This document shows positions 1 through 64,000 of a stretch of 64,000 nt of DNA, piece after piece. How positions within the stretch are numbered: position 1 is the stretch's first letter; each line of letters begins with the position of its first letter. The position numbers were made by a program, and so were the translations under genes. A model generated the notes under the pieces. The model was not told the DNA's origin. It was given only the letters and a program-made list of their open reading frames with translations, and did no database searches. The stretch is taken from contig OZ025652.1 of assembly GCA_964019335.1 (NCBI GenBank), positions 434,001-498,000 on the forward strand. The letters run 5' to 3'. Source of the DNA: Diplonema japonicum (taxonomy: Eukaryota; Protista; Euglenozoa: Diplonemea).

Positions 1-958
1 AAATAAAAAAAAAAAAAAAAAAAAAAGAATGTACAAGGAGGAGGAGGGGAAGGCGGCCTTAGAGAGAGATAACAGGGCTGCCACGATCGCTACACCTGCC
101 CAAGCGTTTACATGGGTAACGCAGGAAAAGAGGGGACCCACATAATACCTCTATAGGCAATGACCCACCACCGCTAAAAGATAATGAAGAAAAAAAAGGG
201 GGGGGGGGCGTATAATTGTGAAGCGCTGCGTGTCAATAAATCACTGTCAGAAGGAAGACTGGGACTTCACTCAGGATAAGGAAAAACAGGGGCCAGGGCT
301 GAAAGGTGAGAATGAAAGAGAGAAAAACCAAAGAAAAAGGGAGGAAAAATCAAAGGTAAAGAGACATAAGAGGGAGGGGGGAATGGAGAAGAATAAAAAA
401 GGGGGAAATGGCACAATTGCACACCGGAGGGGGGGGGGGGGGGGGAGGGGGCAGGAGGGTCATTCAAAGCTGTTCCTTCTCTTGCACACCCCCTTTTTTT
501 TCTTCTTTTTATTTCTTTCTATCACCGGCTTCCTTAGTTTCCTTCTCTTTCCCTCCACTCCCTGCCCCCCCCCCCCCCCCCCCTCCCACTTTCGTGCTCC
601 CCTTCTTTTTTTGTTTTGGTTTCCCTAAATATCTAAAAAAAAAGGGGGTAGCTGGGAGACATAAAAAAGCAAAAGAGAAAAAAAAGAGGGGGGAAAGGGG
701 TAATGGGGAAGTACCTAATATAAGCCCATAACGAATAACTGATTCTTTTTTTGGGGGGGGAGGGGTGAAAAGGGAGGAGGGGGGAATATGCAAAAAAAAA
801 AAAATACACAATTTTTTTTGTTTTTTTTTTTCTTCTTCACTTATAACACTTACCTAATATTTTTTTTGTTTTTTTTTTTATTATCCCCCCCCCCACACAC
901 ACCCCAATAAAAATACACTTTTTTTTTTTTCTTTCCGATTTTTTTTTTTTTTTTTTTT

Positions 959-1804
959 TCACGAAAAACCCAAAGAAGCGAACGGCGGTGCGGTCTTTGG
1001 TGATGTGACAGGTGGTGAATCTGGTGACGATGGTGCGTCGTCTTCCACAAGCGGGGACCCCAGCCCATGTTCCAGCAGCAAAGGCTTGTACTCAGGCAGT
1101 GGAATACCAGACGGGATATTGAGATATTCTTGATAAGATTCCAGAGCGGCGACGAAACCCAAGTTTGGGTTAATAACCGGCCGCCTTCTCCAGACGAGGT
1201 CCTTGGCGAGCTTGTAAGGAATCTGAAGCATCCTCATTAGGTAAGCGATGATGATTGTTGCACTCCGGGATATACCCTGTCGGCAGTGGACAAGTACCAC
1301 ACCGTTCGCTGCCCGTGCATCGTCTAGATACGACAGGGCAGCATCGAAATATCTTGATATAGGAGAGTCAGAATGATCTGTGACGGATATGTGCAAATAT
1401 TGGACAGAGTCAAACTGCTTGTAAGGAGTTTCCTGCTGCAGGTTTATTATATGGGTGATGTGTAACCTTTTTATCTCTTCTTCGCGGCTGGCATCGTAAA
1501 CCGCACCCAAGTACAACCATGGAAGTACTTGTGTTGCATATAAATCGCTGGGTATGCCCTTTTTCGGTTTTCCTGTTTCGTTTGTATCTTTCTCCACGGG
1601 TGCGAGGCTTTCCAATCCCGCTTTGAACCTGAATCTGGCCACTTTTTGCGCCTTGCATAGAACTGGAGTCTCACATGTGTTTGAGTTCAGCTGGCTTGGC
1701 TGGCCGATACCCATTAAAAGCTCCCCTTTGAACCGCTCGTTCTTGTTCTGTTCCTCCTCGTCTTCTGTGCAGGGTGAGACGGGAAAGACCTTCTCAGCCT
1801 CCAT
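959..1804 (-). CDS. Dual-specificity protein phosphatase (DUSP/MKP-like)
   Basis: ATQVLPWLYLGA, HITHIINL and the catalytic VLVHCRQGISRS motif, followed by IIIAYLM and RPVINPNLGF. First ATG at 1804. Confidence 0.9.
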   Translation of the reverse strand: MEAEKVFPVSPCTEDEEEQNKNERFKGELLMGIGQPSQLNSNTCETPVLCKAQKVARFRFKAGLESLAPVEKDTNETGKPKKGIPSDLYATQVLPWLYLGAVYDASREEEIKRLHITHIINLQQETPYKQFDSVQYLHISVTDHSDSPISRYFDAALSYLDDARAANGVVLVHCRQGISRSATIIIAYLMRMLQIPYKLAKDLVWRRRPVINPNLGFVAALESYQEYLNIPSGIPLPEYKPLLLEHGLGSPLVEDDAPSSPDSPPVTSPKTAPPFASLGFS

Positions 1805-2095
1805 TAAGGTAGCCACGGTAATATCGGACCCCCCAGGGGTTTTTTTTTTGTTTTGTTATGTGTAAAAAGTGGGGGGGGGGGGAGAGGGGGAGGGGAGAGA
1901 GAGGGGATATTTACAAAAGGGGGGGGTGCGGTTCTTTTTTTTAAAAAAAGCCTCTTTTCCCTCTTTTTTTATTTTTTTTTATTTAGACAAGGGAAAGGCG
2001 TTTGGCGTGAAAGCGACGCCAGGTTTTCTTTTTTCTTTTTTTCCTTTTTTTTTTTCCTTCTTTTTTTTCTTTTCCCTCTTCTTTCTTAAGTTTGT

Positions 2096-2135
2096 GGTGT
2101 GTGTGTGTGTGTGTGTGTGTGTGTTGTGTGTGTGT
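2096..2135. repeat. (GT)n microsatellite
   Basis: Visible dinucleotide run; similar runs at about 3010-3038 and 48952-48973. Confidence 0.8.
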
Positions 2136-2568
2136 ACCCCCTCCCCTGTGCACCCCTTGCCCCTCCTCACCCAGGAGCCTGTAGAGTTGTGTTTTTTTTT
2201 TTTCCCTTCCCCTGGTTCACTATGCTAGCAAGAAAAAAAAAGAAGAAGGGAGAGGCAAAAAAAAAGGAGGGTTTTTTTTTGTTCTCTCTTTTCTTCAAAT
2301 TATTTTAAAGTAAAAAAAGGGGGGGGGGGGAGAGAGACGGGAGAGGAGGAGAGAAAAAAAAAAGAAGGGGGAGGGGGAAGAGAACAAAATAAATTTAAAT
2401 CGTACCCGGCATTCTTTTGTGTATCACTCTTTCTTTTCTTTTTTTTTTTTTGTGTGTTCTTTTTTTTTCTTCTTTCCCTACCTTCTTTTTTCGTAACAGG
2501 ATGGAAAAAAGCTCTTCTCCCTAATACCCTCTCACTTTGCGCTTGCGCCGATGTCACAACACTTCAAA

Positions 2569-2611
<43 letters not shown>

Positions 2612-3007
2612 CCTTTTTCTTTTTTTTCCAGTGAAAGAGAATTTTTATTCCGATTTTTTTTTCTCGTTGTTGCGCCGGGCCATCTTCTTTTTTTTTCTTT
2701 TTTTTTTTTTTCCTCCCCCAGAATATTTATATATATAAAAAAAAAAAAAAAATCAAACATCAAACACAATACGCCCCAATAAAAAGAATTTAATTCGTCA
2801 TATCGCTATCAGACATTCTTTTTTTTTTCCTTTTTTTTTCTTTTTTTTTGGTGAAGGGGGAAAATAGTTATATTGACAAATCGTGTGTGTTGTTCTTCTT
2901 TCTTTCCCTCCCTATAAACTTGTCCTCCCGCCCTCCTCAGAATGCTTTTTTTTTTCTTTTTTCTTCCCCCCCTTTTTTTTTTATTCCATAGCAAAAAGAA
3001 ATCGAGG

Positions 3008-3041
<34 letters not shown>

Positions 3042-3268
3042 TTCCCCTTTTCTTCTCTTTTTTTTTTTCTCGCAAAATAAAAAATAAAAAATGGGCGGAG
3101 AGGGAAAGAAGGGACGGGAACGGGATAAAAAAAAAATATAAATAAAAAAAATATTTTTCAACCAATCTATTTAAGTAGAAAGGGAGGGGGATAAAGCAAA
3201 AAAAGAAGAGGAAAAAAAAAAGACACTCTTTTTTTTTTTTTTTTTTTTTTTTTTGTTCCGTGCTCCGC

Positions 3269-4264
3269 TCAGGCTGATGCTTCATACAGCACAAGCTTGG
3301 AGACAATGTTTGCATAATCTTTCCTATCCCCGAGGATTTTCGTGAGCTTAGCCTGGACCTCTGCATCGTTGACTGCAACATGGTCTTCAGCAGAGAGTTT
3401 TTGGTTGAGGAACGTAACAGCTTGCTGAAGCAAATCGGCTCCTATCCGCTTCTCGAGGTGCTTCCTGACCTCCTTTTTGTCGATGATCTCGTACTTTCCG
3501 TCTTTGGTAGGAATACGAATCACCTCCGCCGCATTCCCCTTCTCCTCAAAAGAATTATCAACATCCTTAGTCTTCCCCTTTGTATCTATTATGTGCTTAA
3601 TCTGGCCTCTCATTGTCTCCTTTGCCTGGATGTGCCCGTCGTCGCCGTCTGAGTCTTCTGCAGTTCCTGAAGCAAGGCCTATGTGTGACTGGGCTGTTCG
3701 AGGGGTTTCTTTTTTCGCCATTTCCGCCTCAGCTGTGGGTTTGTGGGCAGCCAAGGCCGCCTTCAGCGCTCCCCTGTCCATCTTCTTGATGTCAGCCAGG
3801 CTGATCTTCTCTCCTTCTGTGGTTTTTTTTTTTTTTTTTTTTTTTCCCGTACCAGCTTCCTGGGGAGCAGGTGTCGCGCTCTGCGTGATGGACGGCTTTT
3901 GTGTAGGCCTCCTTTTCTTTTTCTCTTCGTAAACCTGCTTGTCCCTCTCAGTCTGGCTTGCCAGCTCCTGGCTGAACGCTCTCAATGAGTCTTGCACGTA
4001 TGGCGACTCGAGGATCCTGTTGATGGAAGGCCTCATGCTGGGGTGGACATTGAGAAGCTTCGAGATAAGCTGAGGGAGTTGCGGGTTGTAGTGGCTGGGG
4101 ATGGATTCAACAGTTCCGTTCACCTGTTGTTGAGGATTCACAAGAAGAAAAAATATAAAAAAAAAAAGGAAAAAAAAAAATCGCATACAATCTTTCTCAT
4201 GAGCTCTTTGAGACCTTTTGCGTTGAAGGGACGGCGCAGCGTCGCCATTTCGTACAACACGATA

Positions 4265-4302
<38 letters not shown>

Positions 4303-4623
4303 TTTTTTGTTTATATCTGCGTCCCATGCATACCCAACGCCCAGACGTCGCTCTTGGACCCGTAAGGCTTGTTCTGGCAGATTTCAGGCGAGAAATAGTA
4401 AGGAGTCCCGCACACAGTGTATGCCACTGCCATCGTGTTGTTCAAAACAGTGGAGATCCCAAAGTCCCCGAGCTTAACCACGTTCTTGGAGGTGAGAAAA
4501 ATATTGGCCGTCTTAAGGTCACGGTGGAGGATGTGACTGTCATGGAGATGTTTCAGCGCCATACAGATCTGAAGGAACCACATCATGATGAGCTGCTCAT
4601 CGAAGTATACTGGGCCCGCATCT

Positions 4624-4668
<45 letters not shown>

Positions 4669-5118
4669 CTGTTGCTTTTTTGCGCTGCTCTTTGATCCTC
4701 ATCCCAAGGTCCCCTCCGTCAGCGTATTCCATCACTATCCACAGCATGTTCCCTTCTTCATAGTGCTCCTTGAACTTTACGATATTGGGATGGTTCACAT
4801 CTGCCAAAATTTTAATCTGTTTTGGTAAGATAAGATATTTGTTCCCCCCCCCCCCCCTTTTTCTTTTTCTTTTTCTTTTACCTCTCTGTACACGTCTTGC
4901 TTGTCTTTCTCCGACATGCTGGTGCAGTCGATTGTTTTTGCGATGTATCTCTTCCCGTCCTCCCTGCTCCTGACCAGGACCGCCTCCCCAAAGCTCCCCT
5001 TGCCCACCACTTTAATTCTTCGGTATCTCTGTCTGAACTGTTCGGCCTCGTTCACCGCAGGTGCTGTTACCTTGTTCCCAAAGAAATCTACATCGGACGC
5101 CTGCTGACCTCCCGACAT
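3269..5118 (-). CDS. NIMA-related (NEK1-like) Ser/Thr kinase, 6 exons
   Basis: Motifs [35 protein letters not shown] and SDVWALG. GT-AG introns at 4817-4881, 4622-4668, 4266-4333, 4124-4188 and 3817-3852; the first four restore a continuous frame and the last is in frame. Confidence 0.92.
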
Positions 5119-5119
5119 T

Positions 5120-5168
<49 letters not shown>

Positions 5169-5622
5169 CTCTTTTTTCTTTTTCTTTTTTTTTTAAAATC
5201 CTTTGCCTCGTCTCTGATATGAGCTCGTCCGGGGAAAAAAATGTCAACGAATGACCCTCCTGTGCGGTGGAGAAAAGAAAAAACTTGGCAAATTTCTAGG
5301 GGGAATTAGTCGGGCACCACTTTGTGTGCAAACGGAGCCCAAGCTTGAACGCCATATAAGCCACAATGAACGCTGTTTGTTTTTATTTTTTTGTTAAACC
5401 GCCGTTGTTTCTGTGCACTTGGCCACCCTCATGGCAAAGCAATGCACTTGAATGCTGCCCCCTTTTTTTTTTCCTCGCTCAAATGATCAAAACAGGATGT
5501 TGACATTTACCCAGACAGAGCTATATGTTCATTTCTCTTCCGTTAGTACTTTCCGGGGCAACGAAAACAAAAACAAAAGAGGAGGAAGGGGAGGTAGTGG
5601 GGGGAGGAAAGATCTGAAACAT

Positions 5623-5772
5623 TCATTCTTCTTTCTTTCCCTTCTCCTCTTTCTCCTCTGCCATCTTGTCCATGCACTTCGACAACTCCTCGATGCTCGC
5701 TACGGTGTAAGGCTCGTACCTCTCAGGGGCGAACAAGTTCAGAGTCAAGGGAGGTTTAAATCGCTTACTCAT
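5623..5772 (-). CDS. Possible 49-aa small protein (MSKRFKPPLTLNLF...EEKGKKEE)
   Basis: Open ATG-TGA frame with coding-like complexity between homopolymer spacers, in the same orientation as all neighbouring genes; no recognisable domain. Confidence 0.3.
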   Translation of the reverse strand: MSKRFKPPLTLNLFAPERYEPYTVASIEELSKCMDKMAEEKEEKGKKEE

Positions 5773-5867
5773 TACATTAACTCTAAAATCCTTTTTCTTT
5801 TTTTTTTTTCTTTTTTACAAAGCTCCCAGCAAGTCAAACAATACAAAACAAACAAAAATACTGAAAA

Positions 5868-8800
5868 CTAAGATATAACACTTCCCTCACTCGATCCCCT
5901 GTAAAGAGGGACAAAAGGTTTCCGCAAAACCTCCTCAAAGTCTCGGATTTCAGATAGAACGCTGCCAATGGGCTCCAAAGGAGCTGGTGTAACAGGAAGC
6001 TGGCGGATGCCCATCAAAGACGTCTGAGGACGACGGGGGCACGCCACCGGCGACAAAGGGAACAGTGGCGATGCCAGCACCTTGTGCCGTGTGTGCGTGG
6101 TCTTGTCAAGAGGAGCAGGCTGTGTCATGCTAGAAGCGTTGTTACATGGCAGGCTGGAATGGAGGGAGCTCTGGTAGTCTAAAAGCGACGCTAGTAATTT
6201 CACACTGTTTTGTTGTGCGTTGTGGGACACGCTCTGTGTTGCCTGCTGCGTCTCTCTCGTTGTGACCCTTCCTTTCTTTGTTGCCGCGGCCGCTGTCACT
6301 TTATCCCAATGGATGCTCCCCCAGCATGATAACCTGTGACTCGAAGCCTTACGCTTCACAATGCCCGACTTACACCCTGTCTTCTGCTTGTCGTCCCACT
6401 TGCTGCTGAACGCAGCAAGCAACATCGACGGTATCTTCGGCACCACCCCCGGGCCCACGTGGCTCTTGGCGTACGTGCATCGCTTGTCGGGTTCATCCCC
6501 ACGATGTGAGGACACAACATTCTTGTCGTCGATGAAAGGTTTCCTCAAGGCTACCATTGTTTCTGCAGATGTTGCGAAGACGAACTCGTCCGGTCCCGCC
6601 TCGTCCTTGCGCAACTGGACCCTGTCCTCCTCTTCCATCTTTTCCATCAGTGTCTGTCGTCGCTCCGCGGCGTCCGTCATCTCCTCTGCCTTCCCTGTGG
6701 ACACAAACCCCACACCGTCACAATCACTGTTGCAGAAGGACGACTGTCGGATCATCAACCCCATGCTCGATAGCTTCCTCGTCATGCCCTCCTCGCCTTC
6801 CTCAATCAGTGCCGCGCAAACTGGACGGGCGCTCATAGGACGCGGGCTGGCAGAGCTCCTGGCAGACGGCTGGGAGTGCAAAAAGGAGCTTATCTTGATG
6901 CTCAAGAATCTGTTATCATGCAATGCAAGCATAGACTTAGGGTTATTGGAGTCAACGACAGGGTCGCTCACCGTTGTCGTGCACCCGCTGCTTTGGAGCA
7001 ACGTCGAACGCGACGTAGCGGCAGCTGCAGAAGCGGCCACACTACCTGTGGGACAGTCGTAGCTGCTCAAAGCTGAAGTGTCACCGCTGCTAGCACTGCT
7101 TAACCATTCCGACTGCGCATCGTCGATATGTGCTGAAGCCATCAACATCGCGAGCCGGGTTTTAAGAATCTTTTCTTTATGCTTCCCCCTCGGTGCGAAC
7201 ATTGCTGCCCGCATTGGTCTCGTAGTCTGCACATCTGGGGTCTCCTTCTTTTCGGAAGGTCGCTTCTTCCAGTTTATCGCCTTCTGCGGGCGTAGTGTCA
7301 TCCGTGTGGCGCTGCGCCGTATAAACGTCTTTCTTGACCGTCTAAGCGACACTCTAGCCGACGTGTCATGTTCTGCTACTGTAGGGCCTGCGTCTGTCGC
7401 CGCTTCGCGAAGTTTTGCGATGGCCTCGTTGCAGAGATGCGTTCTGAAGGTGTTTTGTGTGACGACTACATCACCGCCGAAGCTTGCCAGCAACAGAACG
7501 CTCCACCCGCCTGCAGCATACCATGCTGCCTCTCTCTCGTCGACCTTGATGCCCTTGCCCCATGCCTCACCGGGGAGGCTGCCATCCGTGACACTCGCTT
7601 CACTCTCGTCCACATCATCGACCATCTCGTTCCACACGGAAACCCTGTCCCCTTGATGCGTGTGCACGTCGCAGTAGCTAACCGGGATGTTAAAATATGA
7701 CCGCTGCGATTGGTCCAGACGTCCAATGGGCTCCAGCCCCATGGTCCATATCTTGACTGTGCGGTCCGTGCTGCCGCTCACGACGTACTTGCAAATAACG
7801 TCAACATCCAAGTACTGTACAGTCTGCGTGTGGCACACCTTAGACTGCACCTCGACAGGTTCGCACATCGCACTTGAGCTACTACAATATTCGTATTTTA
7901 AGTTGTCCATCGCTGCAAGCGAAGAGCAGAAAGAAGTAAACCCTGAGTCGTTGAGCAGCTTGTGTATGCTGAAGACAGTAATGCGCCCATGACTTGTGGC
8001 GAAGTAGAGGAGAGACTTCGGCCAATACCAAGAGCAGGCTGTGATGGTGTGTGGCAGCTTGAACCGACACAGCACCTCAAAAGAAGCGGGGCTAGGCGGC
8101 AGCTGCCATATGACTACGAGCGAGTTCCCATCAACAGTCACAAGCAGCGGGTATCCTGTGAGGAAGAAGGTTAATGTCACGTCAACTCCTTCAGAGGGCA
8201 CTTGAAGTTGCTGGATGGGGCCGAATTCTTCGTTCCGTCGTACCTTTGCCTCCCACACGGTGACGAAGCCCTTGCGGTCCCCAACAGCCACTCTGTTCAA
8301 GACATCGCTGAAGGCTATACACCTCCCTTCGATCGCTGCAAAGCACCTAGGGTCAATGGGTAAGTTGCCCAGTGCCGTCCCCTCCAACGCTGCTTCGTAG
8401 TACACTTGAATGCTGCTGTCCCACCTGAGGGCAATGATGAACCGCCTGCCAGTGCCGTAGATCAGCGTATGCACCTCGGCACCTTCGGTGCACAGGCATT
8501 TGATGAAAACACCAGAAGAGCTATTGTGACATGTGATGGCCCCCTCCTCTGATCCGATGTACAGCCGCCTGCCGGTGTCACACACTGTTAGCGTTGTGAT
8601 GTTCCTTGGGACAATCTTGGGTTGGAAAAGAAAAAGCTTCCCACTGAGGAGCGACCAGCTCCGGAGCGTGCGTTGTGAGGCCGTGTGGAGGATGTTACGC
8701 CGGAGGTCCAGGCAACAGGCAGTTAGAGGGGCATCGTCAGCAGTGCAGGCCTCTGTGGAGAGGCTCCCGTAAGTGAAAGTCAACACGTCACGTGAAGTCG

Positions 8801-10052
8801 CAGTTGAGAGGCAGTTGTGGTCGGCGTCGTAGCAGAGGGACACCCATTTGTGGTTGTGACAGGAGGACTGTGGGTCGCATTTGATGGTTTGGAATGCACG
8901 CCAGTTCTTGGCGTCCCAGACCTTGAACATGCCGGACCTATCAAGGGTCACAACGTGCGGTGGGTTCTGCACTGTGCAGATGTCGACGACGGGCGTCGCG
9001 TGCGGCGTGTGCGAGTCGCGCAAGATGAACGGCTGCACACCCTCTCTGATCATCCACATCCTGGCGTGGTGCTCGAACCCACAAGTCGCGAGGAACGACG
9101 TCCCGTCGTCTCGCACCTCGATCAGCGCCATGCGCGTGATGCCCGACACCCCCGACTTCCTGCTCAGCACGTAAAGAAGGTTGAGGTTTGTGTCCATGAT
9201 GGAGATCGTGCCGTCCAACGACGCCCCCGATATGATGTTTGCGTGGACAATGATTTGTGTCAAGGCGGCTGTGTGGTGATGCGCTTTGAAAAGCGGTGCC
9301 GGGTCAGCCTCGTCCTTGAGCAGGCTTTGCGTGGAGTAGGCGAGGATCCTCCCTGTTCGGGTGCCGGTGTAGAGTTGCGATGCTTTTTGACTGTGCGCGA
9401 GACAGAGGATCGACTCACCCATAATGCACTTCTTCTTAAGCGTACAGCCACGCCATGTCGCATAGACTCTCAAAGTGAGGTCAGTAAACGAGGCAACACT
9501 GACATGGTGCTCAAAGAGGAACAAGACATCGAGCAGAGACGCAGGGTCGGGTGTGGGGGGCACTGTAAGACTCGCGTCTCGCCGGCCTTCTGTGATGTCA
9601 TATGCTTCGCAAGATCGCCCTATCAGGACAGTTTTCGACTTCTCAGTTAGCCAGCGAATGCAACGATTTCCTGAAAACCGTGGCACTCTGTGTGAATAGT
9701 ACATGTAGGGCTTTAGGTTCTCCGGGACATGGTCAGCTCTGCCTGACATCGTTGTTTCAATCAGATAGGTTAGAATCTCGTCCCAAGAAGCCCAGCCGCG
9801 TCCCCATGCGTCGATGTTGCTGTGTAGTTCCAGCAGTTTCCTGAACAGGTCCTTCTCATGCGGAACGCCTTGGTGCCCTTCCTCCGCCCTGCTCACGATG
9901 CCTTCCACAAAACATTCTGTGAAGATCTCCGGTGTCACCCTTGCAATATCCCCTCGCTGTGACACCTTCATCTTCACGTCTTCGAAACGTGCGTTCAACA
10001 CATGCAACACATCGATAGCAAAATCCCGTCCTCCTCTGTCGATGGCTGGCAT
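5868..10052 (-). CDS. WD40-repeat protein with N-terminal EF-hand-like segment (WDR49/EFCAB8-like) and disordered C-terminus
   Basis: Many WD repeats (e.g. VVSGSTDRTVKIW, VTLDRSGMFKVWD). IDAWGRGWASWDEILTYL is EF-hand-like. ATG 10052 follows an A-rich leader. Confidence 0.8.
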   Translation of the reverse strand: MPAIDRGGRDFAIDVLHVLNARFEDVKMKVSQRGDIARVTPEIFTECFVEGIVSRAEEGHQGVPHEKDLFRKLLELHSNIDAWGRGWASWDEILTYLIETTMSGRADHVPENLKPYMYYSHRVPRFSGNRCIRWLTEKSKTVLIGRSCEAYDITEGRRDASLTVPPTPDPASLLDVLFLFEHHVSVASFTDLTLRVYATWRGCTLKKKCIMGESILCLAHSQKASQLYTGTRTGRILAYSTQSLLKDEADPAPLFKAHHHTAALTQIIVHANIISGASLDGTISIMDTNLNLLYVLSRKSGVSGITRMALIEVRDDGTSFLATCGFEHHARMWMIREGVQPFILRDSHTPHATPVVDICTVQNPPHVVTLDRSGMFKVWDAKNWRAFQTIKCDPQSSCHNHKWVSLCYDADHNCLSTATSRDVLTFTYGSLSTEACTADDAPLTACCLDLRRNILHTASQRTLRSWSLLSGKLFLFQPKIVPRNITTLTVCDTGRRLYIGSEEGAITCHNSSSGVFIKCLCTEGAEVHTLIYGTGRRFIIALRWDSSIQVYYEAALEGTALGNLPIDPRCFAAIEGRCIAFSDVLNRVAVGDRKGFVTVWEAKVRRNEEFGPIQQLQVPSEGVDVTLTFFLTGYPLLVTVDGNSLVVIWQLPPSPASFEVLCRFKLPHTITACSWYWPKSLLYFATSHGRITVFSIHKLLNDSGFTSFCSSLAAMDNLKYEYCSSSSAMCEPVEVQSKVCHTQTVQYLDVDVICKYVVSGSTDRTVKIWTMGLEPIGRLDQSQRSYFNIPVSYCDVHTHQGDRVSVWNEMVDDVDESEASVTDGSLPGEAWGKGIKVDEREAAWYAAGGWSVLLLASFGGDVVVTQNTFRTHLCNEAIAKLREAATDAGPTVAEHDTSARVSLRRSRKTFIRRSATRMTLRPQKAINWKKRPSEKKETPDVQTTRPMRAAMFAPRGKHKEKILKTRLAMLMASAHIDDAQSEWLSSASSGDTSALSSYDCPTGSVAASAAAATSRSTLLQSSGCTTTVSDPVVDSNNPKSMLALHDNRFLSIKISSFLHSQPSARSSASPRPMSARPVCAALIEEGEEGMTRKLSSMGLMIRQSSFCNSDCDGVGFVSTGKAEEMTDAAERRQTLMEKMEEEDRVQLRKDEAGPDEFVFATSAETMVALRKPFIDDKNVVSSHRGDEPDKRCTYAKSHVGPGVVPKIPSMLLAAFSSKWDDKQKTGCKSGIVKRKASSHRLSCWGSIHWDKVTAAAATKKGRVTTRETQQATQSVSHNAQQNSVKLLASLLDYQSSLHSSLPCNNASSMTQPAPLDKTTHTRHKVLASPLFPLSPVACPRRPQTSLMGIRQLPVTPAPLEPIGSVLSEIRDFEEVLRKPFVPLYRGSSEGSVIS

Positions 10053-11055
10053 TTCATTTTCTTCTTTTGTTTGTTTTCTTTGTTTTTTTTTTGATTCTGA
10101 AGGGCTTCTTTTATTGTTTGGGGGGGGGGGGGGTTTACAATAAAATATTTTGACACTTTTTTTTTCCCCATGGAAAGTATGTTTTCTTCGCAAAAAAAAA
10201 AAAAAAAAAAAAAAAAAAAGCAAATATACGCCATAGCCCCTTTTTTTTTGTTTTCTTTTTGAACTCGCTTCCTCTTTTTGTTTTTTTGTTTTTTTTTTTG
10301 TTTTTTGTTTTCTCTCACTTTCTTTTTTCCTATCTCTGTGTGGGAGATACCGGAAAAACAGAAAAAAAATGTAAGAGGGGGGGGGGAGGGAGGGGGCAGC
10401 AGGTTTGTTACGTAATATATATTATTAGGGAAAAAAGGGGGGGAAATATTGTGTTCCAGCACCCCACCCCCCCCCCCCCCCCGTGTTTATTAAAAAAGAT
10501 TTTTTGACAAACGAAAGAGGGGGGACAAGGGAAGGGAAAAGGGAGGAGTGGAAAAGATTGCAGAGTTGGAAACGTGAGTTAGTTGGTGATTCTTTACTTT
10601 TTTTTTTCCCTCTGAATAAAGTTTCGTTCCACCTCTCCTCTTATTGGGCACGCCCTTAGTTGGACACCATTGAAGATGGAGAAGTGAAAAGCAGGTCCGA
10701 CGGCTAACATAAAAGCACCACAGAGCCACGGACATCTAGAGAAATACTATCGGGAGATAAGGAACAAGCTCAAAACTCACGCAAAATGTTCATCACATAA
10801 CAAAAGAATATTTAAAAAAAAAAAAACACTGTTTCTTTCCCCCATCCAAACAAACACAATTTTCTTGACAAAAAAAATAATAATTCTAAGGGAGGAAGCA
10901 ACAAAATAATATTATAAATGTATTGACGGAAATTAAGGGGAGGGGTCTATTTCTCGCCCCCCCCCCCCCCCACCCTCACCTTTTTTTTCCCCTTTCTCTC
11001 TTGGAAAGTGTTCTAATAACGACGGAAGAATAAAAAAAATATAAAATTTATATTA

Positions 11056-12013
11056 CCGGATTTGTACTTATATTGTTATGTGAAAAGTCCCAAATTGGGC
11101 AAAAAATTCGAAAAAGGTACATAATATTTACAGAACACCATTAAGACAGAACATAAAAATTACAAAAATAAAAAAAAATCCCAGAAAATATCTCTAAAAA
11201 TAAAAAATCCCAAGACAAAAACAAAATACCCCCCAGCCGGGGAGGGGGTGGTATTACCGCAATTCGAGTTCACTATTGCCCAGTCCTGCACGTAAAGCAC
11301 ACCACATAGTCGCAGGACGGGCAAACCCTCCCGCGGGTGCTCATGTCATGCTCACCAGAGCATTCCGTGCACTCCCACACTGGTCTCCTTTCTAACCTGC
11401 TTGAGGGTTGCGCTGCGTTGGGGCAGGGCACCCTCGTCACGTTGTTCGTTCGCTGGCTTGGGGTCACTTGGCTTGGTGCCGCTGCTTGGCTTGGGGCTGA
11501 GGCTTCTTGGTCAGGCATTTCTTCTTCTTCTTCTGCTTCTTCGTCAGAAGAAGGCGCATCAGAAATGGCCTCTATGTCGAGGTGGTCACGGATGCAGACC
11601 CGGGTGGGAGATCGTTAAAAAGGTAAGCGAACTGCCCGGATTGTGGTTTCTGTTAGCTTGCGGTAAGCCTCGACACCCCAGGCAAGAACAAAAGGACGCA
11701 TAATCTTTGTCCTTTTGTCAACCTCTAGCATTGCTGATTTTGCAATCTGTGAAGGTGTCGGGGCAGGGGAGGCCACGGGGTTGGCAACAGCAGCAACGGG
11801 ACCGGCAACAACAGAAGCACCAGGCGCGGCAACAGGACGAACGGGAACAGAAGCCGGACCAACAGAAGTAAGAAGGGCTTCTCTTCTGTGTCTTTTCCGC
11901 TCTTTCTTTATCTGGGCCTTCAGGGCGTCCGCATACCTTGTTTTGAAAATGGAAACCAAAAAGTAGATCTTGTACACCACAAACGTGGCTTTGATTTTAG
12001 TGGGGCCTGTCCT

Positions 12014-12048
<35 letters not shown>

Positions 12049-12196
12049 CAGGCCAAAAATAATAAAAATAGTTTTTTTGTATTGTTCTGTAAAAAGTCCC
12101 AAGTTGGGTCCAAAATCCGAAAAAGGTACATAATTTATACAGTACACTAAATCCCTAGACCATTATTAAAACTGAACAATATAAATACAAATCCGG
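11056..12196. mobile_element. Non-autonomous TIR DNA transposon with TA target-site duplication
   Basis: TA|CCGGATTTGTACTTATATTGTT ... AACAATATAAATACAAATCCGG|TA (21/22 inverted match). A ~67-bp subterminal direct repeat lies at 11071-11138 and 12080-12146. Confidence 0.75.
11273..12010 (-). pseudogene. Frameshifted ORF inside the TIR element, ending in a Cys/His zinc-finger-like segment
   Basis: ORFs 11615-11980 and 11273-11518 abut in different frames; C-terminus WECTECSGEH...CPSCDYVVCFTC. Confidence 0.45.
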
Positions 12197-12265
12197 TAAA
12201 AAAAAAACATCTATGTAGCGATTTCTTCTTCTTCTTCTTCTGTTCCCTTTTCAAAGAAACCTTGT

Positions 12266-15200
12266 TCAGTTGTCAGAGTCAACCGAGTTGTCAATGTCGG
12301 TAAGTGTCCAGTGGGGGGACACCGTGGTTCCTGTGTTGTGTTTTTGAACATTCCCTACCACCGCTATGCTGTGCATACCGAGCTGGAGTTGCTGAGAATG
12401 GAACTCGGGAAGGGCCAGCCTCTTCGAGATGGTGATGCATGTGGTACCGTTCTTGTTGATTTGTGTGTAAAGGTCCTTCTCTACATCTACAGAGACGGCA
12501 TCAGTGCACTCATCTAGGACGGCGAAGGCAGGGCTGTGGTACAGAATCCTTGCAATGCCCAGGCGCTGCTGCTCTCCCAACGACAGGACGTGTTCCCACT
12601 GCTCGACCTTGTCTAGACCAGCTGCTTCGTTCTCCACCACCTTCACAGGCTCGCCGCCTTGTTCAGTGATGAGCTTCACAGCTGCTTCACATGCGGAGTT
12701 CCCGCCACGCAGCACCACGCCTGTGCCGTCGATCTGAACCTGCACCCTGCACCCCTGCTCAAGATCCCCCTTTAGCGGCTTCAACTTCTGCAGCACATCC
12801 TTGCTCAGCTCCAGCACCTGTTTCCTCTCCCTCGACACCAACCTCTTGATCCCCACCATATCCAAGCACTTCGTCATCGCATCCTCCATCGCCTTCGTCC
12901 TCTTCACGTCTTTCTTCGGGTACATCACCTGCGCGGCGAGTGTCCCTGTTACCATGTACAACTTCTGCGGCACCAGCGACACGCCTCCAATGGGCTTCGT
13001 GACGCCCTTCGCCTCCCATAGACCCGCCAGCACCCTGAAGAACGAGGTCTTCCCCACGCCGTTGGGACCTGTCACCAGCAAGGACTTTCCTGGGTTCACT
13101 TCGCAGTTGATGCCCGACACGATGGTGCGCTGCGTGGGGGTCACAATGTCCACGTCAGAGAAGGTGATCTTCCTGTCATCCTTAGCACCCTCGTTCACGG
13201 GTGTTAGCTGAGCGAAGGCATCAAGCATCTCGCACACCCTAGTGCTGGCACCACCAAACTTGGTGAGGGGCTCGTAGAGACTAGCGAGTTTCCCGAAGGA
13301 GTCGATAGACTGGGTGGTACCGTGCTTGATAAAGTTCAACACTTCCGGAGAAGCACCAGTGGCGAGGGCCACCTGCAGCTGCAGGAACATCGTGAAGATG
13401 GACGAGGAGGAGACCATCTGCGAGGGATCCTCTACGTCCTTCATGAAGCATAGGGAAAGGGCCTTGAAGAAGCCCTCCTTGCGCCTTGCGACCTTCTGTT
13501 GGCCGACAAGCCTCTCAAGGTAGCCGTCCGCAATCTCTGCCTCTCTAGCACCGCCACCGAAGAAGGCAATGCTCTCGGAGTGATTACGCAGACGGTTGTG
13601 AACGAAGGCAAACTGCCCCTCGAGCTTTTGCTCCAGCCTGACGAGCGTGTCGTGATCGGGCATGAAATACTTTACGATGGCAGACACACCCATCATATAC
13701 ATGTACATGGGGGCCAGCTGCTCAGTGCTCATGATCTGCCTCATCCTGTAAGAGATCCACAGCACGTTGGCCAGGGGCTGGATCGACTTCGAGAGCACCG
13801 CAGAGAGGTGGTTCGAGAGATCTTGGACTTCCTGTGTCATCCTCTGCTCGGGGTCCGCAACCCTCCCATCAATGTTCTTGATCCTGTAGTATGCGTTGTT
13901 CGACATGAAGAGCTTCTGCACGTGCTTAGCCAGAGCATCCTGCCATTGGATGGAAATACTGCTCTGCATGTACGACACAGACACCTCCAGGAAGGCCGTT
14001 GCGATGTCCTGCACTGCGTTGAGGGCGGCGTACTTCACGAAGGCGTCTTTGTTCCTGTCGACGGCAGCCTTCAGCAGCTTGCCTGTGACCACAGTCGACA
14101 CTTCGTGCATCCACGTCCTGCACAGGATAGAGGCAACCAGCATCACTGTCTTGGTCGTCGATCCAGGAAGCACAATGCGCAGCAGCTGAACAAGCTTGCT
14201 GACGAAGCTCCTCTTCGGAAGCGGGTTGCGCTTCTTACCACCTGCTTTCTCTAGCGAAGTGGACAAGGCGATCTCGTGCGACTTACCTGTGAGGTCAGGG
14301 GTCGGGAGCTTCTTGACTTCCCAGCCACCGTTGCTGCCTTCTCCCTTGAGGTGGAGGTTCGTGGAGTGGTAAGCCTTGAGAGCGGGTCTGTGGCAGATGG
14401 TGATGTAGGTGATGCCACGCTTGAAGCACTCCTCGTACAGCATCTTCTCAACGTCCTGCGACACGGCGCTGGTGCACTCATCGAGGATGGCGTACTTCGG
14501 GTTGTGGTAGAACAGCCTGGCCATCGCAAGACGCTGCTGCTCACCAAGCGAGAGTCTTTCCTCCCAGTTAGTGGTGTCGTCGTTGTTGGTGGACTCGTCG
14601 TCGAGAAGGTGCAGCAGGTCCACCTGCTTCAAGAGGTCGATGAGCTTGGACCTTGGAATCTTCACACTGCCGCTGGCAGGGTAGGTAAGCTGATCCTCCA
14701 GCGTCCCCAGCACGTTGTACGGCTTTTGAGGAAGGTAGAAGATGTCGGCGCAGAGTCCGTCGGTGTTGGCACCCGGCTTGGAAATGACACCCTCGCGGAT
14801 GGGCCAGAGGCCCCCAAGGCAACGGAAGATGGAGGATTTGCCAGCACCGTTGTGGCCTGTGAGGAGAAGGCAGTTGCCTTCCGTGACGTCGAAGGAGAGG
14901 TCACGGACCAGCATGTTGCCGGAAGGGGTGTAGACGTTGACGTTCTTGAACTCAATGTGTTTCGCCTCCTTGAGGGAGTGCACGGCGGCGTGGGAATGTT
15001 GAGTCGTCAGCTCATCGAGCGTGTCGAACAGCGTGCAGAGGGACCTTGCAGAGGGGTACATGTGCTGCGCAGTGGCATGCAGAGTGAGCAAGTTCCCGTT
15101 CCCGACCAACATTTCAATCATCAGTTCAGACGAGTGCGATGTGTCACTAACGAGCCCGCCAAGTGTGGCAGCGTCGGTCCTCTTCAGCACCGGGTACAGG

Positions 15201-16228
15201 ATGAATGACTGGATCCACGACCTGCACCCATACGTGTAGAACACTTTAAAGACCAGATCGTGCAGGGACGAGGCCTTGTTGAGGTCCTGTGCAGCACCGG
15301 TCACTTTCTTGTACGAGTTCGACAGGATTGCCGCTTCGGTCTCTGTGCCGTCGAGCGCAGCGATGGCCTCGGAGTGGGTTTGGATACGTTTAGTGGCCTT
15401 GTGGTACCCGCCTTCCGCGGCTTTCTGCGACCTCCATAAGATCCCGATGTTCTTGGGGAAGATTCGCTGGGCAATCTCGTACGCGAGGAGGAGGTATATG
15501 TGAGGGATCATGGCGTGCGTGATGCCGTGTCCTGCGGCAAGCTTGTATGTGAACCAGACGATGGGGGGGAGCGACTTGATCAGAAGCGCGACAAGCGTGA
15601 CAAGACGTGTAGAGGTCGACGTGACCTCACGGATGATGGTGCTGTCCGCATCTGGGATCGCCTTGGGCTTCTTCGTCGTCCCGATGTAGTAGTAGTTCAT
15701 CGTTGCGAAGTACTTTCGATGGATTTCCTGCGTGAGCTTCTGCCTCCACAGAACGACAAGCCTCTCTCTGCAGTACGAAATGGCAGCGTTGATGAAGGCG
15801 CCGAAGAGGGCGAAGCTCAGAGCTCGTTTCCCTATGGTGAAGAAGAGGTCCATGTTCTTTTCATATACAGATTTTGTCAGCATTCTCACCACAGTCGAGG
15901 AGGTGTCCATTAGGTAGGTTCTCAGAACGGAGAGCATCAGCATGGCAAATATTTCACCCCTTCCCACCCCCTCTGGGGAGCCCATCGCTGCTGTGAACTT
16001 TGGCCACACGACACCTAAGAGTCTTTTTACGTAGTCCTTCGGGTCACTTCCTAGCCAGCTGCTGCCCCCGATCAAGTCTCTGATCAGTAAAATCACATAT
16101 CGCAGCACATCGATAATTTTGATTTTACTGAGCACGCCTGTTGGCTTTGGTTTCCTTGCCACTCTCCCCCCGGCGCTGCTTGCCGTGCTGCTTGATGATC
16201 TTGCAGGCGGTTTTGGTTTGTCGGACAT
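12266..16228 (-). CDS. Full-size (TMD-NBD-TMD-NBD) ABCD peroxisomal/glycosomal fatty acyl-CoA transporter
   Basis: Two EAA-like motifs (SEAIAAL, SESIAFFGG), Walker A GHNGAGKS and GPNGVGKT, two LSLGEQQR signatures and two Walker B LDECT. Confidence 0.93.
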   Translation of the reverse strand: MSDKPKPPARSSSSTASSAGGRVARKPKPTGVLSKIKIIDVLRYVILLIRDLIGGSSWLGSDPKDYVKRLLGVVWPKFTAAMGSPEGVGRGEIFAMLMLSVLRTYLMDTSSTVVRMLTKSVYEKNMDLFFTIGKRALSFALFGAFINAAISYCRERLVVLWRQKLTQEIHRKYFATMNYYYIGTTKKPKAIPDADSTIIREVTSTSTRLVTLVALLIKSLPPIVWFTYKLAAGHGITHAMIPHIYLLLAYEIAQRIFPKNIGILWRSQKAAEGGYHKATKRIQTHSEAIAALDGTETEAAILSNSYKKVTGAAQDLNKASSLHDLVFKVFYTYGCRSWIQSFILYPVLKRTDAATLGGLVSDTSHSSELMIEMLVGNGNLLTLHATAQHMYPSARSLCTLFDTLDELTTQHSHAAVHSLKEAKHIEFKNVNVYTPSGNMLVRDLSFDVTEGNCLLLTGHNGAGKSSIFRCLGGLWPIREGVISKPGANTDGLCADIFYLPQKPYNVLGTLEDQLTYPASGSVKIPRSKLIDLLKQVDLLHLLDDESTNNDDTTNWEERLSLGEQQRLAMARLFYHNPKYAILDECTSAVSQDVEKMLYEECFKRGITYITICHRPALKAYHSTNLHLKGEGSNGGWEVKKLPTPDLTGKSHEIALSTSLEKAGGKKRNPLPKRSFVSKLVQLLRIVLPGSTTKTVMLVASILCRTWMHEVSTVVTGKLLKAAVDRNKDAFVKYAALNAVQDIATAFLEVSVSYMQSSISIQWQDALAKHVQKLFMSNNAYYRIKNIDGRVADPEQRMTQEVQDLSNHLSAVLSKSIQPLANVLWISYRMRQIMSTEQLAPMYMYMMGVSAIVKYFMPDHDTLVRLEQKLEGQFAFVHNRLRNHSESIAFFGGGAREAEIADGYLERLVGQQKVARRKEGFFKALSLCFMKDVEDPSQMVSSSSIFTMFLQLQVALATGASPEVLNFIKHGTTQSIDSFGKLASLYEPLTKFGGASTRVCEMLDAFAQLTPVNEGAKDDRKITFSDVDIVTPTQRTIVSGINCEVNPGKSLLVTGPNGVGKTSFFRVLAGLWEAKGVTKPIGGVSLVPQKLYMVTGTLAAQVMYPKKDVKRTKAMEDAMTKCLDMVGIKRLVSRERKQVLELSKDVLQKLKPLKGDLEQGCRVQVQIDGTGVVLRGGNSACEAAVKLITEQGGEPVKVVENEAAGLDKVEQWEHVLSLGEQQRLGIARILYHSPAFAVLDECTDAVSVDVEKDLYTQINKNGTTCITISKRLALPEFHSQQLQLGMHSIAVVGNVQKHNTGTTVSPHWTLTDIDNSVDSDN

Positions 16229-17429
16229 TTTTCTTTTTTTTTTTCGCCCTTTTATCCTACAAAATTCAGTTTAAAATGAAACAAGAGGGGGGGGGGGGGG
16301 GGGAGAAAAAACAGTGAAGAACAAGCAGGATAAAGAAGTCTTGGAAAAAAAATGCGAGAAAGAATAGTGGGGGAGGGGGAGGGGGGGGAGTTTTTTTTTA
16401 TCGCCGATTTTTTTTTTCCAGTCGCGTCCCGCTCATTTCAAAGTACGTTATGAAATAAAAATCTCCTTCGATATAGGAGTTGTTAAAAAAAAAAAAGAAA
16501 TTATTAAGGGGGAGGGGGAAAGCTAACCCAAGGACTTAGAGAGAAACAAAGAAAAGGAGAGAAAGAGAAGAAAGAAGAAAAGGTACCAAAAGTTTAAAGA
16601 AAACCCTAAAATAAAATTAAAAAAAAAGCAGACGAGCTTTTTGCCGCTTTGGTCAAGACCAGCGAGAAGAAAGTTACGATGGGGAGGGAGGGATAAAAGA
16701 ATTGGGTTCGATTTTCTTTTTATCCCTTGTTAGGTAAAAAATAATAACAAATAAAAAAAATAAAAAAAAAGCTGCCACATCCTTTATTATTTTTATAAAA
16801 GAATCTTTTCTTCCAGCTTTTGCCACGAACAAGAGTACATTGAAAAAAAAATGGAAAAAAAAAGAAGGGGGGAAATCCTGAGGGGAAAAAAAACGAGAAT
16901 TCTTTTTATCGTACAAAAAAAAAAAAAAAAAAAAAAAAAAGAAGAAGAAGAAAAAAGAAACAACGCAACGGCCACTCATCACTACAAGGGGAATAAAAAA
17001 AAATAGGGGAAACCAGCACTCAATAAACATCAAGGCTGGGAGGCGCACGGTGCGATTTCAATTTTTTATTTTCTCTTTCTTTTTTTTTCTTTTTTTTCTT
17101 TTGTAATTACCATTCTCATTCTTTTTCGTTTCCATTATACCCCTCCTTTTTTTTATTTTTTTATTTATTTTTCCCCGTCCACATTCACAGCTTTGTTGTG
17201 ACAGAAAAGAAACAAATACGGGGTAAAACAGGGACAAACGGTATGACGACGGGGAGAAGGGAAGGGGGGATAAATAAAAAAAAGGGGGTAGTACGCGAAC
17301 AACAGATTTTGTTTCCTGTCGCAATGTGTCGCTTTTTTTTTTTTTTTTTTTTTTTTTGCACAAAAGATTAAAATGAAAGAATAGGGAAAAAAAAAAAAAG
17401 AAGAAGAAAAAAATGCGTGTTACATCACA

Positions 17430-18434
17430 CTAGGCAGAGCAAGCCTTGTCGAGAACACCGCCAACGGTGACAGGCTGGACAGAGGGGGTGCCCATCATGG
17501 GGACAAGATCGTTCCTGTAGATCTCCTCAGGGTTGAAGTCAGCCTCAAGGACATCAAGGTGCTTGCAGAACTTCCCAACCTTCTCCCAGTCACGGTCCAC
17601 GTTGAGAAGAGTGCGAGAGAAGTACGGAAGAGTGCGGTCGAAGATCTTCGAGTAGAGCTGCGTCCTCAGACGGGGGTTAGCAATGCACATCTCCTCCCAT
17701 GCCTGCTCGGGGAACTCAATCGTGAAGTCAGTCCCACGGCGCACAGCCCTCAGGAAGGCAGCCACGTGCTCCTCGTTCCCCTGCAGGTACTTCTCGTTGG
17801 CAACGTACTGGATGGAGCAGAAGCAGCAGCACCCCAATCCATTCAGCTCATCGATCCTCAGAAGCCCAGCCTCCTCGCCGGTCAGCTCTTCCAATTCAAT
17901 CCTCTGGAAGTTCGTGAAACCAATCCCAGCGTCCACCACATCCCTCATGATGGCATCAGACACGTTCATCCCCACCCTCACCGTCTCGAAGGAGTCGAGG
18001 GGGATGCCTGCCTGCTTCGCAAGATCCTCCACCATCACCTTCCCGAAGTGGCCGATGTACCCAATGCGCTTTCCCTTGATGTCGTCGATCGTGTCCAGCT
18101 TGGTGGTCTTCTTGTACAGCAGCCCCGTGGGAGGCTCGTCCAGAAGCGTCCCAACAGAGGTCATGTTCAGCCCCCTGTCCTTTGCGGCAAGGATGTGGAT
18201 CATGGCCTTCAACCCAAGAGGGATGGCACCATCCCCGATGATCTCCGTCACGTCAGAGGGGTTCGTGGTCTCGAGGACAGCGAGGTCGATGCCTTCTTCC
18301 TCGAACCAGCCCTTCTGTTTTGCCACGAAGATGGGTGTGTGGTAGGGGTTGGCGTACCAGTTGAGGAGGAACGTCGTCTTGGGGCTGGCGGCCTGTGTCA
18401 TGAAGCGCCTCTGCATCATCTTAATGCTCAACAT
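17430..18434 (-). CDS. THI5: HMP-P (thiamine pyrimidine) synthase THI5/NMT1, copy 1
   Basis: LLNWYANPYH, KAMIH (PLP-binding Lys and substrate His) and the diagnostic GLGCCCFCS motif; intronless. Confidence 0.93.
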   Translation of the reverse strand: MLSIKMMQRRFMTQAASPKTTFLLNWYANPYHTPIFVAKQKGWFEEEGIDLAVLETTNPSDVTEIIGDGAIPLGLKAMIHILAAKDRGLNMTSVGTLLDEPPTGLLYKKTTKLDTIDDIKGKRIGYIGHFGKVMVEDLAKQAGIPLDSFETVRVGMNVSDAIMRDVVDAGIGFTNFQRIELEELTGEEAGLLRIDELNGLGCCCFCSIQYVANEKYLQGNEEHVAAFLRAVRRGTDFTIEFPEQAWEEMCIANPRLRTQLYSKIFDRTLPYFSRTLLNVDRDWEKVGKFCKHLDVLEADFNPEEIYRNDLVPMMGTPSVQPVTVGGVLDKACSA

Positions 18435-19236
18435 TTCTTTTTCTTTTTGTGGTGTTGAAAGGGAAAGAGAGGTTGCTGTGTATTTTTTTTTTCTTTTTTT
18501 TTTTTTGCGAGTGAGAAAAAAAAAGAAAAGGAAAAAAAAAGAGGGGGGGAATCAGAAAAAAGAAAAAAAAAGGAAAAAAAATGTGTGTATAAATCGGTAT
18601 CAATTCACAAACTGCAGCGAGCGGCCTACGAACCCAGCGGAAGGGGTGCACGGGATTCTACTTGTTCTCTTGTTTTTTTTTTTTTTTTTTTTTTTTTTTC
18701 TTCTTCTTTTGCGCGAAAAAATAAAAAGCAGAATTCTATACACCACCCGCGGTACCGTGTGTTAAAAAAATCAGATTGTTAACCGTTTGGTAAAAAATAA
18801 TAAGAGAGGAAAGAGGAGGATAAAAAAAATTGTTTAATACAGGGAGAATGGAGCTTTATGTTTCCTTTCTTGCTTCTTTTTTTTTTTTTTCTCCTCCCCT
18901 TTTTTATTTCGCCTCCTTTTTCTCTTTTGAGGCTTATCTTGTTCAGGTTCTTTAAAGGGGAATTGGGAAGAGGGGAAAAGACAGAAATTTGTAACCCCAG
19001 AAGTTAAATTCTTTTTTTTTTTACAGGGAGGGTACGTTAGCATAACATAAGGGGGGAAAGCAGTCAATCGATTTTAATCTGCTTTCTCTCTTTTTTTTCT
19101 TTCTTTTTTTTTTTGTTTCTCCCTTCTATTTAATAAGGTTATGGTCGTCCGTGTAACAAAAGAAAATAAAAACAAAGTAAAAAAAAAGGGGGGGGGAGTC
19201 GCGAAGAAAGAAACATCGTTGCCACTTACCAAGAGC

Positions 19237-20241
19237 TTAGGCAGAGCAAGCCTTGTCGAGAACACCGCCAACGGTGACAGGCTGGACAGAGGGGGTGCCC
19301 ATCATGGGGACAAGATCGTTCCTGTAGATCTCCTCAGGGTTGAAGTCAGCCTCAAGGACATCAAGGTGCTTGCAGAACTTCCCAACCTTCTCCCAGTCAC
19401 GGTCCACGTTGAGAAGAGTGCGAGAGAAGTACGGAAGAGTGCGGTCGAAGATCTTCGAGTAGAGCTGCGTCCTCAGACGGGGGTTGGCAATGCACATCTC
19501 CTCCCATGCCTGCTCGGGGAACTCAATCGTGAAGTCAGTCCCACGGCGCACAGCCCTCAGGAAGGCAGCCACGTGCTCCTCGTTCCCCTGCAGGTACTTC
19601 TCGTTGGCAACGTACTGGATGGAGCAGAAGCAGCAGCACCCCAATCCATTCAGCTCATCGATCCTCAGAAGCCCAGCCTCCTCGCCGGTCAGCTCTTCCA
19701 ATTCAATCCTCTGGAAGTTCGTGAAACCAATCCCAGCGTCCACCACATCCCTCATGATGGCATCAGACACGTTCATCCCCACCCTCACCGTCTCGAAGGA
19801 GTCGAGGGGGATGCCTGCCTGCTTCGCAAGATCCTCCACCATCACCTTCCCGAAGTGGCCGATGTACCCAATGCGCTTTCCCTTGATGTCGTCGATCGTG
19901 TCCAGCTTGGTGGTCTTCTTGTACAGCAGCCCCGTGGGAGGCTCGTCCAGAAGCGTCCCAACAGAGGTCATGTTCAGCCCCCTGTCCTTTGCGGCAAGGA
20001 TGTGGATCATGGCCTTCAACCCAAGAGGGATGGCACCATCCCCGATGATCTCCGTCACGTCAGAGGGGTTCGTGGTCTCGAGGACAGCGAGGTCGATGCC
20101 TTCTTCCTCGAACCAGCCCTTCTGTTTTGCCACGAAGATGGGTGTGTGGTAGGGGTTGGCGTACCAGTTGAGGAGGAACGTCGTCTTGGGGCTGGCGGCC
20201 TGTGTCATGAAGCGCCTCTGCATCATCTTAATGCTCAACAT
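19237..20241 (-). CDS. THI5: HMP-P synthase THI5/NMT1, copy 2 (identical protein)
   Basis: Same 334-aa translation as copy 1, offset by 1807 bp. Confidence 0.93.
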   Translation of the reverse strand: MLSIKMMQRRFMTQAASPKTTFLLNWYANPYHTPIFVAKQKGWFEEEGIDLAVLETTNPSDVTEIIGDGAIPLGLKAMIHILAAKDRGLNMTSVGTLLDEPPTGLLYKKTTKLDTIDDIKGKRIGYIGHFGKVMVEDLAKQAGIPLDSFETVRVGMNVSDAIMRDVVDAGIGFTNFQRIELEELTGEEAGLLRIDELNGLGCCCFCSIQYVANEKYLQGNEEHVAAFLRAVRRGTDFTIEFPEQAWEEMCIANPRLRTQLYSKIFDRTLPYFSRTLLNVDRDWEKVGKFCKHLDVLEADFNPEEIYRNDLVPMMGTPSVQPVTVGGVLDKACSA

Positions 20242-20328
20242 TTCTTTTTTTTTTTTCTTTTGTGGTGTTGAAAGGAAGGCTGTAGGATGTTATGGCTGGG
20301 GGGAACAAGGGGGAAAGTATCGGTGCCG

Positions 20329-21177
20329 TCATTCACAAACTGCAGCGAGCAGCCTGCGAATCCCAGGGAACTGGGTTCGCCGGCGTGTGCTCGGGTCTTG
20401 TCGGACGGTCTCGTCTAGCAGTGCGTCGCACTCGGTGGCCATGTGGAGGTATTGGTTGCGAGCAGCAAGGACGTCGCTTGCCAGGCGGCTTCGTGACAGA
20501 GTAAGATGGTGCCTAGCCCAGCGATGCGAGTCTTCAGAAGCTTGCGTGATGATGTGTTTCATTGCAGCTTGAGAAGCTCTGGTGTCTTGCAGAAGCAGCA
20601 TATTTTGAACGTCTCGCTCCTCTTTGAACATTTGCAGGTCGAGGTCATTGCGAGCCCGCCTCTCCTCGGCATGGATGGATTGTCTTTTCGATGCTTCACT
20701 GCTGCCAAACTGTGTGAAAAGCTCAGTTCTTCTGTTGCGTTTCTGTTCATCTCGTTTCTCTTGCAACGCTGTCTCCGCTTGTTTCAAAGCGAGTCGCTTC
20801 GCGTCGGCACGCTTGCGTCTTTCCTTCACCGCAGCGCGAGAGTTTTCCTGAAGCGTTGCAACTGCGTACCTCCTATTCAGGATATCCTCTTCCTTGTCCC
20901 GTTGCTTAGTCTCCATTGTGCCCTTCACCATCAGATTGAACAGCGCGGCGTCCGCGTCGTACTGCTGTTGCCTGTACAGTTTGTTCTTCAGAGTGGTTTC
21001 ACGTTCTCTTTCCGTGTTCCTCTGTTTTTTCCTTTCCTCTTGTATCACATTCGCATAAGCACTGCTTGCCTCGTTGACAACCGCCGAGATCTCTGCCCTT
21101 GTTTCATTGCACCGCCGCTCAGTGTGCCTCATATTCAGCAGGCTCAGTTTCTTTTCCAACATCTCTAGCTCGTGCAT
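20329..21177 (-). CDS. Coiled-coil protein of unknown function
   Basis: Open ~282-aa E/K/R/Q-rich helical ORF starting at MHELEMLEKK. Confidence 0.7.
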   Translation of the reverse strand: MHELEMLEKKLSLLNMRHTERRCNETRAEISAVVNEASSAYANVIQEERKKQRNTERERETTLKNKLYRQQQYDADAALFNLMVKGTMETKQRDKEEDILNRRYAVATLQENSRAAVKERRKRADAKRLALKQAETALQEKRDEQKRNRRTELFTQFGSSEASKRQSIHAEERRARNDLDLQMFKEERDVQNMLLLQDTRASQAAMKHIITQASEDSHRWARHHLTLSRSRLASDVLAARNQYLHMATECDALLDETVRQDPSTRRRTQFPGIRRLLAAVCE

Positions 21178-21257
21178 GTTGAAATGGGTGAGAGGAGGCT
21201 TTCTGTGATTTTCTTTTTTTTTTTCCCCAGCACACCGAAGAGAGGAAGAACAAAAAA

Positions 21258-21295
<38 letters not shown>

Positions 21296-21564
21296 AATAC
21301 CAACCACACTATAAAAGAAAGAATAAAAATCGAGGAAACTCTTTAAAAACAAAAAAAAATTGTGGAAACATCACGATTGAGGGTTGTGGAAGTTCAGGAG
21401 GGCTCTTAGTTCCTTTTTTTTTTTTTTTTTTTTCCTTTTTTATATATTCCCTTTGAGAGTGTAAGATATTCCTCTCTCGTTCTTAACACCCTCTTTCTTT
21501 CTGTTCTTTTTTTTTTTTTTTTGTTTTCTCTTTTAAATTAGCGTGTACTCGAGGTAGGGTGGAT

Positions 21565-24022
21565 TTAGGAGGAGGCAGAGGTGGTGAGCCATTCTTCAAC
21601 AGGCTCGTCAGGGATGCTGCCGTGAAGCCAGGCACCACGCCGGACGACATCAAGCAAGCGCTGTGGGGTAATGTTGTCATGAGGGCATACCTGGTAAGGG
21701 CCAAAGGTGTCGATGTCAATATCGTGACCTTCGCTGAGCATCTTCCCAAAGTTCAAGACATCAAGGTAGAATTGTACATCGCACTTGTTGGCTTGCGTCA
21801 CAGGTGTCGTGTTCTGTTCGGCCCCTGTGATCGACTCCTTCTTGTTTCTCCAATTCGATAAGGACGCTTGCTGCTGCTTCGCCTTCACCCTCGTGTCCTG
21901 CACCAATGACCTGTACTTGGTCGTTGTCACTGTAATGATCTCAGTAGACCACGCTGTGGTGTGTTGCGTTGTACATTTGACATGTCAGCATACCGTCGAT
22001 CACTTCCTGTGGATAGCTCTTCTCGTACAGCTTTGGTTTGAACATGTTGAGTGGTTGCAGCACCCCTGCGGAGGCTGCGCTAGGCGACGTGGGGATCGTC
22101 TTCTTCGCGAAGAGATTCGACGGCGTTATGGCCACGAACCCTAACAAGTTGATGCACCGCAGAGTCACCGCAGCCGTCAGTGCAGTCGTCACATCACGCG
22201 CAACATGAGTAGTTGCCATGCCTATCGCATCTAAGCAGGTGTCTAGTACACCTGTCACGGTAGGCCCCGCACTAATGTAGTGTTCTTTAAAAGCTGGTCC
22301 GAAGGTAGTGTTTAGATGGGTCTTGAGCTTTGACAGGTCCAAGTGGATGTTGAGGAGCACATCGTCGTCTTCGCACTCGGCAAGCAGCTGGTACGAAGGG
22401 ACGAACTTGCCCTTCACCACATCGCCTGTCTCGTCCAGCACCGGGAGCTCGTTGTCACTTAAGAACTTGTTGTGCCAGTTCTTCAAAGACCCTGCCACCT
22501 CAATGCACAACCTCATGAACTTGTGTCCCAGGGGGTACATCATCACCATGTCCGACCCACACCACATCAGCAACGAGTACGTTGCCGCGCACGGCCCGTA
22601 GCTGAAGTCTTCTTGCATCAAACTTACAGCATCAGGTGCCCCAGAACTGTCCGAGTTGAGACTGGTTGCAAGGGCAAGTGTTGCTTTCCCTTCAGTGGGC
22701 AGCCATGCTTGCAGGTGATTCTTGACAGTGATCTCGCGCATCTTGTAATACACATCAGTGTTCCACCTTGACTCCCACAGCTTCATTTCTTGCCTCAGTT
22801 TCTGCAAGGTGTCTATGGTAGGGCAGCAGTTCTCAAACGTCACTGCTAGCTTGTGCGCTGCCCTGTATCGGTGGTTGAACAAGTACGGGTTCCCAGAGTC
22901 GAACAGGAAGTGCAGCCTCTTGCTTATTGTGTCGGAGAAAGACTGCCACAGAGCCACGACCAGCACCGTGATGCCTGCTTCATGCCCTACGTCGATGAGG
23001 CGCTTCCATTTCGTGCGGCAAGCTTCGATCGGTGCTTCGAACAGTTTGTTCATGGTGCCGGGGCTGTCTCGGGAGCCTCTTGCTGCGGCCCATGAAATGG
23101 AGTCCTCGGCAGAGGGTGTGCAGATGATGTCTCGGAAGATATTGACTGCAGCGTCTTCCTCTTCGAGCTCGTGGTAGGCCTCGAGGCACACCTTGATGCC
23201 TTCGAGGATGCTAGCGAGGAGGTCGGGGTTAGTAGTGGAGCAGTATTTTTTATAGGCTGTGAGGTAGGCAACGTATTCGGACTGTATTTGTTCCAAGATG
23301 TGCATGCGGAACTGGTTCAGGCGGGTGTTGGTGTTGGCGCGGTCGGTTTTTTGCTCGTCCAGGACTGCGACCCAAAGACTTTGCTCGACCTGAAGACGCC
23401 GCGCCTGCTGAGCAATGGAGGACATGAGCTTGAGCCGTGCTTCATTCTGGAAAGGCGCAGGTGTCTGATTGCTGCCAACACCATTTGCATGCCCATTGGC
23501 ATCAGAAGCATGTCCGTTGAGCCCTTTGTGAGGCTCGTCGTCGCAAAGTGTATCCATCCCTCGCTTAGTCTTTTCAAGTTCTTCCAACTGCCCTTTCAAC
23601 CCATGCTCCACGACGGTGATCTTGAGCTTCCTCACACTATACATTTTACACTTTTCAAGGTGGTGTATCCGCTGTAACTTCTCGCCGACCTTATTTTTGC
23701 TATCTTCAAGCTTTCCGCAAGCAGCTTTGACGCGTGCTCCCAATTCAGGAAGCGGTGCTTGGAGCCTCAGCAGCTCGCCCTCTCTCTGATACAACTTGTT
23801 CGTCACACTAAGGAACGTGTCATACACATCGGTGTTCACCAAGTGAACCACCTCGTCCTGGAGGTACTCCCTAAACGTCACCAGGTCCTTTATAATCATG
23901 TCGATCGATACGTACTTCCTTTTCTCCACTAGGAACGCAGCCGGGTTGAAATCTTCCTCATCCCTGAACTCCGCAGGATCGAAGCACAAATGGAATAATT
24001 TCTCGTCCGTCAGCCCTGACAT
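21565..24022 (-). CDS. COG2: Conserved oligomeric Golgi complex subunit 2
   Basis: N-terminal LCFDPAEF...FNPAAFL...LVNTDVYDTFLSV is typical of COG2, as is RWNTDVYY. Introns at 21954-21993 and (in frame) 21661-21690. Confidence 0.8.
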
Positions 24023-24242
24023 TGTGCTGAGTACAGGGTGGGGTGAGTGGGGTGGACCTGTGTACACTGTGTTAACCACTTCATCGACGATATCACAATA
24101 TAACAGTTAAAGAGGGGGTTTAAATAGTTAAGGAGATATGAATTTTTGTTTTATTTTTCTCTTTCTTAAGGGGAGAGGATGGAAATCCCGTTCTTATGTA
24201 CATCAGGGTTCAAGCAGCTAAAGCTTTCCTTTTTCGTTCCTT

Positions 24243-27083
24243 CTAAAATTCAAACACGCTGTGGAACTGGTAATCATCGCTGGGGCATGACACACTGACC
24301 TTACAATTCGCAGAAGATCCTTTTAGAGAATTAGAAAAATTTGTTTGTCCCCCACCCTTCTACCTGGAGGCTGCAACGTAGGAATGATCAAATACGAATC
24401 AGAAGGCGGTGCCGACAGAGTAAAGTCCTTGGCGATTGAGTTAGCTCGGATATATGTACTGTTATGAAATGCAAATTAAAGAAGGGGAAAGAAAAGGGCC
24501 AAACCTTGTACAGAGAATCTGCGACTCCGGAATGAGTCCTGTGAGCCCCTTGCCTTGTCGTCCATTGTTGTCAACAACGAAAAAAAGTATGGAAGGGTCT
24601 TCATGTCCTGTCACCTCCAGCTTGATGACGAACTGCTGGTTGGCAATGGGACACACCAGTTCGAACTGAGGGTTGTTGGTGGCATCTTGGTAGGTAGATG
24701 ACGATGTCCATGAGCCAGACGCTTGCTTCTTCGTCCACATTGGCAGCTCCGTGAGGGAAAAGTTAGGGGTGGAGCACAGGGCGGTCACAGTACACCGTGA
24801 ACGGGAGCCTTCCGGCTGAAGACAAGGCACCACTACGTACGGAATGTTCCCTCCAGGCAATTGACACTCCAGCTGTACAACCGATCCTATTAAATATTTG
24901 CTTTTCACCACTATCGAGTCGTCTGAGAGTGCACCCAACATCCTGCCGCCTTTCCCAGCACACACAAATGTGACCAAAGAGTTATCTTCATGTTTATCAG
25001 CCTCCACTGTGATGACCACTCTTACAGGGTCGGGGCTTGCTGCTACCTTCAATTCGAATTGTGGATGGTCTTCGCCGTTTTGGTACTCACCGCTGCAAAG
25101 CCACCGCGATCTGAGGAGTTCCTTTTTCCAGTATTTGTCAAGAAGTTCTCTTTGCAGTGTGAATGCAGATTCGGAGAGGACTCTCAGGTTGAAGGTCCCC
25201 ATCTTCCCTATCACATACGTTGACGGGGTTACCCAGTACGTGCCTTGCTCCAGTTCGCCTTCGAAGGACACGGAGTTCGTGATGAGGTATGGTGTTTTGA
25301 CCACCACGTTGTCCTTGTCATACCGCACAGGGTAGTAGTCGGCCTTGAGAATGTGGAATGCCAGTGTATCGACGTCAGACGTGGCAAACCTCTTGTCCGG
25401 AAGCACAAGGTTGATGAACACCTTCCCCGACTTCTGCACCGTGAACTTGTACCTCGGGTTGTCTGCCCACGTCTGCTCAAAGTACGGTCCCCCCGATGAC
25501 GATTTATCCCATTCCCCTGGAAGCAGCAAGGAAGGCCAATCCAAGAACACCTTCACAATGTGTATAGTTTGGAAATGAAGCAGAAGCGACGAGTATGGCA
25601 TCCAAAAGGTGTCCTTGGGCTTCATTTTGAACTCAAGCGTTTCAGCCACATCGGGGTAATGCTCCCAGAGTGGGGAGTTATCACCCCAGTCGCCCTGCCA
25701 AGTACTTTCCCGGAAGGCTGATGATAAGGACAGCAACCGGAAACCGTAGACAGTCCTCACCATAGTGACGGTGTAGGCATGGTGGGGCATGAGGCCCGCC
25801 TCGGCAAGCTTGACTTGGTCCTTTCCTGATGTGGTGACTACGAGATGGGCGTTTCGGGCGGAGAGTTCTGTGAACTCCTCCCACCATTCATCGGGGTTGA
25901 AGTCTTCTTGATGCAGATCCCTTGCGATCCCAACACCTCCAGTGAAATCGACCACGGACACTGCAGTGCGCGGTGCCTTTTCTAACGGGTGGGTGGTGTT
26001 CACGCACACGTCCAAGGCTTGGTACGAACCATGTGCCTTTGCAACGGCCTTTTCTATTACATGGATCCACAGAGAATTGCAGCTCTTTGATCTTGCGAAC
26101 ACGAAGTTTTCGTTAATATCAACCGGGACCCAGTCGTCAACCACCACCCACCGCCACTTCCCATCGATGAACAGCTTTACAGTGTACACGCCAAACGGCG
26201 ATATCACCTTGGGGGTGATTAAGTCCTCAATGAGGTTGCCTGCCATCACCACGGCGTTGAGAGACTCCATGAGCCAGGATGTTGCCAGGTGGCCGAGCTC
26301 TAAGGTGGAAAGGCTGACGGTGTCCGGGAACAGACGGGCTTTTGGGGTTTCCTTGAGACGGACCCAACCATGAACAGGGTAATCTTTAAGAGCGCTTTTT
26401 TGAATGCTTTTCCAGTCGGGTGGGAACTGCGGGTCGGAGAAGACAGCGTGTTTTTCTCTGCACAGTGCGGCGATGTGTTCTATGGGGTTGATGTCGAAGA
26501 GGATCTCGTGGACTGTGGTGGGCTGCGATGCGAAGAGATTGGCGATCGAAGACGCGCTGAGGTCTGCTGTGGGTTCGATATCGACTAGCTGTTCGCCAGT
26601 CGCCTCTTCTTGGGGCTTCATGTTCAGTTTGTTCTTCCCAAGCTGCGTGTCGATGGCGCGGAGAAGGATTTCCTTGACAGCGGTGCCGTCCAGATAAATC
26701 TCTTCGATCTGTTCATTTGTCTTGGTCAGCTCTAAAATTGCCTTCCCCGCTCCTATTGTGATTGGGTTGCTTGAGAGGTCTATTGACCGGATCCCTTTGT
26801 GTGTTTGGATAACGTCCATCAGATTGACCACGCACTGGTTTGTCAGCTGATTGTCGCGCAGGCTGAGGTGCCGTAGCCCGCTGCTCACCCGCACTACCTC
26901 CAAAACCGGCAGCAGCCCCTTCGGGCCCACAAAGTTCTTCGACAGGTCTAACACTTTCGCGTCGTCGAACTTGTCAGGGGTCTTGCTCAGCTCCCTCACC
27001 AGCAAGCTGTTCTTTTTGCACCCCAATTCGTCGCATTTCATCTGGTAAATCTCATTTACCGACATCCCCACATATTCCACCAT
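24243..27083 (-). CDS. LRR-containing calpain-like protein, probably catalytically inactive, with repeated domain III
   Basis: N-terminal RI-like LRRs, then FSDPQFPP, W..VVVDDWVP and EKAVAKAHGSY. The catalytic Cys site reads LATSW. Two short 3' introns extend the frame to a TAG at 24243. Confidence 0.88.
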
Positions 27084-27439
27084 TGTGTCAACCACTCCAC
27101 CCCCCCCCCCCCCCCCACCTCTTTTTGATGTTGTGGTTTTATCTTCCCCGTACCAAAGGACACAAAAGCAGCTGTAAAACAATACAAGAAAAAACGTATA
27201 ATAAAAATATTCCCGAGGGAAAGATTCATAATGGGATTGGAAAGAGGAGGGGAAAGGGAAAACAAAGGAGGGGGGAGGGGGGGGACGAAGACAACGCTCA
27301 ATAAAAAGCGGGGACAGAGGGGATTCGGGGTTTACAAGACAACATTAACTTTCTTTTTTTTGTTTTTATCCTTTGCTTTATCTTTTTCTTTTTTCCAAGT
27401 GATTTTTTTTTTTTCCTCCTTCTTCCTGTTCACATCTTA

Positions 27440-27512
27440 CTAGTACGCGGCTTTGTTCAGGAAATCGTGGGTCTCCCTGCGGACCATCTCACGGTGCGCG
27501 TCGATGTCCATC

Positions 27513-27551
<39 letters not shown>

Positions 27552-28131
27552 CCCTCCCGAACATACCTCAACTTTACTTTCCTCCTGTACCCTTTCCTGT
27601 GCAAGGAGAGACTCGCCTGGCGTGATATCTGCCCGCCTGTAGTTCTGTTCCTCCCTCACCCGTTCCATCGCTCTCGGTGAACGCTCTACCTCAGCACGGA
27701 TTTCTTGCAGATTGGTCCCTGGGCACCTAGCACGCGCAGGAGAGGCCCCTGGAACGGAAATTCGGGTCCTGGGAGGAGATGAAGGGGGAATTTCACCTTG
27801 CGAATCGTCGTTGCCTTCTTGAAATGCGTATAGTTGGGCATATGTTTGTAGCTGCCCACAGGACTCCAAGTCCGTCCATTTTCTCTGGTAATCGTCGTAG
27901 ATTTGGAATCTTCTTATCCTAACATGTTGCACGGCTGTGCCGGGAGGGCGTTGCACGGTCGCTGTGGTGGTGGTGGAACAAAAAAAAGGGGGGAGGGTGA
28001 TTACCTTCCGTTTGGAACAAGCTCTCCACCTTCGATCTCAGCTCTCCCAGCGTCGGCCTTTCCGTGAATTTTACTTCTAAATTCTCCTTGCATTTGTAAA
28101 GGTCCGCTGCCACGTCCAGTACAAAACTCAT
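27440..28131 (-). CDS. BILBO1 N-terminal (ubiquitin-like) domain protein, short form, 3 exons
   Basis: MSFVLDVAADLY..K.NLEV.F..RPT..EL and YD....W.DL....QL..Y.QLY.FQ...SQGEIPP match the trypanosomatid BILBO1 NTD as I recall it. Introns at about 27962-28003 and 27512-27566. Confidence 0.8.
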
Positions 28132-28132
28132 T

Positions 28133-28177
<45 letters not shown>

Positions 28178-28599
28178 CGCCCTTTGAAATTTTTTTTTCT
28201 TCTCCCTGACGGGAAATAAAATAGGGAAAACAAAAGAAAAACCTAAAATACAAAAAAAATAACAGAATTGTGGAGAACATGGGATTAAAGCAAAAAAAGA
28301 AGAAGAAGAAAAAGGTATAATAACGTAAAAAGAAAAAATAGGGGAGAAAAGCTTATAAAGAAGGAAAAAAAACACTGGTAGGAAACCCGAAGTACGCTCC
28401 GCTTGGGGAATATAAAAGGACACTAGAGGAAATGGAGGGGCAGGGGAAGAGTTAAAATCGTGGTTGTAAAGAAAAAAAAAAAAATACCCCCATATTTCCC
28501 AGTAACAAAACCTACCAAAAAAAAAAAAAAAAAAGAAAAGAAACACTAAAAGAATGATACATTGGGGGAAAGAAGAATAGAGAAAAGAACATTCCCCTA

Positions 28600-29863
28600 T
28601 CACCACAGGTAAAATGCATCGTGTGAAGAGCGGCCACCATTGAGGGAGTGGGTCTTGCCCGTACTGGTAAAGTTCGCCAGGGCATCCTTCGCAACCTCTT
28701 CCATCTGTATTATTTTCTCTCCTCCTCTTTAAAAGGCATACCAAGATCAAGTTCCTCTTATCAACGCCAAGGTCCTCCCACCCGTAAATATCGGCCAGCT
28801 CGTGCTCGTTAGGGATGGCGTTGTATTGCATCCTCACGTACCAGTCCTTGGGCTGCGCGCTGTGCCATCTTGTCAATTCGGTCAAGGTACCCCATGCTCT
28901 TTTTTTTTTTCTCTTTTTTTTTTTCTTTTTTTCCATACTTCGCCGCAGTATACGGTATTCTGAAAGTTTCAGGGGGTGCCCTTGTAACACTCGACACAAA
29001 TTTGACAGCTTCTCCGTAAGTGATTCTTTGCCTGCCGCCAAGCTCGAATGTCTTGCCATGGCACGCAGGATCTTGGAGTGCATGGGTGACCGCTGAACCA
29101 ATGTCGTAGGCGAAGACGGGATACGAGACCCTGCTCAGCATTTCAGGGTACACGACCACAGACTGCATGACCATCCTCTTTGCGAGGGATCTCAAGAAGC
29201 AGTTGTAGTGGCAGCCCTGTCGGGAGAACACATCTGAAGGGCGGATAATAATGGCGGAAGGCATGTGCTCCCGGATTTCGATCTCGGCTCTCCCCTTTGC
29301 TCGAAGCACAGGGCTGTCTGAGTCCACGTCCGCACCGATAGCAGAAATGAACACCATTGTCTCCTTCTTCTGCTCTGCGCAGATCTTCGCGATGTCCACA
29401 GGGAGTTGCCGGTATATCGCGTCATACCCCCAGTTCAGATCCCTCCATCTTAGCGGTGTGTTCGGCCGCACGTTCCTCCCCAGCGACACCACCACGTAGT
29501 CGGACGGCTCGCACATCTCGCGCAGCTGAGCAGGTTTATTAAAATCGGTGTTCATGATTTGATAGTTCCACGGCTCGGGCGAGCAGAGCTGCGCCTGGCG
29601 TGGGTCGGAGTAAGACCTTTTTTTTTTTTTTTTTTTTTTTTTTTCTGTTTCCTACCTGTGGTACGGCAGAATTAACATCGTCCCCGATTTCGCAAGCTCA
29701 TGGCTGATCCCCAACCCGACCGTACCGTATCCCCCAAACACCGTTGCAACTGTGGGGGGGAGGGTTGATTTCTTCTTTTTTAAAAAAAAAAAAATAGGAC
29801 AATACCATTCCCATACAAATTTTGCATGAGCCCGCTGCTCCCCGACGCGAGATACCTCGACAT
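28600..29863 (-). CDS. NDUFA9: NADH dehydrogenase (complex I) 39-kDa SDR subunit, 5 exons
   Basis: The spliced frame gives GNVATVFGGYGTVG, FISAIGAD, KGRAE..IR, IIIRPS and GKTFELGG, ending WEDLGV...YLW*. Introns include 29617-29655 and 28899-28938. Confidence 0.85.
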
Positions 29864-30150
29864 CTTGACAACCCTTCAAACACCCTGCCTGGAGCTGCGA
29901 TGAAAAAAAAAGAAAAGAAAAGAAAAGAAAAATATATAAGAGACCAGTGTTGGTGGCGCCCCCCCTGTTCAAAAAAAGAGAAAAAAAGAGGGCGGGGGGG
30001 GGGGGGGAGAAAAGTCTCTTTGATCATTACCAAATAAGAATATTCACTACCGTCGGCAACGACTGAACAAAGAAAAATAAAAGGGGGGAAAGGATGAGTT
30101 ATAGGAGGTCTTTGTGAGACGTCCCGAGAAACGCATAGCAAGTAAAACTC

Positions 30151-30735
30151 TCAAGGTGCCGCAGTACTCTGGCTACCGAAAGAATCGTCAGGTAAGAAGG
30201 AACTGAGCTTAGCGGGGATGCGAGACTTGAGAAGATGAAGAGCAGCAGAGAAATTGAGCCAGAAGCCAAAGGAACCAATGAACATAGTATTCTCGATGGT
30301 GGTGAATGTGAGTAGGGACAGGGGTGTAGTCTTGTGGTCGGGTGGGGGCTGGGTTTTGATCGCAACGCTAAGAAGAACAGCAGGCTCTTGCACAACAGGA
30401 AGAGAGTCGATGTCGGGCTTCGTGAGAGCGCCCACTATCAACATCAAAGAGAGTAAGTGATTGCAAAGTCTCCTTGTAACAATGCGGTCGAGGGCTCTGA
30501 CCCACCCGTACGTCACACCAGCAACCGCCAACGCCTTGCTAAGCGACACCCATCCCCTCATCACAGCTGCGACAAGAATAACAGCCGCCCTCCTCCCCCC
30601 CACCGTACTTACCAACCCAAGCAATGCCCATCCGTCTTCTTTAGGTACACGGAGCCTTGTCACTACCAGGTTCACGATTTCCTTTGCCGACATTCCATTC
30701 TTACGGACGCCGTCTCCTAAAATCACGACTTTCAT
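30151..30735 (-). CDS. Hypothetical membrane protein
   Basis: Open frame with several hydrophobic segments; start and end uncertain. Confidence 0.5.
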   Translation of the reverse strand: MKVVILGDGVRKNGMSAKEIVNLVVTRLRVPKEDGWALLGLVSTVGGRRAAVILVAAVMRGWVSLSKALAVAGVTYGWVRALDRIVTRRLCNHLLSLMLIVGALTKPDIDSLPVVQEPAVLLSVAIKTQPPPDHKTTPLSLLTFTTIENTMFIGSFGFWLNFSAALHLLKSRIPAKLSSFLPDDSFGSQSTAAP

Positions 30736-30836
30736 CTTGGGTGGGCCTTTTATGTCTTGATTGCTTACAATAAAGAGAAGGGGGGGGGGGGGGCAGAAAG
30801 AATAACGTCGGAAGGGGATAACAATAGCGGGCGTGC

Positions 30837-32591
30837 TTAATTGACGGGCTCGTACCAATCCCCGTTGTCGTCGTCGTCGTCGTCGTCGTCCTTTCCGTCG
30901 CTTCCTCTCTGCATCTCGCTTACAGTCGCAGGGTCCACATTAGTAAAGGTGGAAAGCTCATGCGAACGATTTTTCGAGTTGGCTTCTCCGCGTTTCTCCT
31001 GTCTCATGTCGTAGTGGGTCTTGTGGATGGATTTCTTCAAAGCTACAAGGTCGCGGTCCCGATTTCTCAGGGCGGGCATCGGCCGTTCGTCGCTTGGTTC
31101 GATGTATTTGAACACAGCCTCCGTCAGCATAGGGTATGCAGACGACTCGCTGAAGTCGCACATTTCGCTATTCTGCACACCGCCCAAACCAACTCTGTTC
31201 AATAGCAAAGACGTGCCCACGCCATCCATGGCAGCTGTCACCTCGCTCAACAGGAACCCAACTTCAACAGTCGCACCAATCGCCTGGTGCATCTCGTTCG
31301 AAATATGGCTATATGCTGGCTTACCAACCCCGTTCCCCTTCACCCACGCATGGGTTTTGTAGACATATGGTATACCAAGGGCACTGTATTCCGCTTTGCA
31401 TAACAACTCTTCTCTGTGATGCAAAAAGTGGCACTCGATGTTTTGTGCGTTTATCGTTTGCACCAACAGTTTGTGGACGTGTGGTTTATTGAAATACAAG
31501 TACCGCGCTGTGGACGAAAGGAGAAGGACAAGCGTTGTCTCGGGTGGTGGGTTGTCCAGCACTTGGGTGAAACACTCCGGTGACGGGATCAGAACCTGTG
31601 TGTATGGTGAGAGCGATCCCTTTAGGAAGTTAATCAGTGACTTAACGTCACGGACAGGCGGGCGGTGCTCGAAGGGAAAGACTTGCGATGCGGTCGCGAT
31701 ATCGAAGGAGTCCCACTTCTTGTTGTACCACCGCAGCACACGCCCTAAATGCAGGAGAGCATCCCTCGCGGCAGCGTAAGGCACCACGGTCTTCAATGAC
31801 TCATCGTCGGGGTACCACTCCAGAGCTTCGGCAGCCTGCTTCACATTGCCAGCCACACGCAAGAACATGTTGATCGCAGGAACACCCGACCATTGGATAC
31901 GATCTTCCCACACTCTCTTAAAAAAGAGCCGTGCCTTCAACGGGTTGACTCGTATTGTACCCACCAACATAGCTTCGTGTACGGCCACTGCCTCTAGTTG
32001 GTCTGATTTGACAGTATGGAAGTCACTGTAGACATGCTCCAATATTGTGAGGCTGCGAATGTATGTCATGACCAGTATGTAGGCTTCGGAGGAGGTTGAG
32101 ATGGATTTCAGATCGTTCTGCACCAATTTGAAGTTTCTCGAAACGAGGTCTTGGTGGATTCTAAGAAGTATCTGGTCCTGCTTGTTGACGACCTTTTGTT
32201 GAAGAGAGGGGTACAACGAATGGGAAAGGCGGCATGCAACGTGCGATACATCCGACCAGAAGGAAGTATCAGACAGCCGACCGCTGACAAGCCCCCTCTT
32301 GACAAGGCTTAAAACCGCGCTGACAAGGGATTCAAGCTCAGGTGTCTGCACGTGTTTCCTTCTATCCCGCATGGTGTTGTCTTTCAGTTCCTTGCTCAAT
32401 ACTGTGAGTTCCTTTGCTTCTAATGACACATTCAAATTCCGAAGATCCGTCACGATTTCTCCTCGCAGCGTGGGTACCATCCTCGTTCCCAGCAGCCTCT
32501 TCAGTACAATCTTCTTCCCTGCAGGAAGCCCTTCCAACACCTGCTTGTATGTCGGGATCGCAGCCAACACACTTCTCGTTCTCAATAGCAT
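30837..32591 (-). CDS. Hypothetical protein with a possible mitochondrial presequence (MLLRTRSVLAA)
   Basis: Long (~584 aa) open frame with an acidic C-terminus; no family recognised. Confidence 0.7.
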   Translation of the reverse strand: MLLRTRSVLAAIPTYKQVLEGLPAGKKIVLKRLLGTRMVPTLRGEIVTDLRNLNVSLEAKELTVLSKELKDNTMRDRRKHVQTPELESLVSAVLSLVKRGLVSGRLSDTSFWSDVSHVACRLSHSLYPSLQQKVVNKQDQILLRIHQDLVSRNFKLVQNDLKSISTSSEAYILVMTYIRSLTILEHVYSDFHTVKSDQLEAVAVHEAMLVGTIRVNPLKARLFFKRVWEDRIQWSGVPAINMFLRVAGNVKQAAEALEWYPDDESLKTVVPYAAARDALLHLGRVLRWYNKKWDSFDIATASQVFPFEHRPPVRDVKSLINFLKGSLSPYTQVLIPSPECFTQVLDNPPPETTLVLLLSSTARYLYFNKPHVHKLLVQTINAQNIECHFLHHREELLCKAEYSALGIPYVYKTHAWVKGNGVGKPAYSHISNEMHQAIGATVEVGFLLSEVTAAMDGVGTSLLLNRVGLGGVQNSEMCDFSESSAYPMLTEAVFKYIEPSDERPMPALRNRDRDLVALKKSIHKTHYDMRQEKRGEANSKNRSHELSTFTNVDPATVSEMQRGSDGKDDDDDDDDNGDWYEPVN

Positions 32592-32897
32592 CTTGATATC
32601 GCCACCAAGAGCCTGTATACGATTTGTACGAAAGAACATAGACAAAAGAGAGAGAATAATAAGAACCGTAAGCATGGGTGTATTTTTTCAAAAGAAAAAG
32701 AAAAAGAAGAAGAAAATAAGAGGCAGCAAACCAAGCGGAAGTCGGTTTGCGGAGGGAATCAATGTTATACCTTAATGAAACAATTCTTTTCAAAGACAAG
32801 AAAAGAGGGGGGAGCAGCAGAGGAGAAACACAAACACATTGGCTAGGCTGGAACAAAAAAAAAAAAAAAAAAAGAAGAAGAAAAAAAAGTCCTGCAC

Positions 32898-34752
32898 TCA
32901 CTCAAAGAGGGGGTCAGAAAGCGCGTCGAATTTTTTGTTATTGGCAGAACCGCTCTTCAGTTTGTCAAGACGGTCCTGGAGAATGAGGGCCTCGTGCTCG
33001 GAGGAAGGGGTATCAACGGAGCCGGCTCGGTTTAAAGCGGCGATTACGTTTCTTTCTTCCCTAGTTATTTCCAGGGAGTGGAAGATGCGTCGGCGTGGAC
33101 CGACCTCCGTGACACCAATCTCCTTCAAGTCATCGTAAGTGAGGAGCAGGAGCGTAGTAAAGTCAACCTTGTGTGCAACAAAAAGCTGTAGATACTCCGG
33201 ACAATCTACAGACCTCAGGAACGACGCAAGGTCGTGCGTCGACAAGGGTGGCACCACCATCCCGACCCCAACCCTCTCCTTTCTCAACGTCGTCACCAAC
33301 GTCATCAGCTTCTTTGTTGCAAGCGAGCTCTCTTCCATTCCAAGCACTTTCCTGCAGTCGTCTTCCGTGATCACCAACACATCAGATACTTTCACGTATC
33401 CCTTATCCTGTAACACCTGCTTTATTGCCTGCAAACCCCATTTCTCTAAAAGCCTTGCAAGATCCTCATCCGCCTCCTTCGTCTTGACCGGCAATGCAGG
33501 TGTCTCGAACCTTTGCAGTGCAACCTGTGAAAGAAACGTAAACACAAGAGATATTCTATACCTGAATGTCGCTTATCTCTAAAGTAACCAACTCTTCCGA
33601 CGTAGATTTCACTGTAAGCCTGTTGTTCAGCTCGTCGGCTGCCCACTGCACTAAGTTATCAATCAGCCGCCCGTTGTACTTCGCGCTGTAATGAATAAAA
33701 AAAGTGAATTCGCTATCTTTTTTTTAATTTTATTTTCCACATTACCGTAGCCCAGAAGAGGTGCCATTCGCGAGGAGGGTGGGGAGCTGTTTGACGAGAA
33801 CGGGATGCATCTTCCATCCTTTGGAATCGAGCTTTATCTTCAGGATGCTTGTGAGCTCCGCGGGGGTGTAATCTTCGAAATCAAACGAGTATCGAACCCT
33901 GGACTGCAGCCCCGCGTTGTAGTCCAAGAAGGAGTTGATTGAGTCCTTGTAGCCAGCGAAGATGAATGTGGTGGAGTCTGGGCCTGTTTCGTTCATGACT
34001 CGCATCATCTCGTCGACCGCCTCACCGCCCATGTCGGTCTGTCCCCTGGCGAGGGCGTCAGTTAGTTGATATGCTTCATCAACAAACAACACACCGCCGC
34101 GTGCCTCTGTGATCTTTTCCTTCGTCTTCATTCCTGTTTGATTGACGTACCCAGACACTAGATCGCTCTTTTGCACTTCCACAACCTTACCAGAGCTCGA
34201 TAGTCCAAGCCTGTGGAAAAGCCTTCCGACGGTGCGTGCAATAGTCGTCTTACCTGTCCCCGGATTACCCGTGAAGACCATGTGCCTTATAGGCGCCATC
34301 ACTTCATGGCCCGCTTTCTTACGCTGAAGATCAAGTTGAAGTGTCCTGCACATTTTTCTAAGAGCCTCCTTCACACTGCTCATCCCAATGAGTTTCGTCA
34401 ACTCTTCTTCCATTTCCTTCCCCGCTTCTTGGAGCTGCTCTTCTGTTAGTTCTTTCATTATGACGGGTTCGGGGTCGTTCACTTTCTTATCACTAATACC
34501 TGGCACTCTTTTCTGTTTCTGGCCTGCCGCCATTCGGATCGACGACTTGATTTCCTCTGCTCTGGCGATGTACCCTTCTGTCTTTTGCCTCATGTATTCT
34601 TTAAGTCTCTCGTTTTTTTCGTGCTTTATGGCAACGTTGAAGTACTCACAAGCCTTTACATATGCTGGTAATGCTTCGTCGTACCTTTCGTTCCTGTCAT
34701 ATTCCACAGCCTCGTTCGCATAGTTTATCGCAGCGTCGCGTGTGGTGGCCAT
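32898..34752 (-). CDS. MIT + CbbX/SpoVK-family AAA+ ATPase + SAM domain(s), 3 exons
   Basis: MIT (AINYANEAVEYD...YIARAEEIK), then HMVFTGNPGTGKT, GVLFVDEAY and FIFAGY..NAGLQSR. Two GT-AG introns (~33686-33744, ~33525-33562) join this to a SAM domain (LTYDDLKEIGVTEVGPRRRI). Confidence 0.82.
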
Positions 34753-35482
34753 GTATGAACGCTTTTGTTTCCCACCCTTCCTTCTTTGCTGTTGCGCTGC
34801 GATTGTGGTTGCAATCCAAATCCTAAGAAACGGGAGCAAAAAAAGGAAAATAAAAACAGGGGAACACAAGGGGCAAAAAAAGGGGGGGGGAAGGGGCAAA
34901 AAGGACGGGGGGGGGGGGGGGGGTAGAAGGGGGGGAGCAACAAAGAAAGGGGAGTGGAAGTGGTGTGAAAAAGAAAAAAGGGGGGGATACACAGCACAAC
35001 ACAACGAAGGGTAGGAAAAAAAAGAGGCGGGGGGAAAAGAAGTAAACGTGATGGGCCGGTTGCTACTCTGGTACTATGTGCATGCGTTCTCTCCATTGTT
35101 GCACCTTCTTCCTGTCTTCTTTCTTCTTTTTTAAAAAAAAAAAAACTTGAACCCTGCTCCTTAAGGACGCGGAAGTGGGCAGGAGAGATACCCCTCCGAT
35201 GAACCCCTTCGAAGGGTTAATTTTCGCAAAGCTACAAAGAGTGGGTCGGGGGTGACACAAAAAAATCAAGGTCCGAGAGAGCAACGCCAGGACACTTTGT
35301 TACGCCAGGGGAGCTTCTTGGGTGAACTACACTTGGGATTTTTTTTGGGGGGGAACGGGAGATTTCGGACTTCGGTGGAAGGTGAACACCCAAAAGGGTG
35401 TGTTTGTAGACAAAGAAAAGGGATACAAGGGTGAAAAAGAAAAAAAAAAGGGGGACGGGTTCGAGAGAAAGGAGAAGATCTT

Positions 35483-38087
35483 CTAAAACTCCTCTGGTTC
35501 GTCAACGTTGAGCTGTTTCTCAACCAGCTCCTGGATACGCTTCACCTGGAAAGATATAGGTTATTTTTCTTTTTTCTTCTCTTATACCTTGTCGTGAATG
35601 GATCCCCAGTTCTCACCCTCGGAGTGCGCCCTCAGCCACCCCTTGATTTCATTAATTTTGTTGAGGTATTCCTCCCGCCTCTGGCTTGACACTTCGTCAA
35701 CAGTTCTTCGGTCCGTGGAAAGGAAAGTGAGCTTGCTGAAGACTGTGCGGCGAAGGACATTGTAGTTGTCTCTGATGTGCTCCATGCGGAGGGAGAAGTC
35801 GGACAGGTGGTCAGCAAGGAGGGCGTGGGGCTGGAATTCTTTGAGGAGCTGACGGCACTTGTTGAGGACGGGCGCGACAACTTGAATGGACTCGTTGTCA
35901 GTGGGGATGTTCAACACCTTGATCGTCTCTTCCAGGAAGCGTTTCAGCTTCGAGCTGAAATTGCTGAAAGCACGGACCTCGTTCTCAAGCTTGCTCTTCT
36001 GGTGGATCTCCAACATGATGTGTCGCTGCCTCTCATACGCATTTATCTGAAGGTTCAGCCACACTTCATTGACCTCGACCAGAGCCCTCTCCACCATCTT
36101 GTTGGGGAGCAACGCTTCGCCAGTGTCGCCAAGGTGCGCGAAGTTCTCTTCCATCGTTCCAATGTTCTGAGTCAACGACGCACAGAACTCCTGAACATGG
36201 TGCGGCTCAGACTGGGCCTCCATGTTCGTTCTCTCCTGCCTGCACCACTGCAGCAGTTTCGCGTCATCCTTCATGAACTTCGAAAGCGTCCCCTGCATAT
36301 CTGTTCTCCTCTTGTCCTCCGCTGCCAACACGATATCCCAAGCAGCTGCCGCTTTCTTGATGTTGTTAAACTTTTCGCTCGTATCACAGATATCCGCGTG
36401 CTCCTCAGGCCACCCAGTCTTCACCAAATCAGCCTTCGTGTCCTGGAGTTAAGTTTTCATGGCGTGCACCAACTAACGCGTTCATACCTCTAACGCATCG
36501 ACCTCGCCCTGGATTTTCTCCATTTCGCTCTCGTTCCAGGTGCTGGCCTCCTCTTTAAACTTATCGAAATCTTCCTGCTCAAGCCTCTGCAAATCTGTGG
36601 TGATAAATTGTAAAAAAACATCCGAGGCAGGACTCGAACCTGCAACCGCTTGATTCGTAGTCAAGCGCTCTTCCATTGAGCCACACGGACGCTGATTTTA
36701 TGGCGCTGCATATATATAGAATGGGGTTGAAAGAACGACACGTTTCGCACAGGTGGGTCCACTGCTATTTCCTCAAAAAAAAAAAAAACAGGAACAGAGG
36801 AAGCCAAGAGAGCAGTAGCGAAAAAGTGATTTGACAAGGGGGGAAAGAGGAAGGAAGCAGACGAAAGGGAAAAGAAACATGCAAGCGAGACACGGGAGTA
36901 GGGAACAAACCCTCTGAGCCAACCAAAGCGTGGAATAACCCTACACTGCAGCAGATCCAAGCTTGAGTAGCACCCAACATCAACACTTAGGCGCCCAGTG
37001 GAATGACAAAACCGAAGCGGTGCCAAAGTGGTGAAGGTATGTGGCTTGGCGACAAGAGAGCGATTACCGGCCAGTTCGCTGTCTCCCTTTCTGGAACCAA
37101 GTGACCCCCACAACTTAGATTTAGGGTAAAACCAAACCCCCTTCCAACGAAAGATACCCGCGTGCTGTCACGCGTGTGGCAAACCACCCGAGGAATGGAG
37201 CCTCACGGCTTCACCAAGCACTGGCCAAACATGATACCCTCAAAATTTGGGTGTGTTCCTTCCCTTCTGCGACGAAGTAATGGTCACAAGAAAGGCATGG
37301 TACATTGTAAGTTGGCAGGGTGGCCCCCTTCTGTTCTTCTCCCATTGTTTCTGACTGAAAGCAAAAAAGATTTTAATGCCGGACGCGACAAAAACCCGGA
37401 TGTTTGTCCGTCCGGCATTTTTAATTTTACAGTAATTAAATAAAAAAAAAGTCCGACTATTGACCAACAGGACCAAACAAGTAAGGATGACATACCAAAA
37501 CCGTGACCAAGAGGTTTAGAAGAGGTGTTGCGGTGTGCAAACTGCACCCTGTATTTCTCGAAGATAGACAGGAGCCTCATCTTGTCTGCAAGAAGTTTAG
37601 AGTAAAGCTGACCTTGCTTAGGGTTGTAGGAGAAGGGGCCTTTCTCTTCATAGGCAGAGGCAGCCTTGCGGGCAGTCTGGGCGGCTTTGGTGGCCTCGGC
37701 CAACTGGTTGTCAATGGTGGCCTCCTCGACCTTGGCTTCTTCGTTTCTTGCCTTCTCGGCTTCCAGTTCTTCTTTGAGGGCTTTCTTTACGGACTTCAGT
37801 TTTGCGTTCTCTTTTTCGATCACGTCGAGCTCTTCGATGTCTTCCCTAATGAGGTCTCTTGCCTCTTGCAGCTTGTTCTCGATGAGAGGGATGTTCGTAG
37901 AGAGGACATCGTTCATCTGCCTGCACTTCTCTTCGTAAGCAGAGGCGGCCCTTACCTTTGCGGAGTCGTCATCAGGGTGCGCCCTCACTGTCGCCTCTGC
38001 CTTCGCCACTGCTGTGTCGTGAAGCTCCGCTGCCTTCCTCAGCTCGTCACATGCCACCCTCACGGCATCGCATCCTGCAATGGCCAT
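35483..38087 (-). CDS. Coiled-coil / spectrin-repeat-like cytoskeletal protein, 4 exons; hosts tRNA-Arg in intron 1
   Basis: Exons 37496-38087, 36488-36594, 35588-36442 and 35483-35545 join in frame through GT-AG introns. LLQWC and W/L heptad patterns resemble spectrin repeats. Confidence 0.78.
36612..36618 (-). terminator. Pol III terminator of tRNA-Arg
   Basis: T7 immediately 3' of the discriminator base, 17 nt before the end of the host intron. Confidence 0.75.
36619..36690 (-). tRNA. tRNA-Arg(ACG)
   Basis: GTCCGTG-TG-GCTC AATGGAA GAGC-G-CTTGA CTACGAA TCAAG-CGGTT-GCAGG TTCGAGT CCTGC-CTCGGAT-G. The cloverleaf has a U6.U67 mismatch and is followed by T7. Confidence 0.95.
36787..37422 (+). 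ncRNA. Candidate long structured ncRNA divergent from tRNA-Arg (identity unknown)
   Basis: Starts ~97-100 bp from the tRNA 5' end. It has no T4 until 37371, nested long-range helices with plus-strand G.U pairs, and a terminal hairpin + T5. Confidence 0.5.
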
Positions 38088-38173
38088 CTTTTAATTTAGT
38101 TCTTCTCCCTAAAGTGAAAAATTGCACATCGTGTTTATTCTCACGTTCTTCGTAAACATCAGCAATAAACTAT

Positions 38174-38211
<38 letters not shown>

Positions 38212-38869
38212 CTTTTCGACCTTCATCTCCTTTCTCGGCCCTCCAGACCGCAAGGAGAAAAAACTTTCAAAGGGCTTTAAAGGAAAGAGGAAAAAGGTAA
38301 TGTTCTTCTTATTGGGAGGAAGAAGAAATGGCTTCCCCTCCCCCTTTTTTTTCTTTCCTAAGTTTTGTTGTTGTGAATTATAAAAACCTCGCCAAGGATA
38401 CGGGGAATGATGTTTGCGGGTTTTGCCGCAGCAAGTACATCGTTCTTCAACCACAACCGGGAATCCCAGTTAGCCCCTGTCATTTCCTTTACAAGGTTTT
38501 ATAATTCAGAATAAAAAAAAGCGCTTATCGGGTGGTCTTCCTATTATCTTCTCCCCCCTTTTCTTCGCCGTGTTTGTTTGTTTGGTTTCTTCTTTGTTTG
38601 TTGTTGCTATTTGTGCGCAATACAACGAGAAAAGAAAAAAAAGAGAAAAAAAGAAAAGTAGAGATAAAGAAATCTTAATCAACGGGAAAAATAAAATCGA
38701 TGGGAGTATAAACAAGTATTTAGAAAAAGAAAAAGAAAAAACGGGAATGAAAAAGGGTGAAAAAAAAAATTTTTAATTTCAAATTTCAGAAAGGAGATGT
38801 ATCTGTACATTAGTGAATTTGCCGGGTATTAAAGGAGAAAGAAGCTCCTTAAAAGGGAGAGGAAGTCAT

Positions 38870-41107
38870 TTAGATTCTCTTTCTAGGCTGGATGCGGAGG
38901 CGTTCGGTCCGCGCATCTTGTAGTTGAGACTGTTGGGAAAAGGAAAAGATTGCATGATTTCTTTTTTTCCCCCGTACCTTGAGTTGTTCGAGTCTGGAAC
39001 TTTCTTCGGTTTTGGTGGAACGCCACTTTTTTGGAGGAGTATCAGAGATAGTTGAGGATCTGCTTGCTGCAGGGGGCTGTTTGTTTTTTTTTTTTTTTTT
39101 ATTTCACTCTTCGTCATTTTCTTCACTCACTAGGGGCCTCATTATTTAACGCGAAATGGCCATTATTTAACGCGAAATCGCCATTATTTAACTAGTTAAA
39201 TAATGAGATTTTGCAGTTAAATAATGGCCCTTCAGAGTGGGAAAATGAGTCTCGCCGTGGAAAAAAATGCACCCAACCCCTTGAAAAACTTTTTTGGGGT
39301 GGGGGTATTTTGACTATTTTTGGCCATCTGAGGCCATTCCAGCCCTTAAAAGTGGGAATAAGTGCCTTACTTCCCCTTTAAATGCCATGGCGAAATAGCA
39401 ACCCCATATTACCTTAGGAAACTCCCCAAAAAGGCTGACCTGCGTGAAAAAAAACAGCAGTGAAAGCAGTGAAGAGTGAGTGACTCAAATGACGAAGAGT
39501 GAAATAAAACGACTTACTTGCCGCCAAATGAGCCATTATTTAACTCTCGTTACCCGTTTTTTTGCACTCGGGCCCTGCGGGCCCTCGTGCAAAAAATTCG
39601 GGAACTCGCGTTAAATAATGACTCATAATTTGTTGGCAATAAATAGTTATTTTTTGAATCCCTTTTGTTTTCCCCTCCTTTTTTTTTATACCTGCCGTGT
39701 ACCACTAGTTACAACGGTAGTGGACCTAAGGGTGGAACCGGCATTGGAGAGAGTGGTTTTAGAAGAAGCGACTGAAGAGGTTTCAAACCTCTTGGAAGGT
39801 GGGTGAAGGGGTGCTTTGTTGGCTGTGCGGAGCAGAGTAGAAGAAGTTGTTGATAACTTTCTTGTAGAAGGAGGGGGGCGGTCGGCAACGCGATCAGACC
39901 GCCTCTCGACATAAGGCGAAGGGGGCTGGTGGTTCCCATCCGTAATATCGGCCCATTCCCGCCTTGAAGGAGTCTTCGATCTCGAATCTACAATGGACGC
40001 TGCTTTCCTGTCATCTGATTCGTATCCAGACCGGTCGTCGTTGCTATGCAGGGAAGAATAGTACCTTGGTGCATCATCGGCTACTGAAGAATACCCGCTT
40101 GCACTGCGGTGTGGCGTCTTTGGTGGCCGGTCGTATGCCACTCGCTTAATGTTTCCGTTTTGCATTCCTTGCGACGCTGTGCTCCCTCGTTCCCATCGGC
40201 CTCCTGTGTCCTCACTTCTGTCGTCCCGTACAGATGCCAGTTTTATCTGTTCCCTTTGCTCCTCCACAAGGTGTATCAAATTGTCGTTTTTTTCCTGTTT
40301 TTCCCTCAGCAACTGTTGCTGCAACTGTTCCACGTTCTGAAACCGCTCCACCATGTCCTCCAGCTCCGCAACGCGGCCTTTCATGTCTTGCAATGCATCG
40401 TCCTTGGACTCGATAAGCTGTTTCTGCGTCTTCACAAGCATGCTGCGTTCTTCGTTTTGCCGTTCGAGTTCTTTAGTTTGATCTTCAAACAATTTTAACC
40501 GATCACTGTTGTCGGGTTTGAAGGAAAGTTGGTCTTGGAGGGATTCGAGCTCGGATCCGAGTTGTCGGTTTTGTTCTTCCAAGTTGCGGATTCTGTCAAT
40601 ACGGGTTTCAAGGTCTGCTTTCAGGGATTCGATCTCGAGGTCCTTCTCTGTGACGCCTTCCACGAGGACCGCGACTTTTTCTTCCATGTCACTTATTTGG
40701 TGAAGGAGCGGTTCATTCCCTTTGAGCTGTTCGCGTATTTCTGCGTTTTCCTTTTCCATCTCCCGTAAAGTCTCACGTAGGTGGTCCGTGTACGTTTCTT
40801 GTTCCGAACGTAGCTCTTCGATTTCATTGACACGCCGCCAATGCTCATCCCATAGGGCTGTGAGATCCTCGGTTCGCTTCTTCTCCAGCTCGTCAATTTC
40901 AACTTGGTGCTCTGATTCTTGGTCATCCAGTGCCCGTAGCAGTTCGGCCACTCTCCCAGAATCTCGGTCAACTTTGTTCTTGTCACCGGAGGAGGGAAGT
41001 TGCGCTCTTTTTTTTAAAACCCCCACAGGTATCTTTTTATCTTCTCTTGAACCCCGCATCTTGCGTTCGTCCATTCGAGCCTTGAAATTTTCTTTTTCGG
41101 AATCCAT
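38870..41107 (-). CDS. Coiled-coil protein with S/R-rich tail, 3 exons
   Basis: Exons 39692-41107, 38978-39076 and 38870-38929 join in frame to ...RIQPRKRI*. Intron 1 contains repeat copy A. Confidence 0.75.
39098..39650 (+). mobile_element. Non-autonomous Crypton-like repeat, copy A (most complete; intronic)
   Basis: Near-identical reverse complement of 41214-41675 and 41771-42291. Carries many CATTATTTAAC motifs, an asymmetric inverted repeat (39098-39119 vs 39488-39509) and a GCACTCGGGCCCTGCGGGCCCTCGTGC hairpin. Confidence 0.7.
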
Positions 41108-41213
41108 TTCCTCTTCCCCCCCCCCCTCCCCGGTCTCCTTTTTTAACGTGTGAAAACATGAAAACGAAAAAATGAGGAAAAAAGAAAAGAAAAGAAAACA
41201 AACAAATAAAAAT

Positions 41214-41675
41214 TAACTATTTATTGCCAACAAATAATGGCTCATTTGGCGGCAAGTAAGTCGTTTTATTTCACTCTTCGTCATTTGAGTCACTCACTCT
41301 TCACTGCTTTCACTGCTGTTTTTTTTCACGCAGGTCAGCCTTTTTGGGGAGTTTCCTAAGGTAATATGGGGTTGCTATTTCGCCGTGGCATTTAAAGGGG
41401 AAGTAAGGCACTTATTCCCACTTTTAAGGGCTGGAATGGCCTCAGATGGCCAAAAATAGTCAAAATACCCCCACCCCAAAAAAATTTTTCAAGGGGTTGG
41501 GTGCATTTTTTTCCACGGCGAGACTCATTTTTCCACTCTGAAGGGCCATTATTTAACTGCAAAATCTCATTATTTAACTAGTTAAATAATGGCGATTTCG
41601 CGTTAAATAATGGCCATTTCGCGTTAAATAATGAGGCCCCTAGTGAGTGAAGAAAATGACGAAGAGTGAAATAAA
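41214..41675 (-). mobile_element. Crypton-like repeat, copy B (palindrome deleted)
   Basis: Inverted relative to copy A and lacks the ~90-bp palindrome. Confidence 0.7.
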
Positions 41676-41770
41676 AAAATTAGCAGGACAATGAAATAAA
41701 TGCAGGTATAGATGCATAACGCGGGTAATAGGTGACTAAAGATGGAACCAATAAAAAAAAAAAAAAAAAA

Positions 41771-42291
41771 ATAACTATTTATTGCCAACAAATAATGAGT
41801 CATTATTTAACTCGGGTAACGAGTGTTAAATAATGGCTCATTTGGCGGCAAGTAAGTCGTTTTATTTCACTCTTCGTCATTTGAGTCACTCACTCTTCAC
41901 TGCTTTCACTGCTGTTTTTTTTCACGCAGGTCAGCTTTTTGGGGATTTTCCTAAGGTAATACAGGGTAGCTATTTCGCCGTGGCATTTAAAGGGGAAGTA
42001 AGGCACTTATTCCCACTTTTAAGGGCTGGAATGGCCTCAGATGGCCAAAAATAGTCAAAATACCCCCACCCCAAAAAAATTTTTCAAGGGGTTGGGTGCA
42101 TTTTTTTCCACGACAAGACCCATTTTTTCACTCTGAAGGGCCATTATTTAACTGCAAAATCTCATTATTTAACTAGTTAAATAATGGCGATTTCGCGTTA
42201 AATAATGGCCGTTTCGCGTTAAATAATGGCCATTTCGCGTTAAATAATGAGGCCCCTAGTGAGTGAAGAAAATGACGAAGAGTGAAATAAA
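41771..42291 (-). mobile_element. Crypton-like repeat, copy C (hairpin core deleted)
   Basis: Direct repeat of copy B. Retains the palindrome arms only and has one extra CGCGTTAAATAATGGC unit. Confidence 0.7.
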
Positions 42292-42294
42292 AAA

Positions 42295-42326
<32 letters not shown>

Positions 42327-43036
42327 AAAAAAAGGAAAAAAAGAGAATCCACAAAGCCAGGGACGTTGAGTGTCAGGGAGCCTTTTTACTTTCGGACATT
42401 TCCTTCCAAGTCTGCTGCACCTGAGACACATGCTGTTTGCCTGAAAAAAAAAAGTATTTAAAAAGTTTTATCTGTGGCAAAGAGCTCATAATTCGAGGAA
42501 GCTACATTACTCGTTGCTTGGATTGTTGCTGTCCCCAAAGCCCGCAGGTGATATCACTATTCGAATGGCGCAGTTATCTGCCATCAGGAAAGCTATCAGG
42601 AAGTTCGAGTTTTATAGAGACGTCTTGGAGGAAAGGTACAACTCAGACGGAACAGAAGAAGACAAGTTGAAACCCCGTCAGCCCTTTGGAGAATAAAAAA
42701 AAGAAAAGAAGAAGAAGGGGGGATTTTATAGCTGCATGATGGTGTAGGTACAAGGCAAAAAGAGGAGGAAAGCCTTTTTTGCCTACTCTCAACATTTCCT
42801 TGTTTCTCCTTACTTTTTCCTCGATGGCATGTAAAGCCCCCCCCCCCCCCCCCCCCCCAGTCCCTCCTCAATGAAACCCATTGAAATGCTCTATGGAATT
42901 GTCAGGAACCGTAAAGAAAAAAAAAAAAAAAAAAAAAAAAAGTGGGAAGGAGGGAGAATTTTTCCCCCCGGTTCACGGAAGAATAAAAGATCTTCGCAAA
43001 AATAATACTAAAGAAAAAAAAAAGAAAAAAGAAAAT

Positions 43037-43640
43037 AGCTATTTATAAAATGAAAATCAGATGGCCTGATTTTATTCAATACTGCATTTTATTTAATGAT
43101 GAGCTGCTCTCGCAAAGAATTTGGGTGCTGAGTGTGGCTTCGCTGCTGCCTGCTTGTAGCGGCACAATGCGACTCTTTACTGAACACGGTACTGGGTTTG
43201 GTATGATCAATTCAGCGAATTGATGTTGACGTTTATGTCAAACGTGATTCTGTGCAATGTTGAAGAAGTGGGCTGTGTCGAAGGGGCAGGGCTGAAGGGC
43301 GTTGCAGGGGACTGCTGTGTTTGTTCAACAGTTGGCCGTGTTTTTCTATTGGGTTTGATCGAGTGGTAGGTGCAAAACCTCTCCCACTCCTTCCTGTAGG
43401 CCATTTTGCTTGCCGTTGGAAGCGTGTCTTCCATCACAGTTTTGGCCTCTTTCTCGAGGCTGATGCCCTTGGCTCACTTCCCGGTCGCCTTCGGTTTTCT
43501 TCCCATTTTGCTAGAAATGACTGTGGGCGTGAAATAAAGTACCTGATTTTCACGCCCAGCAACGTTTGGCTTAAAAACATGAGGAAAAAATCAGATACTT
43601 TATTTCACGCCCGTGAAATAAAGTGAAACCTGATTTATAT
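43037..43640 (-). pseudogene. Internally deleted Crypton-like tyrosine-recombinase remnant
   Basis: ATG at 43506, an in-frame TGA, then SLEKEAKTVMEDTLPTASKMAYRKEWERFCTY (like the integrase N-terminal domain) fused to ..ITFDINVNIN*. Flanks carry GTGAAATAAA/TTTATTTCAC motifs shared with copies A-C. Confidence 0.5.
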
Positions 43641-44278
43641 CTTCCGGCCTAAATTTGAGAGAGCTGCTCAGAATTAAATAAAAAAACCTAAACTACAGTA
43701 GAGGAGACCTGGTTCATGTCAATTTGTTCTTCGGAAAAAAGAAAAAAAGAAAAAAAGTAACCATCAAAAAAAAGGATAATTAGGGGATGATTCACTTTTG
43801 TACCCAAAAGGGCTCAAAGTGGGCTTCTAGGAGATCCTGAGAGGTTGAACACGCTGGTGAATAATAACTAAGAAAAAGAAAAAGCAAAAGACAATCTCAC
43901 TTGGGCAAGGGCATGATATTCAGTGTGGATAGGCCCTCCCGGGTTTGGGGTACTAAGTGAGTTCCGGCACTTTTTTCCCAGCGAGAACTACCCCTGCATT
44001 TAAAAAAAAAATGTCTTTGAAAGAAACCTGCAGTTGTGACAGGATCGCCTAACGACAATCAACTCATCTAGTGTTTGATCCCTTCTGGAAAAAAAAAATT
44101 CACTAGGAAACGAAGTGGTTAACAACGGCCCACCAAAAAAATACTCGATAAAATTTCAGTGTGCATGGGGGTGCTCACTGAAAAAAAAAAAAGAAATGGG
44201 AGGGGTGGCGAGAATAATAAAAAAAAGTACAATTATTATTATTATTTTCATTTTTTTCTTTTCACGTTCAGAATTGAT

Positions 44279-45505
44279 TCATGATGTAAGAGCTTTAGAG
44301 TGGATAGAAGAGGCTCGGATTCGGGAGGGGCGAGAAATGGCTGTCTGGGGGCGACGCCCTATAGGCCGTCCACGCCCAATAGGCGAAGGTGTCACAGGGG
44401 AAGTGGGAGACAAGGACGACTCCGAGCAATGCCCCATACTGCAAAGATGCGGGGATCGCACTGCAAACGCCGTAAAGCCAACAGTCGCAGGTGCCACTGC
44501 AGGGGGAGCAACTTTTCGTACATCCGACCTGTAGACAACCAGCTCAGGGGTGCCTGGACCTTTAACTTTGTACCACCCACTTCGATCTACCCCCAACACC
44601 TCTCCCCTCCTCCAGTTCTTGCCGACTCTGTACTCTACCTCACCTTCGTCTTCTTCGAATTCTTGACTGCCTTCTGTTTGCAGCAGTTGCGCCTGATCAG
44701 AGACGGCCTCCATCTCCTCTTTCGGAGGGTTGTCCTCCTTGACCTCTTTCTTCGACTCCGCAAACAGCTCCCGATCCTTCTCCGCTCTACAGTGATGCCG
44801 CCATACGAGCCACCCGAGTAGCAGCAAAAAGAATACTATCAGCAACGATATCACGATGTACATGTTATCATTTCCATCTGACTCGGGCGGCATCGCGACT
44901 GTTTGTGTCACGGAATCGACCGGAGGGGGGCATGGTGGGACAGTGGCGCAGGTCCAGTTTATCATAAAAGCTGTGCCTAGGAATGAGGGTTGCCTAGTAG
45001 TGTCGAGTATCAACACAGCACCCTTGCCAGCTGTAACAGGCGGTATTGGTGCGAAGCTGCTGCTGCCACACCCTGTGTTGAGTAGTGTGTTGGTGACAAC
45101 CCCTGACTGGTTCCAGGAACGAGTCTCGAAAATATTGCATGACCCAGTTGTGCATAAAACCCCTGATGACCCCACCTGAGCCGCAGGATCGCAGCCGGTT
45201 TGGAACCCTGTGAAGATCAAATCAACTTTCCCACTGCACACAATCCTGTAACACGCTTTTTGTGAGATGTCTGCTCTTACAACTAAACTACTGGCTCCAC
45301 CATCGCCTTGGCAGTTCTCACCCACCTCTTCTACTCCGCCTGGACAGTCACCCCCTAAGGTTCCTACCTTACACACCCCATTCGCAAGCGTCCACCCGTC
45401 TGCGCACTTCTGACATGTACCTTGGTCAGTCAATGAACACCCTGGGATCTGGCCCTCAACTACGCTGAACAGCAGCAGCACGCAAAGTGTGCTCCAATGA
45501 TGCAT
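44279..45505 (-). CDS. Type I membrane protein: signal peptide, Cys-rich/CUB-like ectodomain, one TM helix, cytoplasmic tail
   Basis: Signal MHHWSTLCVLLLFSVVEG; CQKCADGWTLANGVC; TM YIVISLLIVFFLLLLGWLVW. Confidence 0.8.
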   Translation of the reverse strand: MHHWSTLCVLLLFSVVEGQIPGCSLTDQGTCQKCADGWTLANGVCKVGTLGGDCPGGVEEVGENCQGDGGASSLVVRADISQKACYRIVCSGKVDLIFTGFQTGCDPAAQVGSSGVLCTTGSCNIFETRSWNQSGVVTNTLLNTGCGSSSFAPIPPVTAGKGAVLILDTTRQPSFLGTAFMINWTCATVPPCPPPVDSVTQTVAMPPESDGNDNMYIVISLLIVFFLLLLGWLVWRHHCRAEKDRELFAESKKEVKEDNPPKEEMEAVSDQAQLLQTEGSQEFEEDEGEVEYRVGKNWRRGEVLGVDRSGWYKVKGPGTPELVVYRSDVRKVAPPAVAPATVGFTAFAVRSPHLCSMGHCSESSLSPTSPVTPSPIGRGRPIGRRPQTAISRPSRIRASSIHSKALTS

Positions 45506-45638
45506 TTCGGCATTTTAATATCAGAAGGTGCTGTCCCTGTTTGAAATTGAATCTAAACTCTCCCCGATCTTTGTATTCAGAGTCAAAGTCCGTAAAGAAG
45601 CCAATAGAGGAGATATTTGGTCAATTGAAAAACTGACT

Positions 45639-47267
45639 TTATCTTTGAAAAGGCCGCGTGTAGATCGCGAAAGTTGTGGCCTCGGCTGTGTAGGGGACAG
45701 GCGTCGGAGACGTCGAGGGGCGAAGGGACATGTGATTCCCCGAGCTTATTTCCTTGAACAATTTTTTGAAGGGAGATTGGTTCAATTCCTGCTGAGGCTC
45801 ATTTTTCACGGGTTTGTCCTCATTCAGGTGTTCAATGCGTGGGACAGGTACGGGCAGGTTCACATCGATTTCCGTCTTGCGCATCCTTTTTATGTCCTCT
45901 TCAACGCGTCGTTTCTCCAGTTCTGTCTCCTGGTTTCTCCTCTCTTTGAGCACTCTCTCTTGTCTGTGCCTCTCGTCCATGGCTGCTTTGTACTTAATGT
46001 CCATCTCTATCTTGATCCGCTGCATCATTGAGTCGTTTTCATTTTTCTTCTCCAACCTGATCTTGTTCTCTTTCATTGTTTCCTCTTTGAGCCGTTTCTT
46101 TTCTCGTCTGTGTCCTGCTTCTTCTTCTCGATCCTGAGCTAGCCGGCGTAGGTACTGCTCTTTGAGAACGGAACGGGTCACCAGCTCACGGTTTCGTTCC
46201 TCCTTTAGCTCGTTTAACTTCAATCGCTTCGACCAAACTTTTTCAGCCTTTTCAGAGCTTTGCCTTAGTTTGTCCGCTGCTAGTTCTTGTGTTTCAGTTC
46301 TATTTTGTGATATTCTTAGATCGTCATCTTCATGGGTGCGTGCAAGTGTTGCCTTCGATTCCTCCAGTTGCATCGCCTGCTGCTCGATCATATTCGATAC
46401 AGCGACAGACTTCCGCAACCTGTTCATATGCATCACCTCTCTTCGTTTCACCTGGTTCAAAACAACGTTCTGCTTCCTTTCAGTGTGCAGTTCAAGCCTT
46501 TCGCTGATTTCGTCTTTCACACATCTTATTTTTTCCTCGTGCATAGCATGTGCCTGTGCTGCTTTCTTCTTCACCATTTCCGTACTCTCTAATATGGCAG
46601 CACTTTTGTTCTCTCGTTCAATTGTTTGTTGCTTTATGTAGTTCATCTCACTTTCTTTTCTAGATTGCTCCTTGAGTTCTAGTTTGACTTTTCCTTGGAG
46701 ATACATCATCTCGGTCTGCCTCCGCACACGGAAGAGCCTTTCCAGTCTTTTTTTCTGCTTTTCGCGGGAGGCCTTTTGGTACGCAATTTTCTTCTTTGCT
46801 TCCACTTGCTCGCGTATCTTCTCTCTTCTTTTTATGTTTTCTTGCAGTTGACGACGTGCTACTTCGGCTTTGCGTAGACCCATAACCTGTCGCATGCTTT
46901 TCTCACGAAACTTCTCGATCTCTTTTTCTCTCTGAAGTAATTCGTCTTCCGTTTCCTGCGGCAAAGCCGCTTTGACATCAGCAGAAACACCTAAAACCCT
47001 GGCCAATTTGACACGCGTGCGAGTTTTGTGGTACAATTGCAGCAGGAGCTTCTCTCGTTCCCTCTCAATTAAACACTTTTTAGTCTTGCGTCTATTTTCT
47101 GCTGCCTCCATTTGAAGTCCCTCCAAATCGGTTGACTTCAGCAGCTCCTCCACCTCTATCCCTTGGCGCTTGCATGCTAACACCGTAGCTCCATCCAGCT
47201 CGTCTTCAGGGGCTTGTACCTTGAATAAATCCCTGAACAACTCATCCTCCCCTTCGCTGAACTCCAT
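45639..47267 (-). CDS. Long coiled-coil protein (E/K/R-rich, possibly flagellar)
   Basis: ~542-aa charged helical ORF. Confidence 0.78.
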   Translation of the reverse strand: MEFSEGEDELFRDLFKVQAPEDELDGATVLACKRQGIEVEELLKSTDLEGLQMEAAENRRKTKKCLIEREREKLLLQLYHKTRTRVKLARVLGVSADVKAALPQETEDELLQREKEIEKFREKSMRQVMGLRKAEVARRQLQENIKRREKIREQVEAKKKIAYQKASREKQKKRLERLFRVRRQTEMMYLQGKVKLELKEQSRKESEMNYIKQQTIERENKSAAILESTEMVKKKAAQAHAMHEEKIRCVKDEISERLELHTERKQNVVLNQVKRREVMHMNRLRKSVAVSNMIEQQAMQLEESKATLARTHEDDDLRISQNRTETQELAADKLRQSSEKAEKVWSKRLKLNELKEERNRELVTRSVLKEQYLRRLAQDREEEAGHRREKKRLKEETMKENKIRLEKKNENDSMMQRIKIEMDIKYKAAMDERHRQERVLKERRNQETELEKRRVEEDIKRMRKTEIDVNLPVPVPRIEHLNEDKPVKNEPQQELNQSPFKKLFKEISSGNHMSLRPSTSPTPVPYTAEATTFAIYTRPFQR

Positions 47268-47525
47268 CACCTAGAAACGGTGCAATAGAATAGAAGCAAA
47301 GAAAAAAAGGAGAAACAAGAAAGAAACGTAACGCGTTGAAGAGAATTTCACTGAATATTGGTCTCTGCGAGCAAATGTAGCTTAGCTACTGGGAATAAAC
47401 ACGTCAATAGTCTATTATGACACAACGAGGTCAGGAGGAGCAAGTGATCATAGAATTTCTTTTTCTTTTAAACACTAGGATTACTACGTCATTATTTTCT
47501 CCGAAATTAACTTACTTGTGAAGAT

Positions 47526-48693
47526 CTATTCTTTCTTCTCTTGATCTTCGTAGTCGAGCTTCACTACGTCCTGCACGCCCTCCCAAAACTGGATGCAGTT
47601 TACAACTGTTGTTTTTGAAATGAATGTGCAAACATACATTGTTTGGCAGCCATGAAAGGGACAGAGATCCACAAGGCTGCGTTGAGCAGCGCATAGTTCC
47701 AGAAGTAGCATGCATAGAGGAGAAGGTAGAACCCTTCCTGTCCCATGCACAAGACTTGAAGGCAGAGCCTTGAAGAGTAGTAAACAGTGAGAATTTTGCT
47801 GCGGGTCTTGGAAGTGTCCTTGTGGCTTGCGAACACACCACCCACGCTGTACATTCTGGTGTAGTGCGACACAAAGTCAAGTCCAATAAGAAGTGCAGCA
47901 GCCGTCGGCACCATCCACCTCATACCTTTCGTGTCGTTGTCCACATACAAATGCGACAACAGCGCTACGAAACCCGCGGTCGCTGCCCTGTCAGTGATCA
48001 TGTCAAAAATCGCACCGAACCTGCTGCACTGATTGAAATATCTTGCCGCCATCCCGTCCGCGCCATCAAGAACAAACCCCAACGTGTAGCAACCCAGGAA
48101 TATCACAGGGTCATCGAAGAAGTAGATGTAACTCACGACTGTTAAAACTACCCTGAAGTAGCCTGTGAAAGAAAATTAAATAAAAAAGCACCCACCGTGG
48201 GGATCGAACCCACGACCATTGGATTAAAAGTCCAACGCTCTACCGCTGAGCTAGGTGGGCTTACAAACGATTTTGCGAATGATGTCAATTACTACAAGGG
48301 GTACATAATATCTGCTTACACAGGTTGTAAAAACACACCCTCTTGTCATTTGTACAAATATTTATTATTTTCCCTCTTGAGGTCAGGATGGAGACAAACA
48401 GCAAACTGGGCCCGTCGGTCCGAGTCACGTAGGTCTACGCGGCTTGGAATTAAAGTAATTCAGTCCTCCTCGGCTGATCCAAACAGGTGCACGGTCATGC
48501 TTCCCTTCACCTTTCCCCTTCCCAGGTGTTGCTCCCCATGGCGGCACCTTTTGGTAAAAAAAAAAAGGGGGGGAAGGCAAAACATTGTATGCCACCCAAG
48601 TTTATCATTTTAAAAGGTGTTGTCTTCACATTTTTTCTTTTTCGTCATACCAATGATATTCGGCACAAACAGAAAAACGTTGCGCTTCGCCAT
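47526..48693 (-). CDS. PIS: Phosphatidylinositol synthase (CDP-alcohol phosphotransferase), 3 exons; hosts tRNA-Lys in intron 1
   Basis: Spliced start MAKRNVFLFVPNIIG|YFRV and motif LDGADGMAARYFNQCSRFGAIFDMITDR. Exons 48651-48693, 47638-48162 and 47526-47605 are in frame. Confidence 0.92.
48189..48260 (-). tRNA. tRNA-Lys(TTT)
   Basis: GCCCACC-TA-GCTC AGCGGTA GAGC-G-TTGGA CTTTTAA TCCAA-TGGTC-GTGGG TTCGATC CCCAC-GGTGGGT-G, followed by CTTTTTT. Confidence 0.95.
48379..48552 (+). ncRNA. Candidate ~175-nt structured ncRNA divergent from tRNA-Lys (identity unknown)
   Basis: Helices 48381-48395/48463-48479, 48419-48448 and 48524-48549 contain plus-strand G.U pairs, and the region ends in T4. Confidence 0.5.
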
Positions 48694-49412
48694 TTTCTCT
48701 TCCTGTGAGATTCAAATGATGCAACGAGGAAAAAAAAAAGAAAAGAAGCTTTTTTCTTCTTCTTTTTTTGAACAGCCCGAAAGGGAAAGTTTTGGTGAAC
48801 ATATGAAGAGTGCTGGAAGAAAGAAAGAGAGACAGGACAGGGAGGTGCCGCCCTCCCTCCGAACAGAAGAAAAAAGAGGGGGGGGGGGTGAGTGCATGAC
48901 ACAACAGGATGGGTAACCGCAATACCTAACACACGTGCGTTCGGATGTTGTTGTGTGTGTGTGTGTGTGTGTGTTTTTTTTTTAAAGAACGAGACCGTTC
49001 TTTTTTTTTGTATATCTCCATCTAAGAAGTAAGATGCTATTTTTTTCTTTTATTTTTTACTTTCGAGGGTGTCGGGAAAAAGAAGAAGAAAAAAAAAAAA
49101 CACCCCTTTTCGGTGAAATATAGCTGCGCCAGTTTATTTATTTTCCTACCTCCTCTTTTTTTGTTTTTGCTTCTTGTTCCCCGCAACATTTTTTTTTTTT
49201 TACCATCCTCCTTTTTTTTTTTATTCTACCCTCAGAAGGGAAAAAAAAAAAGGAAGAAAGTTATCCGAGTGAATACAACAACAACAAAAAAAAACAAAAA
49301 GAGGAGGTTCCGAAATTACAAACACTACTGGGCAGAAACAAGAAGGAAAAAAAAAAAAAAAAAGAAAACGTGGAAAGAGAAACACACACAATAAATAAAT
49401 AAATAAAAAAAA

Positions 49413-50926
49413 TTAAATCACACGCTTTTCCCAGTACAGGAACAAAAAGGTCGCCAAACCAACAGAGGCAATGGAAATGAGCGCCAAAATATAGTACTGA
49501 TCATAAGAGTGGGCGAAGATGAGCGCCACGATGTACACACACATCTGCATTTTTTTTTTTTTTTTTTAAACTCTTCCAAGAATAACAAACATACCATCTC
49601 TAGCTGACACAAAGCTCCGTGCACACCGTTGACAACACCACGTGACTCTTCCTCAACCCGTTCTTGCATGATCTGCTGAATGGCGAGGTCGAACGACCAC
49701 AGTGGTGCTCTTGAAATGACAACACCGCCGACCATAATATACGCGGAAGTGAGAACCGAACAGGTGCCCACAGAAACACCCACCACACCAATTATGACAA
49801 GGAACGCAGATATGCTGTACGTCCCAGCGCGTTCCAAGCTGGGGGACTTGGCAAGGATGTAAGGAAAAGCGAAAGTACCGACGATCCCGAATAGAGCCCC
49901 GACCCCACGCGACGCAACGTTCACAAAATCATTGACATTCGCCCACACAAGGTACGCGGTCATGAGGGAACCGTTGTCGAGGACTGTGAACCAAAGCTGG
50001 CAGTACGCAACCGACGCCCACCGCACAGGGTGGTTCCAGTACTCCTTCGCTCCGCAGTAAATAACGGTGAAAGGGTTAATCGAACCTGCAACCTCTTCTT
50101 TCTTCTGTTTCTTCTCCTCAAGCTTCGGATACGAATCATATATGGCCTGCACAGCACGCAGTTCTAACGGAACCGACAGTACATTCCAGGCAGCAACGAC
50201 CCCAACACCGTACTTAAACTGCACGTGGTTTTCTTCACCGCCAAGCTGCTTGCATAGAATGGTGTCAAGAAGCACAAAAATGAACGGTCCACCAAGCTTG
50301 CATATTAAATCAATTCTCCGCATCCATGAGTTCAGGTGTGCTTGGTACATGGTGTCGCCTTCTGCGATGACCACAACCCAGTCTTTTTCCATGGCAATGG
50401 TGCCACCGCGTGCCATGACCTCCGCGAGAACTGCTGTGGTGAGCAGGCCAGCGTATGAAAGGCAGGTTTGCCAGTTGAATTCAATATCTTGGTTTTTACC
50501 GTCGATGTCGTGCGCGCCGACTTCGAGAAGGAGCCAGAAGAACAGAACCGAACTGAGGACCGCCCATGCTTCGAGAACGATTGTTGTTCTTATGACTTTA
50601 ATCCGGTCGTTTCGGTCCATCCATTGCCCCAGGTAGAACATACCGCCGAATGTAGACGCGTAAAGAAGAAGGCAGAAGACTGCGATGGGTTCCATGCTCT
50701 CTTTCCACAGTTTTGAGAAGAGGTAAGGGATGGCGAACTGCCACATCCTGTCGCCGAACGTTCCCAGAAAGTGTGCGAAGAAAAGACCCGCCACAGGGCC
50801 TTTTTTTGAAACCGACGTTCTCTTCCCTGCTCCTTCTCCCTCGTCGTCGTTTTCTATTTCCATCACCTGCTCTTCTATGCGGTTAGCATTTTCTTCGTCA
50901 TCTGCAATTTGTTCATACCCTGACAT
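49413..50926 (-). CDS. Ferroportin (SLC40/FPN1/IREG) family metal exporter
   Basis: HFLGTFGDRMWQFA, MEKDWVVVI, NSWMRRIDLICK and LWSFDLAIQQIMQERV; one poly(A)-rich 3' intron (~49546-49594). Confidence 0.9.
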
Positions 50927-52187
50927 TTGCACCCCCCTCCCCTTCCCCCTGTTGTTATTTTTTTTTTTCTTCTAAAGATACTGGGGTGGGGAACAAACAT
51001 CTGACGCAACGCCGGTAAGGCGTGTGATGAAAAAGAAAAAAAAAAAAGAAAAAAAAAAAATTGGGTGTTACATTGCCCCTCTAGACACGAGGGGGTGATC
51101 CAAAAGGGGAAAAAAAAAAAAAAAAAAGAAAAAAGAAAAAAAAAAAAAAAAAAAAACAGGGGAGGAAAAAAAGAAAAAAAAGGAAAGGAGCAACAAAACT
51201 TATTTTTTTTTTCTTCCACATCAAAAAATAAAGACAGGAATTCAGGGGCAGGGGAGGGCAGAGAAAGTGAAGAAGAAGAAGAAGAAAAGGGAGGGGAAAG
51301 TGAAAAGGAGGTAGAACTGTTGCTTTTATACCGCCATAATTTTTTCCCCTCCCCTCTTCCCCACCCTGGATTAGAGGGTGTGTCTTTTCTATTTCTTCTC
51401 TCTCGGGGGAAATATGGGCACAATCGCTCTACCGATGACCCTGGGACAGGAAATAAAGTGAAATAAATGGAACTAACCACTAAAATGTAAAACAGGGATT
51501 AAAGTGGGAATAAAGAAAAATAAAGCGTGGAGTCAAGAAAAAAAAAAAAGAAAAACTAAACAGAGACGCATTTTTCTTTGACGAGAAAGGCGTATTCTTG
51601 CAGGGAAAAAAAAAAAAAAAAGAAAGAAAAAAAAGAAGAAGAAGAAGGGAAAGGGAAGGGAGCAGAAATAAGGAAAAAGTAGAAAGGGCATGATTTTTTA
51701 ATTAAAATTTCTAAACTTTTATTTTTTTTTTTCTTCCTTTCTTTTCCTTCTTCAAGACACAAGACAAGAGTTGCATGGAAAAGAAAAAAAAAAAAGAAAA
51801 AGAAAAAAAAAGGGAGGGAGTTTGTTAAAAGGGGAAAGAAAAGAGAGAGAAAAAAAAAAGAAGATATGTGGGTGTTTAATTCTTGGCTCTATGGGTCTGC
51901 TATCATTTAGTTTTCTATTCCACCCTCCTGCTTCTTTCGTATTTTTCCAGCCAGAATCACACCAGGGGAGGGGGGGAAAAAAAGGAAGAGAATTGCAAGA
52001 CAACAGAAGTCAAAGGGGGAAAGATAAAACTAGGTAGAACAAAAAAAAGAAGAAGGGAGTCAAACATGCGTCAGTTTTGCCCTTCCTGTGAGCTTTTTTT
52101 TTTTTTAAATATTTTTTTTCTCCTCCTTGTTTTTCTTCCTTTGCACCCCTTTTCCCCTGTTCTCTTATTCTCATCTCTTTCCAACTC

Positions 52188-52220
<33 letters not shown>

Positions 52221-52363
52221 GAAACCCTTAAATGCCGTTTTCTTTTCGTTGCTTTTTTTTTTCTTCTTTGATCCCCTTTTCCCCTGGTTTTTTTCTCACC
52301 TGACTCCATCTACGACAATGCAGGGATAGAGGAAACAAGCGGAGATTTTCACCTTTTTTTTTA

Positions 52364-52400
<37 letters not shown>

Positions 52401-52789
52401 CTCGAAATCTGTATAAAGCTTTAAAAGAGAAAAAAAAAAAGAAAAAAAAAAAAAAAAAAAAAAAAAAACGGACAATTAAGGTTACTTGTCCTGCGGTTTC
52501 ACCCATCAGCTGTGCCCCATCAGACCCTCCCTGAGGCACTGACCCCACCGCTAGGGAGACATGTGCCGTAACACCAAGGTCTGCCGTCCCTGCCTCAGAC
52601 CAGCTGCCGCATGGCTGTACCACCTCTGCACCGTGAGGGCCTCTTGCGCCAGGGACACCCGTGCAGCCTGGTCGTTCTCGGCAACAGGTCCGGGTTAGGT
52701 AGCGTAAAAACAACAAAAAAAGGAGGGAGAAAAAAAAAAATGGAGGCACTGGTATGGCTCAAATCACTAGCATACAGGAAGTACAAAGG

Positions 52790-52824
<35 letters not shown>

Positions 52825-53705
52825 AGGGGAGGGGAGAACGAGGAAGGTTTTTTTTTTTCTTCTTTTTATTTTTTTTGAATGAAAATGCAGTTTCTGCAAA
52901 TTTGCGGTTCGCCTTCTAATCGCAAGGAATAGAGATGGAGGGGGGGAGGGAACTGGAGGGGGAGGGTTTGAAAAAAAAAAGAGGGTGGGGGTGGGAAAAA
53001 GTACCCTCTCTATCTCATGCAATATCCCCCATTACTTGCACCCTCCGTTGTTTTGGGTCCGGCACCTCTAGATTTTTTTTCTCTAAAAAAGGCTGCATTA
53101 CAAGTAGTAAGGGGAGGGTGTAAAGAAAGAGGCTTGAAGGGGAAAAAAAGAGAAAAAAAAATACAAAATATTAATCCCTTGTTTACGGAAATTGGAAAGA
53201 AGGGGGAGGGAAAAAAAAAGAAAAAAAAAAAAAAAAAAATAGGAGCACAACTTTGGAAGGGCAGGAAGGTGAGGAGGGGCATTTGGGCCAAGACGAGAGG
53301 GGGAAAAAGTAGGGATGCAACCCAAGGTGAAAAAAGGGGGGGGGGAAGTAGAACAACACCCGCCGTTCTGTATCTTTTCCGCCCTTTTTGCGTACCCCAG
53401 GTCTTTACAATTTCCTAAATAACCCAAGGAAAAAAAATAATTATCCAGCCCCACCTGTGTTTCATGGGTGGGAGGAGATACACATTCCTGTTGCCAACCT
53501 TAAAAGAGTGTAGAAAAAAGAAAAGGGGGGGGGGGGGGGGGGAAACGAAACATTGTTGTTGCGATAGGGAAGGAGGGGAAAAAAAAAAGAAAAGAATAAA
53601 AAAAAAAAATTAGAAAGAACAAAAAAAAAGAAAGATAAATTAAACCCTTCACTTGCTTTTTTCTTCTTTTTTTTTTCTCCCCTCTTTTTTTTTCTTCCCC
53701 CAGGG

Positions 53706-53746
<41 letters not shown>

Positions 53747-53851
53747 TACCGTATAACTATGACCTCTTACAATGACAATGAAACATAGACCTTGATTCAG
53801 GTAAAATGGAAGATAAAAAAAAAAAGGAATTGAACCCTCTTTTAACTTACT

Positions 53852-55633
53852 CTAAAGGTCATCGTCATCGCTGGCGTTCGCAGCAGCGAGGTCAAGCATC
53901 TCAGCGTCCTGACCGAAGTTCTCGTACTTCTGGTTGTTCTTAATGCCTTCGATGTCGTTCTTGTTCTTGTGGAGAGCGTAGCCAAGGACGCCCACGCAGC
54001 AAGCCATGAGAAGCCAGAGGAGGAGGAAGACCCAAAGGGGAAGGCAGAGGGAACCGATCTTGAGGCCCTCGCAACATTCACCATCACCACCACCAGGCGC
54101 ACTGCGCACGTTCCTGACAAGATCCACCATGAACGACTCATCCCTCATGGACACATCTTCGTTGTGGCCATCGATGGTACGCCAGACCTCTTCCATCTCG
54201 CCACTGGGCGCCATGCGCATGCCCTTCGAGCACACCGTGAACTCCAGTTTGTCGTTGCCGTTGAGGTACGCCTTCGACAGCGTCACCCCCGTGATGCTGG
54301 CGCGTGCGTTGCTCCTCTTCACGTCGTCGTAGAACACCCCGTGGGGCCCCTTCACGTGCACACCTTTGCTGCAGTTCGTCGGGGGTGCCACATCACCGCT
54401 CACAAAGCTGCACCCGCTGGTCTCGAACTCCGACGACTGCATGTCACCGCACGTGTTCTTCACACCGTCTGCCTGGTTCTTCCAGGTCGGGATGAGCATG
54501 TACTCGTCATCCCTGTGTGTTGTGTTGTGTTGTGTTGTGTTGTGTTGTGAACTACATACTTCGACAACTCGCACCCGACGACAAGCACGTTGAATGGCTC
54601 ATTGGCGACGGGCCTGTTGGGGAAGGGGGTGTACACGCTGGGCCCGTTGGGAAGGCAGGTCTTCTTGTTCTCGCAGAAGGTGCTCTCATCAAGTCCGGTG
54701 CTTCCGCAGTTGCAAGGGAACACGTACGACTCACCCTGACGGGTGCAGCTGCCCCTACCGCAGCCAAGGGGCGCGGCCTTGCCGGGGATGCACTGCGAGC
54801 CAGGTCGGGTGTCTGTGAGGTGTGCGGCGGTGTTGTTGTACATGTGACATACTTGTGCAGTACCCGAACTTGGAGCCGTAGAAGCCCTTGGTGCACTTGG
54901 TGCAAGCACCGTCAACGTCCTTGGCCCACCCCAACTTGCAGACGCAGCAGTCACCCTGCTGGGAACCACCGATACCGCACTGCCTGGTGGCAGGGGCGCT
55001 CGTAGCGGGGGCAGAAGTGGTGGGCGTACCAGGGGCGCTAGTAGCAGGTGCAGAGGTGGTGGGCGAAGAGGTAGTGGGCGTACTAGGGGCGCTAGTCGAG
55101 GGTGCACCAGTGGCAGGGGAGGACGTCGCACCTTTAATGCAAGTTGCGGGCTGCTGCTGACCGGTGCCGCTAAGGGGCGACCTGCAAACACAGGTCCAGT
55201 CGTTGGGGGTGTTCGGGTCAGGGTCCACGCAGTCCTGCTTGTTGATTTCGCAGATGTTGGGCAAAGTGGCAGGGGCAGGGGCAGCAGGGCTCGGGGCGGG
55301 GGAACCCTTGGCAGTGCACGTCCCGTGCGGCATGGGGCCGGTGAGGCTGGGGATGCACCCGTTGTCGACGTTGAACTGTGTGGCGGCAAGGAAGCACCAG
55401 TCACCTGCTGCCTCGTTGTCAGGGTTGCAGCACCCCTCCACACAGGGCGAATCAAACCCAGGGCCAGAAGGCTTCGGGCCATTTCCCGATTGTGTCATTG
55501 TCCAGGGACAGGCACATTGGCACCCCTTCGTGGTGTACCTAATGTTCTTGCAGGTCGTAGCAGTGCTCGTGCACTCGTCCTCTGCCCTAACGGCCAGCAC
55601 AACGGCCAGCACACCGAATGCAACTCTCATCAT
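53852..55633 (-). CDS. Cys-rich surface protein (signal peptide, kringle-like and EGF-like modules, T/S/A/P mucin repeats, C-terminal TM), 3 exons
   Basis: Signal MMRVAFGVLAVVLAVRA; CCNPDNEAAGDWC; CVDPDPNTPNDWTCVC; TSAPATxAP repeats; TM LPLWVFLLLWLLMACCVGVLGYAL. Two short GT-AG introns, one with (CACAA)n. Confidence 0.82.
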
Positions 55634-55831
55634 TTTGTGAAAAGGGTTCTGATTGTGCTGAGGGAATGAGGTTACAATAAAAATAAGAGGATGGGGCGAA
55701 GAGAAAAGATGGACAGAGTGGTGAGAGACGAAGGGGAGGGGGAGCAAGAAAAGAAAAAAAAGAGGAAAAAGGAAAAAAGCACTTCTGGATGAAAGGGCGT
55801 CGGAGGAGTGAGGGCGAGGGAAGGCAAAAAG

Positions 55832-55863
<32 letters not shown>

Positions 55864-56104
55864 GGAGAACTCAAATCTCGAGTATCTTCTTTTCTAAAAA
55901 AAAACTCGTGGGTGAAGGGAGCAGCATTCTGTGTCCGCGGTGGCTCCACTTCACTCCTTCTTTTTCTCATTTTTTTTTTCTTCTTCTTATTCCACTTCTC
56001 GCTCAACATAGTATCTTGCCCCCTTTTTCTCTTTCCCAATCAAACTTTCTTTTGGTTGTCACTCATCTTTTTTTTTTTTTGTTTCTTCTTCCTTGTTTCT
56101 GTTC

Positions 56105-56137
<33 letters not shown>

Positions 56138-56850
56138 GTAAGGTTGGAAAGAGACCGTAAGAAATAAGAGATCAAGATAGTATTTTGCAACATTTTCATT
56201 TTTTGTTCCATTCTTTCATTTTGCTTTTGTTTTTGAAAAGGAGGACTAGACGAGAAGAGAGAAAATAAAAAAGTTGGCAGACATGAACAGAAAAAAAGTA
56301 GGAAAAACGACGCACTCAGTCTCGCGCAAGCTTCCCTCCGCACCCTCTTGAGCCTACCTACTCTTTGTTGTTTGTTTTGTTATTGTTTTTTTTTTGTTTG
56401 GTTAATTCGTCCCCAATCCATTGTGCATTATACAAATAAAAAAAAAAAAATGAGGGAGGTGAAAAAGGAAAAAAAAAAAAAAAAAGAAAGAAAAGCAGGG
56501 GGAAAGTGACCGATACAATGCAAACATACATTTAAAATTTTTTTTTCTTCTCTCATGACTTATGTCTTTCTTGTTCGCACGAGTACAATTTGCTTCTTCT
56601 TCTTCTTTTTTTTTTTCCCTTCTAGAAAGCTGCTAAAGTTTTTTTCTTCTTCTTTTTTTTTTTGCTCGGCACAAGATAACATAAGGTACAAAAAAAAAAA
56701 AAAAAAAAAAAACAACAACAACAACAAAAAAGAAACCTCACATGCCCATGTCTAAGGGAGTGAGTGTGCTGGTTTTTTTTTTCCCCCCCTTCCCGCCCTC
56801 CTACATTTATATCATTTATTTACCACGGATCCCCCCCCCCCCCCCCCCCC

Positions 56851-58835
56851 TCACTTAGACAGCTTTCGAGGCGTTACCTGGAATTTTTTTTTCTTCTCTC
56901 CCCCGTCGTGCACCCCGACCATACCGAAGAAAGAGAAGGACCAGTGGCAGAACGGGTGAACCTGGACCCGATAGGCCCACTGCGTGCGGAGAGAGGACGC
57001 ACTAATAATGATTTTAAAAAGATAATATCATCTATCAAAACCCATACCTTTAGCAGGCGGCGTCCCGTAAGAGTTCGGAGTAGGAGAAGGATGCGCGTGA
57101 GATGACTTACTACTCTTAGACCGCGATCTCCGAGAGGAGTGGCTGTGAGACCTCGAAACTGCCTTTGTCTCCGGTTGCCTGTTTTTGCATTGTTCCTCAC
57201 CCCTCCCCATTTTTTTTTTTCCTATCAAACATACTTATCACACAAAGCGCGCAGTTCCAGCAACGCATCCAACGCGCGCTTGTTGTCCGCAATTTCGAAA
57301 ACACGTTTCTTAAACACCTCATGGGCATCTTCCACTGTCCTCTTATGTTTTGTCGCTTCTTCAAAGCTTCCCCTCAGTTGCGTCACTGCCTGATCTGCTG
57401 TGTATGCCTCCAATGTTGCCTTTTGAACTTCCGTTTCCTTCTTGGCGATGGTCTCCCCAGCTTCTTTCAGCTTTGCAATGTGCTCCTCATGACGTTCCTC
57501 CACCAGCTGCATGCGTACGTTGAGGTCTTGTAGGTCCTGCTGGACCATTACTTTCTCCTGCCGTTCTGCTCGTAATGTTTTACCCCTTGTGTGGAGCTCA
57601 GTCTCCAGCCGTATGACGAGAGCCTGTGTAGCTTCCAGTTTCCCTTGGCAGACCCGCAACGCCCTTTCAAGCTCTGCTGTCTTCCCTGTGTCGATGTAAG
57701 ACGGCCTGATACCGCCATTGGACACCGTTTCGACTTTCTGTGGTTCCTCCTTCTTCACTTCCTTGGGTTTGATGAATGGGTTCTTGATGGTAAGGCAGGT
57801 CTGCATCAGCCGAAGGGTTTCGATGGTCTCGGGGATGTAGTTTTTCTTCGAACCGACAACAGAGAGAACAGTGCAGCTGTTTTCGTTGCCGTCTCGGAAA
57901 TGGCGGGTTAGCATTCTGGTAAGAAGGGATTGTCTGAGGGGGAGGCCGCCGGGTTCAGTGCCTTGTGCGAGGGTGTGGACCATGGTCTTGAAGGAGTTGT
58001 CGCCGATGTAGGTGTCAACAACGTCAAGAATAGAGTCAACGCGACGGGTGCCTTGGTAGTGCGAGACCACTAGACGGAAGATGACATGAGCGCCTGAGGA
58101 TTTTGTGTTCCATGGTGTGATGCAGCCCACCCGGCGTTTGAGGCCGTTTCTGAGTAGCTCGTTGCAGACATTCACGTCGTCAACATTTTTTTCGACAGCC
58201 CCCTCGATGTCCAGGTAGCCGGTGTCCTGGTCAATGTCGCACGATACGTTACGCCCGCCTACATGTTCCTCAAGGTCTGGATTTTTCACTTTGAAAGTCG
58301 TTTCTGGTGGGCAAACAGACGATTTGTTCAAAAGGTCGACAATCTTATCCTCGTGGATCTCCACCATTGACATAACTGCCAAGCAATGCCGCTTCGTTTT
58401 CTTTCTTTTGATGATTTCCTTGCAGAGCAACGGGACCACCCCGGGGTCGGAGTTGTCTGTGTTGAATAGAGTGTGTGTCTTCCCTGCCCCGCTTTGACCG
58501 ATGGCCACCACGCAACCGTCGCCTCCTTTTAGCAATGTGTCGGCGCAGGGAGAAATGACAACTTCCTGCAGAGACGCCATTTCGCCTATGACGCTGTCCA
58601 CGTTGAATTCTTCTGCCCCGTCCACTACCACACTTCGTGACGTGGCTGCCTTCACGTTGTTGTTGAACTCGCAGTTCTTCACCTTCACCACTCCCCTCGC
58701 AACTTTCACACCTTCTGTTTTCCCATTGCTTCCTGCCTTGCTAAACGGGCTCTTAACTATCCCATTCGCCTTGGAGGGCGTGCCGTTTGTCGCCGACGCG
58801 ATAGGCAGCGTTAAGGGTGACACTTGGACATCCAT
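56851..58835 (-). CDS. Divergent kinesin-like protein with coiled-coil stalk, 4 exons
   Basis: P-loop GQSGAGKTHT and EIHEDKIVDLL are present; switch I (NTKSSGAH) and switch II (VDTYIGD) are degenerate. Short introns extend the frame to a TGA at 56851. Confidence 0.8.
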
Positions 58836-59066
58836 CGTCTGCCTGTTTTTTTTCTCTTCTCCACACCCCCCTTTTTTTTTCTCTCTCTCTCCCCACTCTC
58901 CTTTTTTGTTTGTTTGTTTTTTTTTAAATTCCGTTGTAGTTGTGTAGTATAAAAAAAAAAGGGAAATGGAACAAAAAAAAACATCTAAATGTAACAAGCA
59001 TAGCTATTTTATGGGGGTCTATGTGAAGAAAAGAGAAGAAAAAAAAGGGGGGGAGGGGTATACAAT

Positions 59067-62000
59067 CTATCCAATAGGAGTTAAAGGACGCATTTTCGGA
59101 CCCTCTTGCGTGGATTGTTGTTCCTTCTGAATCGCTGCGTACAGCCCGCCGAGTATAGCGTGTCGCTTGGCGGTGGCTTCGACCACTTTGTTCGTGACGC
59201 CTTGGAGGTAGTCCCGCATGTCTTGGTTTTCCTTCGTGAATTGCGACTGGAAGGCAGTAACGTGCATCTCAACCTGCTCAACTCGTTTCTGCGTGTCGCT
59301 GTGGATAGCTGTGAGCTCCTTCACTTGGTCGTCGTCCTCCTGCTTCCCTTCCAGACACACGGCTTTGTTTAGAGGAAAGAACGAAAGGTCGCCTTTACGC
59401 ATCATCGCGTGCACGTAGCTCTCCTGCCCTGTGAACTCATCAGGGTCCTTCTTCTGCAGGTAGTGAATGAAGAAGATATAGTTCCACATATTGTGGTCAT
59501 TCTTGATGTGGTGCTCGAAGCCGTCTGCCTGCCTGTCGAACTGGGAAGACTCTATCCCGCAGATGAAGCATCTCGATCTGATGTCTTCTTCCACCTTCTG
59601 CTTCTCCGAACGCAGCTCTGCAAAGGTATCGATGATAACACCGAAGATGATGTTCAGCAGGATGACGATTACCACGACGAAAAACGCGAAATCAAAGACG
59701 GTTCTGGCAGCGTTGTACGGGCTGTTCCAGTCGGGCGGCTGCATCAGCTCGCCGATACCGCCGCCAGCACGGATACCCGCAGTCACCGCGAATACAAAAC
59801 ACCTGAACAACGTGTCGCAGTGATAGTCCTCGCAGTTTTCCTCCCCCTCGCAAGGCGGTTCCCTGTTCTGAAACGCGTCCCGAAACAATACAAACCCCAC
59901 AACGCTGAAAAGGTAAATGATAATGATGCCCAGCAGCACCGTCAACAACAGCGAGCGGCCGTTCTTCGTGACAGCCTTGATGACGTTCTGCAGCAACGCA
60001 GACCTGTTGATAATGGACACCAAGTGTAAAGCGATGAAAAAGGGCGAGACCAAGAGCCCCGCAATGCTGAACACAACCGATGCCGTAAGGAAGATGAAGT
60101 GTGTGTCGCTCCTTACAGAGCCCAGCTTGTATTGCAATGAGTAATCAAAGGTCAGAAGGCTCTTCTCCGGGTCGTCAAGGTCATCAAGCTCCATTTCAAG
60201 GTCCGGGTCGTCCGTCGTTAGGTCGAGTTTCGAGTCGGACGCAACACTCGACGCAACTGCACCAAAGCTACCACCGATGCCCGCAGGTGTGCCTGCACGG
60301 TCGGCAAACTTCCCTTTCAGTTTCGCAAACGCCTTCATATCGGTTTCCTATTGATATTTCTCCCCCCTTTTTTTTTTGCCAAACCTGTGATTGCACGGCA
60401 CCGCCCTCCACCGGAGCCGGGCTTCCAGCTACCCTGCCATCCAGCTCTGGGTGGTCCACCTCAAACATTTCAATGTACCTCTTCAGGCTGAACTTCTTTC
60501 TCGCACGTTTCATCATCAGTTGCCTCTCCTGTTGTTGGGATGTGTGTTGTTATAATGTCATACTTTTTTCTTCCTACGGTGCGCCACGAGAGGTGCCTTT
60601 GCCACGCAGAAGTCGAACAGCAAGAAAGTGCACACCACGAACTGGCATATCATGAGCACGTTCAGCACGGCGATCACGATGTCGCTCTCGATGTGGAAGC
60701 CCTCGAGAGGCTTCCGCACGATCTCAGGACCGCTGGAGTTCGTCACGTAGTTCATGCAGACAATGGAGTTGATGAGGAAAGCGAGCACGATCATGCCGTT
60801 CTCCCACCACGTGATGGTCGAGTTGATTAGATACATGCACTGCCTGATCCGCTCGTTCTTTGAAGGGAACCACGATTCGACCTCGAGTTCACAGGGCTGC
60901 TTGAAATTCCTCTCGTAGAACTCGATCTCGTAGATAAGCTCCTCAGCTCTGTCGAAGAAATCGGCGATGCGTGCGGTGGGTGTCTCTCTGTTCACGTTCC
61001 ACAGCAGCTCGTCCTTCGTCTTGTCGCTGAGGTTTGAGCAGATGAAAGGAATCCTGAAATACACCCTCACCAGCGAGTTCGTCCTCAGGATCTCTATCCT
61101 CCCTGTGAGGGCTGTGTAGAAAGAGAACCCTTCGCACCGTTCGATGAAGTCAGTGAGGGCTTCGTCGAAGGTGGACAACGTGCGGAGCAGCATGAAGGCT
61201 GTGAAGCCAAGGTCCAGTGCCTGTTCTTCCTTCCTCCTCACCCATACGTCGCCCAGTAGGGTGGCAATCAGTTTGAAGTCCAGTGTGCGGTTCATAATGT
61301 TGGGTATTTGATTCTCCTCGACACCCTCCAGCACGGATAGCAGCATTGTGAGTGCTGCATTCTTCAGTTCGTCACGCTGGTCTTCGTCGACAAGAGGCAG
61401 CGGTCTCGACAGGACCACGTTTACCTCGAAGGCGATGTTGGCATTGACGAGAGCTTGCTGGTTGGCAGGGCACGGCCCCTGGCAGTACTCCGTCAGCGTG
61501 TTGAAGGCTTGCACCACATGCGCAAAGACAAAGTCATCGCACTGCTCGATCATCAACAGGTGCTTCAGTGCAGTGATCGTTTCTTTCACCAAGTTGTACG
61601 TGTGCACGTTGTCATCTTGCTCGCGAAGGTAGTCCTGAAGCTCTCTGTTGTGCCCTTCGCAGAACAGTTGCAGAAACCTCAGTACCTTCTCCAGCTGGTA
61701 CAGTTCACATTGTTTGTATTTTACGTTCGGGTCTTGCGCGGAAAGGTTGCTCAGCAGCGAGTTCCCGTCGGGCTGCTGTGACTTCCCTGTCTTGTGCTTC
61801 TCAGAGCTTTCCGTGTTTTTGATGAGTTGTATAGCACGCGATATTCTGTCCTTTGTGCAAGAGAAGAACGCCTCGTCATTCAGCGACAGGAAGTAGTTCG
61901 ACACTGCCTTCTGCACCTTGTGGTTGCCTCCCTCCAACAACGCGTGCCCGAACTGCAGTGACTCCGACACCACCTCCTCGTCTTTGGATTCTATCATCTG

Positions 62001-64000
62001 CGTCACGATAGGCGTAACCCCCAAGTCGTCTAACAGGAACTGCATTTTTTCCATTTCTTTCTTCGAAGGATGCAGGTAGATCATATGTTTAAACACCCTC
62101 AGCAGTGCAATGGTCAGGTTGTCCTCTTTAGACTCCTTGAAGTGCCTGAACAGGTTCATGGTCAGCATCCTGTTCCTGTTCAGCAGGTCATTCTTCAATA
62201 CCTCTGCCAGTCCTTTGATGGCTTTCTCGTCGTTTTCTAGTTCACGCGCTGTAGGGTCCCCGAACTCCCCCGAAGTGTTCACCAATACCAGTTGCAACGC
62301 CGTTCTGAACAGCTGCGGGAAGCCCTTGTAGAGGGTGGTGTCAAGAAGTACTTGTGATAGGAGATCGGTTTTTAGTCTCAAGAATGCACCTTCAGGATGC
62401 TTGCCGATTCTTCGGTCGGTGGAGCTCACACGGTCCACCCATTTCCGTATGTTCATGGTGGTGCCTGCATTCCTGAAGAGCCACTGAAGGATTTTGCAGC
62501 ATGTGAGTTTGCTCTCCATTACCACTTGGTTGTTCTCCGTCCACGCAAAACGCTGGTTCTTGAGTACCATGCCGGGTCCCGTGTCAGACCACACTGTCAC
62601 AGCCTTCCGGCTTTCCTCTGTACGGGGGGACGCTGGGCTGCCCAACGGGCTACTAGGAATAGCGCTTATCATGTCGGTTCCGCCCCAGTTGTTGTTCACA
62701 CGCGGTGCTTCATAAGCAGTGAACAAGTCATCTGCCACCATTGAGTCGCTGGTACCATCCAGCAGCTTCAGAAGAGGATGGAACAAGTGCTCTAGCTCTT
62801 CTGGTGTGTAGCAGCCCGATGTGATCATTACGTTGGCCAGCTCAAGCATGTTGGTCATCAGGTTATTCTTCGCAGCTGCCGAAACCTCCAATCGCGAGTT
62901 CCGCGTGATGAAGTCATAAACAGTGTCCTTCAGTCTGTCGAGGATCTCTTTGGGCGTCTTGGCATGCAGACCGTTTTCAACAAACATGTATCGTGCGATC
63001 TTAACGAAGCCCGACCTGATGGGGTCGCACAGTGGGTGGGACACCTGGAGCATAATGCCTTGCAAAATCAGCTGTGGAGGGAACCTCTTCTTCACGTAGT
63101 TAATGGCCACGTCGTTGCCACCCATGCACAAGGCAGCGAGGAAGATGAGACTCTGTTCGAAGTACCCTGTCTCCTCAGGGTCGGAGTCCGTGATCCATGC
63201 CTCTAGGGCGATCCAAAGGTCTTCCTCTGCATCGCCTGCTTGCGTGTCGTTCACGTCGCCTGTCGTCGTGTTCCTAACAAGCAACGCGTTCATCTGTGCT
63301 CTCATGTGACTGAGGGACGCAGTAGCCGAGTTCACCATGTCATCTGGCAAGTCGATCTCGTCGTTCTCGATGTTGGCGGCGTGTTTTATCTCCCTGCGCA
63401 GCCCGACTAGCAGGTCCAGCCTGTCGTGCATGTTCTCCGTGCAGACTAGCAACCTTCTTTCGTTTCTTCGTTCTTCATCTTGGAGCAGTCCCTTGGGTGC
63501 CTTGAACACCAACGTCAAACCTTGCTTATGGAGACCATCAGGAGGTGCTTTATTCGCCACACCGTCCTTCTTGGCGTGTTGGAACATATAAATGGGTACC
63601 GTGCGTGGATGGATGTCTCCCGGGTTGCTGCCTAATAGCAAACTTCCTCCCGTCACAGTCAGCCACTGCCGGTGCCACCTAGGGACAACGCACGGCACGT
63701 CGCATGTCCAGACCCAAGACCCGTTCATCGCTGCTGGTATGTTGTATGCTACGTTGAGCAACGCAGCTTGAGGTGACGCACTCCTCGACCGCGGGCTGTA
63801 CCTCATTGCATAGGGAGAGGCCGGTGCACGGATCCTTTCTTCCTCCTCACTCTCGCTGTCACTATCGCTAGAACCATCGTCCTCCTCTTCTTCACCGTTT
63901 TCTTTCCGCCTTTTAAATCTTCGGATCTTCCTCTCCGTGTTTGCTGGGAAACCGCTCACAGGCCTTATTTGGATCATGTCGTTCTTCAGCCTCAGCGGGT
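59067..64000 (-). CDS. Inositol 1,4,5-trisphosphate receptor / RyR-like Ca2+ release channel (5' end beyond the window)
   Basis: RIH-associated LRFLQLFCEGHN and TLTEYCQGPC; pore GIRAGGGIGE; LNIIFGVIIDTFAELR; CFICG..HIKNDHNMWNY. Two short introns join the ORFs. Confidence 0.92.

Follow-up and report, generated by a model that had tools for sequence, protein, structure and literature searches.

Sense tRNA genes close to the splice acceptor in two introns of Diplonema japonicum, with mobile-element fragments upstream of them

Introduction

The Pol III-transcribed U-snRNA and 7SL genes of trypanosomatids have a divergent tRNA gene upstream of them, the A and B boxes of which serve as their promoter. 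tRNA genes are also the targets of retrotransposons, as in the case of the TRE elements of Dictyostelium and of Ty3 in yeast. Nesting of tRNA genes in introns is known in Caenorhabditis (PMC3342880), and intron-nested cases in C. elegans and Drosophila have been discussed (PMC2943599). In the kinetoplastids, the sister group of the diplonemids, nearly all tRNA genes are located outside the polycistronic units, those of trypanosomes being found in stretches of 5 kb or more that are devoid of genes (PMC2943599). The exception is tRNA-Sec of T. brucei, which lies inside a Pol II polycistron, is devoid of A and B boxes and depends on Pol II for its expression (PMC2943599).

Here a 64,000-nt stretch of the genome of the diplonemid Diplonema japonicum (assembly GCA_964019335.1, contig OZ025652.1, positions 434,001 to 498,000; hereafter the window) is analysed, in which two introns each contain a sense tRNA gene close to their 3' end. 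The reading that we favour, with a probability of roughly 0.6, is that these are ordinary tRNA genes of the Pol III kind, which in this genome are habitually docked just ahead of splice acceptors, and that the rest of the two introns consists mostly of decayed mobile elements. Instead of keeping its tRNA genes outside the transcription units, this diplonemid would then thread ordinary tRNA genes into them, at a stereotyped spot just before the acceptors. Such a placement seems to be undescribed; in the literature we found neither an account of diplonemids with tRNA genes beside their splice acceptors nor a positional rule of 20-30 nt for intron-nested tRNAs.

Two first introns and their tRNA genes

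Intron 1 (36595-37495, minus strand, 901 nt), with the boundaries G/GTATG and CACAG/, is a spliceosomal GT-AG intron which is removed from the mRNA. This is confirmed by contigs from three RNA-like runs in two studies (X1, X2 and X3), which join position 36594 to 37496 with GT..AG on the minus strand, a joint that is absent from the DNA run X4. The host gene (gene 1) encodes a coiled-coil, weakly spectrin-like protein with a weak Spectrin match in exon 3. The spliced-leader acceptor and start codon of gene 1 (38087-38124, minus strand) comprise a T5 run, an 8-nt spacer and AG, the spliced-leader tail being joined at 38109 and the ATG located at 38087; in X1-X3 the contigs have loose ends at 38109 that correspond, as reverse complement, to the 3' part of the leader. 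This acceptor was taken as the reference for what a real acceptor looks like in this genome.

Intron 2 (48163-48650, minus strand, 488 nt) interrupts a CDP-alcohol phosphatidyltransferase gene, which is phosphatidylinositol synthase (PIS)-like. Its boundaries read G/GTATG..CACAG/G and the frame fits, exon 1 ending in ..PNII+G, while the PF01066 match in exon 2, the exons being searched singly, starts at profile position 10 with the second residue of the exon; an unspliced read-through of the intron hits a stop after 14 codons. The continuation of the PIS domain across the intron, together with the consensus frame and boundaries, argues for a genuine intron in this case as well. Each of the two is the first intron of its gene. 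The initial annotation had reconstructed both as long first introns and had left it to be checked whether they are really spliced; both stand, intron 1 through the joint seen in X1-X3 and not in DNA, and intron 2 through homology.

The tRNA genes were identified with ARAGORN and share the orientation of their host genes: tRNA-Arg(ACG) is located at 36619-36690 (minus strand) in intron 1 and tRNA-Lys(UUU) at 48189-48260 (minus strand) in intron 2, with Rfam RF00005 scores of 64.8 and 72.4 bits, respectively, compared to a gathering score of 29. The A and B boxes are intact in both and the B boxes fit GGTTCRANYCC. Judged by these features both are real nuclear tRNA genes, predicted to be of the Pol III type 2 class. 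The last intron base (36595 and 48163) falls 24 nt past the end of tRNA-Arg and 26 nt past that of tRNA-Lys, and an oligo-T run begins 0-1 nt past the discriminator base in both. In intron 1 this region (36595-36618, minus strand) is made up of a T7 terminator at 36612-36618 and a 17-nt tract with a CACAG end; the corresponding region of intron 2 (48163-48188, minus strand) has a T6 terminator at 48182-48187 and a 19-nt tract with the same end. Both tracts are free of G before the final AG, and that of intron 2 is A/T-rich. The core of the original observation, a sense tRNA 24 or 26 nt before the intron end with oligo-T in between, can thus be read directly from the DNA. A further match in the window to a B box followed by a T5 run, at 45779-45806, falls in coding sequence where no tRNA is present, and was dismissed as chance.

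Mobile-element fragments on the opposite strand

Upstream of the tRNAs, opposite-strand segments with a terminal hairpin and T4/T5 had led to the proposal that a novel structured RNA is encoded ~100-120 bp upstream of each tRNA, in a divergent Pol III gene driven by that tRNA, the bidirectional units being parked in the introns. The arrangement does resemble the tRNA-linked gene pairs of trypanosomatids, as the tRNA faces away from the opposite-strand segment across a spacer of ~100 bp, and both introns have a spacer in the range of 101-130 nt followed by such a segment. The identity of the segments points elsewhere. In intron 1, positions 36793-36992 are a fragment of a dispersed repeat (family A) with a unit of ~283 nt, which adjoins (AAT)n or an A-run and occurs in at least 25 copies with ~90% (84-92%) identity; the DNA depth over the fragment is ~20,300 versus ~520 in the flanks, i.e. 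~40 times higher. Positions 37006-37434 (plus strand) are a fragment of a second mobile element (family C), in which a hairpin at 37375-37419 is followed by a T5 run. Family C has at least 15 matching sites, all with the same hairpin-plus-T-run terminus, which is also found as an inverted pair at another locus (L067), and the hairpin with its T5 is evidently the conserved subterminal structure of the element.

The segment in intron 2 (48391-48567, plus strand) is the 5'-truncated 3' end of a retrotransposon (family B), with an A11 tail at 48557-48567 and a 66-nt internal deletion. This family counts more than 40 copies with 88-97% identity, ranging from 477 to 1336 nt, with one common 3' end and variable 5' truncation; at one locus (L019) a 9-10 nt target-site duplication flanks the element and its A13 tail. 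By its tail, duplication and truncation, family B would be a non-LTR retrotransposon, an assignment made from loci that reach only ~1.7 kb from the 3' end. The hairpin with T4 seen in the window is the 3'-terminal stem of this family, and the T4 is not conserved, as other members have CTATTGG at that place. Elsewhere copies of family B, ending in poly(A) and flanked by a duplicated target site, have inserted 0-15 nt upstream of tRNA genes and in the orientation of the tRNA (e.g. at L019), which is reminiscent of the insertion of TRE elements and Ty3 beside tRNA genes. Unlike such insertions, the copy in the window is reversed, with 130 nt separating it from the tRNA, and amounts to debris in the neighbourhood of a tRNA rather than a typical targeted insertion.

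Marks of RNA genes were not found in these segments. In Rfam searches of both introns, on both strands and with E values up to 10, tRNA was the only family credibly matched; matches to frnS and microRNA families (E >1) fell on the transposon hairpin and were put down to chance. The plus-strand segments fold no better than shuffled sequences (z -0.84 and -1.44). No RNA contig covers 36693-37336, which is weak evidence since the probably polyadenylated libraries would miss Pol III RNAs. The spacers between tRNA and segment measure 101 and 130 nt, which gives no fixed distance, whereas the trypanosomatid pairs have a spacing of ~95-105 bp and a conserved terminator. Also unlike those pairs, the partners in the window are multi-copy debris, belong to no known RNA family and differ between the two introns, their repeat families being unrelated. 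On sequence comparison, the three opposite-strand segments are thus dispersed mobile-element fragments from three unrelated families, with ~15 to >40 copies each, and not genes. As multi-copy pieces of mobile elements without the marks of RNA genes they give no place to divergent antisense structured RNAs, and the model of tRNA-driven bidirectional Pol III units is therefore rejected as very improbable. The segments and their hairpins with T4/T5 are indeed present as sequence; it is their ends that turn out to be element termini. The window is thereby cleared of two spurious candidates for novel structured RNAs.

Recurrence of the tRNA placement in the genome

The placement of tRNA genes relative to candidate acceptors was compared in a sample of 64 non-redundant tRNAs from this genome, drawn from the 63 best-scoring Rfam hits and their neighbours, to the exclusion of 21 of the other 61 genes in the Rfam list. 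An ACAG ends 15-42 nt downstream of the tRNA in 22/64 cases, compared to 2/64 at the antisense-upstream and 5/64 at the same-strand upstream control positions. Similarly, the first AG past the T-run is part of an ACAG in 20/64 tRNAs versus 6% of 703 other T6+ runs (Fisher p = 9e-9). The distance from tRNA to ACAG is narrowly distributed (median 24.5 nt, interquartile range 22-28 nt) and the spacer is rich in A (37%) and C (31%) and poor in G (8%). An A/C-rich tRNA trailer ending in CAG matches the published 3' splice region of D. japonicum, which is unusually A-rich rather than U-rich and ends in CAG (PMC12621601). A pattern scan of the whole genome identified 41 ordinary tRNA loci with ACAG 6-24 nt after a T5 run, the control tetramers GACA and AACG giving 26 and ~11, respectively, so that the genome-wide excess by this crude scan is only ~2- to 4-fold. 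Two of the positives in the sample (L045 and L048) simply face another tRNA.

The sequences beyond the candidate acceptors provide a second line of evidence. In 10/64 cases an ORF of 150 codons or more opens with an ATG no further than 60 nt past the AG (controls 2.3-4.6%), and in eight of these ten the product has a Pfam domain of a cellular protein, such as HSP70, calpain or TTL. At the HSP70 locus, C65:497103, position 1 of the profile is aligned at residue 6. Long ORFs around the tRNAs were not used to orient genes, as they are confounded by GC-rich antisense ORFs and by sense ORFs of retroelements, and open frames after the AG did not serve to classify further cis-intron cases, the short exons calling for gene models. 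There is thus statistical support for a genome-wide, orientation-dependent recurrence of the succession tRNA, T-run, A/C-rich tract and CAG, and the candidate acceptors that follow the tRNAs are probably of two kinds, cis 3' splice sites and spliced-leader sites. More than half of the sampled tRNAs are without the downstream ACAG.

One could argue that compact non-coding space brings tRNAs and acceptors together by coincidence, and that later transposon insertions on the upstream side make the position of the tRNA look extreme. Without their repeat fragments the two introns would be only ~250-310 nt long, and retroelements that insert upstream of tRNAs enlarge that side only, as this account would have it. 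It is, on the other hand, difficult to reconcile with the dependence on orientation and motif in the counts given above, with the narrow range of the distances and with the start codons of real genes within tens of nucleotides, and we regard coincidence as improbable.

Another possibility is that the tRNAs are matured from a Pol II precursor by RNase P and RNase Z, instead of or besides being transcribed by Pol III, the T-run then mainly being a part of the acceptor. A precedent is tRNA-Sec of T. brucei, located between the genes of a polycistron and made by Pol II (PMC2943599). In both organisms the tRNA sits between the 3' end of an upstream gene and a downstream acceptor in a co-directional cluster, and the tRNAs considered here are sense-oriented inside Pol II units. 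Unlike tRNA-Sec, the tRNAs concerned here are many and ordinary, with normal Pol III signals: in those of the window both internal boxes, A and B, still conform to the consensus, and a T4+ run, the normal Pol III signature, is found within 14 nt of 64/64 sampled tRNAs, whether or not an acceptor motif follows. A Pol II origin consequently appears quite unlikely. In having Pol III signals inside Pol II introns, the tRNA genes of the window resemble the cases in Caenorhabditis and Drosophila. They differ from these in being sense-oriented, in keeping a nearly constant distance of 20-30 nt to the 3' splice site, and in that the same docking is also seen before probable spliced-leader acceptors.

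How the placement may arise

If ordinary Pol III tRNA genes are indeed docked before acceptors, those within co-directional Pol II clusters would often have their terminator ~20-30 nt upstream of an acceptor, which may be a cis 3' splice site, as in the window, or the site where the following gene receives its spliced leader. Once transcribed into pre-mRNA, the U-run together with the A/C-rich trailer may form, or overlap with, an acceptor-proximal signal. Sense tRNA genes would in that case be tolerated chiefly at places where the acceptor promoted by the tRNA is the genuine one, and selection may have caused the arrangement in this way. The upstream side of the tRNA, lying in RNA that is discarded, could absorb retroelements that target tRNA genes. 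It may also be that the T-run itself is irrelevant and closeness alone matters, because the acceptors of D. japonicum are reported to be A-rich, not U-rich (PMC12621601). The earlier suggestion that the terminator doubles as a splice signal accordingly gains from the recurrence of the arrangement, but its support is statistical and not experimental. The branch point would need to be accommodated by the short trailer or by the tRNA itself, and this counts against the explanation.

More tentatively, and at appreciably lower odds than the reading favoured above, the docking ~20-30 nt before cis or spliced-leader acceptors may be systematic, with terminator and trailer working as the acceptor signal. 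In that event acceptors would be defined or even created with the help of the tRNAs and of a mobile tRNA-like cassette that has CACCACAG at its end, or the maturation of tRNA would be coupled to the processing of pre-mRNA. Were terminator and trailer such a signal, two polymerase and RNA-processing systems would make use of the same short sequence; this would explain where sense tRNA genes survive in a wholly trans-spliced genome, and offer gene annotators a simple predictor of spliced-leader sites.

A different origin is conceivable, in which the whole succession from tRNA to CAG moves or is copied as one cassette, supplies an acceptor of its own and thereby creates or relocates introns and spliced-leader sites. 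This has little to recommend it, as the trailers of paralogous tRNAs differ in sequence except for their composition and final CAG, and as neither target-site duplications nor shared flanks were found around the two window tRNAs by inspection of the sequence and comparison of copies. What speaks for it is a dispersed repeat with ~40 copies, in which a tRNA-like module precedes T7-9 and a trailer with CACCACAG as its end, an ending that also follows tRNA-Arg of the window and two other tRNAs.

Results and Discussion

The window (C5:434001-498000) lies within the 62.5-Mb assembly to which the genome searches extended, and contains exactly two tRNA genes according to ARAGORN and Rfam over its whole length, tRNA-Arg(ACG) at 36619-36690 and tRNA-Lys(UUU) at 48189-48260, both on the minus strand. 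Directly 3' of these genes runs of T7 and T6, respectively, are read, followed by 17 and 19 nt which are free of G up to the last AG and close with CACAG. The initial annotation placed the tRNAs 24 and 26 nt before the end of an intron, and the distances to 36595 and 48163 bear this out. A T>C difference inside tRNA-Arg (36650), shared by RNA-like contigs and the majority of the DNA depth, reflects paralogous tRNA-Arg(ACG) copies aligned onto the locus rather than RNA editing. A plus-strand B-box and T5 pattern match at 45779-45806 was rejected as a tRNA, being located inside coding sequence with no ARAGORN or Rfam call, and is probably due to chance.

In diplonemids genes form co-directional clusters and a leader is trans-spliced onto essentially all mRNAs (PMC10161547). 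The introns here agree with the consensus on record for D. japonicum, G/GTATG..CAG (PMC12621601). In contigs of three RNA-like runs from two studies, 36594 is joined to 37496, so that 901 nt bordered by GT..AG on the minus strand are left out, and introns of 45 nt (36442-36486, minus) and 42 nt (35544-35585, minus) are also spliced out. Transcripts of this host gene carry a spliced-leader tail, the 3' part of the leader being joined at 38109 (addition site 38109-38124, minus, from contig loose ends) with an ATG 22 nt downstream. As none of these splice or leader joints was seen in the DNA run, 36595-37495 is a genuine intron and the first of its gene, as first proposed. The 42-nt intron is mostly purine-rich, with a pyrimidine tract absent until the last few bases. 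The spliced-leader site consists of a T5 run, an 8-nt spacer and AG, leaving a 5' UTR of 22 nt; about 70 nt upstream of this acceptor lies a minus-strand A-run of ~32 nt (38182-38213). Around 38330-38730 and 39130-39350, joints of repeat type are numerous in the DNA contigs and depth exceeds 500,000.

The second proposed intron (48163-48650), in a phosphatidylinositol synthase-like gene, is likewise supported, here by reading and profile searches of the single exons. The CDP-alcohol phosphatidyltransferase profile begins in exon 2 from position 10, at the second residue of the exon, exon 1 ends in PNII-G as expected, and an unspliced reading meets a stop after 14 codons.

Abutment of tRNA genes and likely acceptors extends to the genome as a whole. 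Forty further tRNA loci were taken from the best Rfam matches of the genome, and 64 non-redundant tRNAs were analysed, all of which have a run of at least T4 within 14 nt downstream. An ACAG ending 15-42 nt downstream was found at 22 of the 64, compared to two and five of 64 in the antisense-upstream and same-strand upstream flank controls, and ACAG is the first AG after the T-run at 20/64 tRNAs versus 6% of 703 other T6+ runs (p = 9e-9). From tRNA to AG, with the AG assigned by sequence, the median distance is 24.5 nt. The spacer between is A/C-rich (G 8%), which matches the unusually A-rich 3' splice region published for D. japonicum (PMC12621601). At 10/64 tRNAs (2-5% in controls) the AG is followed within 60 nt by the start of an ORF that begins with ATG and spans at least 150 codons. 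Ordinary genes account for eight of the ten, among them HSP70, which is aligned from profile position 1; the AG before it would therefore most simply be a spliced-leader acceptor. By either sign, ACAG or ORF start, 28 of the 64 tRNAs adjoin a likely acceptor. A whole-genome pattern scan recovered ACAG 6-24 nt after T5 at 41 ordinary tRNA loci, the control tetramers giving 26 (GACA) and ~11 (AACG). A literature search found no publication on tRNA genes abutting splice acceptors.

The initial annotation further read the opposite-strand segments of both introns as divergent structured RNAs, forming tRNA-driven bidirectional Pol III units. Genome searches with the intron sequences identify these segments as repeats. 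Family A (36793-36992) has at least 25 genome copies of ~90% identity and a DNA depth ~40x that of its flanks. Family B (48391-48567) has more than 40 copies (88-97% identity), one of which, at the tRNA-Glu locus L019, is a 5'-truncated 1.25-kb element that carries an A13 tail, shows a target-site duplication and is inserted directly before the tRNA. The window copy carries a 66-nt deletion, and its T4, read together with a hairpin as the end of the segment, aligns with CTATTGG in other copies. At least 15 sites match family C (37006-37434), and their ends are alike throughout in hairpin, T-run and a short motif at the terminus; at locus L067 this terminus is present as an inverted pair, which would be expected of a terminal-inverted-repeat or foldback element. 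Over both introns, including all three segments, Rfam gave no match besides the tRNAs, folding z-scores of the segments were -0.84 and -1.44, and RNA contigs are lacking over 36693-37336. The bidirectional Pol III reading is for these reasons not supported.

The common layout of the two introns is interpreted as having two independent causes. One is a genome-wide docking of sense tRNA genes right before acceptors, the other an accumulation of transposon remnants upstream of the tRNA, in sequence that is discarded with the intron. The terminator or trailer may serve as a working acceptor signal, and this would limit the places in which sense tRNAs can persist.

Retroelements targeting the 5' side of tRNAs do occur in the D. 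japonicum genome. In about one third of the tRNAs sampled, the 5' end is preceded at 3-15 nt by a retroelement tail of poly(A) or (TTA)n that runs in tRNA orientation, for instance at L019:470-1730, with a visible target-site duplication, and at a second locus, L018:1270-1360; the elements bearing these tails are tRNA-targeted retrotransposons. Outside the window, a dispersed repeat on two other contigs (C3:199669-201202, C4:71745-73267) and at ~40 other genomic sites contains tRNA-like B-box modules that each have a T-run. Behind one of these modules come T7-9 and a trailer that ends in CACCACAG/GGGAGAAACG, an arrangement resembling a portable tRNA-like-plus-acceptor cassette.
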